Shown here piece by piece: positions 1-64,000 of a DNA stretch of 64,000 bases. The translations under genes were made by a program, and so were the position numbers. How positions within the stretch are numbered: the first letter of the stretch is position 1; each line of letters opens with the position of its first letter. The notes below the pieces were generated by a model. The model was not told the DNA's origin. It saw only the letters and a program-made list of their open reading frames with translations, and ran no database searches. The stretch comes from Xylographa opegraphella (lineage: Eukaryota), in the NCBI GenBank assembly GCA_022813865.1, contig JALDZX010000006.1, positions 434,001 to 498,000 on the forward strand, in the 5' to 3' direction.

Positions 1-1433
1 CCCCTCCTCTCCTAAACCCAGACTAACATCTCTCACGATCTCCACCCCTTATACTCCACCCACGATCTTGGTATCACGGCAACGTGATGAAAAGGATGAC
101 TGGACAAGCGCATCGGAAGGTGTCTGTATTTCTTAGCTAGTCCGGTAATAAAGACAGTCAAGCAAATAAATACCACTTACCGCTCCCAATAAAGTTCTCT
201 CATATTTGGACCCCTAAGTATCAAAGTGACTTTCCTTTCTAGCCATATACCCCAGCACCTTCCGCCCCTTCTCAATCATCCTCTCCCGATCATCTCAGCC
301 CATACCCACTGTCCCCCCTTTCCTCCCCCCGCTCGAGCACACCCCCCACTCCCTCCAGCCAGCCAGCCCTCGTCCTTCCCTCACCCATATATCACCACGC
401 CCCCCTCCCTTCCCCCAACCACTTCCCACCGCCCCCAGTACAATCCACAAGCCCATCCACACAGTCCGCACCCCCATCACCACCCAACTAAGCACCACAC
501 CCACCCAACCAAACGTCAACAGCAGAGCCCAGCATGGCCCAACTAAAACACAAGAGCCACCACAACCACAGCTCCACTCTCCGGCCCCATCCACATACTC
601 CCCCGCCCAGATCCTAGGGCGGAGCAGATGGCACCCACTACCGCAGGCCGGCAGTGTGGTGGAGCGGCAGCCAAAGCCAAGGCTGGGCGGGTATGCGGAG
701 CGGCGAGAAAGGGGGGATGCGTCGTGCGAGGCCGCCGAAGCGGGGTGGCCGTCGAGGGGGGTGAGATGAGCGAGCTGGGGTGGGGATGGGGGACTGCCAG
801 CGGGTGGGCGCGAAGGGCAACATGCGGTGCGAAGGCAGGGAAGCCGTGGTGCAGGGATTCGCACGTGCGAAGTGGGTATGGCTATCGGAGTGGTGCGTGC
901 GGGGCGAGGAGATGGAATTCCGATTTCTCCAGGTGGTAGGATGGGGAATGGACAAGAGGGAGAAAGGCGGAGAGGGGGAGATTTGATCGGGCGTAGGGAT
1001 GGCCTGTGGTATGGGTTGTGCAGTGCGAGGCACACACTGACGGCAGGATTGGTTCGCTGAGATATATGATGGGGCTTCGAGGGCGAGTATGGACGTTAAG
1101 AGGGGCGAGGAGGCTGTTCGGATGTAGGACACGGGGGTGATGGGGTTGGTTGATAATAGGGAATGATGGAGGCAGGAGAGCGTGGGAGTGGGACAGCCAA
1201 AAGGGTGTAGAAAGCTTGCGAAAGACGGTGGGGGGTTGAGCGAGCTTATATAGACAATATGGAGACAGCCAGCACATACATCTCTTCAGGCTGAATCGGA
1301 CAAGGACGTATGTCGCTGAACGTGCAGGATTCGTACAAACTTGCACAACAGGAGCAGGATTAAACAAGACTATACATACTGTGATTGTAGGGGGGATATC
1401 GAAATTCAACGCAACGCCTCCGCTAAGTGTCCG

Positions 1434-3563
1434 TCAGAAGCATTTTAACAGCTTGTCCTTGAACCACCTCCACACTTGCACCCCAGACCCCGATCTCCCA
1501 GTTGTCGAACTATCGAGATGGGTCAGTTTGAGAAGATCGTGCCGCTGCATGAACGATCGATTTCTCTTGCCAAAGATATCTATATTTCCAAATGTCAGCA
1601 ATCAAATATCAACGTGGAAATTCGTGCCAAATCTGCTTACACATCGGTATACTGAGACAACAAATGACAACCTGCAAACTTGCAATGACCATGAACGTCT
1701 TCAGTACCCCAGACTGAACCAGCCATTCGTAAGCACTCCAAGTCAGGCCAAAGCTGAAAATATTCTTGAAGATGAGCAAGCAGGTAAATGCTTCCACGGC
1801 GATTTCTCCTAAAAAAACTATCAATATGATTACCGGAAGATTACAGGGTAACCGTTGGCTGGACTTACGATGTGCGTCAACAATATATAGTGCACTCGCT
1901 ACAGCCCCAATGACCATACCCATGACTTCCCATGCGAAGAAGAAGTCGGGTAAAAACCATCCGTACTGAGGCAGATTATTCGCAGTTATCCCAAATCCAT
2001 ACAAACCGATACATCCAGTGACCAGTTGGGCAACTACAAGCACGATACGGAATTCGGGCTCGTAGACGCCTTTGTTTCTGCGAATCATGAGATTCGTTGA
2101 CCAATCTGCGAGAAAGCCGGCAAGGAGAAAGCCAAGAACGGCTCCGACGAAGGCCTCGTATGGTCAGTAGAGCTCAAAGAATGATCAAGGTATTGACTTA
2201 CACCTGTGTACATATAGCCTGTTGTGACTTCGTTGAAGAAGAGAGGTGGCCCAAGATAGATAGCTGCCAAAACCACTCCAATAAACACAGTCCAACCGAT
2301 CATTGTGCCTTGAATCAAACAGGCCCAGAATATAGCAGGATGAAAGAATAGAGGGAATGGCCGCAGGACTAGCTTGAAAAAGTTGTCGTCTGTTTTGCGG
2401 CCATTAAATGGCAGCAGACTTCGAGCATAACTGACCTTTGCCGGCACTGGATCTTGAGTGTGCAGGTTGCGCAGTTCTGTATCGTTTTGATGCTTGTCCA
2501 AGGATGTTGGCATACTTCCATTAGAACTCCCATAGTTCGCTGAATTCTCGGGTTGAGACATCTCCCACGCAGGGTCTAGATGAGATTTCCCATCCAAATG
2601 TCCCTCACCTGTAAAATCCGTGTTCAGGTGTTCTGCTCGTCGGAAAGCAGTTTCTGGGACGAAAAAGAAGACAAACGGTAGGAGTGCACCAGTGAATATA
2701 GCGATGAAGTAAAACGACCACTGCCAGCCGAGAGTATGCGTGATCTTGCCAACAAGGATTGGTGTAAAGAAAGCGCCTCCGAACAGGGCCATGTTCGTAA
2801 GCGCCATTCGCTTGCCACGTTCCTTAGGATAATGTCAGTAGCTAGCCGTGGTGGTCGCAAGTTACAGTCGCCGCCCAAATGGTCACTCACATGGACAAAG
2901 TATAGATCCCCAACTGCAGCATTTACCAACGCTTCGAATGGCGCCAGCCCAACCCCTTGGACAACTCTAGCCCATAGCAGACTCTTATAGCTGTGTCCGC
3001 TGGCGCCACCCCATGCGCTGCTTATTATGATAAGAATTGTGCCCAGCAGGAATAGATGCCGTTTACCCCAAACTCGTGCAGAAGCCACGAAGATAAAGCC
3101 AGCGACTCCAACGCCAAGCAGATGGTAGCCCGTCAGCAATGCCATCTGGGTGAAGTCTCGTTCGAAATATAGTGACAGGGTGAGGGTATTCGCAGCCAGC
3201 AAAGGGCTGAGGGCTGACGCGATAACGGAGACAATCGAGAGGATGGAAAGAATGAAGTCTCGTCTCCATAACGGCCAGTTCTGAGAGCTGTGAGCAAGCG
3301 TAGTCTGTGTAATAAGATGCAGAGCATACCAAAGGATCGTTCGGGTCGTCACTGGGTTGTGGTACCAGAATGACCGGGACTTTGCCCGAGTGGTCATACT
3401 TCAGCCGGCTATCGACATTGATAGAGTGATCCGGCCGACTGGCATCGTCGAGCACGAATGAAGTACCTATACTTGCGTTTAGTGAATTCGGGTTGAGCAC
3501 TTTGCATTCCTTCCTACCTGGTACGTGCTCGTCGTGCTTCGGATTCAAGACGCCCAACCCCAT
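1434..3563 (-). CDS. MFS transporter (DHA1/HOL1-like), multi-exon
   Basis: ORFs 3063-3563, 2624-3397, 2085-2807 and 1609-2088 join through GT-AG introns. Motifs PQPSDDPNDPLNWPLWRRD, WGKRHLFL, VPETAFRR, YEPEFRI and many TM segments. The last exon YIFGKRNRSF...LLKCF* ends at TGA 1434-1436. Confidence 0.9.
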
Positions 3564-4243
3564 CCTGATTTCCGTTTCCTGAGGGCTGACTGGGAGAAGA
3601 ACACTCTCATCAGAGACCTCTGGCGACCCAAAGATACGAAGTACAGCCGCACACTGGTCTAGTGTGGACTAATCCGTTAGGGCGGACGTGTACCCGATGG
3701 TTTGCAGTTCCAGATCAATTCTACGCCGCCTCCAAACCAATATCTCAGCTCTACTCTATTTCATCGCCCGATACCGGAAGACTACAGAGCTGGCTATCCT
3801 GACGAGCCATACTGCTGAAACATGCAAATCTACATGATATACAATATTCTCACAAATACCCAGACCGACTCAAGCCCTGAACTTCCGGGTCATCCAACAA
3901 TGCCGTAGGGAGGTCAGCGCAGTAGTCTACGCTGTTACACGGCGAAGTCCCATTTAGATATAGTCTATCCTAGCATTCGCCAACATTGACAGGCTCGACA
4001 GGGAACAGCGGGCTAGTCCTACCTCCATAGGGGGCGAGCTATTCTCTCTCTCCCTATTCCAGCGATCGCTCCCTCACTAATCCCATGCGTGCTGAGCCAC
4101 CCAGCTGAGGCACGGCTCCCTTGGGCCTATAAGGCTCGGGTTGGCCCCCCTGCAACACGTAGTATTCTTCCACTATCTACCGTACTCCGTACTCACCGTT
4201 CAGCTCACCTCTCCATCTCATCGTTCGAGTCTCCAAAGCAAAA

Positions 4244-5129
4244 ATGCGATTCCTCGCCGTCACGCTCGTTTCCGCTCTGGTAGCACTTACATCTGCTCAG
4301 GGTTTGAACAGTTTGCCAACATGTGCTGTAAGCAGTTTTTCCTCCGGATAGCCCTGCACAATTGCCAACACTGACCGATCCCAGCAAACATGCGTTGGGA
4401 ATAGTCTTGGAAGCACCGGCTGCCAGGGCCTTGATATTGCATGTATTTGCAAGAGTAACGGATGGATCGCTGGCCTCTCGTGCTGCATCGCGAAAGGGTG
4501 CAGTGCGGCGGACCAAGAGAGTAGGCTGATGCTAAGCGTTCGCGACATATCCGAAGCTGACGTGCGTGTAGCAACCATTCAATTCGCCGACCAGCTATGC
4601 GCAGTGTAAGTCTATATCGCCTCCACTGATGGATGCTGTTTATGGAGTCTTCCTCTCTGTCAGCAGTCCCTGATACTGACGCTTGAATCCTAGCGCCGGG
4701 GTTACTCTTCCTTCAACGGTATCATGCGCCAGCTCCGCTGCTCCTCAGACATCGTCTGTTCCGAGTAGCAACACTATGATGGCTTCGACAACCGCCGCTG
4801 TAGCCGGTATCAGCACTACGGGCATGTCGTCGAGCATGACAGGGGTACTGTCGAGTGCGATGCCGAGCTCAGAATCCATGTTGGCAACTACGATGGCAGC
4901 TTCCGGTTCGTCTACAAAGGGCTCATGCACCAATGATGACTTCCTGCTCGTTCAGGTTCCAGGCTAACTCCTTTTTCAAGGTTCGACCATGCCAGCCTCC
5001 TCCGCGGCCACAGCTGCCACATCTGCCGCAAGTGCCGCAAGTCCAGTGAGCACCGCTGGAGCTGCACACAATATCGGACAAGGTATGGGAGTGGCAGGAG
5101 CAGTCGTTGCAGCTCTTGCTATGTTGTAG
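4244..5129 (+). CDS. CFEM-domain, Ser/Thr-rich, GPI-anchored cell-surface protein
   Basis: Signal peptide MRFLAVTLVSALVALTSA. Spliced 8-Cys CFEM pattern LPTCA-QTC...GCQGLDIACIC...SCC...C...C, then a Ser/Thr/Ala-rich stalk and a hydrophobic C-tail (GMGVAGAVVAALAML*). Four GT-AG introns. TATAA at ~4128. Confidence 0.88.
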
Positions 5130-6505
5130 AAAAGGAACGGTGAAGGGTGGAGAGGCAACAAGAATGGCTGGGTAGATTCGGAGGAAGGGTTTACCGAAGA
5201 GAGATTGCGCATCAAACTGGTTGCATGTGATTGTTCGATAGTTTACGCAAAGCGTCTTGATCTATACTTGAGCCCACTTTTGACATTCGCACAGGCAGTG
5301 TACATTCACCAATTCGATATGATGTTTTGCCCACAATATTGATTCGACGCTGCTTCTCTTGGTGCTGTGATCATAAGGCATGACGTCGACTTGGGGTACC
5401 CTTCTAATTGAGCCCCATATTGGTCCAGATCAACCAGGCTTTAAGCTTCACTGGTGCGGAGTACGTGGTGCACTTCTTGAACTTTAGCGAAGGAGCTTGG
5501 ATGATTCTTGTCTATGGTCCTCGTGGCCGCCCCCAATAAAGTCTGAATATGCTAGAATCGGGTACTGATAGGGTCGCACCGGATGGTTGTGCTCGAGAGT
5601 GACGAGGTGTAGGGTACTGGCCTTGCATGGCAAAGAGGGTTTAGGTAGCATTCAGAATCAACGTCGAGTTTCATGGGATAAAGCGGCCCAATGTCTCAGA
5701 TTACCTCTCTACGGACATGTCAATCTCAGAGCATGACCGAAGCAGAAGTTGTATGGTCATATAGAACTGGCAATGCTGCAGAACCCCGTGTTCAGAGAGC
5801 CCAGTATCCATTCAAAGGTGTCAGATGCAGCCTGTGCCGAGAATGCCAATGTGGTGTGGGGAACCTAGGGCCAGAACTCAATGACGTGAGGTAGCTGGCA
5901 GTGGAGACTCAATTCTCTGGAGTACAGCTTTATCGAATTTCGAAGCCACCATGCCCAGTGTAAGTCGAGGACTACCTGTTCAGTGGAGTGTATTATCTGA
6001 CGAAAGCAAGTTCATGCGAGGCAATTGCCACCCATCTGCTCGCTACCATTTAACCTATCTTGGCACTCCTCCGTGGCTTCTTCAGGCGAGGCGATTAGCG
6101 GCCAATCACGACTTTAAAATGTGTGCCCAGATTCCGTTATCAATGCTAAGCCAAGGTGGGAGGTCACTTTCGACCGACAAACCTCCCAACTTTGCTCTGT
6201 GCCACTTGGTCCACTCCGCAACCCTCGACCACGATCGCTTGCGATATGGCATCTCCATATTCGATGCCTCCAATGACGACTCTATATCAGCCTTCCTGAT
6301 CGTGCCGAGGTGGAGCCTTTGGGTGCCCCGACGCCCTCGAGTCTAAACTCGAGCGGTTCGAATCCAAATCCTCCAACCTGGTGTATAAGTAAGGACTCCT
6401 CTGGCCATGGTCTATCATATCACTTCAGACCAGCAAATAACGTCTCCCCATTCGTAGTACCGGCTCGCACAGTATCCTTGTAAGACTTATTCTGGAGAGA
6501 CTCCC

Positions 6506-8402
6506 ATGCACGCCGCTATCGAGATGTATCGCAAGGCATCCCGGCAGGGATCCGCCGACGTCTCTTCAAGCATCACGTCTCCCGACTTCGAGATGAACTG
6601 GGTACAAAAGGATGAGGAGCAAGGCAATTTCTTCCAGAGGACATGGGATGGCTTCAAGCGGGACCCGAGCCGTATGGTATCAGCAAGGGGAATCGTGGGT
6701 GCCGATGGCAAGGTCTTCGACGCCGAGGCTGCTGCGCATGCCACCGCAGATTCGCCACTTCAAAGAAGTTTGAAAGGAAGACATCTTCAGATGATTGCCA
6801 TTGGGGGCTCGATCGGTAAGATCCTTGGTGGAACTGTTCATGCGAAAGGAGTTCTAATAAATTCCTAGGGACCGGCTTGTTTGTGGGTTCCGGCAAGGCG
6901 TTGTCCACTGGCGGTCCGGCGTCTCTACTGATTGCTTTCTCTCTGATTGGCATCATGCTCTACTGTACAGTCCACGCGCTCGGGGAGATGGCCGTTGCCT
7001 TTCCGGTTGCTGGATCATTCTCAGCTTATTCAACTCGGTTCCTGGATCCTGCATGGGGCTTCGCAATGGGTTGGAATTATGCGCTTCAGTGGCTTGTTGT
7101 GCTTCCCCTGGAAGTTGTTGCTGCGTCAATAACTATCGACTATTGGGGCTCCCCGATTTCCAATGCCGTCTGGGTCACCGTTTTCCTGTTTGTCATCATT
7201 GCGATAAATCTGTTCGGTGTGAAGGGTTATGCAGAAGCGGAGTTCATCTTTGCCATCATCAAGGTAATAGCAGTCATCGGATTTATGTGAGCCTCCCTCT
7301 CGAGCTGCGTATCTGCATCATAGGCTAACGGATAATCAGCATTCTCGGCATCGTCTTGGATATCGGCGGGGGTCCGGACGGAAGCTACATTGGTGGGAAA
7401 AACTGGATCTTCCCGGGCGCTTTCCACAACGGCTTCAAGGGTCTCTGCTCAGTCTTTGTCACTGCATCCTTTGCCTTTGCTGGCACTGAACTGGTTGGGC
7501 TAGCTGCCGCAGAAACTGCCAATCCCCGCAAATCCCTCCCAACAGCTGTGAAGCAAGTCTTTTGGCGAATCTGTCTTTTCTACATTGTTTCCTTGACCTT
7601 GGTGGGCTTGCTAGTGCCGTACACCGATTCTCGCCTCATCGGAGCGTCCTCGGATTCCGATGCTCACGCCTCTCCATTCGTCATTGCGATAGCGAATGCC
7701 GGTATCCAGGTTCTCGACTCCGTGATGAACGTAGTCATCATGATTGCCGTGCTGTCCGTCGGCAACTCTTCCGTTTACGGGTCTTCGCGGACTCTTGCTG
7801 CGCTGGCAGAGCAAAAGCAGGCTCCCAAGATTTTTGCTTACATCGACAAGCGTGGTCGTCCCCTGGTCGCTATCATTTTCGCATCTGCGCTTGGTCTGCT
7901 CGCATACGTTGCTGCTTCCCCGAATCAAGATGCCGCCTTCACCTGGATGGTCGCCCTCAGTGGTCTCAGCTCCATCTTCACCTGGGGTTCGATCTGCCTC
8001 TCCCACATCCGCTTCCGTAAAGCCTGGAAAATGCAGGGTCATTCTCTCGACGAGCTCGCCTTCCTCTCGCAGGCAGGCGTCATTGGTTCTTGGCTCGGGT
8101 TTGCCTTGAACTGCCTGGTCCTTGTTGCACAGTTCTGGACCGGGTTCGCGCCCGTTGGTTATGCCGAGAACACGACGTCCGAGAATGTGCAGAATTTCTT
8201 CGAAGCCTACCTCGCAGCTCCTATCGTGTTGGCTTTCTACATTCCATATAAACTATACTACAAGACTCCGTTCATGAGATGTGTGGACATGGATCTGCAG
8301 ACCGGCATGAGGGAATTGAATTTGGTGGAGCTACTTGCGGAAGAGCGGGCCGAGCAGGCATCTTGGCCGAAGTGGAAGCGAGCGTACAAGTTCTTGTGCT
8401 GA
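6506..8402 (+). CDS. GAP1: General amino-acid permease (APC/YAT family)
   Basis: [44 protein letters not shown] and C-terminal ...KFLC*. Two introns (~6817-6869 and ~7287-7339). The symbol is a best family guess. Confidence 0.9.
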
Positions 8403-8501
8403 TGGGACGTTATTATGTATGAGCGGGTGGCATCGTGGCCGAAGTGGAAGCGAGCGTACAAGTTCTTGTGCTGATGGGACGTTATCATGTACGAGTGGGT
8501 G
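8358..8501 (+). repeat. 72-bp tandem duplication covering the permease 3' end and stop codon (2 copies)
   Basis: 8358-8429 and 8430-8501 are near-identical (gcatc[t/g]tggccgaagtggaagcgagcgtacaagttcttgtgctgatgggacgttat...) with 4 substitutions. Confidence 0.95.
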
Positions 8502-9007
8502 GAAATCGGAGTTGGCGTACTAATATATCTCTGGGTTAGGGGTACTTGGTGTACAAGGCGGTATTGGTCAAGAGGGAGTGCGAGAGGGCAACGGATAGAT
8601 GATCATCTTCTGGATGAGCGGCGCTGGCAGTCTATAGATTTATTGGGACGGGACCAGCGCGGGAATGCGCAAGATCATCGTTAGACATGCGGCTTGATCG
8701 TGTATTCCAGATGTAGCAGTCGTTTTCATAGCACGTTAATATAGGTAGGTACCTTAATATAAAACTTGAAATTCCTCTCACGCGACGTAGCCTGCGCTAG
8801 AATCATACCTTAAATTCTATTAGTACTCGGTACTATTACTTAGCAAAGCCCAGCTCGCCATCCACCGTCCCACCCGCCCTACATAACCTCCACCCCTCCC
8901 GCCATCCACAACCCACCGTCCCCGCCACGCCCGTCCCCAAGCCCCCATTATTCTTCCACACAACATCCACAACATCCACCACACCCACCACACCCACCAC
9001 ACCCAGC

Positions 9008-9936
9008 ATGCCCGCCGCTCCCCGCCACCACCCAGCCCTCACGCTCTTCCTCGACTTCGACGGCACCCTCACGCACAGCGACACCCTCGCCGCCCTCGCC
9101 TCGATCCCATACACCCTGCGCGCCAGCCGCCCCCCCACCACCTCGCCCGCCCCTCCCCCCCTCCCGCCCTTCACGCACTTCTCGCACCTCTACCTCTCCT
9201 CCCTCGCCTTCCACACCACCACCTACCACCCCCCCACCCCCCAGCGCACCACCCCCGCGCTCGAGCTCGCCTTCCTAGCCAGCCAGCGCGCCCTCGAGGA
9301 AGCCAGCGTGCGCCGCGTCGAAGCCGCGGGCGTGTTCCGCGGCGTGCGCAGAGCGGATATAGAGAGCGGGGCGAGGCGGATGGTGAGGAGCGGGGAGGTA
9401 AGGGTGAGGGAGGGGTGGGTGGGTGCGTTGAGGGCGGGGGAGGCGGTGTGGGTGGTTAGTGTGAATTGGAGTCGGGCGTGGGTGCGGGGGGTGTTGGATG
9501 CGGGGATTGGGGGGGAAGGGGTGAGGGTTGTGGCTAATGAGGTGGGGGGGTTGGATGCCGAGGGGGGGAGTGCGGGGGGGNNNNNNNNNNNNNNNNNNNN
9601 NNNNNNNNNNNNNNNNNNNNNNNNNNNNNNNNNNNNNNNNNNNNNNNNNNNNGTGGAGTGTGTTTGTGGGGGATTCGGTGGGCGATTTGGCTCCGTTGCT
9701 GTGGTGCGATGTGGGGGTTTGTGTGCGGGATGAGGTTATGGGCGAGGGGCAGCGGGCGTTGGCGGAGGGGTTGGAGAGGGTGGGCGTGCGCTGTGGGTNN
9801 NNNNNNNNNNNNNNNNNNNNNNNNNNNNNNNNNNNNNNNNNNNNNNNNNNNNNNNNNNNNNNNNNNNNNNNNNNNNNNNNNNNNNNNNNNNNNNNNNNNN
9901 NNNNNNNNNTGGGGGGGGATTGTCTGGGTTTCGTGA
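9008..9936 (+). CDS. HAD-superfamily phosphatase (Cto1/TH2-HAD-like); 3' end uncertain because of gaps
   Basis: Motif I LFLDFDGTLT, VVSVNWS, VVANE and motif IV VFVGDSVGDLAPLLWCDVGVCV. Interrupted by N runs. Confidence 0.75.
9581..9909. other. Two assembly gaps (9581-9652, 9799-9909) in G-rich sequence
   Basis: Runs of n flanked by poly-G tracts. Confidence 1.
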
Positions 9937-9966
9937 AGCTATATACAGTGATAACGCGCGCGTCCC

Positions 9967-11366
9967 TTATCTTGCCAGCGCGGCGCGGATCAACCTCTTG
10001 TACCCGTCGACGGCGGCCAGCAGATCGTCGACCGTGAGGTGCTCGTGGTCGGAGTGCGCAACGAGGATGGAGCCGGGGCCGTAGAGGTACCGCTTATGGT
10101 GGCCCGCGAGGTTCGGGATGTCCTGATGGGAGTTTTGTCAGCCGGTCTTTTTGTCCGCCAGAGGCGTGGAGGGAGGAGGGTCCTACCGTGCCGTAATTCA
10201 CCACGATGGTGTCGAAGCCTGTAGCACCGTCAGCGGGAGCCGGCGCGTTGGGCTATCGGCCCGGGCGGACTCACCCTCAACGTCGCTGTCGATGTACACG
10301 GGCCCGTAGCCTCCGCTGGAGAAGTCGAACTGCAGCCGCTTGTCGATCTGGGCGATGGCATCGAGCACCGTCTGCTTCGCATCGTCGGCCGTGCCCGCCG
10401 CGAGCCGGATGGCCACCTGCGCGCTCGCGGTCTCGGCGATGACGTTGGCGGCGACGCCGCCCTCCATGCGGCCGATGTTGATGGTCGTGTTGCCGTACCT
10501 GTACCCATGTTTTCAGCGTCCAGCCCTGGCGACAACCATTCTTTCACCGGGGAGGTTTACTTTTCCGAGCTCGGCAGCTCCAGCTTATCGATCGCCGCCA
10601 GCGCCGGGATCAGCATCGAATTCGCGCTCTCCCCCAGCCAGGGATAGCCGCTGTGGCCGGCTTTGCCCTCGGCCGTGATGCGGAAGCCGAGGTTGCCTTT
10701 GTGGCCGGACGCCAGCTTCAAGTCCGTCGGCTCGCCGAAGATGGCGGCCTCCCAGCTCAGGTCCAGCTCGTTGGCCGTGCGCATGCCATCGCCGCCGGTC
10801 TCCTCGCCGACGACGAACAGGAAGGCGACGTCCCCGGGGCGGATCTCGCCGGCGCGCAGCAGTTCTTGCACGGCGGTGATCTGAGCGGCGACGCACCCCT
10901 TGGCGTCCACGCTGCCGCGGCCCCAGATCTCGGTCGAGTTGCGGACTTCGTACGGCCAGAAGGGGGGCACGGTGTCGATGTGGCTCGACACCAGCACGCG
11001 GCTCTTCGGCGACGGGCCCGAGTAGGCGAGGACGTTGAACCTCTCGGCCTTTGCGACGTCGTGGGCTGGAGGGGCGGGTTGGCCCGTTGGCGACGAGGAG
11101 ACCGATTGCTTCTTGACGGTGAAGTTGTGGCCGCTGAGGTAATCGGCCAGGTACCGGCCCACGGCATTCTCGTTGCCGGTGATGGACTCGCTTTTCACCA
11201 GGTTGCGGTGCAATTCCACGAGTTTTCCTGAATGAACGTGGTCCTCTTGGTTCAGTCGCTGCTGCTGCTGCTGCTGGCCCGATGGTGTATCGGCTGAAGC
11301 GAAAAGAAGCAATTGAAAAGACAGGAATAACCAAGTCTGGTACCACAGCGACAGAGTCGACAGCAT
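9967..11366 (-). CDS. M20/ArgE-DapE family metallopeptidase with signal peptide (4 exons)
   Basis: [52 protein letters not shown] and [14 protein letters not shown]. Spliced stop TAA at 9967-9969. Confidence 0.9.
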
Positions 11367-12862
11367 GATAAAAGCGCCTTGGGAGTGTCGTAATATATAC
11401 AAAGCAGTGGGATACAGCAGTTATGTCAGAATCGCAGCCATTGATACTGATACGATAGACTTGGCGGAGGCTCTGCCCCTCTAATGTCACCAGCTAACCA
11501 GAGTAAGTTAGGGGCCCCCCCGCCCGAAGATTGTTGTCGAGGTCACGCCAGCCGGCTAGAATAAAACAAGTTAGAACGAAAAAGCTTTTCTCCCCTCCTT
11601 GTCTTCCGCGCACCGAGAACGAAGGCCGCTTCCCGACTCCCGAGGCGTGGCTGCAGCAAACCCGCTCACGCCGCCATGCTTCTCGCCCTCCCCCAGTCCC
11701 ACGGTCGGCCTGCATGCATGCAAAGCAAAGGTGGGGAAACCCGACCATGGTCAGAAAACCAGAAAACATTGCATCGCACTCATCGCCACGACAACTCTGT
11801 CAGTTCTGGGTTGGTGGATCAGACGTACTCACATCTGAAGGACGTGTCTCGTACTCCGTATAATAGGATCTCTATTTGTAATTGGTGAAATCATCCATCT
11901 CTGAAACTCGTCCCAGCGCAGTCAAACCGCCCAAGGACCACCGGCCAAAAAGAGTAATAATTGGTACCTGGTGCCGGCCACCTATGGCAGTAGGGATTTA
12001 GTTCATTGGTCCATACTTCCTTCGCCTTCTCCTGATCCAGATACCCAGCCATTCTCCCCCTCGCCTCTGTTGACACCGTCCCGAGATTCTTGCACACTTG
12101 TCATTTTTGCACGATATTCCTAGAGAGAAATATACTATATAGTACGCTGTCATTGCTGCCTCGGGCATGTGTGATTACCCGCCGACCAACAACATTGTTC
12201 AGTACCCAGCCGCGTCTCGTATTCTCGTCGGCTCGCCGGCAAGCTGCCTAGTGAAGGAGTAACTCAGTAGTGTTTCTAATTCGGGTCTACGGCTGTCCAA
12301 GGGTCCGGTCAGAGATTCTCCAAGCAACATTTCAACCCACAACGACAAACGACAACCAGCTCCTATTCCTCGTCACCACCCATTGTAACGCTCGCCATCA
12401 CCCTCTTTGCCGGCCGCGAGGAAAGTCAGGACTTTCCATCCCGCCAGCCGCGTCTTGTGCACCCGAGGCCACGTTCCGAAGGCCCACGAGCGACACCAGC
12501 TTTCACTGCATAGCCTCGACCGTGTCACCATCCACGGCGTATATACTCAGCCAGACACCGTACACAGCATACAACACGGTGTTGAGCCTAGTTGCGGACT
12601 GGCCAGCTGTGGGAGGCTGCGAGCCCTGCCTTCAATGCTTCGATAACCTTCCTTCCGACTCGGATAGTCATTCCACTTCAAGAACACTACTTCTCGACTT
12701 CTGCTTGCAAATCCTGCAACATCGTCCACCTTACAAGCAACAGCACATTACTGCGCTCGGCTCACGCCTCAACTCGAAGCAAGGAGCGAGAAGGCTTACG
12801 TCCTCTACGATCCTCTTCGCCTTACCTCCCTCACTGCCCTGATCAACTTTCCAACTACCTTT

Positions 12863-15800
12863 ATGCCGATCAAGCTGCCTAAAGGCTTCGCTCGTCGAAA
12901 ATCTTCAGCCAATGCCTTGGAAGAGGTGCCAAATCCGCCGCAGCCGTCCTTTCGTGTGTTCGAGCGGCCCGAATATGGCAGCAAATCGTTCGATGGAGGC
13001 AATAACCTGAAGCGGATAAGTGTGGGGAGGCCGCTCAGCGATGGTCACTTTGTGGAGAAGATATCAGCGGTCAAAGGGCGACCAAGTCCCACGCCGACGT
13101 CCAGCAATCGGTAAATCTGCTGTACAGGCGACTGGTGATAAAACGGCTGCTAATTCATGCAGGGGTAGTGGGGGTACGCAGAAATCATCCTCCAGCGGGG
13201 GACTGTACGACGCCTCGTCGTCCTCCGCACGCTTCAGTTCCTCGTCCACCCTACCATCGACCTCATCCGTTGAAAATCATACCGATGACTCCGTCCACGC
13301 GCATCCGAAGCCGTTGCCCGCCCTGCCAATACCTCCGATCCCAGCTGCCCACCCAGGATTTTTCCGACAAGCAGGCCGTACATTCTCCTTGGGAAAGAAA
13401 GCTACTCAGACAGCTCATCCGGCACCGGTGGCACAAGCAGCACAAGCAACGCAGGACTTTCCGAAACAGGAAGAAATGTTCTCCACGCCCCAGCATCGCA
13501 TTGCCTCCGCAGATGTATCAGAAATCCCCCACCTTTCCAGACAGCGTGCGATGACCGAGACCAGCGGAAGTACCGCAACTCCTCCAAAGCTGTTGGACAC
13601 AGATCTGGACTTTGGGCATTTGGATGATCCCGACGATTTTGGAAATATGTTTGAAGGCTTTGAGAGTAACCGAAGGAGGTTTTCCCGGAGCCCTGAGAAC
13701 CTAGACTTGCCGAAACATGTAAGTGGTTTTCTCCGTCCGCCAGCGAAGCGTGTTAACGTGTTGCTGGCAGACCCAAAATGGGCGGCCGAACCCTGTGCTC
13801 GCAGCAAATCCGTACCTAACCAACCGATCCCCTTACACGCCCTCGCCGCCGTTGGATATTGACCAGTCCCGTCCCATTCTAGCATCACCTTATTCGAACT
13901 ACAGCCAGACATCTCAAGATGGCCTGATGATTTCTAGTCCAAAGGAGGAACAGGGACTCTTTGATGACGAAAATGGCTTTCCTATCAAGAGCCGTCAAAA
14001 TTATACAATGCGGAAGAATGCAGATTCGCCGACCAGGGAGCATCCAAATATCACTCTAAGGAGAAATAGTGCGTACAATTCCCACAGAGTATCAACTCCG
14101 TTTGAAGACACCGATGCTTTGCTTGTCATGGATTCGATCAACGCTAGTCGCAGCATGAGCAAGCCTTATGAGGACAGTCCGCGTCAATCGCTCGATCGTG
14201 TCGGTGGAGATCCCGCACCAGATCCTATCAAAAGAGATCCAAAGTTGCCCCGCAAACCTGTCTCACAGCGCAACTCGCAACGACCCACAACGACACCTGC
14301 TCAGCAGAGCACGAGTGCGGAGACTTCGGCTCAGCCACCATTGGACGCTTCGGCGGCCTTGCAGGCACGAGGGAAAGAGCCTATCGTTGAAGATGCTTTG
14401 CTCTACGATCCATCGTTCCGGGAGTTGGCTAAATCAGCAGACCGATATCAATCAGGTAGATCGTCACCGCCTAGGAAACCGCCGAGTAAGGTGATGACTC
14501 CGGCACAATTTGAGCGGTATCGTAAAGAACACGAGCTATCGCGGACGAAAAGTGATGCTTCCAAAAGTGACGCTTCCGAAGACGCTGAGAACTACGACGA
14601 GGACGACGAAGAGAGAAATCGACAGCTTGTCAAGCAGAGGCGAAAACAAGAGGCACATCTATCCGTGTACAGGCAGCAGATGATGAAGGTGACTGGGGAG
14701 CGCTCTTCTACGGCACCCGGCTCAATGAATCACCGGCCAGGACTTGAGACACCCAGCCGGAGTGCCCCGAACTTGTCGGCACGGATGTCGTCAATGAGCT
14801 TGGCCGTCGACAAGCCGGGCGTAAGTGGCAAGAGCAGCGATGACGAGGATGAAGATATACCACTTGGAATCCTTGCCGCACATGGCTTTCCATCTCGAGA
14901 GAAGCCACCGACGCAGCTAGGAGCAAACACTATCCGATACGCCAGCGAGACGTATCCACCACCTCCTGCCTCTGTGGCTGGGGGGTCGGTAGCTGGCGGG
15001 ACGTCCCGCGGAGGCCTCCCTCCGTTTGCTCGGAACCTCCCGAAAGATCCTTACTACGGCGCCAGTATCGTCAACCCGTCGAACCGAGAATCCCTCGCCT
15101 TTGGCAACTCCGGTGCCAGCTCGGTGTATGGTGGACCGCAGCGGAACATACATCCAGGCGGCCTCGTCGGTGTCATAGCGACCGAGGAGCGAGAACGCGC
15201 GATGCGCCGCGGCAGCCCCAACGGCCAAGGTGGATTCGGGCTTCCCGGAAGCGGTCTTCCCCTCCCACCCAGCATGGCACCTCCCGGAATGCTCACGCCT
15301 GGAGACGAAGCGCAGATGCAGATGTCGGCGCAGATGAACCAGATGATGCAGATGCAGATGCAGTTCATGCAGCAGATGATGGCCATGCAAGGCCTACAAC
15401 CGGGGCAGATGCCGCCGCAGGTCCTCCCGCCAGGACCCCCGGCTCCGTATACAACACAGCCGGGCTTTCTCGCCCCTCCGACCCTCCAGGTGCCTCGGAC
15501 CCACACCCAACGCCCCTTCTCCGTCGACGCGCACTCGACGCCCAACAGCCCCATCGCTCCCCAGCAGCAGCAACAGCAGCGCGCAATGAGCATGCTGAGC
15601 CCCAACCTCGGCGGCCCATGGCCCCAGCCTGGCAGCCGCACCTCCGTCGCGCTCGCAAACGCCTACGCCCCGTCCATTGCGCCCTCGGAGCGCAGCACCG
15701 TCGGCCAGCCGGCTCGCTACCGCCCCGTCAGCATCGCGCCCATCGACGAGCTCGCGCCCCTGGCGTCCCGCGCGTCCACCATGTCCGGCGGCGCCCCGCC

Positions 15801-15981
15801 AGGGCTGAAGCAGAGTACCGTCCGCGCGGTGAATAAGGCGGGCAGCGACGACGACGACGAGATCGGCTGGGAAGAGATGCGAAGGTCGAAGGAGCGGAAG
15901 ATGGGGGCGCGGAGGGGGAGGAAGCGTGGGGGGGAGGGGATGGGGGGTGGGCTGGGGGAGTTGTTTTATCCGGGGACGTGA
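12863..15981 (+). CDS. Conserved fungal hypothetical, low-complexity Pro/Ser/Gln-rich protein (3 exons)
   Basis: MPIKLPKGFARRKSS N-terminus, KVMTPAQFERYRK, RRKQEAHLSVYRQQMMKVTG and DIPLGILAAHGFP. Introns ~13111-13161 and ~13719-13771 link the three ORFs. Confidence 0.85.
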
Positions 15982-17161
15982 GGATGGGGAAAGGGGTGGG
16001 TGGTGGTATGATTGGTGAGTGGGGTTGAGAGCGTTCGTCGAGCGTTGTGAACGGTGCGGGGTGATGTGAATGGGTTGTGCACAGGAGACTGCTGTGTGGG
16101 AGACCGGTGCGGTGTGGGTTGTAAGAGCGGTACGGGAGTGAAGAATGGAAGGAAGCAGAACACAGCAAACAGAAACAAAGAAATGGGAAATGTCCCCTGC
16201 GGCGGGCATCTAATCACGGGCTTCGTGTTGTTTTTGTTGTTTTTTTTGGATAGAGGCACGGCATATAGAAGTTGTGGTAACGCAGAAGTGGAGGTGGAGG
16301 TGGAGACGGAGACGGAGAAGTGGAGGGGAGGGGGAGGGGGAGGGAAGCATATCATTTACAACAGCCCGATACAGTCCGATACAGTACGGTATAGTACGAG
16401 CCCGGCATGCCCGACGTTGGTGCGGGTGGGGGACGGATATCTTTGTAGGTCGTGTGTTTTTGTACATGGGTCGCGATGTGGAGAGGGGGAAGGGGGGGGG
16501 GTTTGTTGTATATGGATATGTGGATATATGGAGACATGGAGATATGGATCTTGATTGTTTGTGTGGATGTGTATATATATGCTGCTAGCTATCCATCCAT
16601 CCATCCACCCAGCTGAATATGATCCGTATATAAAATACGCTGCCTCTACGATCTCTGCCGCTATTCTGCCGCCGTTCTCCTGGCTTTGATTGCCGTGTAT
16701 GCATTTCACATACATACATACATACACTAGACTTTATCATCCATCCACCCAAGCAGCCGCCTCTCATCGCCCCCCGCCCCCCTTATCCGCTGCATGCACT
16801 ATTGCCATCCATCTATCTATCAAATCCACCCCTGCCTCCGCCCCTCTCCGCCCCTCCTTTTCTCGGTCTCGGTCTCGATACAAGCGCCAAAGGGCAAAAA
16901 GGCGACGAATGAAGAGAGAAAAGAAGGAAGAATGAAGATACAGAAGAAGAAGAGGAGGAAGAAAATATAAAAACACGGCATAATCTGCACATCAAGTTCA
17001 AGCTTCCAAGGGGAAAAAAGGGGGTGGGGGTGGGGGACAAGGGAAAGGCGTAGTTTACGAAACGACATCACTGGCCTCGGCTTTTCTGGACCAGGGGTTT
17101 TGCCATAGGTCGAGTGATCGATATTTTCTGTCTGTCTATCTTACTACCTATCTACTCCCTC

Positions 17162-17251
17162 CCTCGCCCGCCCCCTTCTCCTCGCCCGCCCCCTTCTCCT
17201 CGCCCGCCCCCTTCTCCTCGCCCGCCCCCTTCTCCTCGCCCGCCCCCTTCT
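17162..17251. repeat. 18-bp minisatellite (cctcgcccgcccccttct)x5
   Basis: Five exact tandem copies read directly. Confidence 0.97.
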
Positions 17252-17971
17252 CCTCCAATCCCCACCACCCAGCCTCCCCCCCCGATCCGAGAGTCCGGGA
17301 GATCAGTGAGACAAATTCCACAGACCCCCTCCACTCAGCGATTCCCCCCCCCACCTCCGTCACAAGTGCCACGAGTGCCACCTCTCAGGCACAGGGCGGA
17401 AGCGGGCAGCTCTTGATGGCCAGCCTGAGCCTGAGCCCGGCGAGGCGAGGTGAACGTGAACAGCACGGACGGATGGAGAAACGAGCGCGGCATCCCGGCG
17501 TTGGCCTCCCGGATGCGGCCATGCGCAACGAGCGGACAGAGCCCTTGGCGGGGAGGAAAAACGTAGTCGCCAAGCACCTCATTCCGCTCCGCGCCGCGCC
17601 GCTGACCAACAACCATTGGAGAGCCCGGCGTACCTGCGATCGCGAAGCCAGACGGGGTCGATGCGAGCGGCTGGAGGAAACTAGGTCCCTGACCTGACCT
17701 TACCTTACGGCGAGTGGTAGGTGCAGAGGCAGAGGCAGAGCAGACGAATGGATGGATGGATGGTGTCGACAGTAGTCCCATAGGCTCAAGGAGGGCGTGG
17801 TGCCCTCGCTCTCTCAAGCCAAGCAGAAAAGGCACGGACGACCGCAAGCGGCGATGGGCCCTTCCAGCGGCTCGATCACCGTTAGGAACACCTTAACTCG
17901 CTCCCGCAAGCGTTGGCGGTGCGCGGTAGAGGCGCGCAGGCAGGATGTTACCTTAGGTAAGAGGTACACTC

Positions 17972-17991
17972 GGTAAGGTAAGGTAAGGTAA
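17972..17991. repeat. (GGTAA)4 microsatellite next to inverted repeat TTACCT-T-AGGTAA (17948-17960)
   Basis: Read directly. Confidence 0.9.
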
Positions 17992-18849
17992 CTGTAAGCT
18001 TTGATCACGCCCACCAGGAGGCAGGGCCGGGGCACACGCTTGCCCATGAAGAGCCCTCACACCACCACCACGTCATGGTCACGCCACCCGCCGGGTGAGG
18101 CCGCACCGCTAGCGGGCATCGTCGGGTCATCGGCCAATCGGCCAGTCAGCCAGCCCTGGCTTCCTTTCCCACTTCCAGAAGCCTTTCTTTCGTCGTCTCG
18201 ATGGTGGACCCTTTAGGCATCGGCGTGTGTGTGCCCCCGTCATCGGGAAAGAGGCGCATCGAGGGAAGCCTGAACAAGCTTCGGGTCGACTTCCAAGGCA
18301 CGCAGGCGACGCTGGACTCACGCTAGGCTACGTGCCTGTCTCAGAAAAGTGCCGGCAATCGCAAAAGGACGAAAGCGGGCTGGGAAAGGATGTGTGGAGC
18401 CTGGGAGGGCTGAGGGGAGATCCAGGTGCAGAGGACGGACATGCGAAGGCTGGAGGCCTGCCGCACGAGTGTGGGAATACGGTGTGGCCGGCCTGCACGC
18501 GACTTCTCTGCGCCCCCATGCCATGTGCAGCATGGGGAGCGCCTGCACTTCTCTGAGCATTGCGCGCCTCTAATGTCGCACGGAGCCTCTGAACGTGTCC
18601 GCTTTGAGTATGTGTGCATTGTATGTACCTCACTCCAAATCTTGCCAGCCTCGTGCGGGAGTGCTTCGTGCCTGGCGTTAGCAGCCACCAAGATACAGCA
18701 AGCCCGGACGCCGACGCATATGTAGTGCTCACAAGGCCGTGCTGTTCCCCAAGTATTCGGGCGTCGAAGGACCGTAGGATCCCGTCCCGAGGGCTCATGT
18801 GTATCTTCGAAGGTGAGTCCCGAGTTCACGGCAGCACTCGATCCGGCCT

Positions 18850-21102
18850 TCACGGAGGCCGATGCGTATCCCGGTCGATCATCCTGCCCGCGAGAGCCAG
18901 GACCGACAGCCCATCCATGGGCGGAGACTGGTGAGAGCCCACCACGTCCCCATCCGGGTACAGGGTGAACTTTTGCTCCAGGCTTGGGGCCAGGTACCGT
19001 TGTTCGTGCTCCGACGGTGATTGCTGCCACCCTCGCCCGGCCGGATTCCGATCGAGCCTCGATAGCAACGGCGTCCGTTCGTGTGGGCTCGCGGGCTTTG
19101 GCGTCCTCTGTCGATGCTCTTTCCGCTCGTACCGCGGTGCCGGAGCGGTGCCGGCGAGCGACAGCTTCATGAGCGAACGCCTCTCGGCCGGGATATCTGG
19201 ATGAGGGCCGCGTTCATCAGTGGCAGGCTCCCCGGACGAATGATAGGAACAGCGCTCGTTGTACGAGGGGTGTTTCCAAGTGAAACAATCATTGTTCGAG
19301 CACCTACCTAAGACCGATGACGAGTCGTACCCGTTCGACAATGTGGGACTCGAGAGGTGTGCTTGCGAAGCCGATGAGGCTGACGGCGGGACCGCTGGAG
19401 GCCGATCTTTGCCTCGACCGCTACTGATCGTGAATCCGCCGGAAGCAACGGAGGATAATGGAGGCAACGCTCGTTGCGATCTCGACTTGTCGATGGGGGA
19501 AATCGGCGAGTATACGTTCGAAGCAGCAGTACCGACACCGCTGCTCGAATGGTTGGACGACCGCTTGGAAGATGAGATGGATGATCTCGGATCGTTGCCC
19601 AATAGGGACGGCGGCCGGTGATTGGATCGTCGTGGATGGACGTACTTCACCTCGGGACTTCGAAGCAAGGACGTGTCGGTCATGAGCGGCGGGAGTCTTC
19701 CTCCGCTCGTTGCAGTTTCTTGGTCATCGAGGGGCAGGATCCGGGGCAGTGGCGAAGTCATGGATGTGTCCGGCGTCCAATTTGACGTTCCGTCTACCGC
19801 AGCCGGCGTCGGAAGTCCTACCAAGCGGTTTCCGCCGCAACTCGAACGTGGCGAGAATGTCGTGGGCGACAATGACGCGGAAGATGTTGATATCGTGGTG
19901 GATGCGAGTGGTGGTGGCATAACGAGAACAGGGGATGATGTTCTCGACCGAGCACGGTCCAGTCTCCGGCAATGCGGTTCTACCGGTATACCTGCACTGC
20001 CGTGTCGGCTGACGGCGCTTTCACTGCTTTCGGTGCTATCATGCGTATTAACCTTTGGGCGTTTCGTACCTGAGGAGCCAAGCGTTAGTTCTTGAAATCC
20101 GATCAGGCAGGCTGAATGTCATATTGGATTCCCTACTTGTGCTCGGGTCGGCATTCTTAGCTTTGAAATCGACCAGATACTCAAGATAGTCCTTGTAGCT
20201 GTTTGTCCTTCTGTACTTTGCCAGCTCAGTGTTGTATGTCTCTTTTAGCGAGCTTGCTTGGGACTCGAACGGCTGCTTTTGTCCGGCCGCGAGCGCTTGC
20301 CAGCGTTCTCCCACAAGCTTTGCAATTGAGGTGAACGATAGATTCTGCGGCTTCAGTTCTTCTCGACATTCTGGATTTGGAGTCAGCGTCCGGCCGAAGG
20401 ATCTCGTCCCCAGTGGCTTACTGTTAGAGAAAATGACGTATGCAGAAGGTGGTCTCTCCGGCGCATTGTCGTCCGGCTACATTGATCCAAATCATGTCAG
20501 TGATCATGTCGTATGAATTGATTCTCAAAACAGCACACATCGTTCCGCGGCACCCTCGTGGAGGGTGCTAGATATTGGGAGCGGCGTGAAGCACACACAC
20601 CTTCGGATGTCGTCGATACTTCCGCTTTCCAATCCGCCCACCGCCTCGTCTTGTGTCATGCTTGTCCCCGACGCCATCGTTGTCCCCATCTCCACGTTGG
20701 TGGTCGTCAGTTGAGCTCGTTCGTATTGGCGACGGCACGATTTGGTCCAAGCTAACGCCACGAGCATTGGCAATCTCTCGCTGCAGTTTCTGTAGCGCCC
20801 AATATATTAGCATGGTGTTCTGCCATGGCGACTGATGAAGCTCAAGTAGAGAACACGCAGGAAATGTTTCGGGCAAATGTGGAAAGGGCGAGGAGGACGG
20901 ACCCTGCGATGTCCTAGCTTTACGTTCAACAAGTCCCTGGATTGAAGGTTAGTAAGCCTGATGGTGCGCTCATCGGGCGTTCTCACAAATCAGACTCCGC
21001 AATATCAAGTACCGTCTCCCAGTTCTCGAACCCCTCGTCAATGAATCGAGAGGTGTACTGGGAAAGTCCCAGTCTCGCGAGCACAAGCCCGATTCCAGTC
21101 AT
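18850..21102 (-). CDS. SAM-domain + HMG-box transcription factor (multi-exon)
   Basis: SAM-like MTGIGLVLARLGLSQYTSRFIDEGFENWETVLDIAESDL-DLLNVKLGHRRKLQREIA. HMG box GKRKYRRHPK-PDDNAPERPPSAYVIFSN...VGERWQ...Y...LAKY. Ser/Pro-rich tail ending DGLSVLALAGRMIDRDTHRPP*. Confidence 0.88.
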
Positions 21103-24098
21103 ACAACCGATGACGGAGTACTCAGTACTCCACAAATCCCCCGAGAGGGCTTCGATTCTGTAGAGAGAGTCCAACGGCAAGATCTGTGGAGTGAAACTGT
21201 TCTGCGTCCCATACAACGATATAACTCGGCCAGCTGCATACAGTATATCCTTACTTGAGGCCTTGCTCTCTTTCCTCTAGGCCAGTCTCTCTCCAACAAG
21301 TAATGGGCGCGGCTTGAAGGGATGGACGGCGAGCGTCGAGGCGCGAGATGGGACGTATGTGTCAAACGACGAAGGGGGTCTCCTTCGGCTCCGGTGATGT
21401 GTTTCCTGGCAGATGTCGTCCGCGATCCTGCATGTGGCTTGCTAGCTCGGGGTGAGACCGCGCCTGACGCTAGAAGATTGGTGAAGCGGCGAGATGTGGA
21501 GAATACGACGCACGAGTTGCTCGGGGTCGAAGCGGCCTCTTTCACACAGCTCCAGCTCTCCCGGTGGGTGATAACAGTCTAACCGTTCATCTGCAGGCAA
21601 TGTACTCGCGCCGCGATGATCTCTCAACAACGGTCTCTGTTGGGTGTCACACTGGTAGACTGCTGTGACATTAGCTGAGCAGTGACAAGACGATCGATAG
21701 GCAGCAGGAGCGGTGGGAGAAGGAGAAAGCAGGAGCAGTAGCAGCAGTTAGCAGCAGGAGCGGCAGTCAGGTAGCAGCGACAGTAACAACAGATGACACT
21801 CTTTGGCTGAGAGCAATTCAAATGCAGGGAAAGGTAAGTTCGGCTAAGTGGACTCGCATGCCAAACCGGAGAATGGAGGTCTTTGAGACCTGAATCTGGG
21901 ATCGATCAATGGCAGGGCATCGTGGAACGGGACGCGAGTGTCCAGGGATCCGAATGTTGCTAGCGTGGATGTCATGTGGGCGTTGGAGAACAAACGACGG
22001 TGCAGGGGCACATGGGTCCAATCCCTAGCCGGCTCTCGGAGGGGGGGAGGGAGGGGCCAAGCCATGGGTGCGAAAACGAACACGCGGAGAGCGGAGCGCG
22101 GATGAGGGAGGAGAAGGAGGAGGAGGAGCGGGAGGTGCAGGGAAAGAATGAGGAAAGGCCGGGGCGGGGCCAAACATACCAGTGCGTGCTCTGATGCCGG
22201 ACCCAGGATCCAGGATGGGAGCAGTGAAGCCATCGAAAGATGTTTGCAGCCCCGTCGTGATATCCGAGGATGAGGGTACCTCGTTTCGTAGTGCAGCCAG
22301 CAGCGAAGGACGGGCCGCCGGAGGTGAAAGAGGTAGGCAGCTAGGCTGACGAGGAAGGGGATGAGGAACTGCGGCGGTGGTGGCCACCTTAGGGTTTCGG
22401 CAGGCCTCGTACCACGAACGGGGTGGCGTTGCCCGGGTGGGACACCGGGCGAAGGCAGAGGCATCAATCCGATTCCACGATCTCCGCGATCGATTATAGT
22501 TGGGGGTCGGGTCATGCAATTTGTCCTGCGATGGGAGACTTGCGGGGACCATTGGGGATTGTCGAGCGAGGACGATGGAAACATGCATGACTGCCATCGT
22601 CCATGATGCTTCGTGATGTTCCAATGATCCTCCATGATGACCCTGAGCATGGATTGATTGAGGGATCCCGCCGCAGGGCGCTGTGGCTGCATCACTTGCT
22701 TCGGGGGCATGGACAATCGACGTGGAAGATGCATATCGAGAAAAACGTCGTTTACCTAGCGGGGCTCATGAAGTTCTGTAAGCTAAGGTATGCTCAGGGG
22801 CAGCGGATGCTGAGACGGGCCAAGAGCTTGGCATACCCCCGCCGGCGTCCCGGACGTCGATTAAGGTCGATGCAGGACGCTTTCCTCGATGGCGCCAACG
22901 CTGCGCCCCCACCCTCGTCCTTGGGCGCCAACGTCATGTCGTCCCTCATAGGCTGCTGAGACCTCCTCTCACCGCACGCTTGAGGCTGCCATCGTCGATG
23001 CGGTTGACATCAACAGGAAAGGCGAGTAGAGGGAGGGAGGAGGGGATCGCATAGCCTCTGCTTTTCCCCTTCCCTCGGGGCCTCTTCCCGCCCCCCTCTC
23101 TCCCCTCTCTTCCCATTATCACCCCCAATATCTAAGGTGGGTAAAGGTAGGTAGGGCCTCACGCGTGCAGATTTGGTCGTTATCACTTTCCTCAACGGCC
23201 TCCCCGTCGATGCCCTCCTGTTCTGCATCACTTCCCTTTCTTCCCCGACCTCCAAAGCCAGAAGCCGCGATCCTCCCTTCTGGCCCCATCGTGCATGATC
23301 ATGCGCCTAAACGATGAAGCCAGCTACGGAGTACCGTGGTTGCAGTACCAGGAAGCAGGACATAAAGGTAGCACTAGGTAGTCCTAGGTAGCTGCAGCGC
23401 ATGTTTGAAAAGTGAACGTCCTGCATCCCGACAAAAAGGCCTGTAGTGTTTCTCGCGCTCTGATGTCCCATCGTTGTGGCCAACAGTCCCATGGCCCGGC
23501 CTCAGATCTACCATACTTCCCATTATTCTCGCTCCTTTCCCCTTCCCGTTTCCACCCATCGGAAACATGCTGCGCCCTCAGCCGGGATCCCGCGGCCGCA
23601 GCCGGCGCCGTAGGGACAGCTCCCATTACGACTTTCACACAAGCCCTGCTCGGGCCCCTGGGGGGCCGGTTGACGACTTTCCAGTTCTCCTGTCGCGGTG
23701 GTGGTGCAAAGCAACGATCCAGCCCATCGGTATCCGCGGCCGAGGACGATCTCTCCCGATTCCGCATGTCGTCCTCTATGTGGGGGCCATCGCCGCTGAG
23801 CCGACTGACCTTGCATGTGAGTCGCGTGTGACACGATCAAAACGAGATACTACTAGGTAAGGTAGGTAGCTACCACCAGGTACGTTTTTGTAGTTGCTGA
23901 ATAATACCAAGTACCATCATACCAGTACCTTAGTTTGCCTTCGACTGCCTACCTTACTTTACCCTACCAGCCTACCTACCTTAGAACTACGCCAATCTTG
24001 ATCGCTTCGAGCACGCTCGCCTCGTCGATCCAGCCACCAAAACATCGATATCTCTCTCCCGCATCAGCCCTCCATCGTGATCCGAGCACAGCAAAGGC

Positions 24099-24566
24099 AT
24101 GGACGATTCGTCGCACAAGATGACGGGCGGCGGCAGCGATCCCGACTTTGCGCAGGTGAGCAATTTCGGGGCCACTTCCATGCTCCCCGTCGCACGACCT
24201 TCCTTTCCATCGACGAACGACTGACCAGAAATCCCAACCGCCCGCAGGCCTTTAAGGATCTGACCAGGTGAGATTTCCCGACTCTCCGTCCGTGGCGTTG
24301 AAACGACATCGGCAACCCTTCCACCCACTTGCGCCGCCGATCATGGCGTTCGAGGCCTGCCTGCGACCTTTTTGTTGGGTCACTGCCGTGCAACGGAGAG
24401 CTAAAGCCAGCTGATCGTCGTTGCTACCAGGGGCGAACAGACGGCCTCCGCCATGGAGAACAAATTATCGGACTTGGAGCAGCGTATCGACGATCTGCTC
24501 GCCAGTATCGATAAACGAAGCGGGGACTCCGACAACGGTGCGGTCGAGAACAAGAAGCAAGACTAA
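24099..24566 (+). CDS. 70-aa coiled-coil microprotein, 3 exons (24099-24155, 24248-24267, 24431-24566)
   Basis: Both introns are GTGAG...CAG with CTGAC/CTGAT branch sites. The spliced frame gives MDDSSHKMTGGGSDPDFAQAFKDLTRGEQTASAMENKLSDLEQRIDDLLASIDKRSGDSDNGAVENKKQD*. Confidence 0.8.
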
Positions 24567-24834
24567 GGTAGCTCATCATCTACATGGCGTCTGAGTCACA
24601 ACGCACGGCGGTCTCTCATGCCTTCCAGATGGATCTCATCTCGGTGTCCTGTTACATGCTCTCGGGGCCCGACTGGACAGCCCGGCGTCGAGATTGCTAC
24701 CAGCTTCATGTTCTACGAATGTAGGATGCTACGAATGCAGGAGAGGTCGCACTGCACGACTCCTCAACGATGCGAGTGTTGTGTGATTTTGGTCGAGCGG
24801 TGTCGCCGAAGGGCTGGGAAGTGATCCTGGAGTG

Positions 24835-26063
24835 CTACAAGTCATGTGCGAAAGCTTTCTCGAGGTCGAATCTTCCCTCCTCTTTCTCGAATACACCGAC
24901 TTCAGTGACAATGCCATCGATCAGATCGGCCGGGGTGACATCGAAGCCAGGATTCCACGCTTGAGTACCCATCGCCGCAATGCTGACTTCCTCAACGACC
25001 GTCGTGTCCACTGTAGGCTCTCCGCCCCTGTCAGTTCTCGTTCGTGGGCCTTTCATCACCGTCATTTCTCGAGAAGGTCGTTCTTCGATAGTAATCTCCT
25101 CCCCCGTGCTCGTACCCAGGTCAATCGTAGTTCGCGGTGCTGCCACCAGGAATTTGACTCCATGGTGCTTGGCCAAGATGGCCAATGCATACGTGCCTAT
25201 CTTGTTGGCCGTGTCTCCGTTCGCCGCCACTCTATCAGCACCAACGATGATCGCCACGATGTTTTGCCTTTCTCCTTTCAGACGCAATAGGGCCGCTGCC
25301 ATCGAATCTGTAATCAAGGTACAGGGGATATTGTCATGTAGCAGCTCGTACCCTGTCAAGCGAGAGCCCTGGTTGTAGGGCCTCGTCTCCGTATAGTAAG
25401 CGCATTTCAGTCTGTGTGACTTGTCCAGTGATCGGACAACGCCCAACGCGGTACCGTATCCCGCAGTTGCCAACGAGCTTTTGAAATCGGTCATGTCAGT
25501 TCGAGGAAGGATCCAGCACGGATGGATGGTGATGAAGCATACCCTGTATTGCAGTGCGTCAACACGCTGACCTGTCGGCCGCCCTCCGCCTCCGAGAGCT
25601 TCAGGATCCAATTTGCACCGAAGGAGCCGATTCTCTGATTGTCTTGTACATCATCGGCCAACATCTCCTGAGCTGCGGCGATGTAGCTGTCTTCGACGAG
25701 TCCACCCTGGCACCCTTGGCTTGCAGCGGCTACCTCCGTTATACGCTTCTCGAGCTTCCGGGCCGCGTCGGCAAGGTTGACCGCCGTGGGTCTGCTTGTC
25801 ACCAGGTATTCTAGTTGCTTGACGATGTACTCTTTAGTTTGGTGGCTGCTGCCGTGAGAGTTCTTCTTGTTGTATAGTTCAACGGCAAGAGTAAGAGCGG
25901 CCACGATGGCTATGGCGGGTGCGCCTCGCACTCGCATATCCTTGATGGCATGCCATGCGTCTTCGACGTTGGTGATGTTCTGGTACACCTCCTTGTGAGG
26001 CAATTGCAGTTGGTCTAGAATCTGGAGACTCCCAGGGCTATATTTGATAGCTTGGAGGACCAT
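24835..26063 (-). CDS. MRI1: Methylthioribose-1-phosphate isomerase
   Basis: [59 protein letters not shown] and [18 protein letters not shown]. Confidence 0.96.
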
Positions 26064-26404
26064 GGCAGACTCATATAAAGGAAGGAGAAAAAAGTAAAAC
26101 AATAAATCGTCAAACGTGTTACAGTACAAAGTTTGTCACAGTTTACAGATACAAAGGGTGTTTTATGCAATGTTATTCAACCACAATGTTTACGCAACTA
26201 ATTGAAAATCAACCTTGGGTATCCTTGAGATATGCGATGGAGGAGTTTCGTGATAATAAAAAAATTCTATGTGGATTTACAATTGTCGCGAGTACTAGTG
26301 GCGAAACAAGTGAGCTAGTCCCAAAACGTAGTCCCGAAACCCTAACTACAAGCTAGTGACCACAACGTTCAACCTATTACCACCCAAGTTCCAAAGCAAG
26401 CAAG

Positions 26405-27430
26405 CTATCGCGCCAGAGCCCACTCGCTATGGGCCAGAATCCTCACGATCTCCACCTTCGCCTCCTCACACAACATCCAGCTCGTCAGATCCAGTGCCGC
26501 AATCAAGACCTTGAAAATATCCTCCTTCGACGCGATGCCCAGCTCTCCCCTCGCCGCCCTCGTGACTTTCTCGCCCCAAGAATAGATATTCCCCATTCGG
26601 TACACGGCCTCTAGTTCCTGCGCCGGTCCTTCCGCCCGTTCCCACACGTTACGCGCAATATCGGACAGATAGGAGGCCAGTGAGTGCTGAGGCAGTGAGA
26701 GGATGCGTCCAGTAGGATAGGGGAGCGACTCGCGTTGGTTGCGTCGGAGGCGAGGACTCCGGAGTACGAGTGGCTTGAAGAAAGAGGAGTCGCACTGACT
26801 GCGCCAGTAGGTTTGGACGGCGGCGCTGCAGATACGCTCAATGCTCTGAAAGAGTTCGATCTGACGGTGGTAGCGGTGGACTATCTCTGGCGAGATGATT
26901 TCCGTCTCCACTGAGCTTATGCTTGATGGAGACATCATCTCGGTATACTCATGCTGGTGTAGATTGTCTTGGTTCGGAGAGCCTTCGCCCGTAAATGATA
27001 TCGGGGTGTCGGGATCGTCTTCTACAGTTGCTTGGATATCAGGATACTTTTGTCCATTCTGTTGGGAAATTTCTTCAAGATTCGTTCTGTCATCCCCATG
27101 GCTCTCTTTTTGGCTATGTTCCAGCTGCTCGCGATCCCAATCCTGCGCGGAATGACTGACTGGTGACATAGGAATCGGAGGAACCATCAAATCTGTCGAG
27201 AGAGGCCGTCGTAGGTGATAGCGTTGCTCTCTATTTGAGACCGGCTTCGTAAACTTATTTGTCTCTTGTAGGCCAGTTGAACAGCACCGGGAAGTTTTAT
27301 TGTTGGTTCTTCTTGGGGCGAGGCTGGGTTGGGGAGCGGATTTTTGTAGACTTCCTATGACAAGATGTTGCCCTGATGATGCGGCTGAGTATTCTTCGCA
27401 TACCGGTTTTCCAGCTTGAAGATTCGTCAT
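26405..27430 (-). CDS. Hypothetical protein (341 aa)
   Basis: Long single ORF filling the gap between MRI1 and ARC40. Helical-looking C-terminal half, no recognised domain. Confidence 0.55.
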   Translation of the reverse strand: MTNLQAGKPVCEEYSAASSGQHLVIGSLQKSAPQPSLAPRRTNNKTSRCCSTGLQETNKFTKPVSNREQRYHLRRPLSTDLMVPPIPMSPVSHSAQDWDREQLEHSQKESHGDDRTNLEEISQQNGQKYPDIQATVEDDPDTPISFTGEGSPNQDNLHQHEYTEMMSPSSISSVETEIISPEIVHRYHRQIELFQSIERICSAAVQTYWRSQCDSSFFKPLVLRSPRLRRNQRESLPYPTGRILSLPQHSLASYLSDIARNVWERAEGPAQELEAVYRMGNIYSWGEKVTRAARGELGIASKEDIFKVLIAALDLTSWMLCEEAKVEIVRILAHSEWALAR

Positions 27431-27878
27431 CCTGAAGGAGGTGCCTAATTAAAACAACAAAACAACTTTCCTCAAGAGCAGAAGTAGTCGAGCCAAGACG
27501 AAGACAGAAGTTAGCTACAATGGTAATTCTGTTGTAGAAATCAGGAAGTAGTACAAATATATAGCATGTAGCACAATAAAAGAGGGCTTGTCGCGAGTTC
27601 CAGCTAAGATGTTCTAGAAGATTGACACAAAGAACAATGCTAGACATTCAACGAGCTCATTGAAACCGTCTATCCTTGCCGCCTAAATACAAGATCACGT
27701 TGCAAAGCATGAGGATTCAGCATCCAGAGTTCAAATATTCCATCAATCCCGTCAGTCTGCATTTAACATTGCGGAAACTGCAAGATTGATGGTATAATTC
27801 GTGTCTACACGATATCTGCTTGACAAGCTCCGCTTACTTGCATAGCCCATGCAGCTTCGTGGTGGTAATTCGTAATCA

Positions 27879-29165
27879 TTATACAGACCATATAACCACT
27901 CTTCCATCGACGCCGCTTGCTATCTGATCTCAGCATCTGATAGTAGGGTAGAATCTTGGGATCTAGGGATATTAAGATAACTTACTGCTGAACTTCTTAA
28001 CGGCACCGCCGGACTCATCGTAAGCACGGACAGTAGCAATGGTATTCTGGTGGACAGTCTTGAGCTGGGTATCATCTTTAGCTTTCCCTTTCAGATCCAT
28101 TTGTCGAAACATATTTAAGGCGGATTCTTCTCGTTGGGCGCCTAGCCCTGGCCGTCCCTTGGTCTCCATAGAACCCACAATCTGCCAGCCTTCCTCGCTT
28201 CCTTGTAGCCGGTAGGCTTCACAGTCCTATTGAAGATCAGAACGCTTAGATGACCTGTGGACTCTGAAGCTCATACATATCCTGCGGCAATGATCTCACT
28301 TTCGCCATTCCATATCAAGCTCATAAATGGTAATAGCTGAGTGCTAACACTCACGACAGCCTTAGGCGGCTGGTCTGGGCTACTTGGATAGACCACAGTG
28401 ATGCTGCTGTCATGGGCTGTAAACGCAAGGGTATCACCGCTTGGCGAAAATGCACACCCGTGCACCCAGCCAGCAGCATTGTTGAGGTACTCTCCACAAA
28501 CAGTATTGAACGGTAACCTTTCACCCCACACAGTAGCTTCGGGTCTTTCGTCCACGCCCTTGATAAAACTTGAAAACACCCTGCAATGCGCATCGGTGGA
28601 CCCAGCGGCGAGAAGAACAGAATTTGGATGCCATGCAACCGAGGTGATTGTGCTTCGAATTGGTTTCTTTAAGTGTTTCGACACCCACCAGTCGTTCTCT
28701 TCTTCGAAATAGCAGACCGCAATCACCCTGGCGCCAGAACCTACAGCAAACTTGCTTCCTGATGGAGACCATCGCACAAACGTTGCCGCTCGATTGATTC
28801 TCAGAAGAACTAAAGTCGGCTTCCACCCAGATGGCGATGGCTCCCAGACGTAAGCATTTCGATCTATAGATACCAATCTTAGCACTCGGTCATAATACAG
28901 TGTCTAGGTTACTGCATCGATAGCAGAGGAATACGTGTGTACCTTGAGAGCAAGTAACGATTCTCCCAGTGCCGGGCGCAATATCTACCCCTGTTACGGT
29001 TTTATCATGGCCCTTGAGCTCGTCCTGGAGGGTGAATTTATTTCCAGAGCGATGATAGAGCTCGATGTTGATGTCTCGTGCCACAGCTAATGTTTGATGA
29101 TCGGCGGAAAATGAATGGTCAGCAATTGGATGGTGGAACAAGTGATGTACTTCAGGTGAAGACAT
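27879..29165 (-). CDS. ARC40: Arp2/3 complex 41-kDa WD40 subunit (ARPC1)
   Basis: HDKTVTGVDIAP..RIVTCSQ|DRNAYVW, WKPTLVLLRINRAATFVRWSP, CYFEEENDWWVSKHLKKPIRST and final SGVDGRVVIWSV*. Confidence 0.96.
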
Positions 29166-29454
29166 GGTTACTATAAGGGCCAGGACCAACGATAGGAGTA
29201 GCTCTCCACTATCGTTTCTATCTTAAGGTCAAGGATCTGCGAGGGGAGTGTTTGCCAAAGGGACGTTTCGATAAAATCATAGGGCTGTATGTAGGGCTAG
29301 GTACCTAGCAAGCAATTTCTTAGCCCTCAAACGACATGATACTACGGTATTATCCCAAGTCTACCTCTATACAGGAATCCTAAGCTGTGAACCTTGACCA
29401 TTTCGATCTTCCAACGCTCCTCAGAGGAACGCCCCGCTAAAAATTCTGAGTACA

Positions 29455-30204
29455 ATGGCAGCGAAATCCATGCCCACTCACAACGGACCTCCTCAGAAGA
29501 CAAATGCAACAACCGGAGCTCCAAACCAGGCGTAATTCATCAGACCATTGATATATTGTCCTTCGCTAACAAGTTTCTAGTTTGTACATCGCGAACCTTC
29601 CTGATAAGATACAAAAGCAAGATCTGCGATTATCACTTTATACTCTATTCTCGACTTATGGTCCAGTCCTTGATGTTGTAGCTCTAAAGACCTCCAAGAT
29701 GCGTGGCCAGGCACACATTGTTTACCGTGACATCCAAGCCAGTACGCAGGCAATGAGGGCTCTACAAGGATTTGACTTCTTCGGGAAAGAGATGGTAAGT
29801 TTTTTGGTTCATTTATGCCAAATTTTGCTCTGACAGAGATGATGCTTGTCCAGAAAATTCAGTATGCAAAAGGGAGATCGAACGTATTCACCAAGCTTGA
29901 AGGGGTCTATCGACCCCCTACAGTAGCCGCCCCGGCTCTAGGGGCGACCGAGTTGCAACAGTTCATTTTCAATGCTCCTCCATCTTCCGTCCCTGCTGCT
30001 GCACCCGCAGCAGCACCAGCGGCGACTGGAGGTTCAGCAGTTGTCCCTAAAGCTGCAGAGAACACTACAAATGGAGTGAAGGCTGAAAGTGAGGTGCCAC
30101 AGGGCACCAAAAGAAGAAGAACCGACGAAAGCGACGAAGATGCACCAATGGAGGAGGATGACGACGATGATGTGTCCATGGAGGCCTCCTCCGAGGAAGA
30201 ATAA
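29455..30204 (+). CDS. MSL1: U2 snRNP B''/U1A-type single-RRM protein (3 exons)
   Basis: PNQ|LYIANLPDKIQKQDLRLSLYTLFSTYGPVLDVVALKTSKMRGQAHIVY...FFGKEM|KIQYAKGRS. Introns 29532-29580 and 29795-29853. Confidence 0.88.
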
Positions 30205-30379
30205 CCCATGTGATGGTTCTCGATCCTGGAGACACGGATCTTGCTGGAAGTCAATGTCTTTGGCAATTACACATAAGTCAGCTCGACCGACGACTGGCTT
30301 ATCATGCCGAAGTCTTCCGTGCAATGCTCAGATATAGTTATTCGAAGCACGGTCGAGGTAATTAGTGATTTCTCCGTTT

Positions 30380-31213
30380 CTAACATGACCCTACGGCCAA
30401 CTCTTTAGGCAGATACAACCCGACACACCCTCCTACCAAACCGATCCACAATTGCAAGTACTCGATGTGCGAGATCTTCCTCGAACCAATCAATTCTTCC
30501 ATAGCATGTGCCGTGTTACATGGATGGATGAAGTAGCACGGTACATCAGTGACTGGGTGATTCTGAGATTTGTTAGTGTTCAGTTGCAAGGTCTGGAAGG
30601 CCTCGCTTACGGTCATGCTGAGACCACCCATGACACCTATCGTGGACAGCTCTTGTTGCGAGCTTTCAGGCACAAGATATTGATAGGCTAAATGTAGACC
30701 TTTCAATCCATCTGGTGGGATCCCGCACAAGCAAATGTAGAGCACGGGGACACGATACGTGGGGGAAAGCAAGATGCTGAAGCTTGCCGTGATGATCTGG
30801 CTGGGAGACTCCGCGTGGTGAAATGCCATCTACTTCAATCAATAAAATTGATAAACATAAGTTATTCAGAAAGTTGACATCATCGTCCTCATCTATCTCT
30901 TCTACATTCTCCGCATTAGAAGTGTCTTTCCAAAATTCTGACTCGTTGGGAGGTTCTCTCGTATCGAGTACAGCCTTGTGCTCTCGAAGCTGCTGCAGTA
31001 TTGTGACATAGACTTGTTCGCCCTACATTGTTCTTCAATTTAATCACAGACCTCCAATGTATAATGTACTTGATCCGAGCCTACAGAAAGTAAATCCACT
31101 TCCTTGTGGATTGCCATTGCGAAGTCTGATCCCCGCTTCTGCTGACATCGTGCAACTAACTCGTTGCAGGCAAGGTTGAAGTCTTCTTGTGACAGGAAAG
31201 GAAGATGCTCCAT
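30380..31213 (-). CDS. ATG10: Atg10-like ubiquitin-like conjugating enzyme
   Basis: PFLSQEDFNLAC N-terminus, FSILLSPTYRVPVLY, HPVTDVPCYFIHPCNTAHAM (catalytic HPC) and YLQLWIGLVGGCVGL. Confidence 0.85.
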
Positions 31214-31497
31214 TCCTGTTACATAGATCCATAGAAAATTAGCTCTCAATGCTCAGGCAACATACTGATACGCTTAGGGGATACTATATGATTTCTCTGA
31301 AATCGATAAAGTGGGTTCTCTGTACCGTAGTCCAAGGTAGGCAGTTCTGCAGGGGCATTGACTGATTGTGTGACTGAGCTTGTCGCTGGCCTATGATTTC
31401 GCAGAGGTTGTGTCGCCAGTTTATACATTCAACCCCAGCAACTACAACCACCATGGAATATATACTATAGTCTATTTACAATACCCCATTCCACTAT

Positions 31498-33462
31498 TCA
31501 CACTCTCCATCTTGGCTCGCCGACCGCCTTCCCCAGCACCACTTTACCTTCTCTATCCACTTCAGCCACAGGATTCACATAGTGATTTCACCATCCCAGC
31601 ACCGCTCTAAGCCAGTGCAGCTGATTGCTCGGCTTCTGAACAAGGTGGCCCTCGTCCGGAAAGCTGAGGAAGCGACTCTCCACACCGCGTTCTTGCAGGA
31701 TGTGGAAAGCCGCCAGACTTTCAGAGATCGGAATACTAAGTCGAGCTCATTAGCGATGATCAGGTGAGGAGTGGTCGAGTTCGAAACATGTCGAGCCGGG
31801 ACCCATCGCTCGTAATTCTCTCGGGCTCCATATATGGTGCCATTGAATTCATCTGCTTGAAACCTATGCACATTTTCCTCAGTGCTGAAGCGTCTGAGAG
31901 GCGAGGTCAGATTTACCAGGAGCTATCTTGAGTATACATATTGAGGGTGCTGAAGGTTCTACAATCAGCCACAAGGGCCTTGAACTCCTTGCCGAGCGAA
32001 TGACCGGCAATCCAGTTTGTTAGCTATCCGCCATAGCTGATCCCTAATGCGACCGCGCTTCTGGTGTCTACAAAATCGAGCTCATTTTTGACGAATGCAA
32101 GCCCGTGGACTAAGTCCTCATAAGCGTGACCTCCCCAGTTGGTGTGGGCACGCTCAGCAGAATCTTCACCGAAGCCTGGCGACCCTGTAATGTTGAGTGC
32201 GAAGACAACATATCCTTTTTCTGCAAACACCACGAGATTCCCTGTATCACCCCACCAGTGATCATTCCAGGCATTAGATGGACCACCGTGGATAGCATAA
32301 AGTAATGGGTATTTCTTTGAGGCATTAAGATCTCTTGGCTTGATGACCCAAGCTTGGATCTCGAGAGTTTCCGCGCCCAGAAAATGTACTTCTTCAACTT
32401 GAGAAGAGCATAATCTGAAGGTCGTTCGCATGCTATCAGCGATGAGGTAGCTTTTGGATTTTTCTGGAGTTGGGTCAAGGATTTCGTAGATATTATCATC
32501 GATCAAGCTGCTATTGGTCACCAAAAGCATGTTTTCTCCGGCTATGTCAGAGGCGAATGGATAGATTGCTTCAATGCTGCCTTGGTTCAAAACAGGTGAT
32601 GGTATATTGTCGAGGGAAGAGGGTAGAATCGGCAGTGTAAACAAAAGAGAAATCTAGGTCAGTCCCTTCTAGTAGGTTGATCGCTCCATCTGAGAGTTTA
32701 TATCGTCCATTGTCTATTGACTCCACTACGAGCGTTGCATACCAGATGGTTTCCCGCTGTGGCGTCAACCATCTGTCATACTCACGAACCGGCATTGACC
32801 TGTATTCTCTTCCTGTCGAATAGCTCTTCGGCGCCATCTTTGGATTGTTGAGTATGCCGTGTGGAGTCAACTCGCCAACTACCATGACCGCAAGAAGTTT
32901 GTCATTTGTTGTTACGATCTTGAGACTCTTGACTGGGCCTTCATATTTCCCTGCCTCATAACACCTGAATTTGAAATTCAAAACATCAGTCTTGATTCAA
33001 AGCTCCTGGAATATTAGAATGAAATAGAAGGATCTTCGAAAATTGATACAGTGGAACTTTAAAGTATCATAATACGTGGTAGCTCAAAGACAAAGCCATG
33101 GCCTACCCTTGCTTTAAATCCGCACCATCTTCGATGAGTAGTCGTGTAGTTCCATCATCTTCTCTTTGCAAAGCTCCGATCAAGCTAGTTTCGCCTTTCC
33201 AGATAACGTCTTGTACATTATCATCACCTGTGAACAACAACGTCTCTCTTGTTCGCAGATTTAATATTATGTGCTGAACCCTGGACGATTGTGAGTAGGG
33301 ATCATAAGTGGATTGCTTGTAGATTGCTAAGGTGCCGTTCGAGTTCGGCACCGCTGGAGTCTCCTAGGTGAGGTAACGTATGCCCCACTGGACGTCAATT
33401 CTGCTACAGATTAGTATCCTCGTTTATCACTCAGGAGTCAACGATTTGATTAGAGAGGTCAT
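31498..33462 (-). pseudogene. dpp5: Dipeptidyl-peptidase V (S9 family) pseudogene
   Basis: S9 motifs IHGGP, N.TGS.GFG, WGG.AY.DL, GISYGG and FPDEGH are present. The frame is broken by TAG at 32024-32026 right after GxSxGG, a frameshift after ELD (~31738), TGA at 31588-31590, and further frame breaks near 33360 and 32650. Confidence 0.85.
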
Positions 33463-34417
33463 TTTGATGAGAAGAGTAACACTAGAACAGCTTGAATCAT
33501 TAACAGCTAGGAGAAGAGCAGTGGGTACAAGAAATTCAGTCTCACTCTGTAATTCACACGGCAAATCAGCGATAGACCCAAAATCAAACAGTTGAAATTT
33601 GTCCCATATTCACAATATATCGTAACATATGTTGACGTGTGGTACTAACAACATACAACCCGGCGTCCCGGAATTACCTCCGCTGATCGATATGCTGTGT
33701 CAAAATAGGTTTCCCAAAATAGAACACGAAGTTAAAAGATCCTCAGCGTTTGCCGCTCAGAGATCGTCGCTGATGTGGCTGATTGCAGATCCTTTTGCGT
33801 GCCTGCGTGTGGCATTAGGGGTATGATTTTCAGGCAATCACGGACTCACCTTGCAGAGACATACGGAGTGCACTGTTCGATTACGCGCAATATGTACGGA
33901 GCTAGAGCAGAGCCAATTACGAGTCCAAACATATCGTTATGATACTCCAGAAGCGGGTGGCGAAACAAACAAACCCGTTGCTGGGAAAGAGGTTGGTCCT
34001 TGCCCGCCGGGAACATAACCGAGCGACAGGCCGGAAGAGGCCTGGAACCGAGTTAGCCTGCAGCAAGCCTGCTTCGCATGACGACTGATCGCCAAGCAGT
34101 GTGGCTGGTGCATGGGGCTCATCTTCCAAACAAGGGCCCTGTCCCCGGCCAACAGGAACCCGTTCACTCGACCAACCTCCCCGGTGAATGTCGTTCTTGC
34201 CCATCTCTGCTCTCGTCTTTCTTTACTCACAAAGGTATCGATACCTCAATCTCACTCTTTCGTGCGCCGTGGCACCTGCTACATACTTTTAGAGCTCTGG
34301 CATATTACTACTTTGACGAGTTCTCGCGATATAAACAAGCGTCGCAGGGTGAAACAATGGAGGACTCTGGATCTCAATGACTTTGATCGGATGATTTGAA
34401 TTTACGAACCTACAACC

Positions 34418-37400
34418 ATGTTTGCTCAACCAAGTCCTTCGGGGGAGATGAGCAGCCTTTCCATACCTTTGGACTCGAAACGGGCTCACCGGCTGTCGAA
34501 GCCTCGTACCATTACCGGCTCGTCAAGTTCTCTCACCTTGAAAAGCGTCGGCAGTGAAACCGATTTGGATTCTCCCAATTCGCAGAAATCTACACCTGGT
34601 GACAAGAGCAATGTGGTGGTCATATCGCCTGGAGGAGACTGTCGAAGTCGTCGTGATTCTCGACAGAGAATAAGAGCACATCTCTTTGGGTCGAGTCAAG
34701 AATCTCTCCATCCGGACTCGGAAGAAGACAACGACAACAAGAAGGGCTTTGCTGATACGGCACGTGGGGTTCGCGACCGGCTCTCAAGGACTGGTACAAT
34801 GGTTACCCGGAGGGCGAGTCTGCGAATGTCGATAACACCTCTCAACACATCCCAATCACGCCTTTCTCTGGTACCGGAATCGTCCTTAAACGACTTGGAA
34901 GATAGTGAACGGATCTTTGATCAAATTAAAGAAAAGGCTTTCTACGATAATTTGGCTGCAATGAACCATGTTTCTTCGCCAATTGATGAGGACATGCACG
35001 TGGATGCTATTGCATCCCCAATTCGAAGGCGTTCGCTCTTTACACCTGGTCTTGCGACGAGAGTTCCGGATGACATTTTAAGGAAACCGCCTCCCCCACA
35101 ACGCATACAAAGTGAGACGGACCGTGATTATTACTATAATCCAAATCGGCCCGAGTCCTCACCATTAGCCAAGCTTGCCGCACTGGGACTGGCACATCAG
35201 GATAGATCCTCGCCAGTACCAAGGGCTTCAACTCCATCAGACATGGATTACGCGCATCTTGGAGGTCTTAGATTAGGAACGCTAAGAATCACCAATGGTA
35301 ACAACTCGCCTATCCCACGAATACGTTCACCTTCCATCTCTGGTGCGGCACCTCTTTCTCTTACCAGTTGTGAGGAAGATTACTTCAGTAGGGCCATACC
35401 GAGGTACGATAACAATGACAAACAGCCAAAGCCAGGTTCCAGAGACAATCATTTCCGCCGCATAGGAGATGAAACTGCTGTTGATCTATCGGCCCAGGAA
35501 AGCAAACGCTTCGCAGAGATAGACACATTTCTTCGTTCAGCCATGCCGAAAACAAGCACGAACCCAGATCGATACAACAACGGTTCACTAAAACAACAAG
35601 CCGGGGGACTGTTGGCACTGGATCATGAGAGGACATCTCGCAAGGCTTTGGAGCGTGTTGGCCATCTGTCACTGCAGCCTATTGATACTCGCGATCGGAC
35701 ATCAAGCCTGGCTCAGGACTACATGTCAGAACTACCCGATAGCCCCTTCGTTATCACCAATAACCTGCATGCCAAGCCCTCATTCCTAATGTTCACCTCC
35801 AAGAGAAACGAATTCGAAGACAAGCTTTTTGACGACGATGCTTCAGCCGGTTCTAATACTTCAGATAGATGTCCCGTACCATGTCGAGACAGTTCAAAAA
35901 TCCCGCAAGACACCAACGAATTGCTGGATGTCCAGAACAACAGTCTCCCCGCCGTTGGCAGTACAAAAAGTGACTTGCAACCTGCTAGCCTCAACGCAAA
36001 CCCTGAGAAATCTGACGATCCCGCTCCAGTGGGCGGATATTTATCATCTAGTTCTGATACCAAAGCGGACAGTGGCTATGATTCCAGCGCGTCTTCGAAA
36101 TCAGTCAGGGGGAAAGCATTACCTTCTAAAGATCGTACTGGCACTCTTCAGCCAGTACTGAAATCGTCACTGAAGGCTCCACGCAGCCCATCTGGCCCTC
36201 GCAACATGCCTCCAAGGCCATCCAGTGTCTCTCCGTCAGCTCGTTCATTGCTACTCACCCTTCCTATCTCCGGAGGTGGCGTATCGAAACCCTCAGTGTC
36301 GTCAGCTGAGACAATCTCGAATATAGCATCCTCGACTGGTACACCACCCCAGATTTCATCTCATCCACGCAAGCTCAAGAAGTCACGACCAGTGTCCCTA
36401 CCTCCACCGTCAATTCGTATTACTGTGCAAACAACATGTCGAGATATTGACCGCAACAGTATTCCTCCTGTCTCTGCTGAAATTGCTGCGAAGCATGCGG
36501 AGCGGTTACAAAACTTTCCACTCTTGGACCATACGTTTGCAAGCTCTAGTCATACAGGCATTGATAGTGCGTCTTCAAGTCCGGAGGTCGCTTTTGTTCC
36601 CATCAGATTTCCATCTCCAACGATAGACTTAGGCGATGAAGAGACCTCTTATTCAGATTCAAAGTCAACGAGGAGGTTTTCTTCAACAAGAAGTCGTCGT
36701 GTATCTTTCATTCGACGCAACCATTCTTATCCTGCTCCAACCGTGGAATCTCAGCCCAATTACCATCGATTACCCACCGATTTCTCTATGGCAGATTTTG
36801 GCGACGTAACTGCAGCTCTAGGGGGCAGTCCTTATGATGCAGCGAGGTCTACTGTGTTTGTCGATTATAAACAGACTTCTAGAACGCCTCCCCCATACTA
36901 TACGACGACCGCAGTTCCGAAAGTCAAGGTTGGAATGGGTGCTGAACAAGCAGCAGAATTCGCCAGACTGAGAAGCCAGTACAGAAGTCAACGATTATCC
37001 AGGCTGCAGCTTGAGTCTATGCCAAACACGTTGAATAACCCTTGCGAAGATGAACGGAGACCGACGAACATGATCATGGATCTGTCGTCGGTTCCGGCAA
37101 TGCCCGCTCTGCCACTGAAGAATATGTTGCTATCAAGAAACTCGTTCAATGATCGTGGTGGTATCCCCGGAAAAATGCCAAGACACAAAAGTTCTAATGC
37201 TCCTCCCATGCCACCATTGCCTGGCATAGTGCGAGTTCAGAACAAAGAGCAGAAAGTGCGTCCAGAATTCAGCAGTACTGCTCGGACTACAATAGATACG
37301 ACAGTGTCCAATCTCCTTTCTACCACACAAGAAATGAACAAGCTACGACAATCCCAGAAATATGAGGCGGATCCTTGGGTTGTCCAGCGTCAAGCTTGGG

Positions 37401-37816
37401 CCGAACGTCGCAGAACTGCCACAGAAGGACTTCAGAGTGCGACTGCGAACTTGTCGAATGATGAGGTGATTTACGCGCCTCCTTCCCGTCGAGCACCAAG
37501 TCCTCCCGGCCTTCATTTAGCTGTACCGGAGATAAGTTCTCACCTTCCGTTGACTCCTCCACACAGCCTGCCGGCATCGAAACGAGGCTCAATGACATCA
37601 TTGAAAGATTATGAAATTCCTGAAAGTAATATGAATCGCCTCTCCGGACGTTTTGACGGCGGCCTCAGCTTTCTCTACGAACCTGGCTTTGGCGTGGGGG
37701 GTAGTGCTGGGACTCGTAGCATGAGGACTGGAGCGAGCAGAAAGAGTGTGGAAGTAAGCCGCGGTTATGGTATCGATCTGAGTGATGTGCCCATCTTCAT
37801 TGCACCATCTTATTGA
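34418..37816 (+). CDS. Conserved fungal Ser/Pro-rich hypothetical protein (1132 aa)
   Basis: Intronless 3.4-kb ORF with motif-like islands RRRSLFTPGLATR, DYAHLGGLRLGTLRITNG, ALGGSPYDAA and GRFDGGLSF.YEPGFGVGGSAGTR...YGIDLSDVPIF. Confidence 0.88.
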   Translation: MFAQPSPSGEMSSLSIPLDSKRAHRLSKPRTITGSSSSLTLKSVGSETDLDSPNSQKSTPGDKSNVVVISPGGDCRSRRDSRQRIRAHLFGSSQESLHPDSEEDNDNKKGFADTARGVRDRLSRTGTMVTRRASLRMSITPLNTSQSRLSLVPESSLNDLEDSERIFDQIKEKAFYDNLAAMNHVSSPIDEDMHVDAIASPIRRRSLFTPGLATRVPDDILRKPPPPQRIQSETDRDYYYNPNRPESSPLAKLAALGLAHQDRSSPVPRASTPSDMDYAHLGGLRLGTLRITNGNNSPIPRIRSPSISGAAPLSLTSCEEDYFSRAIPRYDNNDKQPKPGSRDNHFRRIGDETAVDLSAQESKRFAEIDTFLRSAMPKTSTNPDRYNNGSLKQQAGGLLALDHERTSRKALERVGHLSLQPIDTRDRTSSLAQDYMSELPDSPFVITNNLHAKPSFLMFTSKRNEFEDKLFDDDASAGSNTSDRCPVPCRDSSKIPQDTNELLDVQNNSLPAVGSTKSDLQPASLNANPEKSDDPAPVGGYLSSSSDTKADSGYDSSASSKSVRGKALPSKDRTGTLQPVLKSSLKAPRSPSGPRNMPPRPSSVSPSARSLLLTLPISGGGVSKPSVSSAETISNIASSTGTPPQISSHPRKLKKSRPVSLPPPSIRITVQTTCRDIDRNSIPPVSAEIAAKHAERLQNFPLLDHTFASSSHTGIDSASSSPEVAFVPIRFPSPTIDLGDEETSYSDSKSTRRFSSTRSRRVSFIRRNHSYPAPTVESQPNYHRLPTDFSMADFGDVTAALGGSPYDAARSTVFVDYKQTSRTPPPYYTTTAVPKVKVGMGAEQAAEFARLRSQYRSQRLSRLQLESMPNTLNNPCEDERRPTNMIMDLSSVPAMPALPLKNMLLSRNSFNDRGGIPGKMPRHKSSNAPPMPPLPGIVRVQNKEQKVRPEFSSTARTTIDTTVSNLLSTTQEMNKLRQSQKYEADPWVVQRQAWAERRRTATEGLQSATANLSNDEVIYAPPSRRAPSPPGLHLAVPEISSHLPLTPPHSLPASKRGSMTSLKDYEIPESNMNRLSGRFDGGLSFLYEPGFGVGGSAGTRSMRTGASRKSVEVSRGYGIDLSDVPIFIAPSY

Positions 37817-38774
37817 TATTTATGAGACCACGGAGCGATTTTACGTTATTATGTCTGAGGATGACTTCGCATTTCGTTTGAGCTTAGTCCATCTGCATCA
37901 GCATTCGTCGCAGATGCTGTACAGGAAGCAAATTTGGTGCTATCGTCCTGTTATTTGATTCTTTTGTATATAGCTATTATACCCCCCGGCATACCTTCAT
38001 AGGAGCCATTGAATGCGTTATCTATCTTAACTGAAACTGAGCTTTTCATGTGGAAGATAATGCGCAAACCATCTTAGCAGCCATCGAAGTCGTCAATCTG
38101 TATTATCTGATGCTCAACTTCGGATGTCGGACATAGTGCGTCAACCCTTGCATGAGCCTCTTCACCACCTCTGTATCCATGACTTTATGTGTTCTCACTC
38201 ACGACATTTTTGCTTGGATTCTTCAACTTCCACAACGCGATTGCGTGGTTTGACTTATCATTCAAAGACGTGTCACTTGCAACTTTTGCATATGTAAACA
38301 GTATGCAGAGGACGGGTCGCCGGTTGGACCATCGCAAACAAGCTATCATAGTCGGGACATACACCACTCGGTGGATACTCGTCCATAATGGAGGTGATAT
38401 GAATGGGATAGTTAGAGGGCGATGTGATTGCGGCATTCGACACTTATTTGGGAGCTAGGTCTGGAGCTAGTAGCGATAATCGCGACTGAGAAAGCGAGTC
38501 ATAATTGCCATGGCACATTCTATTATCGCGGCACGGTTGAATGAAATGTATCGGTTTTGCTCTTCGATTGATTGGAAGCCAACCTAAACGCGAACATTGG
38601 CTGAGGGAGAGCCTCTTTGACTGTAGTCGTAATTACCCACTATTAGAACGTCAACATACCACAGTACACTATACAAGGCAAATCATCGCATATGCACATG
38701 GCACAAGTCGCCCGTGATCACAAACGGAATCGTGATTCTCCCGCCTCACAGAATCACGTCGAATGGCGCTGGGC

Positions 38775-38809
38775 AGAATACCCGCGAACATAGGCGAAGA
38801 TTCTAGAAT
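38775..38809 (+). promoter_or_regulatory. Heat-shock element array upstream of hsp30
   Basis: Perfect cGAAgaTTCtaGAAt at 38795-38809, with GAA units in exact 10-bp phase at 38776, 38786, 38796 and 38806. TATAA at ~38949. Confidence 0.8.
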
Positions 38810-39104
38810 CACGTGGCAATCTCGCTTAGCTAACCCTGACTGCTAGAACTTAGGAGACACTTCCGGCAAACCCGTCCCGCTTCCGTCATGCCTCATCACT
38901 CGTGCATACGCGAAGCTGCCGGATGGTTCCAGCACCTCTGCCCTCAGGTATAAGAACACCCTCGAGGACGTCTCAACCTCCTCATCAGAAACAAATCAAA
39001 CACTCCTCTACCATTATATGCAAGCATACAAGCTCTCTACGCGACTACCTCGAGTCTGCAAAGTCATTAAGACACCAATCATCAACACACCAACTATCCG
39101 CAAC

Positions 39105-39725
39105 ATGTCTTTCTTCGGCTCCCGCTTGCCCCAGGGTGACTTCACTCCTCTGTTCCGCCTCCTCGACGACTATGACGACCACCGTTCCGGCTCCAGCTCC
39201 ACCCGTGGAGCCTACGGGAACTCTTCCATCCGCACCTTCCAACCCAAGTTTGACGTCCGCGAGGAGAAGGAGTCCTACCACTTGCACGGCGAGCTCCCCG
39301 GCATCGACCAGAAAGATGTCTCGATCGAGTTCACCGACAACAACACCCTAGTCATCAAGGGCCGCACCGAGCGCGAATACTCCAGCGGCAGCCCAGCTAT
39401 CGAGGGTGGTGCCGACCAGGGCAAGATCACCGAGGCGGGAGAAGGTCATCAGTATCACAAGGCGACTGTGGAGGACGAGAGCACTGATGGGACAGCTGCG
39501 CCGAAGAGTGGAAGCACTGAGGTTGTCAAGCAGAAGGAGCAGCCTCAGCAGCCTCGCTCCAAGTATTGGGTCACGGAACGCTCGGTGGGCGAGTTCCATC
39601 GCAGCTTCACATTCCCAGGCCGCGTGGATCAGGATGCAGTGAAGGCGAGTCTGAAGAACGGGATCTTGAACGTGGTGGTTCCCAAGGCGCATGAGAAGGC
39701 GGCGAGGAAGATCAACATTGAGTAG
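39105..39725 (+). CDS. hsp30: Small heat-shock protein HSP30/HSP20 family
   Basis: FTPLFRLLDDYD, FQPKFDVRE..YHLHGELPGI and YWVTERSVGEFHRSFTFP..VDQDAVKASLKNGILNVVVPK. Start taken at MSFF (caacATG). Confidence 0.95.
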   Translation: MSFFGSRLPQGDFTPLFRLLDDYDDHRSGSSSTRGAYGNSSIRTFQPKFDVREEKESYHLHGELPGIDQKDVSIEFTDNNTLVIKGRTEREYSSGSPAIEGGADQGKITEAGEGHQYHKATVEDESTDGTAAPKSGSTEVVKQKEQPQQPRSKYWVTERSVGEFHRSFTFPGRVDQDAVKASLKNGILNVVVPKAHEKAARKINIE

Positions 39726-42162
39726 GTGGATGGACAGAGCTGGACAGGTTTGACCAGGGGATGACAATTTTGAACAGCATGATTTAGCGAAGGACGGATG
39801 GGGCTGTGATGCATAGCCAAAGGCGATTTGGGAGTTTAGCTGAGAGGTTTTGGGTGTACCAAAAAGTGTATGCTAGCGATCAAGCAAGAAACATTGATCT
39901 CACTCATCTTAATTGTATGCATTGTGACATGACTGCAATACAAAATCATTGAATCGATGGATATTTCCACGTACTCAGTAATGAATCCTTGAAGTGTAAC
40001 AAGAAGAGATACAAATACTCCAAGTGGCGCGTCAATTGTATTGAGCTGTAGTCTTTCTAGTAACTGGTAGCTCGTTGTGCTAGATAGTATTACTTCATCT
40101 GAATTTTGAGCTTCGTCCACCTGCAAGGAATCCTGGAATGTATTCTACGTTGACATTGTCCATTCAGCTACATTCAATCAAAGTCCTGCCTGAGCATACT
40201 GTGTGGAGGAGAACTAGAGGTCAGCAGTCAATTAGCCCAATATCGTATCACTTGAGAGATCTACTGTTCACCTAGCTTCGAGCCTCTGTTCTCATCATCG
40301 CCACATGCCCAGCTCGTTAAGTAAAATGCAGGTGGCAGGATATGGCTCGTGCAGACCTTGATAGGGGGGCCTATCTAGTGAATGCTAGTACACAGTCCTC
40401 CGTAGCTGATTCAAGCACCTGCAACATGTTGTCCACATAGAGGACGGAGTGGATGGTCCAAAAAGGTCAGGCTTATCAACAAGGCGCTAGAAAATCAAGA
40501 ACATACACGAGTCGGATCCAGAATAATGCGCAAGGTATATCAGCAACGCAGTTTCTCGCTCGAAAGGAGGTAGAACCCAGGATATTAATCGATCGCGACG
40601 AACCAATCAGAAGCCGAAAGCGGTGAGAGCAAGACGTATAGATAGTTTGTCGATAGTGCCTCCCAGATATGCTCCACACCCTCAACATCCACAACATGAT
40701 CACACGATTCCAGTCCGTGATGATGTATTGCGCACAAATCCGAGGTCAGGATGAGTCGGGCAAGCTCCGACCTCTCGGTAGTCTTCCGCCAACTCCGGTC
40801 AGGCAGATGTGGCGTCGATTGAGTTTGTGCGCACAGTCGCCGTCGAGCTTCAGTGGTTTGCTCACGGATGAACTGTCGCGGACTGCACACCACCATTCCC
40901 ACGTGTCCTTCAGCTCTTTTCACGCAGGTTCACCTCCGGATGTCTCCCGTAGAGTCGGATTGGTGCTGCTAAGAGCGTATTGTCGGATGCAAGCAATGCG
41001 GGCGGTGATCAGGGGGGGGGATGGATAAATGCCCCGACGGGTGCCAATCAGGACATGGGATTCCGTTCACCAGTATCTCCGTAGTCCTTCTAGTCAGAAG
41101 CTTCACCGCTCATCGCTTGACGAAGGGCCATGTGACGAAGAAAATTGAGGCTGGCGAGAGTCGATAAGACGCATCGAGGGCACTGTCATTGGATGACCCC
41201 CTGTACACATCGGATTGGGGGGGTGAGTTTAATTGGTGTCCACTGGGTGCACCAGGTGCTGGCAGGGGGGACTACCCCTTGCCCCCCTGAGCCCCTCCTT
41301 GGCCCCGGCATCCTTAGCTTGTGATGACAGCTGCGGGCGGACCTGCAGATCAAGACAAGTCTTGAGTCTTTGACCGTTTCACGTTCCATTCTGGTATGCT
41401 TGGGTCCGAGCTGCAGCATTATTATTATCATTTCGATTCTCATGATAGCAGCTGTAGCGCTTGACACGTACCCACAACCAGAGTCAACTTGTTCTCCTGC
41501 CAAGCTACGGAGGTACACATGCCTGTGTGCTGACTGGCGCCTCCCGCGTTACGAGACCACTCTGAACCGCTCCCCTGACGCTCACGGCATTACCGTGCCC
41601 AAGGTGGTCTAGATAGTCTAGAGAGAACTAATGTATGAGAAGGCCTAGCTTGCCAGTCTACTAGTCAAAAAATACCCCTGTTCCGCCTCGACCACCAAAG
41701 CAAGCACTTTATGCTTTGCAGTCTCCACGACCGAGTGACGCTTGCTGACCCAAGAGGTGTCGTTCGCTGCTTGTACACCGTACACATTGCGAGTCTGCGA
41801 CCGCCTTGGAGCGTCGATATCCTTCTGGCGCCTCGTACCACCTCGATCCTGCTGTGCCGTTGAGGAACAACCACACCAACTCGTACAGGTATGCTTAATT
41901 AAGTTTGGTCCCACAATGTTTGAGCCTTCCCCAGATTCCCTCAAGTCCAAAGTGTGTATGCGCCGAACCCGCTGGGGACACACGGTACCCAGCGTGCTGC
42001 GATTGATTGCTATGGTACTCACTCTTGCTCTAGTTCGTGGCTCCTGACGTTCTGCATACTCGACATCTATGAGCAGTTCTTGATGGGTAGTCGCAGGTCG
42101 TCACCAATCAAGCCTTGCGAGCTGGACGACGCACATGCAGCAGACCTTGACATCTCCCAATC

Positions 42163-45100
42163 ATGACAGATTCCCAAAAAGCTGTCGCAGGACCCTCACG
42201 AATGAACAATCCGAGCCTGCCACGACCTGGTGAGGGACGATCTGCACAGCGGAAGCCTGCGCCCAGTCCTCTACAAGTCACGCAAATCTCTACTCCCATC
42301 ACAGATACGTTTGTGCATGACAGTCCGAGCGCTATGGGGTCGCCCAATCCCGCGCGAGGAGGTGGCGGACCATCGCATTCTCCACGATCTCCCATTTACA
42401 ACGTCAGCATACCGAGGGATGGCATGAAATCCCCGAGAGAGCGGTTGGAAGCCTTTTTTAAATCGACTGATAATAATGACTATAGCCAGCCGCGTTCTCC
42501 GGGCCTTTCCAAGAGTAGTCCTTTATCGACACCTAAAGAAGACACATATCGTCCACTACGGAATGTGTCTGCACCGCTAGCCACCACCCATGCGGTCGAT
42601 GGACTGCCCCGAAACCTACCTTCAGATCCGCCTCCGAAAATAACGCGCTCAGAACCTCGTATCATTCCACGACAGTCCTCGATTGATTCCACTATGTCGT
42701 CGGTCTCTTCCACCACATCCTACTCGAACCCTCAAGATCCATCAAGTCCGAATCCAAGTGACATTGCTTATATAATATCCGCTGCAGGCTCGGCGGAAGC
42801 TGCTATACATCAGTTACTGAAAGAGAAAAAGCAAGCTGCTGCGCAGAGCGCTCAGCTGTGGAGACTGGTCAATAAACAGAGGACCTTGGTACTTGGCCTG
42901 AACAAAGATCTTGAGCGTGCCCTACAAGATAAGGAAAGATATCGGAAACGTTTAAGGGAACAACAAGCACAAGTCCAACCAGCCCCAACCACTGTAATCG
43001 AAACTCTTCAGGACTCGCCTCCACCACGGAGTCCATCACCTGCAGGAAGTGAGTCTCCAGATGAACTGCCTATCCAACGGCACAGTATGCACCCAGACAT
43101 GCCTACCGATGTTCAGGAAATGGGGCGTATTCCCGATCACGCAACTCAATCCGTAGCATATCCGCCAGCTTCATCCACCGGTCCCGCTTCACTACTGGAT
43201 CTATCCGAAGGTAGACGTACTCCATTGCCTAACTCAGCAAACGTAAGTCCCTCTATTCGGGATATGGAGATCCAAAACAATGGGAAAGTCCGGGAGACGT
43301 CAGCTGTAAAGTCCAATATGCAATCACTCCAGCCTTTAGAGATCCAGAAAACACCGGGCACTGGTCCATATGTAAAGTCATCACCAATCACACCCGACAA
43401 TGATAGTTCTGGAGCTCGAAGTAGCTTTACAGCACGGAGATCAATCACAACTCCACGCAAGGCTCCGCAAGGTCCATCGATTGAGTTTACTGCATCTACC
43501 CCCCGAGCCGAGGACTTTGTAGCCGGCTCGCCGTCAACAAGACGGGGTCCACCAGCGCCTCTGGACTTGCGTCCGAAAGTGCCATCCAATAGCAAACTGG
43601 GAGTTCTGGGTTCTGATGACCATTCAGGGTCAGAGTACGAGGAAGTTTCCGAGGTCGATGAGATCCCGGCTTTCGAACGAGGACGTAAAAAGACCAGAGA
43701 GGACGACGATCGCGAGCGAGAAGCGGCTGCATTACTCAAAGAGCAGCAGAGTCGTAGTACATCAAAGAAAGAAAAGCGGTCAAAATCTGCTACGATCAAG
43801 TCATCGCAGGTCACAATACCTACAACGAAGGACGTACCGGTTTCGCCTGCCATAAGATCATTCTCTCCGGACGATAAGACGGCTGGCTCTAGCTCAAGTT
43901 CAATGCAGCGACACCTCTCACCACCCACCTCTCTAGCCGGAGTTTTGAATCGACCTCCGTCGAGCGCCGATTCAAGGTCTATCACTACGCGCAATCTGGT
44001 CTCTCAATTCCCTCTCAGTCCTGGTCTTCCAACAAGTCCACGACCGATCGACCGCCCAGTGAACTCGCCCTCGCCCCGATCGCCGAGAGAAGGGACTCAT
44101 GTACATCTCGTGTCACCGCCACTCTCTCCAAGAAGCAGCCCCCCAATGTCACTTTCGCCGCGAGCTCTAGGAAATGAGATCCCTCTTCCGCCTTATACAC
44201 CTACCTCATTGGTATCTCCGTTACCACCGAACAATTTGGAGTCAGAAAAAGCAGCCTTAGCGGATTCCGAGTCCACTGTTCGATCACCCAGAGAAGTTCA
44301 AGGGGTCTTCTATGGACTTCCGTCGGATCCGCCCTCTCACCTGCTTTCTGACCAGATAGGCCCTGGGGGTGTGAACCGGGGCCTGGTCTCGGAAGCTTAT
44401 CCAGACTTGCTGCTTCCTCCAAATGCGTTGCCATCTATTTTGGTCAGCGTCACTTCGTCACGCCTCAAACCTTCCCGCTTTAGCACACTCGCCATAAGAG
44501 GGGCTGAGGAAGAGCCCGTCTTCACTCTTGGTATAGCAGCCAGGTCAAACATGCAGCAGTTGTGGAGAGTCGAAAAGCCCACCATATCTTTGCCTCAGCT
44601 AGATCACCAGCTCAAACAATTGTCTTCTTTTAGCGCAAAGTTGCCCGAGCGGTCACTCTTCAGCGGTCATGCACCGGCCAAAATTGACGCTCGACGCATA
44701 GCATTGGAAAAGTACTTCGAAGCCATTCTTGACACGCCAATGGACGAGAAAGCGGCTCTCATCATGTGTCAGTATCTCTCAACGCAAGTGATTCATGTTG
44801 AAGAATTTGAAAAGTCTGGTATGGTGGGCGGAGTCGAAACACAACCAAGTTTAAGGTTGGGCCCGGACGGGAGGGTCGTGAAAGAGGGCTTTCTTACCAA
44901 GCGCGGAAAGAATTTTGGTGGCTGGAAGGCCAGGTTCTTTGTTCTCGATGAGCCGGCCTTGCGTTATTACGAATCACCCGGAGGGCATTTACTTGGTACT
45001 ATCAAACTTGCAGATGCTCAGATTGGCCGGCAGTCCGTTCAGCATTCCTCCCACTCACCGTCAAGAGGCGGTGACGATCCGAATAACCAGGTGCGCCACG

Positions 45101-46798
45101 CGTTCTTAATTTTGGAGCCCAAGCGCAAAGATTCGAATAACTATGTTCGGCATGTTCTCTGCGCTGAAAGCGACGTTGAGCGAGATGAGTGGGTCGAGGC
45201 ACTGCTACACTATGTTACCGGACAGCCAGTAGATGCTTCGAGGACAAGGCCTTCTACGGTGAAGAGCGACTCAAGCTCTAGCAAGGTGTCTGGGTCCCAA
45301 TCGAGGAGAAAGGGTAGTGAAGTGGAAGGTGTGGAAGCGGAGGACTCAGATGCCCTGCAAGCTTTGAGCTATGCAGACACAGTACCTGGACAAGCACCTG
45401 TTCGTAACCTAGGCGATCGCCCAAACCTTGAACCTTCCTCGCCTAGTATCGGCACATCATCCCAGAATTCATTGAAGGTCATATCGGGACCGACAAATGG
45501 AACTGTCATTCAAGATGCAGGTGCGTGGGGAAACAAATTGCCAGAAAGTCCAAAGTCAAAAGAAAGGGAGATGAAGAAGAGAAGTATTTGGGGTTTCCGC
45601 GAGAAAGTTTCTTCCGATGGGATTACCAACCACTCGAACGACTCTAACACCGACCTGTCCCGTATCAACGAAGAGAAACCAACCAACGTCAGACCCGTGT
45701 TCGGGATACCTTTACAAGAAGCGGCTGACTTCTGTATGGCTTCTGGAACCGATGTATATCTTCCTGCTGTTGTATTCCGGTGCCTAGATTACCTTGAAGC
45801 GAAAGGCGCCTCTAGTGAAGAGGGAATATTCCGCCTCAGTGGATCAAACGTGGTCATTAAAGCGCTTCGGGAACGTTTCAACGTCGAAGGTGACATCGAC
45901 TTGCTTGCTCAAGGGCAATACTATGATGTGCATGCGGTCGCGTCTCTGCTGAAACTGTATCTGCGGGAGCTACCGACCACGGTGCTTACTCGTGAATTAC
46001 ATCTGGACTTCCTTCAGGTGTTGGGTATGCACCATCTTCCTATTTTGTAGCAAATCCTAGCTAATCATTTAAGTAGAACTCGAAGATAAACCATCAAAAA
46101 TCGAAGCATATAATGTACTTGTACACAAACTACCCCTAGCAAATTGGACTTTGGTTCGAGCGTTGTCGGCATTCCTCATCAGCATTGTCAACAGATCCAA
46201 TGTCAATAAGATGAGTGTTCGCAATGTTGGTATTGTCTTTTCGCCCACCCTCAATATACCCGCTCCTGTCATTTCGGCATTTCTCACAGACTTTGATGCG
46301 ATCTTTGCAAAAGAGCCAGATAAGGCGAGGTCGGCGAGCATCGAGGTTACCGCTCCATCGCCATTAACTCCAGAGGATATTCGCTCCCCAAGGCGGCAAT
46401 TGTTCTCCGATATTCCAACCCCATCATTCAACCAATCCAATTTCTCCAATGGTAGCGGTCTCGGTCTCACTTACGAGGATGTGATCCAACAGTCACACGC
46501 CGAGCCAGTAACAGGCTTCACGCCTCTACAACCTACGTACAATTCCACGAACCGAGCTCCCAGCCCAAATAGTCAACCTAGGACGGCAGTCACTGTTCCG
46601 GGGCCGGAGTACGGCGCTTTCAAACGAACAATAGGCGATACGGCTATCATGCGTGACACAAAGGCTCGACGCAGAGAGAGTTCGATGTTGATGATGAACG
46701 TAGGGCAGGCGCATCGCAAGTCTTCTATGCCAATGCTGAATATTGATTCTGGTTCGTCTGATCTTCCTTTCGGAGTCTCAACCGGCACAGGTTCCTGA
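42163..46798 (+). CDS. BEM3: PX-PH-RhoGAP protein (Bem3-like)
   Basis: PX-like LFSGHAPAKIDARR, PH KEGFLTKRGKNFGGWKARFFVL and RhoGAP EEGIFRLSGS...KLYLRELP...NKMSVRNVGIVFSPTL. Intron 46025-46076. Confidence 0.93.
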
Positions 46799-47988
46799 CA
46801 GTCTTGGTTTAGTAAACGAGATCTAAACGAGATGCATTTTGGTTGGCTTTGTCCTTTTCCGTCATATACCCCAGTTACTTGGAGCGCCGTTTCGGTGCTT
46901 TCCCATCATCTTTCATATTACTATTTAATATCCGCCCTTTTTTGTAACCCATCACGTCGAAAGCGGTCCTGGCATCACGACTATCTGTTTTATTGGAGAT
47001 GTAAGAAGAATTATGGGTGGGCGCGATGGTTGTTCACGGCTGCCAGGCCTGAGTCATGGAGTGAGACCTTGTTTGAGGATTGGAGAATATGTACACACCC
47101 GCGAGTGAGAAGCTGATGATGTCGCGGGCACGGTTCGAACGAAGGGGTGAGGTTGGCAAATGTACGATCTAAGAGTTGGGGCGGGTAATGGGGGCCGCAT
47201 TGCCAGTGGAGAATCTTGATATGTAATCCGCGTCGCTTTTCTCGAGAGTTCAAGCTATGCCTTCCTTGGCCACAGGCCATTATGAAGAACTCGAGTTGTA
47301 TAGAGATAGGAGACTACTTAGGTGGAAATATGATACCAGAAATATCTTTCCACAAGCTGTGCCGTGAGGTCGTGTGGCGGTGACGAATGAAAGCGAAAGT
47401 GCTGAGAATGTGTCCGGGAGGTCGTGAGCAGCTTTGATGGGCAAGTGAAGCTGTCCACTCTTCACCATAACCCATCAGGTTCATGGCCAGCCATACGCCC
47501 TCTGAAGACAAGTTTAGAACTCCTCTATCTACTATGGGCCGTCTCCTATGTTAAGGACACCTTACTCTATATGTTTGGATAGCGCTTTAGGGTTTCGCTT
47601 ACGGACTCCAATGGGTCCTATTGGGTGCAGTATATCGAGCGGCGTTTGTCAACGTCGATTCAGATAGGGGGTATATGCCGAACGACGTGGACAGGGTACG
47701 TCCCGGGTTGATGTGAGGGCTTGTGACCTCGAGTCCGTTTCTTCGACTTTCTCCCAGTCGCTGAGCTGGTCGCTTTGTCGATGTAAACCGCCTAGTCGGA
47801 TGCTGTTTGCGTCTCAAGCATCGGAACTGCAACCCTGCCCGCTTTGGATCCGGCGTAAGCATGATGGCCGTACACGGAAGGAAGTATTTGAAGACGTCTC
47901 CATGCTGGGTGAGACATCCGGTCTCGAGCATACCGTAACGCCGCGCTAAGTAAACCAGAAAGCGAGGAGCGACAAGATCTCGCCTCGC

Positions 47989-48898
47989 TCAGAACACAGG
48001 TCCTCTCTTTCGGCCCGTGTACTTCGACGAGTTCTTCACCACCTTCCCCTTCCGCTCCATCTGTTCCTTCTTTTTCATTATCCACGCCTTCCCACCCTTT
48101 CGCACCTCCCCCTTATTCACCTTCTCCCTCTCCCTCCCCCTCCGCCCATCCACCACATCCACCCCCTCCATCCCCCTCACCACCCCCGTGATATCCCCAC
48201 CGCCCGCCCCTCCGCCCCCGACCGTCAACACCAGATACAGCTTGCCGTTCTTCGTCCCCGGATCATCCTCCAACACCCCAGCCCCAAAGCCGGCTCTCAC
48301 GGCCGCCGCGCTGATCATGCCCCGCTGGACCTCGTTCTTCGGATAGAACTGACACACGGCGCGGCCCCCCCGCCGCAGGCTGGCGTACAAGCCGGCGAAG
48401 AAGCGGGCGAGGCGCGCCTTGGCCGTGTCGTCGCTGCGGTCCTCGTTGCACAGCCACTGGATGGCGCTGATGCTGATCGCGGCGTCGAAGCTGCCCGCCC
48501 GGAACGGCACCCCCTGCCCGATGTCCGCGAGCAGCAGGTCGCCGTCCACGTCCCGGTCCAGCGCCACCCCCAGCATCGACGCCGAGATGTCCATCCCCAC
48601 CCACTCGTGCGGCCCGCCCGCGGAGGCGGGGATCGAGGACAGGATCTCGCCTGACAGGCCGGAGCCACAGCCGATGTCGAGGATGAGGGAGGGGGAGCGC
48701 AGCGCGAGGAGTTCGAGTGCGCGGTGGGTCATGTCCGATTGGATGGTCTGGATGCGTGAAGAGGTTGTGTATTTGCGGGATTCGGAGTCGTTGTAGAAGA
48801 GGTCGGGGGGGCTGAGGGGAGGGTCAGTCAGTGTAGCAGGTGAGAGGGGAGATTGGGGGGGTTTTGCGGCCGTACAGGGTGTCTTCGGGGCGAGACAT
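47989..48898 (-). CDS. BUD23: 18S rRNA m7G methyltransferase
   Basis: MSRPEDTL|PPDLFYND.ESRKYTTSSRI, LDIGCGSGLSGE, DAAISISAIQWLCN, AVCQFYPKN and C-terminal SKYTGRKR. Confidence 0.96.
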
Positions 48899-49172
48899 GA
48901 TGCTTGGCGATACGGAGGAGGGTTGGCAACAACGCCTAGATATTGGACAATGCAGCCAGAGGACTATCTTCCTCCAAGCGCTCTGTTCGCACCGCTGTCG
49001 TGATTTCTTCAGCGCATAGCAGGTTGTTGTGGGGTGCTCTTTTTTTCTGCCACCGCCTTCCCACCCCTGCATCCGGAGATCTGGACAAACTCCGCCGCTC
49101 GACTCCCGCCAGCCAGCGTTGTTCGCTCGCCCATCGGAACATGCCCATCGCCTCACGTCCACTCTCCTCGCC

Positions 49173-50235
49173 ATGTGGATCCTCCCTCTGATCGGCTACA
49201 TAGGCATCCTGCTAGGCTTCTGCTTCCTCACCCTCGCCATCGGTAATGCGCTTCCCACCCCCCCGGTCCTTGCCAACAGAGCAAAAATCCAAGACCGCTA
49301 ACATGACCTCCCCGCGTCCAGCATCCGGGCTCTACTACCTCTCCGAGCTCGTGGAAGAGCACACCGTCGCGGCGAAGAAGCTGCTCACGCGCCTCATCTA
49401 CAGCGTGATCGTGCTGCAGGGCCTCCTCGTCGCCGTGGACCGCTTCCCCGTCGGCCTCTCCGCCCTCAGCATCGTCAGCCATGCGGTCTACCTGCAAAAC
49501 CTACGCTTCTTCCCCACCGTGCGGCTCGCGGACCCGGTCTTCATCCTCTCGTGCGGTGAGTTTGCCCTCCCCCGCTGCGATAAGCAGTCTCGGCTCCCTC
49601 AAAACGCACACCGTTCGAATCCCGCTTCCCAGAAACCCCCCATTCACCTCTTGTGAGCAAGACACACCAGCCCAGCACTAACGCTCTCCCGCACGCGGGA
49701 CACAGTCCTCGTCCTACTAAACCACTACCTCTGGTTCCTCCACTTCTCCTCACCGGCCTCCTTCCCCCCAGCCTCCACCTCGCCCTACACCTCCTCCCAA
49801 GGCAGCAGCCTCCCCTCCTTCACAGAAGTAGCCTCCTACTTCTTCCTACTCATCTGGCTCGTCCCCTTCGCGCTCTTCGTCTCCCTCTCGGCGTCGGAGA
49901 ACGTCCTGCCGAGCATGGGCTCGGAGTACGCCACCGACCCCGCCTCGCCGCTGTCGCCCGCCGGCGTCTCTTCCTCCCTCGGCGCCGGCATGTCGAGCGC
50001 GGGCGAGACGATGGCTAGCGTCGGCGCGATGCTGAGTCCGCGAAGCTTGAGCAGGGGCTTGGCGCGCAGTCGGAGTCGGAGCCAGATGCGCGGCGCGAGT
50101 TTGGGGTACGAGGATCGCGGCAGGAGGAAGAGGGGCGGGGGCAGTTTGGTGAGGGTGGCGGTGGATGGGGTGAGGGGCTGGGTGGGGGATGTGGGGCGCA
50201 CGTTGGGATGGGGGGAGGGGAGAGGGCGGTTTTAA
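49173..50235 (+). CDS. SVP26: ER-Golgi cargo adaptor Svp26/Erv26 (TEX261 family)
   Basis: GFCFLTLAI|ASGLYYLSELVEEHTV, L.NHYLWF.HFS and WLVPFALFVSLSASENVLPS. Confidence 0.92.
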
Positions 50236-50469
50236 GAGAATGGTGGGGAGTGAAGATGTCAGCGGAGCGTTCGAGCTGGTTTTGTGCAGGCACGAGGAAT
50301 ATATAGCCCAGGGCTCACGAGCACGTTCACGGAGTGGGCGTGAGATATCCAAGGGTTGATGTTGATGGCTAAACAATGTACAGCTATGCTACCGGACACG
50401 CGTGCTACTGAATACTGCGAGAGCTATCGACACAGGTTTCGTTCTTCATGTACAATGCCACCCTCACCG

Positions 50470-51938
50470 CTACGAAGCGGTTTCCATCTGATCCAAGACG
50501 GCCTTTGTAAATTCATGAGTTGTGGCATTGCCGCCCATATCTCGAGTTCGTGTTTTGCTATAGATGCGTTAATACATCACTTCATATCACAACCCACACT
50601 GTCATGACTTACCCTGCGCTTATGACATCATATACGGCTTTGGAGATGCGATTGGCATGCTCATCGAGACCCAAATGGCGAAGAAGCATGGATCCCGAGA
50701 GGAGCATGGCTGTGGGGTTTGCTTGATCTTTGCCCTTGATATCAAGGCCAACGTGCCGGCATCCCGGCTCAAAAACTGCAACGTCGCGGCCCATATTGCA
50801 GCCTGGTACGATTCCTGGACCTCCGACCAGAGCTGCACCCACGTTCGAAAGAATGCCTCCGTACAGATTAGGCATGACCATGACATCGAATTGTTGTGGT
50901 CGTGAAACACACTGCATTGAGGCGTTGTCGACGATCATATCGTTCACCTCCAATGTAGGGTAGTCTTTAGCGACTTGCTGGAAAGTGTTCCTGAACAGTC
51001 CATCGGCAAGCTTCATGATGTTGGCTTTGTGAATACATGTAACCTTCTTCCTGTGGTTTGCGAGTGCGAAACTGAACGCGAACTTGGCAATACGTTCCGA
51101 CTTGGCGCGTGTGATAATCTTGAGAGACTCTATGACTCCCTTGACAGACTGGTGCTCCAGACCGGAGTATTCTCCTTCGGTGTTTTCACGGATGATGCAT
51201 AGATCGACGTTATCATGGCGGGTCTTGTAACCAGGGATATTCTTAATGAGAACAATTGAAGCGTAGATATCGAGCTCTTGACGTAATGCGACGTTGAAAG
51301 ATTGGTGGCCGGACCGTTCTACTGGAGTATGCAAGATACCTAGCATCGTTTAGCACTGTTCCAAGCTCAACAGATCTTCCATACCCTTGAGCCCTATCTT
51401 GTTCCGCTTCAGCGAAGCTATTGATTCTCGGAATAACTCTTCAGAGTGCTTGTCTCCCGTCTCAACTCCTGACACGTCGACTTGTTCCCATTCAATTGGT
51501 ACATTGTCGGCCTTGAAAACGGTTTTGACAGACTCGGAAACTTCAGCACCAATTCCATCACCTGGGACGGCCGGTCAGATCGAAATAAATGCTTTTGACT
51601 GAGAGTGTCGCGTAGCTCGAGCCATCCTTACCTGGTATCAGTGTGACGGTGTACTTTCCACCATATTTCGTCGGCTTGAATATGTCAGATTGGACAGTGG
51701 CCATTGCTGCATATGTGGTCAGCTATTGCCATATTGAAGCAGGATTAAAAGAGATATACTGCGCATAGCATGAGGCCTGATGCTGCATGACGGTGAGCCT
51801 CCGGCACCGCGCAGGAGGGACTATTAAGACATTCCCAGTTAGCTATTGTCGCAATGTTCTTATATTCCTGCTATGAACAAAGCTCAGTCAGCACACAGAA
51901 CTAACCTGCGCCAATCTAGGAGAGTGTCTCGACAGCAT
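50470..51938 (-). CDS. IDH1: NAD-isocitrate dehydrogenase subunit 1, mitochondrial
   Basis: PTKYGGKYTVTLIPGDGIGAE, SFNVALRQELDIYAS, IHKANIMKLADGLF, MPNLYGGILSN and final KTRTRDMGGNATTHEFTKAVLDQMETAS*. Confidence 0.96.
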
Positions 51939-52733
51939 CGTATGTTGAGGTGAGGAAGCGAATTGAGAGATACCAGGTTGAACTCCCATGTCGAAAAGCA
52001 ACTCCCCTTGTCAACTGGCGCCGGCCCGCTAGGCTCTTTTCATACATGAAGTGCTGTGACGCCAGTTGCGGCATTGCGCAAACAACGCAGCAACCTCAAC
52101 ACCATGACCATTTCGAGTTGGTCACTGGTGTCTTGTAAAATACCTGGATATCTCATCATCGCTAAAAGGGGCCTGTTTGTCTACTTGCGCGTGCTTGCTT
52201 TGCAAGGTTGAAAGTTTTCAGGATACAGATGAACATTAATTCAGAATGGATACAAGTTCGTCTATGCCCCATAGCTCTATTGAACTGCACTCTTTCCTTG
52301 GTAAATCAAGCTCAATGCTGTTTTCTCTGCGAAAAAGAGTCTAGTGATATTCTAGTCGATAAACCCTCCCAGATCTTGTTGAAGCGATACGTCCATTCCT
52401 GAATTTAACTCATCCCATCATTGATCTTATAAGTACAATGTCCAAACCGCTGGAGCTCTTTGCAGTCACGTACCCATGAGCCAAGTGTTGCTGGAATCGG
52501 GTTACGTGATCTACTTTTGCTGGGCAGTTCGAGGCATATTTTGATGCTCCGCTTCTGGACTTGACTCCAGATTTGGCAAATCTCTTGGCCGCATAGCTCT
52601 GCCAGAGTACTTTGCCGAATGTTACCACTCAGAAACCAAGGCCCTGAAGAACATCGGAAGTGTCAAGGACCTTGTATCAAGACTGTCTTTACAAAACCAG
52701 GGATGAGAGACATATTGCTTAGTCAGCATAAGG

Positions 52734-53266
52734 CTTATTGATGCCCATTTCCGGACTTATTGATACCTCGAAACGTCGATGCACCGCCAATGACATCTTG
52801 TTGTCTTGGTCCTTGGCACTCCTAAACAAGAAGTCATAAAGCTTCACTGCTCCACTGGTATCAGCAATTGCCCGCTACTGTGTAGTGGCTTGCACCAAAA
52901 ATAAAGGCAGATGCTACATCGTCGGCGTTCTCTTTGAGATAGCAGCCTGCCTTGTCAACGGCGCTATACGACGGCCCAATGACTATACCAGTGTGGCATA
53001 ACCTGTGTCTGCGGGGTTTGTTGCGAACCAGAACACATGTCTCCAGCACAACCCTTATCGGCCAGCATGGCGTTCCACATACGAATATCCCATTGTGATA
53101 CTCTAAAGCGGGGTCGAGCTCTTCTGTCTATCTTGTCTTCTCCCATATCGTGGGGAATCTCTTATTGACAGCTGCTAGAAACTGACCTCGCTTATTGGGC
53201 ACCATTGCTCCTTAAACTTATCACTTCCACGTCATTGCACCCTTTTGACAGCCACCCCTTTATTGA
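52734..53266 (+). promoter_or_regulatory. Cluster of (C/T)TTATTG(A) motifs upstream of the pheromone-like precursor
   Basis: CTTATTGAT at 52734 and 52756, CTTATTGAC at 53161, CTTATTGG at 53191 and TTTATTGAC at 53259, all on one strand. TATAA at 53296. Confidence 0.6.
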
Positions 53267-53497
53267 CCACGTTCATTCACGACTTTCGTCTTATCTATAA
53301 GACCTTTGATCTCCAATAGGTTATCGATATCCTTACACAACCTCTACTCTTCCATCTTCCTTCGAAGGTTTTCAAGATCACACTCACTTCAACTTCTTCT
53401 ACTATCTGTCTCAGCACTCATCGGCAGTAAATCACGAAGACCACCTTCAAACACTCTTCTTCAAACGCTCCTCAAATTCATACAAACAACATCCAAC

Positions 53498-54095
53498 ATG
53501 AAGCTTACTTCAATCATTTACGCAACGCTCGTGGCTGTTGCCAGCGTTGATGCTCTAGCGGCTCCAGCACCAGTCCCTGACGCAGAAGCAGTCCATCATT
53601 TCTGCTATCGTATCGGCGAGCCATGTTCCAAGCTAAAGCGTGCAGCCGAAGCTATCGCTGAGGCGAATGCCGATCCAGTGCCTGACCCGGCTGCTGAAGC
53701 CAGACACCCCTTCTGTTACCGCATTGGTGAGCCATGCTCAAAGGCCAAGCGTACCGCTCTTTCTTTGGCTGAGGCAGTCGCCGAGGCTCACGCAGCAGCA
53801 TTGCCCGCTCCTGATGCTGGTATGTCCATCTAACCCAACGGCTCCTCTAGCTAGCCACAAGATTGCTAACTTTGATACAGAGCTCGTCCAGCGCTCTTGT
53901 GACGCTCCAGGTCAGCCCTGCGCCAAGGTCAAGCGCGCCGCCGAGGCCATCGCCGCAGCGCTCGCTGAGCCTGCCGCCAAACCAGAGCCTGAAGCCGAAG
54001 CCGCTCACCACTTCTGCTACCGTATCGGCGAACCTTGCAGCAAACACAAGCGCGCTCTCGAGGACCTCGCCGAAAAAGTCAACAAACTGATCTAA
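53498..54095 (+). CDS. ppg1: Alpha-factor-like pheromone precursor / Kex2-processed repeat protein, 178 aa (exons 53498-53819, 53881-54095)
   Basis: Signal peptide MKLTSIIYATLVAVASVDA. Three FCYRIGEPCSKxKR units plus one SCDAPGQPCAKVKR unit. X-A/X-P dipeptide runs precede the repeats. Intron GTATGT...GCTAAC...CAG. Confidence 0.85.
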
Positions 54096-55471
54096 GTACT
54101 CCACTATGCTAGGCGGCAACCTAGCCTCAGTATCTTGTGAGGCGGTCGCCAGTTGTCCGGATAGTCTATTTCAGCAATCTCTCACTTTCCCCTGCGTATC
54201 CCGAAGCGCATTCTCGCATATCTTCAATTCTGCTCCGACGCAAATCAAAACACACTTTCCACGCGATTACAGCTACGAGTCCACCCTTTGGTTACGTCCC
54301 GGCTTTCCGACCCCCATCTTCTTACCTGTACGGTACACCGACACTTCGGATTCTGGAAGGCCTACGTGGACGAGTACTGCAGCAAAACACTCGCATGTGG
54401 GGAGAGCGCCTTGTTTGATTCTTGCTTTATTTTTACTTTGTTTTCTCTTTCGAGGAGCTGTACCCTCCTTTGCGTATTTGGCTCCAACTTATGGTCAGGG
54501 AGGACCTTTGGCACAGACGACAGGCTACTGCCGATGTCCTCCAAATTTTGTTTTTTCACCTCCAATACGGAGCAGTTCTCTAGTTCTCTTCATTCATAGC
54601 TCGCTGGCTCTTCAGCCGCATTGGTTACTTACATATTTTTTCCTTGCCACCGAACATCCTTCTCACTGTGTCTGTAAGGTGATTTGATCCATGAAAGGAT
54701 TTTGGAGTGGATGCTTTGGTGCTATGTGCCTATGTAGATTGTGAGGATGAACTGACGTACTTTTGAATTCGTGAGCTTCCCGAAGCCCTATGACGCTCGG
54801 AAAGTGACTAGGCCACTATAGGAGATCATTGAGTGGGGAGCTAGTTTAAACAAAGCTAGAATCACTGTCATGTCACCCTGGTGTGCTCCACGCAAGAGTC
54901 TTGACTCCTATGTAATGGCATGGGTAACGAAATTTATGATCAGGTCATCAGGTTACAAAGGTGTATATAATTCTAGTTAATGACTATCTAGATGAGAGTG
55001 AACAAGTAGTACTCTAGTGTAACCCACAGTTTCCAAAAAATAGACAAGGCAGAGCTCTCGGCGAATGCAAATACAGTCTTTGCGTAAATTTGAGACGAGG
55101 AAAAGGAATAATTTGAAGGGGATGGCAGGGACACGGTAGAGAAGGAGAGGTCTAAACGCAAATGGTGTACAGTTTAGAGATTAGTGAGGCAGACGGAGAA
55201 AAAGTGTATAATTAGCCTCGATCTGAAAATACCGAGACTGCTTATTTTCGTGGGAAGTGGGAATACTCTGACGATGGATGATTAGTCGGTTGGCTTCATT
55301 ACTGACCTGGAGAGATTTGATAATCTAGTGAATCTCGCCCTGCTCCTCCGCTTCCACGTGGGTGTTAATTATTAGCATAGTGAAAAAACCGGCCCACAAA
55401 AAATGGCAGTGGAAGGGATATGGGAAGTGTCTGTACAGTGCCTCTAACTAACTCAACCCTGTGACCGGCAC

Positions 55472-56495
55472 CTACAACATCTCTTCGTCCTCTTGTCCAT
55501 ATGATCCTCCTACTTCATGGCTTGTTGATCTGAATTGGTTCATCTGGTCGAACATGCCGTACTGATGCTCCATTGGTTGTTCTGAATAGACTTCCCACCA
55601 CCCTTTGCTATTGAATGCAGGATCAGCAGCTTGATTGTAACGATTTTCACAACCAGGTCCAGATAAAAGCAACTTGTCGCCCATGTTGCTCCCCATAGCT
55701 GCCTGATGATTATAATCTCTCTCAGCAAGAATTTCGTAGCCTGATCGAATATATGGTTCCATGGCAAGGTGATCCCCTTCCTCAAGCGTATACTTATCCT
55801 CCTGTCTCACAGAGCCTTGGTCCTTATCTTCCGGAGGGGGCTTAGTATTACTATGTGCAGCATTCCTTTCATACCGTAATCTCGCCATTTCTTCTTCCTG
55901 CTCAAGTGTAGTATGCTGCCAAGACCCCAACTGCTCGGCTAGTTCTTCTTTCCCGTAATTTGTATACTCAGGCGGAGATATACGCCAGAGTTCCACCAAG
56001 CGGGATTGCTGATCTGGCGCAGCCAGCTCGAAAAGCAAAATCTGGGACGGTAAAAGGCTCGCAGGATCTATGCCATGGTGAGAGAGAAGCTCTTTGGCCT
56101 TATCTTGTGCCGAGGAAACATAAGTTGGTAGAGGAGATTGCGGTTGATCCTGATGGTTATTACCGGAGCTTATATGGGCGGAGTGGTGATAGTGCTGAGA
56201 TATGCTGTACGTAATCGGCACCTCCCTGGTTGGTTCTTCTTGCATGGTCTGTTGGGTGTTCGAAAAGTTCATCTTATTAGCGAACAGCTTCGATAGATCT
56301 TCCTGAACCTGAAAGCTGCTTTCTTGTGCTGTAAGCCCACACTAACACACCCGTCAGTTTCTTGAATGATATTTACTTTTGAAGACGTACAGAATTGCAC
56401 GTCAATGTACTGGAGAAGCCTATCAAGACAGTCTGAGAAACGCTAACGGCCCCGCAGTTCAAGCACTGATACGAAATTTCTTGATGAGTCGACAT
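55472..56495 (-). CDS. Conserved fungal hypothetical protein
   Basis: Main ORF 55472-56272 (ITYSISQHYHHSAH, L.PSQI.LF..A..DQQ.RLVELWRISPP, EPYI.SGYE.LA.RDY). Two short upstream exons (MSTHQEIS-LLQYIDVQFS-QESSFQ) are inferred from splice signals, so the 5' end is less certain. Confidence 0.8.
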
Positions 56496-57216
56496 CCTTG
56501 ACGAAATGGTAAAAGCTGCAAATAAACTTCTGTGGTTAGATGATGCTAACTGTAATGCACAAGTAAAGGACCTCGGACAATAATGGGCTGCTATGAAGCG
56601 TTTTAATTTTGCTATGCCTGCCTAAGCTATATAAGTGAGCCTAATGCTCGGTCTTCGTTTGATGTAGCCTTTAAAGCTATAGCCTTGATGGGAAGGCCTT
56701 GCTGATAGGCTTTCTATCGGGGAGCAGTAAGATTGAAGTCTTATGATGGGAATGACTCGAAAACACAGTCGAAAGCGGTGTTCAAGTAAGTCGAGCGAGA
56801 GCGAAATTGGGATGCAGCAGCTGATGGATGGCTCGAGGTGTAAGCTATGACGTGGCTTCTTGAGAGGTTAGCAGCATGTGCGGGACAAGTGTCGATATAC
56901 CATAGGTAGCATGAGTCTGGATAACTATGGACGAACTGCTTACAGGCCAAAGGAAATGCCACACAAGACTCTTTGTTATGCCGTAAAGCAAGAATGGTAA
57001 TGGATCAATGATGTTTGGAGATGACGCTACTTATGTACTCTCGGGGCATGAACAAGGGTCTGCTTTAAGCTATACTAGGTGGAATGGAGCGTAGCGGCTG
57101 GACCTTGACGCGAAAGAGCCGTCGTGCCTGGAGGTCGGAGCTCCATACCAACGCCAATAGCTACTGACGCTCGTTCTCGACCTTCTCCCAATATCTGCCG
57201 CTCTCTACTTCGAATC

Positions 57217-58346
57217 ATGGTCAGCCATACCCTTGAGATACTACGCTTATGCTGATGGTCATGGTTGTGCTGACTGCTGCACTGTAGACATCAATCGGCA
57301 CAGGTTATGACCTTTCGAACTCCGTCTTCTCCCCAGATGGCCGCAATTTCCAAGTGAGACTCATACAGATAGATCGCCTATCTACCTGTCCTAATACTTG
57401 TTGGCTCATAGGTAGAATATGCAGTCAAAGCCGTGGAGAATGGTGGCACAGCAATAGGAATACGGTGTAAGGATGGCGTCGTGCTGGCTGTCGAAAAGAT
57501 AATAAGCAGCAAGCTACTCAAGCCTGGAGCAAATAAGCGGATATCAACAGTCGACAGAAACATCGGTGTGGTATGTACTCTTTAGAATCGACCTCGATCG
57601 AATGCCGAAGGATACTTATGCGGCGGTCCTCAGGTTTCATCAGGTCTGGTCCCAGACGGACGACATTTCGTTTCTCGCGCACGGGATGAGGCTTCCTCGT
57701 GGCGATCAACATACAAAGGTCCCATCCCTACTGCAGCTCTGGCTAGTCGACTCGGTGGTTACGTTCAGGCATACACCCTTTATTCCAGTGTACGACCCTT
57801 CGGTATTACTGCCATTGTTGGAGGATGGGATTCGGAATCAGAACTACCGGTAGATGGGCAAGTGGGAAGCGGACCTAAGGTTGGGTCAGGAGGAAAAGTA
57901 GAGGGAGCCAAGGCTGGTGGCCCAGGTCTTTACATGATCGAGCCTAGTGGACTATACTGGGTTTGTTTCCTTACACCTGTGCGGACGTCGAAACTGTTGA
58001 GCTGATTCTCTATCAGGGGTACTACGGTGCAGCGACCGGCAAGGGGCGGCAGACTGCAAAGTCTGAACTGGAGAAGCTCGACCTCGCAGCTGGCACTCTT
58101 TCATTACATGACGGGGTAAAGGAAGCCGCCCGCATCATCTATGTCGCACATGAAGATACCAAGGACAAAGAATTCGAGCTTGAAATAAGCTGGATCAGCT
58201 CGCTAGACGGACCTACAAAAGGCAGACACGAACATGTGCCAAAGGATATCTTAGAAGAGGCCGAGAAGGCTGCCCAGAAGTCACTAGAGGGTGAGGATGA
58301 TGAAGAGGAGAAGCCAGCAGACGAAGATGAGAAGATGGAAGAGTAG
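57217..58346 (+). CDS. PRE10: 20S proteasome subunit alpha-7
   Basis: [67 protein letters not shown] and an acidic tail. The first coding exon is ATG only. Confidence 0.96.
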
Positions 58347-58596
58347 CATGGAATTGGAGTCTATTCACTACAATGATACCATTTCTCGAGCATGGCCGAC
58401 GAGTTTAAATTTATAACGGATATGATTTGGGGCTCTAGAAACGCCTACTATACTACTTTATGCGTATGGGACATCCCTCTCTTCCCTCAAGCCTGCAGCA
58501 ATCCTATGGCTCAAACCCCACTACAACTCCACCACCACAACCCATCCACCCCACGATCCTCCCACGCCCCAGAACCTCCCCGCCTCCTCCCACCCC

Positions 58597-59154
58597 TCAC
58601 CCCACGCTCCCCTCCCTCCACCCCCTCCTCTTCACCCCCAGCTCCACCGCCGCCGCCCCCCAATCCTCCCCATGATTATGCCCCCCGCCCAACACCCCCG
58701 CCCTCACCAGCGCCTGATCCTCCGTCAACACGGTCAACAGCCCAAACACGACCGGCACGCCCGTATCCAGCTGGACGCGCATCAAGCCGTGCGAGACCGC
58801 ATCAGCGATGTACTCGAAATGCATCGTCTCGCCCTTGATCAGCACGCCGATGGCGACGACGGCGTCGAAGCGTGCGTGCTGCACGCCCTGCACCGCGAGC
58901 GGGAGCTCGTAGCTGCCTGGCACCGTCTCCGTGACGATGTTGTGCGCCTGCACGCCCTGCGCGAGGAGCGTCGAGCGGCAGCCCGCGACGAGCGCGCTGA
59001 TGATGGCGGTGTTCCACCGGGCGTGCACGATGGCGATGCGGAGGAGGGTGCCTGCCGGGGTTGTTAGTGGGTGGTGAGGACGTGGGTGTTGGGGGGGGGA
59101 GGGGTACGTACCGTCGAAGCGGAGGGGGGCGCCGGGGCCTTTGAGGGTCGTCAT
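58597..59154 (-). CDS. RIB4: 6,7-dimethyl-8-ribityllumazine synthase
   Basis: [34 protein letters not shown] and [16 protein letters not shown] 60-nt in-frame intron lies at 59052-59111. Confidence 0.95.
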
Positions 59155-59836
59155 TTGGAGGCGGAAAGGAGAGGGGAGTGGGGTGGAAGGTGGTTCGGGT
59201 TGGGGACTTGGGGTGTCAAGGGGTTCGGATATTGTTTTTGGATTCGGTGGGTTTGATTACCTAGACTACCGAGGAGTTGGGGAGCTCTAGGGTAGGGTTT
59301 GTGGAGATTTTTGTATGGCTACCCGGTGGTCACGATGCTACTCCAGTCTCGGCGGATGACGGGAGTGCGGAGCATATCAAAATGATTATTTAGACAATTA
59401 GGGTTCATCCCGACTGGTCGCAAAACAGATGTATGTTGCTACTTGTTCGCATTGTTTGACATGAGACCTACAGAAAATCTAATGCTCTCTCTTCTCGACA
59501 AGAATAAGCGGCCATCCTAGGGAAGTCCTTAAGCCTCCCGTCTTTGTACGCGTCCTCCCGAGTCACCCGAACGCCCTCTTAGGTACTGTCCTTTTTCCTT
59601 TACCCTTCATATCAGCTCAATTACCGGTGTGTCAAATGATCCTCGGGAATGCCCAAATCGCTAGACTGGGGTGTAACAAAGACCTGTCCCGGCGGCTGCT
59701 GATAAGATCCGCCGTCGAAGTGGGCAGCATAGTTCTCAGGATCGTATGCCGTATATGCATCAAACCCCATTTGAGAACTTGCAGAAAGCCCGGCCCGGTG
59801 TGTCTCTGGATATGAGGATGCAAGAGCATAGTTTGG

Positions 59837-61227
59837 TTACATTTCCAGTTCGATTTCTTCCCCTCCGTCCTCCGAAGAAGACCATTGCTCCCCGCCATGG
59901 ATCGGCCGGCCTCTAGGGTTCCTAATATTTGGAAATGAATCGGATGTTCTGTGAGTCGACGAAGTACGGAGATTGGACGGTTCTCCAATGTGCTGTGGCG
60001 GGTAATCCTGCTTTCGTGATAATTCAGACTGGATTATCTGCTTACGAAACACATTGTGTCCTGACGATCGTGGATCCAAATCCGAATTTGGCAAAACAAC
60101 TCCGGTTGGGAAGTCCATACCAGTTTGTTCTTCATCTCCACGAGTTTGAGCGGTCCTCAGCGGTTCTTCCCCTCGATCCCTGGCAATCTCACGCTCGGCA
60201 TGCATAGGAGTCGGTCCGAGAGGCTCCGTAGCCCAGCTCCGTATAGGATACGCACGGCCTTTCCGCCAGGCTTCGCTAACTGGGGGGAAATACTGTCTAT
60301 ATGAACAAAATGCTGTTAGTATTCCGAGCAAACTGCCAGATATAACATCGAATGGGTGGTGCCTGGCATCCATAATGCGGGAGACGGCGATAAGAGCTGC
60401 ACCTAGAGTGGGTATAAGCACGACAAAAGTCTTCCAGACTTCCCCTCGGTTGTCTAACACGTGCAGCTTAGCGGCCAAATATAATGAGAGGTAGAAAAGT
60501 CCGCCGAAGGCCGCTATTGAATTGTCAGTCAAACATCACTTCACACACAATCCCATAGCTGTTCTTACTACTGCTATGACCAGAAGGGAAGCTTCGGAAT
60601 CCATCTGTGAGAATCGAATTATCTGTCTGTGTGCATATCGTGCTGTTGGACAATCCAAATACTGGTAGATCCGCACTTCCTGATCGGGGCAAACAGCGTG
60701 CAATGAGGTCTGGCCTCGGCTTGCCAGTTGCATTCTTTAGTGCCCCTGTTATCACAAAGGCCGTCCCAGAGGCTAATACCAATCCTAATATACCACAATT
60801 GAACTCCCATAGACGGTCCTTGAATCTGAACCTCCTACCCAAGCTGCTTTGACGCCCTCCTGGAGTTTCGTTTTTTCTGTCGTGGGAAAATCTGCCATCG
60901 ATAAGGAGTGTATAGACGGCGATGATCAAGCCGGGGCACACGACAGCTACCAAAAACAAGACCGCAACGGGCACCCGTTCGTGTACAGCGTAAGGATATT
61001 GTAGAGTGTAGTTGAGCAATGAGAAGTGTTGATTGAAAGGCTCAACGGCGTCGAGCGCCCAAAAAGCGACGAAACCCAGGAGTATTATCACATAGTCAAC
61101 AAAATAACTAGAAGCATGAGTGAGTTAAAGGCCAGATATTGGTGGTCTAAACTCACGACAAGATTATTCTTTTAGGAAGAGTCTTTTTAGAAAATGGAAG
61201 TTTCTTCGGTATATTATAACTGTTCAT
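59837..61227 (-). CDS. PAP2-family lipid phosphate phosphatase (DPP1/LPP1-like)
   Basis: KNATGKPRPDLIARC, FRSFPSGHSS and SRIMDARHHPFDV catalytic motifs, plus TM helices. Exon 1 is MNSYNIPKKLPFSKK... Confidence 0.92.
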
Positions 61228-61302
61228 TGCTTACGAAGTACATGCCCAGCAGTCTAGGCATTCGAGTGAAAAATCAGCTATTATCAGAACATCGTCACTG
61301 AC

Positions 61303-61680
61303 TTGCAGAAATCCCGAGAAGTTACAATGCTTGACGGGAAAGAGAAATGTCAGCATGCGCGTGCGGCGTTGGCCGTTTCGTCAGTCCTTGGTCGCGCTTT
61401 ATTCAAGTCCTGCTGACAGGCAAGCAGAAGCTTTCTGCAACCCTAACCTGATAGGTGAGCTCGGCTTTTCATGCACTGTCCGAGGATGTGGGCGAGTAAC
61501 TGCCTGCTCGATCTACAATACTTCGAGCACGCGAGCCTGCCAAGCCCTTGGCCTGAGGCAGAAATCTTCCGCAGGCTTGAGGCTGAACGTATGGCCGAGC
61601 GCCGCACGAACAGCTCCGCAGCATCATATAAATAACCCTCCTATTCAAGCTTATGCTCGATGTGACACAAATATTTGCGA
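61303..61680 (+). ncRNA. Candidate structured non-coding element (rod-like fold-back)
   Basis: Nested complementary segments centred on ~61490 with several G-U pairs on the + strand. See findings. Confidence 0.35.
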
Positions 61681-61905
61681 TGCTGGCAAGAATCATGCGA
61701 GATATATGTGAGAATTAGCAGGATATTATCAGTTGCCTCGGGTGAGAATAGTTCCGGAAAATGGATTTTGTTCGCTATATACAATTGAGTCGTCATACAA
61801 ACCTCCAAAAATAGTAACCAGCAAGCTATATACAATAATATCATATTGATTTCTCACAAGTATCTCTGGCCATAGCCTTAGCATTGGTCAATTTTCGCCC
61901 CTGTT

Positions 61906-62667
61906 TCATGGCTTCACCAAGCCGGCCACGAATTGAGCTGCAGGACTAGCGTCAATAGAATAGGACAGATGTGCAGGATCCACGATAATGGTGTCATAGC
62001 AGATGAGATCCGTGCTGAAGCAAAAGGTCTTCACGATATTCTCGTTGATGTTGGGGAACGGTCGACCGTCGAATGGGTCGCCGAAGAGAACCACCGCCTT
62101 CACTCGGGATGCTACCGCTGCGGAAATCATGCCTACTCCGTTGTGGACGAGTTGCGCTCCTTGACTGTCAGATCAATTAGTTGTCGTCTGCAGGATTTGT
62201 GTTCAAAGATCATACCTGTAACCGGATAGAACGATTTGAGTTTGGGGGCATTGTGCCGCAGCCTGCTCTGTCAATTGAGCAAATGTGGCAGATCCAGCAG
62301 GATCCCCTTGCTCAAGGTAGCCCAGAATCGAAGCTCTGTCGACAGCTTAGCGTGCACCCCAGTTTCAGAAAGGGGGTTCAGCATACCCATAAGGGACGCC
62401 TTGCACGCCCAGATTTCCAGCACCTAGTTTGGCCGAAAGGATATCAAAGAACGGAGGACCAGCCAGCAGTCCAATATTTCCGGGCTCGAGGGTACCCCGT
62501 GCAAAGATAATCGTGACTGCAGCACAATTTGCAAGCTCATTGGATGTATCACCGTAAAGCTCCCGCTTTTCGACCGTTCTTGTAAGAACTGGGCTTGTAT
62601 CGATAGGAAGTCCTGAGACCGTGCTTAAGCAATACAAGAGTATTGAGGCCACCGTGGTATATTTCAT
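61906..62667 (-). CDS. Secreted cutinase (CE5), 3 exons
   Basis: Signal peptide, CAAVTIIFARGTLEPGNIG, CPQTQIVLSGYS|QGAQLVH (GYSQG), AVVLFGDP and C...DLIC...AHLSY. Confidence 0.94.
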
Positions 62668-64000
62668 AATGAAAGCAATAGAATTCTCTTGACTTAATAA
62701 CAGATAGCTTTATGAATAGATACACAATGTAGATCCACAGTGTAAATCAATATATGACTCAAGAATGTGAATTCGGTTGAACCTGGAGCTGGCCAAGGCT
62801 CCAACAGATTCCGGCATGACGTTTATATACATTATGTTGCCTTCATTCACAGAAGCATGAAGAGTCGGAGGCTCGAGTTACCCCGCAATTATTCTTCAGG
62901 AGTGATCTACCTTAAGGTATTGAGTTGCTGCTATGCATGCACGCACGGAGGTCTTCAATTTAACTAACCCCCGTACATCACCTGTTCCTTGAGACATGAA
63001 CTTGCAGTTGGTGGATTCAAATGCTAGGCGTGAGTGCCAGACGGACAAGGCGCGAATCGGTGATATAGACTTCTTTAGGTCGAGTGGCCGGAATTCTTTC
63101 TATGTTTAGACTAGGATGACTTTGGGACTTGATCTGGGCACGTTTCAACCCTGGTCAACAGGCTTACCATTGGGAATCATGCTTTTTTATCCACCAACCT
63201 GAAGGACGACACTGTCCTTCTTCGACGTGGCCTTTGCTTGACAACTAATTCAATGAAACCAAATCAGTTCTTTTTTTTCGTTCACTCTTCCTAAGCCTCA
63301 AGTTCCGATGGTGAAGTGATGAGCATCCGCTCTGGACCAACTTGAGCAGCTTGACTTAGCAGCGAGCGTGTGGTAGCTGTGGAATAAACGTCCTGATGGC
63401 GCAAACGTTGGCCGCTCTGTGGTGCCATAACTTCCGGACAGCTAGCTGTCTAGGATAGGGCAATTCCATAGCTCGACCGGTCAATAGATCCTGAGATCAA
63501 GGATTCTTGCGTAATACCGAGGCACGTATCTGCAAGTCACAGCATCGAGCCTTGCCATTGGACTGATGGCAGAGCCGTTCTCCCGTTCTCCAAGTGACCA
63601 TGCTCTGGTGGGCGGCAAAGCAGATGAGGAGTTGTTTGAGCGTGTCGGAGCAAGGACCAGTCGGGACTCGGGAATGCGGGGTGCGGCTCGTTTGGGCCTT
63701 GGCGGACACATTCATGTCTTCTACAGCCCCTTTCGAAATTGTGCTTCGATGGCGCCGAGACAAACACGAATGAATACGCCGGTGGCATTCGACCATCGTT
63801 GACAAATCTTGCCATCCACTGGTGTGCATCCGGATAATGCTCCGTTGTCAACCTCGAGCCCCTTTCCACTTCGAATGCATGTGCCAGTACAGTTCATGCC
63901 ATAGTATCGCCTATGCGTCTGCATAAAACCTGAGTGGCCGACCGTCGTGGACTCGCTCCTCCTATAGTGGCTTTTGACAGGATACCTCCAGCCGTGCTAG

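What the first reader, a model, noticed from the sequence alone, without database searches (positions are those of the whole stretch)
53498..54095. Alpha-pheromone-like precursor encoding an unusual disulfide-loop peptide (H)HFCYRIGEPC
Seen: signal peptide and three C-x6-C units (HHFCYRIGEPCSKLKR, RHPFCYRIGEPCSKAKR, HHFCYRIGEPCSKHKR). Each ends in KR, is preceded by X-A/X-P dipeptide-rich spacers (APAPVPDAEA, ADPVPDPAAEA, KPEPEAEA) and is followed by an AAEAIAEA-like segment. Established: Kex2/Kex1/Ste13 processing of alpha-factor-type precursors, whose filamentous-ascomycete peptides are typically WC-x4-GQ-x-C. Here W becomes F and GQ becomes GE, with His-rich N-termini. Inference: the Ste2/Pre2 ligand of this lineage, or a related secreted signalling peptide, probably uncharacterised.
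Basis: partly seen in the sequence, partly recalled or inferred. Interest (0 to 1): 0.75.

Follow-up and report, generated by a model that had tools for sequence, protein, structure and literature searches.

The report
Lichen fungus alpha mating-pheromone gene
This is the ordinary gene for the alpha-type mating pheromone of a lichen-forming fungus; the supposedly unusual peptide ring is identical to that of an already tested mould pheromone, and only its short histidine-rich front end is distinctive.

Summary
The feature is real and ordinary: the ppg1/ppgA alpha-type pheromone precursor of a lichen-forming fungus, probably Xylographa (its Ste2 is 94% identical to X. soralifera's). The gene has two exons (61-nt intron, 53820-53880) and encodes 178 aa with four C-x6-C units. 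Ste13 dipeptide spacers lie in exact register and predict 15-residue peptides [VH/RH/AH][H/P]FCYRIGEPCSK[L/A/H]. The loop is not unusual. Trichoderma reesei PPG1 yields WCYRIGEPCW, which activates its Ste2 in yeast (log EC50 -7.8), and a Pseudogymnoascus pair whose listed peptides start with F-C also works (-7.7). No second precursor was found in the genome, which also holds STE2, STE3, MAT1-1-1 and Kex2- and DPPIV-type genes. The promoter has four MAT1-1-1 binding motifs, and 12 of 12 related loci have such motifs upstream. The IDH1/BUD23 neighbourhood is shared with a W-C..GQ-type precursor. No described lichen alpha-pheromone turned up in three lichen-directed paper searches. The His-rich, basic N-terminal extension is the only lineage-typical trait; copper binding by it is speculative. 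Receptor activation and expression were not tested.

The parts
52735..52742 (+). MAT1-1-1-type binding motif TTATTGAT (-763)
   Evidence: motif from PMC8022922
52757..52764 (+). MAT1-1-1-type binding motif TTATTGAT (-741)
53162..53169 (+). MAT1-1-1-type binding motif TTATTGAC (-336); similar position in relatives
53260..53267 (+). MAT1-1-1-type binding motif TTATTGAC (-238); similar position in relatives
53498..53819 (+). exon 1 of the pheromone precursor (signal peptide, units 1 and 2)
53498..53560 (+). signal peptide (cut probably after residue 19 or 21; inferred from hydropathy and A-x-A; no SignalP run)
53591..53635 (+). predicted mature peptide 1, VHHFCYRIGEPCSKL, followed by KR (53636-53641)
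   Evidence: Kex2/Kex1/Ste13 rules applied in silico
53702..53746 (+). predicted mature peptide 2, RHPFCYRIGEPCSKA, after 10 X-A/X-P dipeptides; KR at 53747-53752
53820..53880 (+). 61-nt phase-1 intron; a same-phase intron between units 2 and 3 is predicted in 4 of 5 related loci tested
   Evidence: no RNA evidence
53881..54095 (+). exon 2 (degenerate unit 3, unit 4, C-terminal tail, stop)
53895..53936 (+). degenerate unit 3, SCDAPGQPC-AKVKR; its spacer is out of Ste13 register, so probably not released as a trimmed pheromone
54003..54047 (+). predicted mature peptide 4, AHHFCYRIGEPCSKH, after 11 X-A/X-P dipeptides; KR at 54048-54053
50609..51346 (-). divergent upstream neighbour, NAD-isocitrate dehydrogenase subunit (3' exon); synteny marker, not part of the system
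47989..48732 (-). BUD23/WBSCR22-type methyltransferase; synteny marker

Best explanation
This is the single ppg1/ppgA/ccg-4-type alpha-pheromone precursor gene of a lichen-forming Lecanoromycete. MAT1-1-1 most likely binds the YTATTGAY sites upstream and turns it on (sites shown; binding inferred from Aspergillus/Penicillium). The spliced 178-aa protein enters the secretory pathway (inferred). Kex2 cuts after each KR, Kex1 trims the basic pair, and Ste13 removes X-A/X-P dipeptides (register shown; cleavage inferred). This releases three near-identical 15-mers with a C-YRIGEP-C ring, possibly further trimmed at the C-terminal SKx (disulfide and exact ends inferred). They act on Ste2 of MAT1-2 partners to guide fertilisation (receptor gene shown; activation inferred from the T. 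reesei pair with the same ring).
For: Identical ring to T. reesei PPG1 WCYRIGEPCW; that peptide/Ste2 pair works in yeast at log EC50 -7.8, 8.1-fold, and the P. destructans pair (listed peptides FCWRPGQPCG, FCQRPGQLCG) at -7.7, 6.6-fold. A profile of 35 close homologues retrieves 411 proteins; of 20 hit clusters looked up, 3 carry pheromone names (Neofusicoccum 'pheromone precursor protein 1', Fusarium equiseti 'pheromone protein 1', Stachybotrys 'ccg-4'). Reverse searches with the Neofusicoccum and Claviceps precursors hit only this locus in the genome, as did the gene itself. None of the 14 other pattern matches lies in a precursor-like frame. Four motifs lie within 1 kb upstream: P 5e-4 with the published consensus, 2e-5 to 8e-5 with a stricter form. 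12 of 12 related loci have such sites within 500 bp (30 in 5,858 bases; reversed-motif control 1; own-genome background 21 in 49,572). IDH1 and BUD23 lie upstream in 3 of 4 lineages with enough flank, including L031, whose repeats are WCYMPGQPC. The genome has intact STE2 (355 aa, one intron), STE3, MAT1-1-1, a Kex2-type and a DPPIV-type gene.
Against: No experiment on this peptide or receptor. No RNA run was listed, so splicing and mating-type-specific expression are untested. Synteny fails in one lineage (L027/L028/L030). I could not tie the IDH1 neighbourhood to an experimentally studied ppgA in print. In three Leotiomycetes and in T. reesei the alpha gene is not strictly mating-type-specific, so the role may be wider than mate attraction. 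The assembly is 24.7 Mb in 241 contigs with no completeness value, and the genome search scores only its best candidates.
Confidence: 0.93

Rival explanations
1. It descends from ppg1 but no longer signals mainly in mating; it is an autocrine or symbiosis signal or a secreted basic, His-rich metal-binding peptide in the lichen thallus.
For: His is strongly enriched in the predicted N-terminal extensions of close relatives: 31 of 41 distinct extensions of 4 or more residues hold His, against 1.6% His elsewhere in the precursors. His at position 2 or 3 of a peptide gives high Cu(II) affinity, and yeast alpha-factor is named as a His-2 example (PMC11220758 passage). Peltigera keeps two Ste2 paralogs with layer-specific expression (preprint passages).
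Against: His is not placed at positions 2-3 more often than shuffling gives (22 observed, 19.2 expected, p 0.18; His-3 13 against 10.5, p 0.21). MAT1-1-1 sites are conserved upstream in 12 of 12 loci. The ring equals a working mating ligand.
Confidence: 0.05
2. It is a non-pheromone Kex2-processed repeat protein or a RiPP (dikaritin-type) precursor, and the true alpha-pheromone gene lies elsewhere.
For: Kex2-processed repeat proteins are widespread in fungi and many are not pheromones (abstracts of PMC6339444, PMC7329392). The genome has UstYa/DUF3328 genes.
Against: None of the 14 UstYa matches is on this contig; the neighbours identified are housekeeping genes. No other precursor was found by protein or pattern searches. 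Ste13 register, MAT1-1-1 sites and ring identity all match alpha-pheromones.
Confidence: 0.02

Closest known systems
Trichoderma reesei (Hypocrea jecorina) PPG1, mature peptide WCYRIGEPCW, ligand of HPR2/Ste2
   Same: Identical C-YRIGEP-C ring, repeats ending K-x-K-R, signal peptide, single alpha-type gene
   Different: F instead of W before the ring, S instead of W after it, a 3-residue His-containing N-terminal extension, and long Ala/Pro spacers in full Ste13 register
Aspergillus fumigatus/fischeri PpgA (WCHLPGQGC) and Penicillium chrysogenum PPG1
   Same: C-x6-C ring, KR-AAEA-type spacers, MAT1-1-1 motif upstream (TTATTGAG at -315 in A. fumigatus ppgA; TTATTGAC at -336 and -238 here)
   Different: Ring sequence; four units and an intron here
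Pseudogymnoascus destructans PPG1 (FCWRPGQPCG) and Xylona heveae putative alpha-pheromone (RFCHLPGQGCSK)
   Same: F before the first Cys; the Xylona motif also has the C-S-K tail
   Different: GQ turn rather than GE
Botrytis cinerea PPG1 and Baudoinia precursor, with degenerate C-x6-C units beside the main repeats
   Same: A divergent Cys-loop unit inside the precursor, like unit 3 here (sequences; many hits)
   Different: Fewer repeats here

Membership tests
Pezizomycotina alpha-type pheromone precursor (ppg1/ppgA/ccg-4) | N-terminal signal peptide | tested here: met
   Hydropathy and A-x-A site; no dedicated predictor was run
Pezizomycotina alpha-type pheromone precursor (ppg1/ppgA/ccg-4) | Repeated short peptide followed by Kex2/Kex1 sites (KR) | tested here: met
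   4 of 4 units end in K-x-K-R
Pezizomycotina alpha-type pheromone precursor (ppg1/ppgA/ccg-4) | Ste13 X-A/X-P spacers before the repeats | tested here: met
   In register for 3 of 4 units; unit 3 out of register
Pezizomycotina alpha-type pheromone precursor (ppg1/ppgA/ccg-4) | Aromatic-C-x3-G[Q/E]-x-C core | tested here: met
   FCYRIGEPC three times; ring identical to T. reesei PPG1
Pezizomycotina alpha-type pheromone precursor (ppg1/ppgA/ccg-4) | Mature repeat of 9-14 residues (range given in PMC10569646) | tested here: inconclusive
   Rule-based trimming gives 15-mers including a C-terminal SKx whose removal is uncertain
Pezizomycotina alpha-type pheromone precursor (ppg1/ppgA/ccg-4) | Only such gene in the genome; reciprocal best match of named precursors | tested here: met
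   assembly completeness unknown
Pezizomycotina alpha-type pheromone precursor (ppg1/ppgA/ccg-4) | MAT1-1-1 binding sites upstream | tested here: met
   4 sites in 1 kb; conserved in 12 of 12 related loci; binding itself not tested
Pezizomycotina alpha-type pheromone precursor (ppg1/ppgA/ccg-4) | Cognate Ste2 receptor and processing proteases encoded | tested here: met
   STE2, Kex2-type, DPPIV-type; Kex1 not searched
Pezizomycotina alpha-type pheromone precursor (ppg1/ppgA/ccg-4) | Peptide activates cognate Ste2; needed for male fertility of MAT1-1 | not testable with these tools
   Needs a yeast reporter or genetics
Pezizomycotina alpha-type pheromone precursor (ppg1/ppgA/ccg-4) | Expression (spliced mRNA, MAT1-1 bias) | tested here: inconclusive
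   No RNA holder was listed
Dikaritin-type RiPP precursor | UstYa/DUF3328 oxidase gene in the same cluster | tested here: not met
   0 of 14 UstYa matches on contig C198
His-2/His-3 (ATCUN-type) copper-binding peptide | His at position 2 or 3 of the free N-terminus, under selection | tested here: inconclusive
   Present in the 3 predicted peptides, but no positional excess across relatives (p 0.18)

The most novel reading that the evidence does not exclude
Lichen-forming fungi have extended the alpha-pheromone with a basic, His-rich N-terminus (VHH, RHP, AHH here) that binds Cu(II) or Zn(II) and tunes stability or receptor activation, or gives the peptide a second role in thallus or partner signalling.
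Probability: 0.1. Interest if true: 0.55.

Novelty: new member of a known kind. Interest (0 to 1): 0.2.

Why it matters
Modest. It supplies a concrete peptide/Ste2 pair for a lichen fungus, a group in which three lichen-directed paper searches found no described alpha-pheromone, so mate signalling in lichens can be tested in yeast. It marks a class-wide, mostly unannotated family, two members of which are mislabelled in NCBI as phosphatases. The shared ring with T. reesei gives a ready cross-activation test of how flanking residues set specificity.

Tried and rejected
Pfam gave no informative family for the precursor. Alternative introns: 316 frame-keeping GT/GC-AG pairs, 9 with a consensus-like donor; only 53820-53880 combines a strong donor, a branch site and retention of all four units. 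Second precursor in the genome: 9 and 5 off-locus pattern matches, against 8 and 9 for the reversed controls, none in a precursor-like frame. Link of the IDH1 neighbourhood to Aspergillus ppgA: recalled locus tags gave nothing usable; supplements of PMC8022922 could not be read; the search returned irrelevant papers. Supplement searches of two KEP surveys for GEPC-type peptides and lichen names found 0 occurrences; some tables may not be held in full. ATCUN positional signal: not supported. No structure or complex prediction was run: the peptides are below the 30-residue limit and Ste2/pheromone is a textbook pair. Earlier findings of this scan: nothing returned.

Full report
Observation. The region holds a two-exon gene: exon 1 at 53498-53819, a 61-nt intron at 53820-53880 (GTATGT donor, CTAAC branch, ACAG acceptor), exon 2 at 53881-54095, giving 178 aa. 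It did not mention the intron and missed a fourth, degenerate unit, SCDAPGQPC-AKVKR, at 53895-53936. The repeats are visible in DNA as three 93-nt copies at 65-71% identity to the first. Applying Kex2, Kex1 and Ste13 rules gives VHHFCYRIGEPCSKL, RHPFCYRIGEPCSKA and AHHFCYRIGEPCSKH; the spacers before units 2 and 4 are 10 and 11 X-A/X-P dipeptides in exact register, matched by 63 and 110 of 200,000 shuffles. The spacer before unit 3 falls out of register after one dipeptide. A same-phase intron between units 2 and 3 is predicted in 4 of 5 related loci tested. No RNA run was listed, so splicing is inferred.

Organism. The genome's Ste2 is 94% identical to Xylographa soralifera's and 88% to X. 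trunciseda's, and the nearest named precursors are from Ptychographa, Cornicularia, Letrouitia, Xanthoria and Agyrium. The fungus is therefore inferred to be a lichen-forming Lecanoromycete, probably Xylographa.

Family. Exon 1 found 62 homologues among 314 candidates. Of their 142 C-x6-C units, 74 have F and 22 W before the first Cys; 86 have GE and 31 GQ. A profile from 35 of these sequences retrieved 411 proteins at E up to 0.001; the best 150 were listed, 138 of them new, with 627 units (231 W, 186 F; 290 GQ, 132 GE). F/W and GE/GQ thus vary continuously. I looked up 20 hit clusters, the second 10 chosen mostly for canonical-looking peptides: 3 carry pheromone names (Neofusicoccum, Fusarium equiseti, Stachybotrys ccg-4), and a Claviceps sorghi protein has four WCYRIGEPC repeats.

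The ring is known. T. reesei PPG1 has four copies of WCYRIGEPCW and is that species' only alpha-type gene (PMC3068285, passages). In a yeast reporter the T. reesei pair gave log EC50 -7.8 and 8.1-fold induction, and the P. destructans pair, whose listed peptides start F-C, gave -7.7 and 6.6-fold (PMC6265332, supplement 1 parts 1 and 7; I did not see which listed candidate was used in each curve). Xylona heveae has a putative RFCHLPGQGCSK (PMC6339444, passages). Both substitutions it called unusual are therefore already in print.

Orthology. The gene and two outside precursors (Neofusicoccum, Claviceps) hit only this locus in the genome. Degenerate patterns gave 13 and 5 matches (controls 8 and 9); 4 are this gene and none of the other 14 lies in a precursor-like frame. 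The assembly's completeness is unknown. The genome has STE2 (355 aa after one intron), STE3, MAT1-1-1, a Kex2-type and a DPPIV-type gene; Kex1 was not searched. I first noticed repeated TTATTGA upstream by eye and then took the MAT1-1-1 consensus (T/C)(T/C)ATTGA(G/T/C) from PMC8022922 (passages), where A. fumigatus ppgA has TTATTGAG at -315. Four sites lie at -763, -741, -336 and -238, out of 26 in the window (P 5e-4; with the stricter YTATTGA form 4 of 14, P 2e-5 to 8e-5). The metagenome scan returned 12 loci, about 8 lineages (L027-L030 and L032-L033 are near-duplicates). All 12 have at least one strict site within 500 bp upstream and 11 have two or more: 30 sites in 5,858 bases, against 1 for the reversed motif and 21 in 49,572 bases of background. 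IDH1 and BUD23 lie upstream, as in the window, in L031, L032/L033 and L034, but not in L027/L028/L030: 3 of 4 lineages with enough flank. L031 carries W-C-x3-GQ-x-C repeats, so canonical and F/GE forms occupy the same locus. I recall that Aspergillus ppgA also neighbours IDH1, but could not confirm it.

Mechanism. Shown: gene anatomy, register, promoter sites, presence of receptor and proteases, ring identity with a working ligand. Inferred: MAT1-1-1 control, secretion, cleavage, disulfide, exact ends, activation of Ste2 in MAT1-2 partners. Against a strictly mating role, alpha genes are not mating-type-restricted in three Leotiomycetes or in T. reesei (PMC10569646 passages and section 22; PMC3462998 passages), though P. 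destructans ppg1 is MAT1-1-specific (PMC4169168 passages). A RiPP reading is rejected: none of 14 UstYa matches is on this contig.

What is left that is distinctive. His occurs in 31 of 41 distinct predicted N-terminal extensions among close relatives, against 1.6% elsewhere in the precursors; 19 of the 65 segments with longer or duplicate trimmed forms were left out of that count. His-2 and His-3 peptides bind Cu(II) strongly, and yeast alpha-factor is cited as one (PMC11220758, passage). But His is not placed at positions 2-3 more than shuffling gives (p 0.18), so metal binding stays a speculation.

Literature on lichens. Three lichen-directed searches and a peptide search found no description of a lichen alpha-pheromone. 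Passages read: the Endocarpon pusillum genome paper reports the precursor as lost, a Peltigera preprint discusses two Ste2 paralogs but no ligand, and a GPCR review and a Lobaria paper give none. The library lacks most subscription papers, and preprint supplements were not seen, so this is not proof of absence.

Verdict. A real, ordinary gene: a new member of the alpha-type pheromone precursor family, confidence 0.93, interest 0.2.

Noticed in passing
P0003 (Ptychographa xylographoides) and P0066 (Agyrium rufum, MCJ1311109.1): NCBI names these pheromone precursors 'putative serine/threonine protein phosphatase', but Pfam finds no phosphatase domain. Probably a clash with the yeast phosphatase gene name PPG1 (recalled; inference).
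   Followed up: partly
L027/L028/L030, around 10001-10602: One lineage has moved the precursor out of the IDH1-BUD23 neighbourhood yet keeps the MAT1-1-1 sites at about -349 and -250.
   Followed up: partly
window 55472-56341 (-): Conserved ORF of about 270 aa without a Pfam family; 39% identical to an ORF downstream of the precursor in L033, where it and a proteasome-subunit gene (window about 57287-58241) are inverted as a block.
   Followed up: partly
window 34400-37816 (+) and 13723-15981 (+): Long open frames (1138 and 752 aa) with no Pfam match at E 0.01.
   Followed up: no
P0020, P0022, P0036, P0039, P0046, P0053, P0055 and similar: A subgroup of homologues (near Cornicularia) has degenerate or eroded loops and a recurring PCHAPGAPC unit, suggesting relaxed selection or a second peptide type.
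   Followed up: no
PMC3897900 (Endocarpon pusillum): The alpha-precursor was reported lost there; given how poorly these genes are annotated, the IDH1 neighbourhood would be worth rechecking.
   Followed up: no
L005 (G000 contig C6, about 15782-16168): MAT1-1-1 alpha-box gene; whether MAT1-2 is also present was not checked.
   Followed up: no
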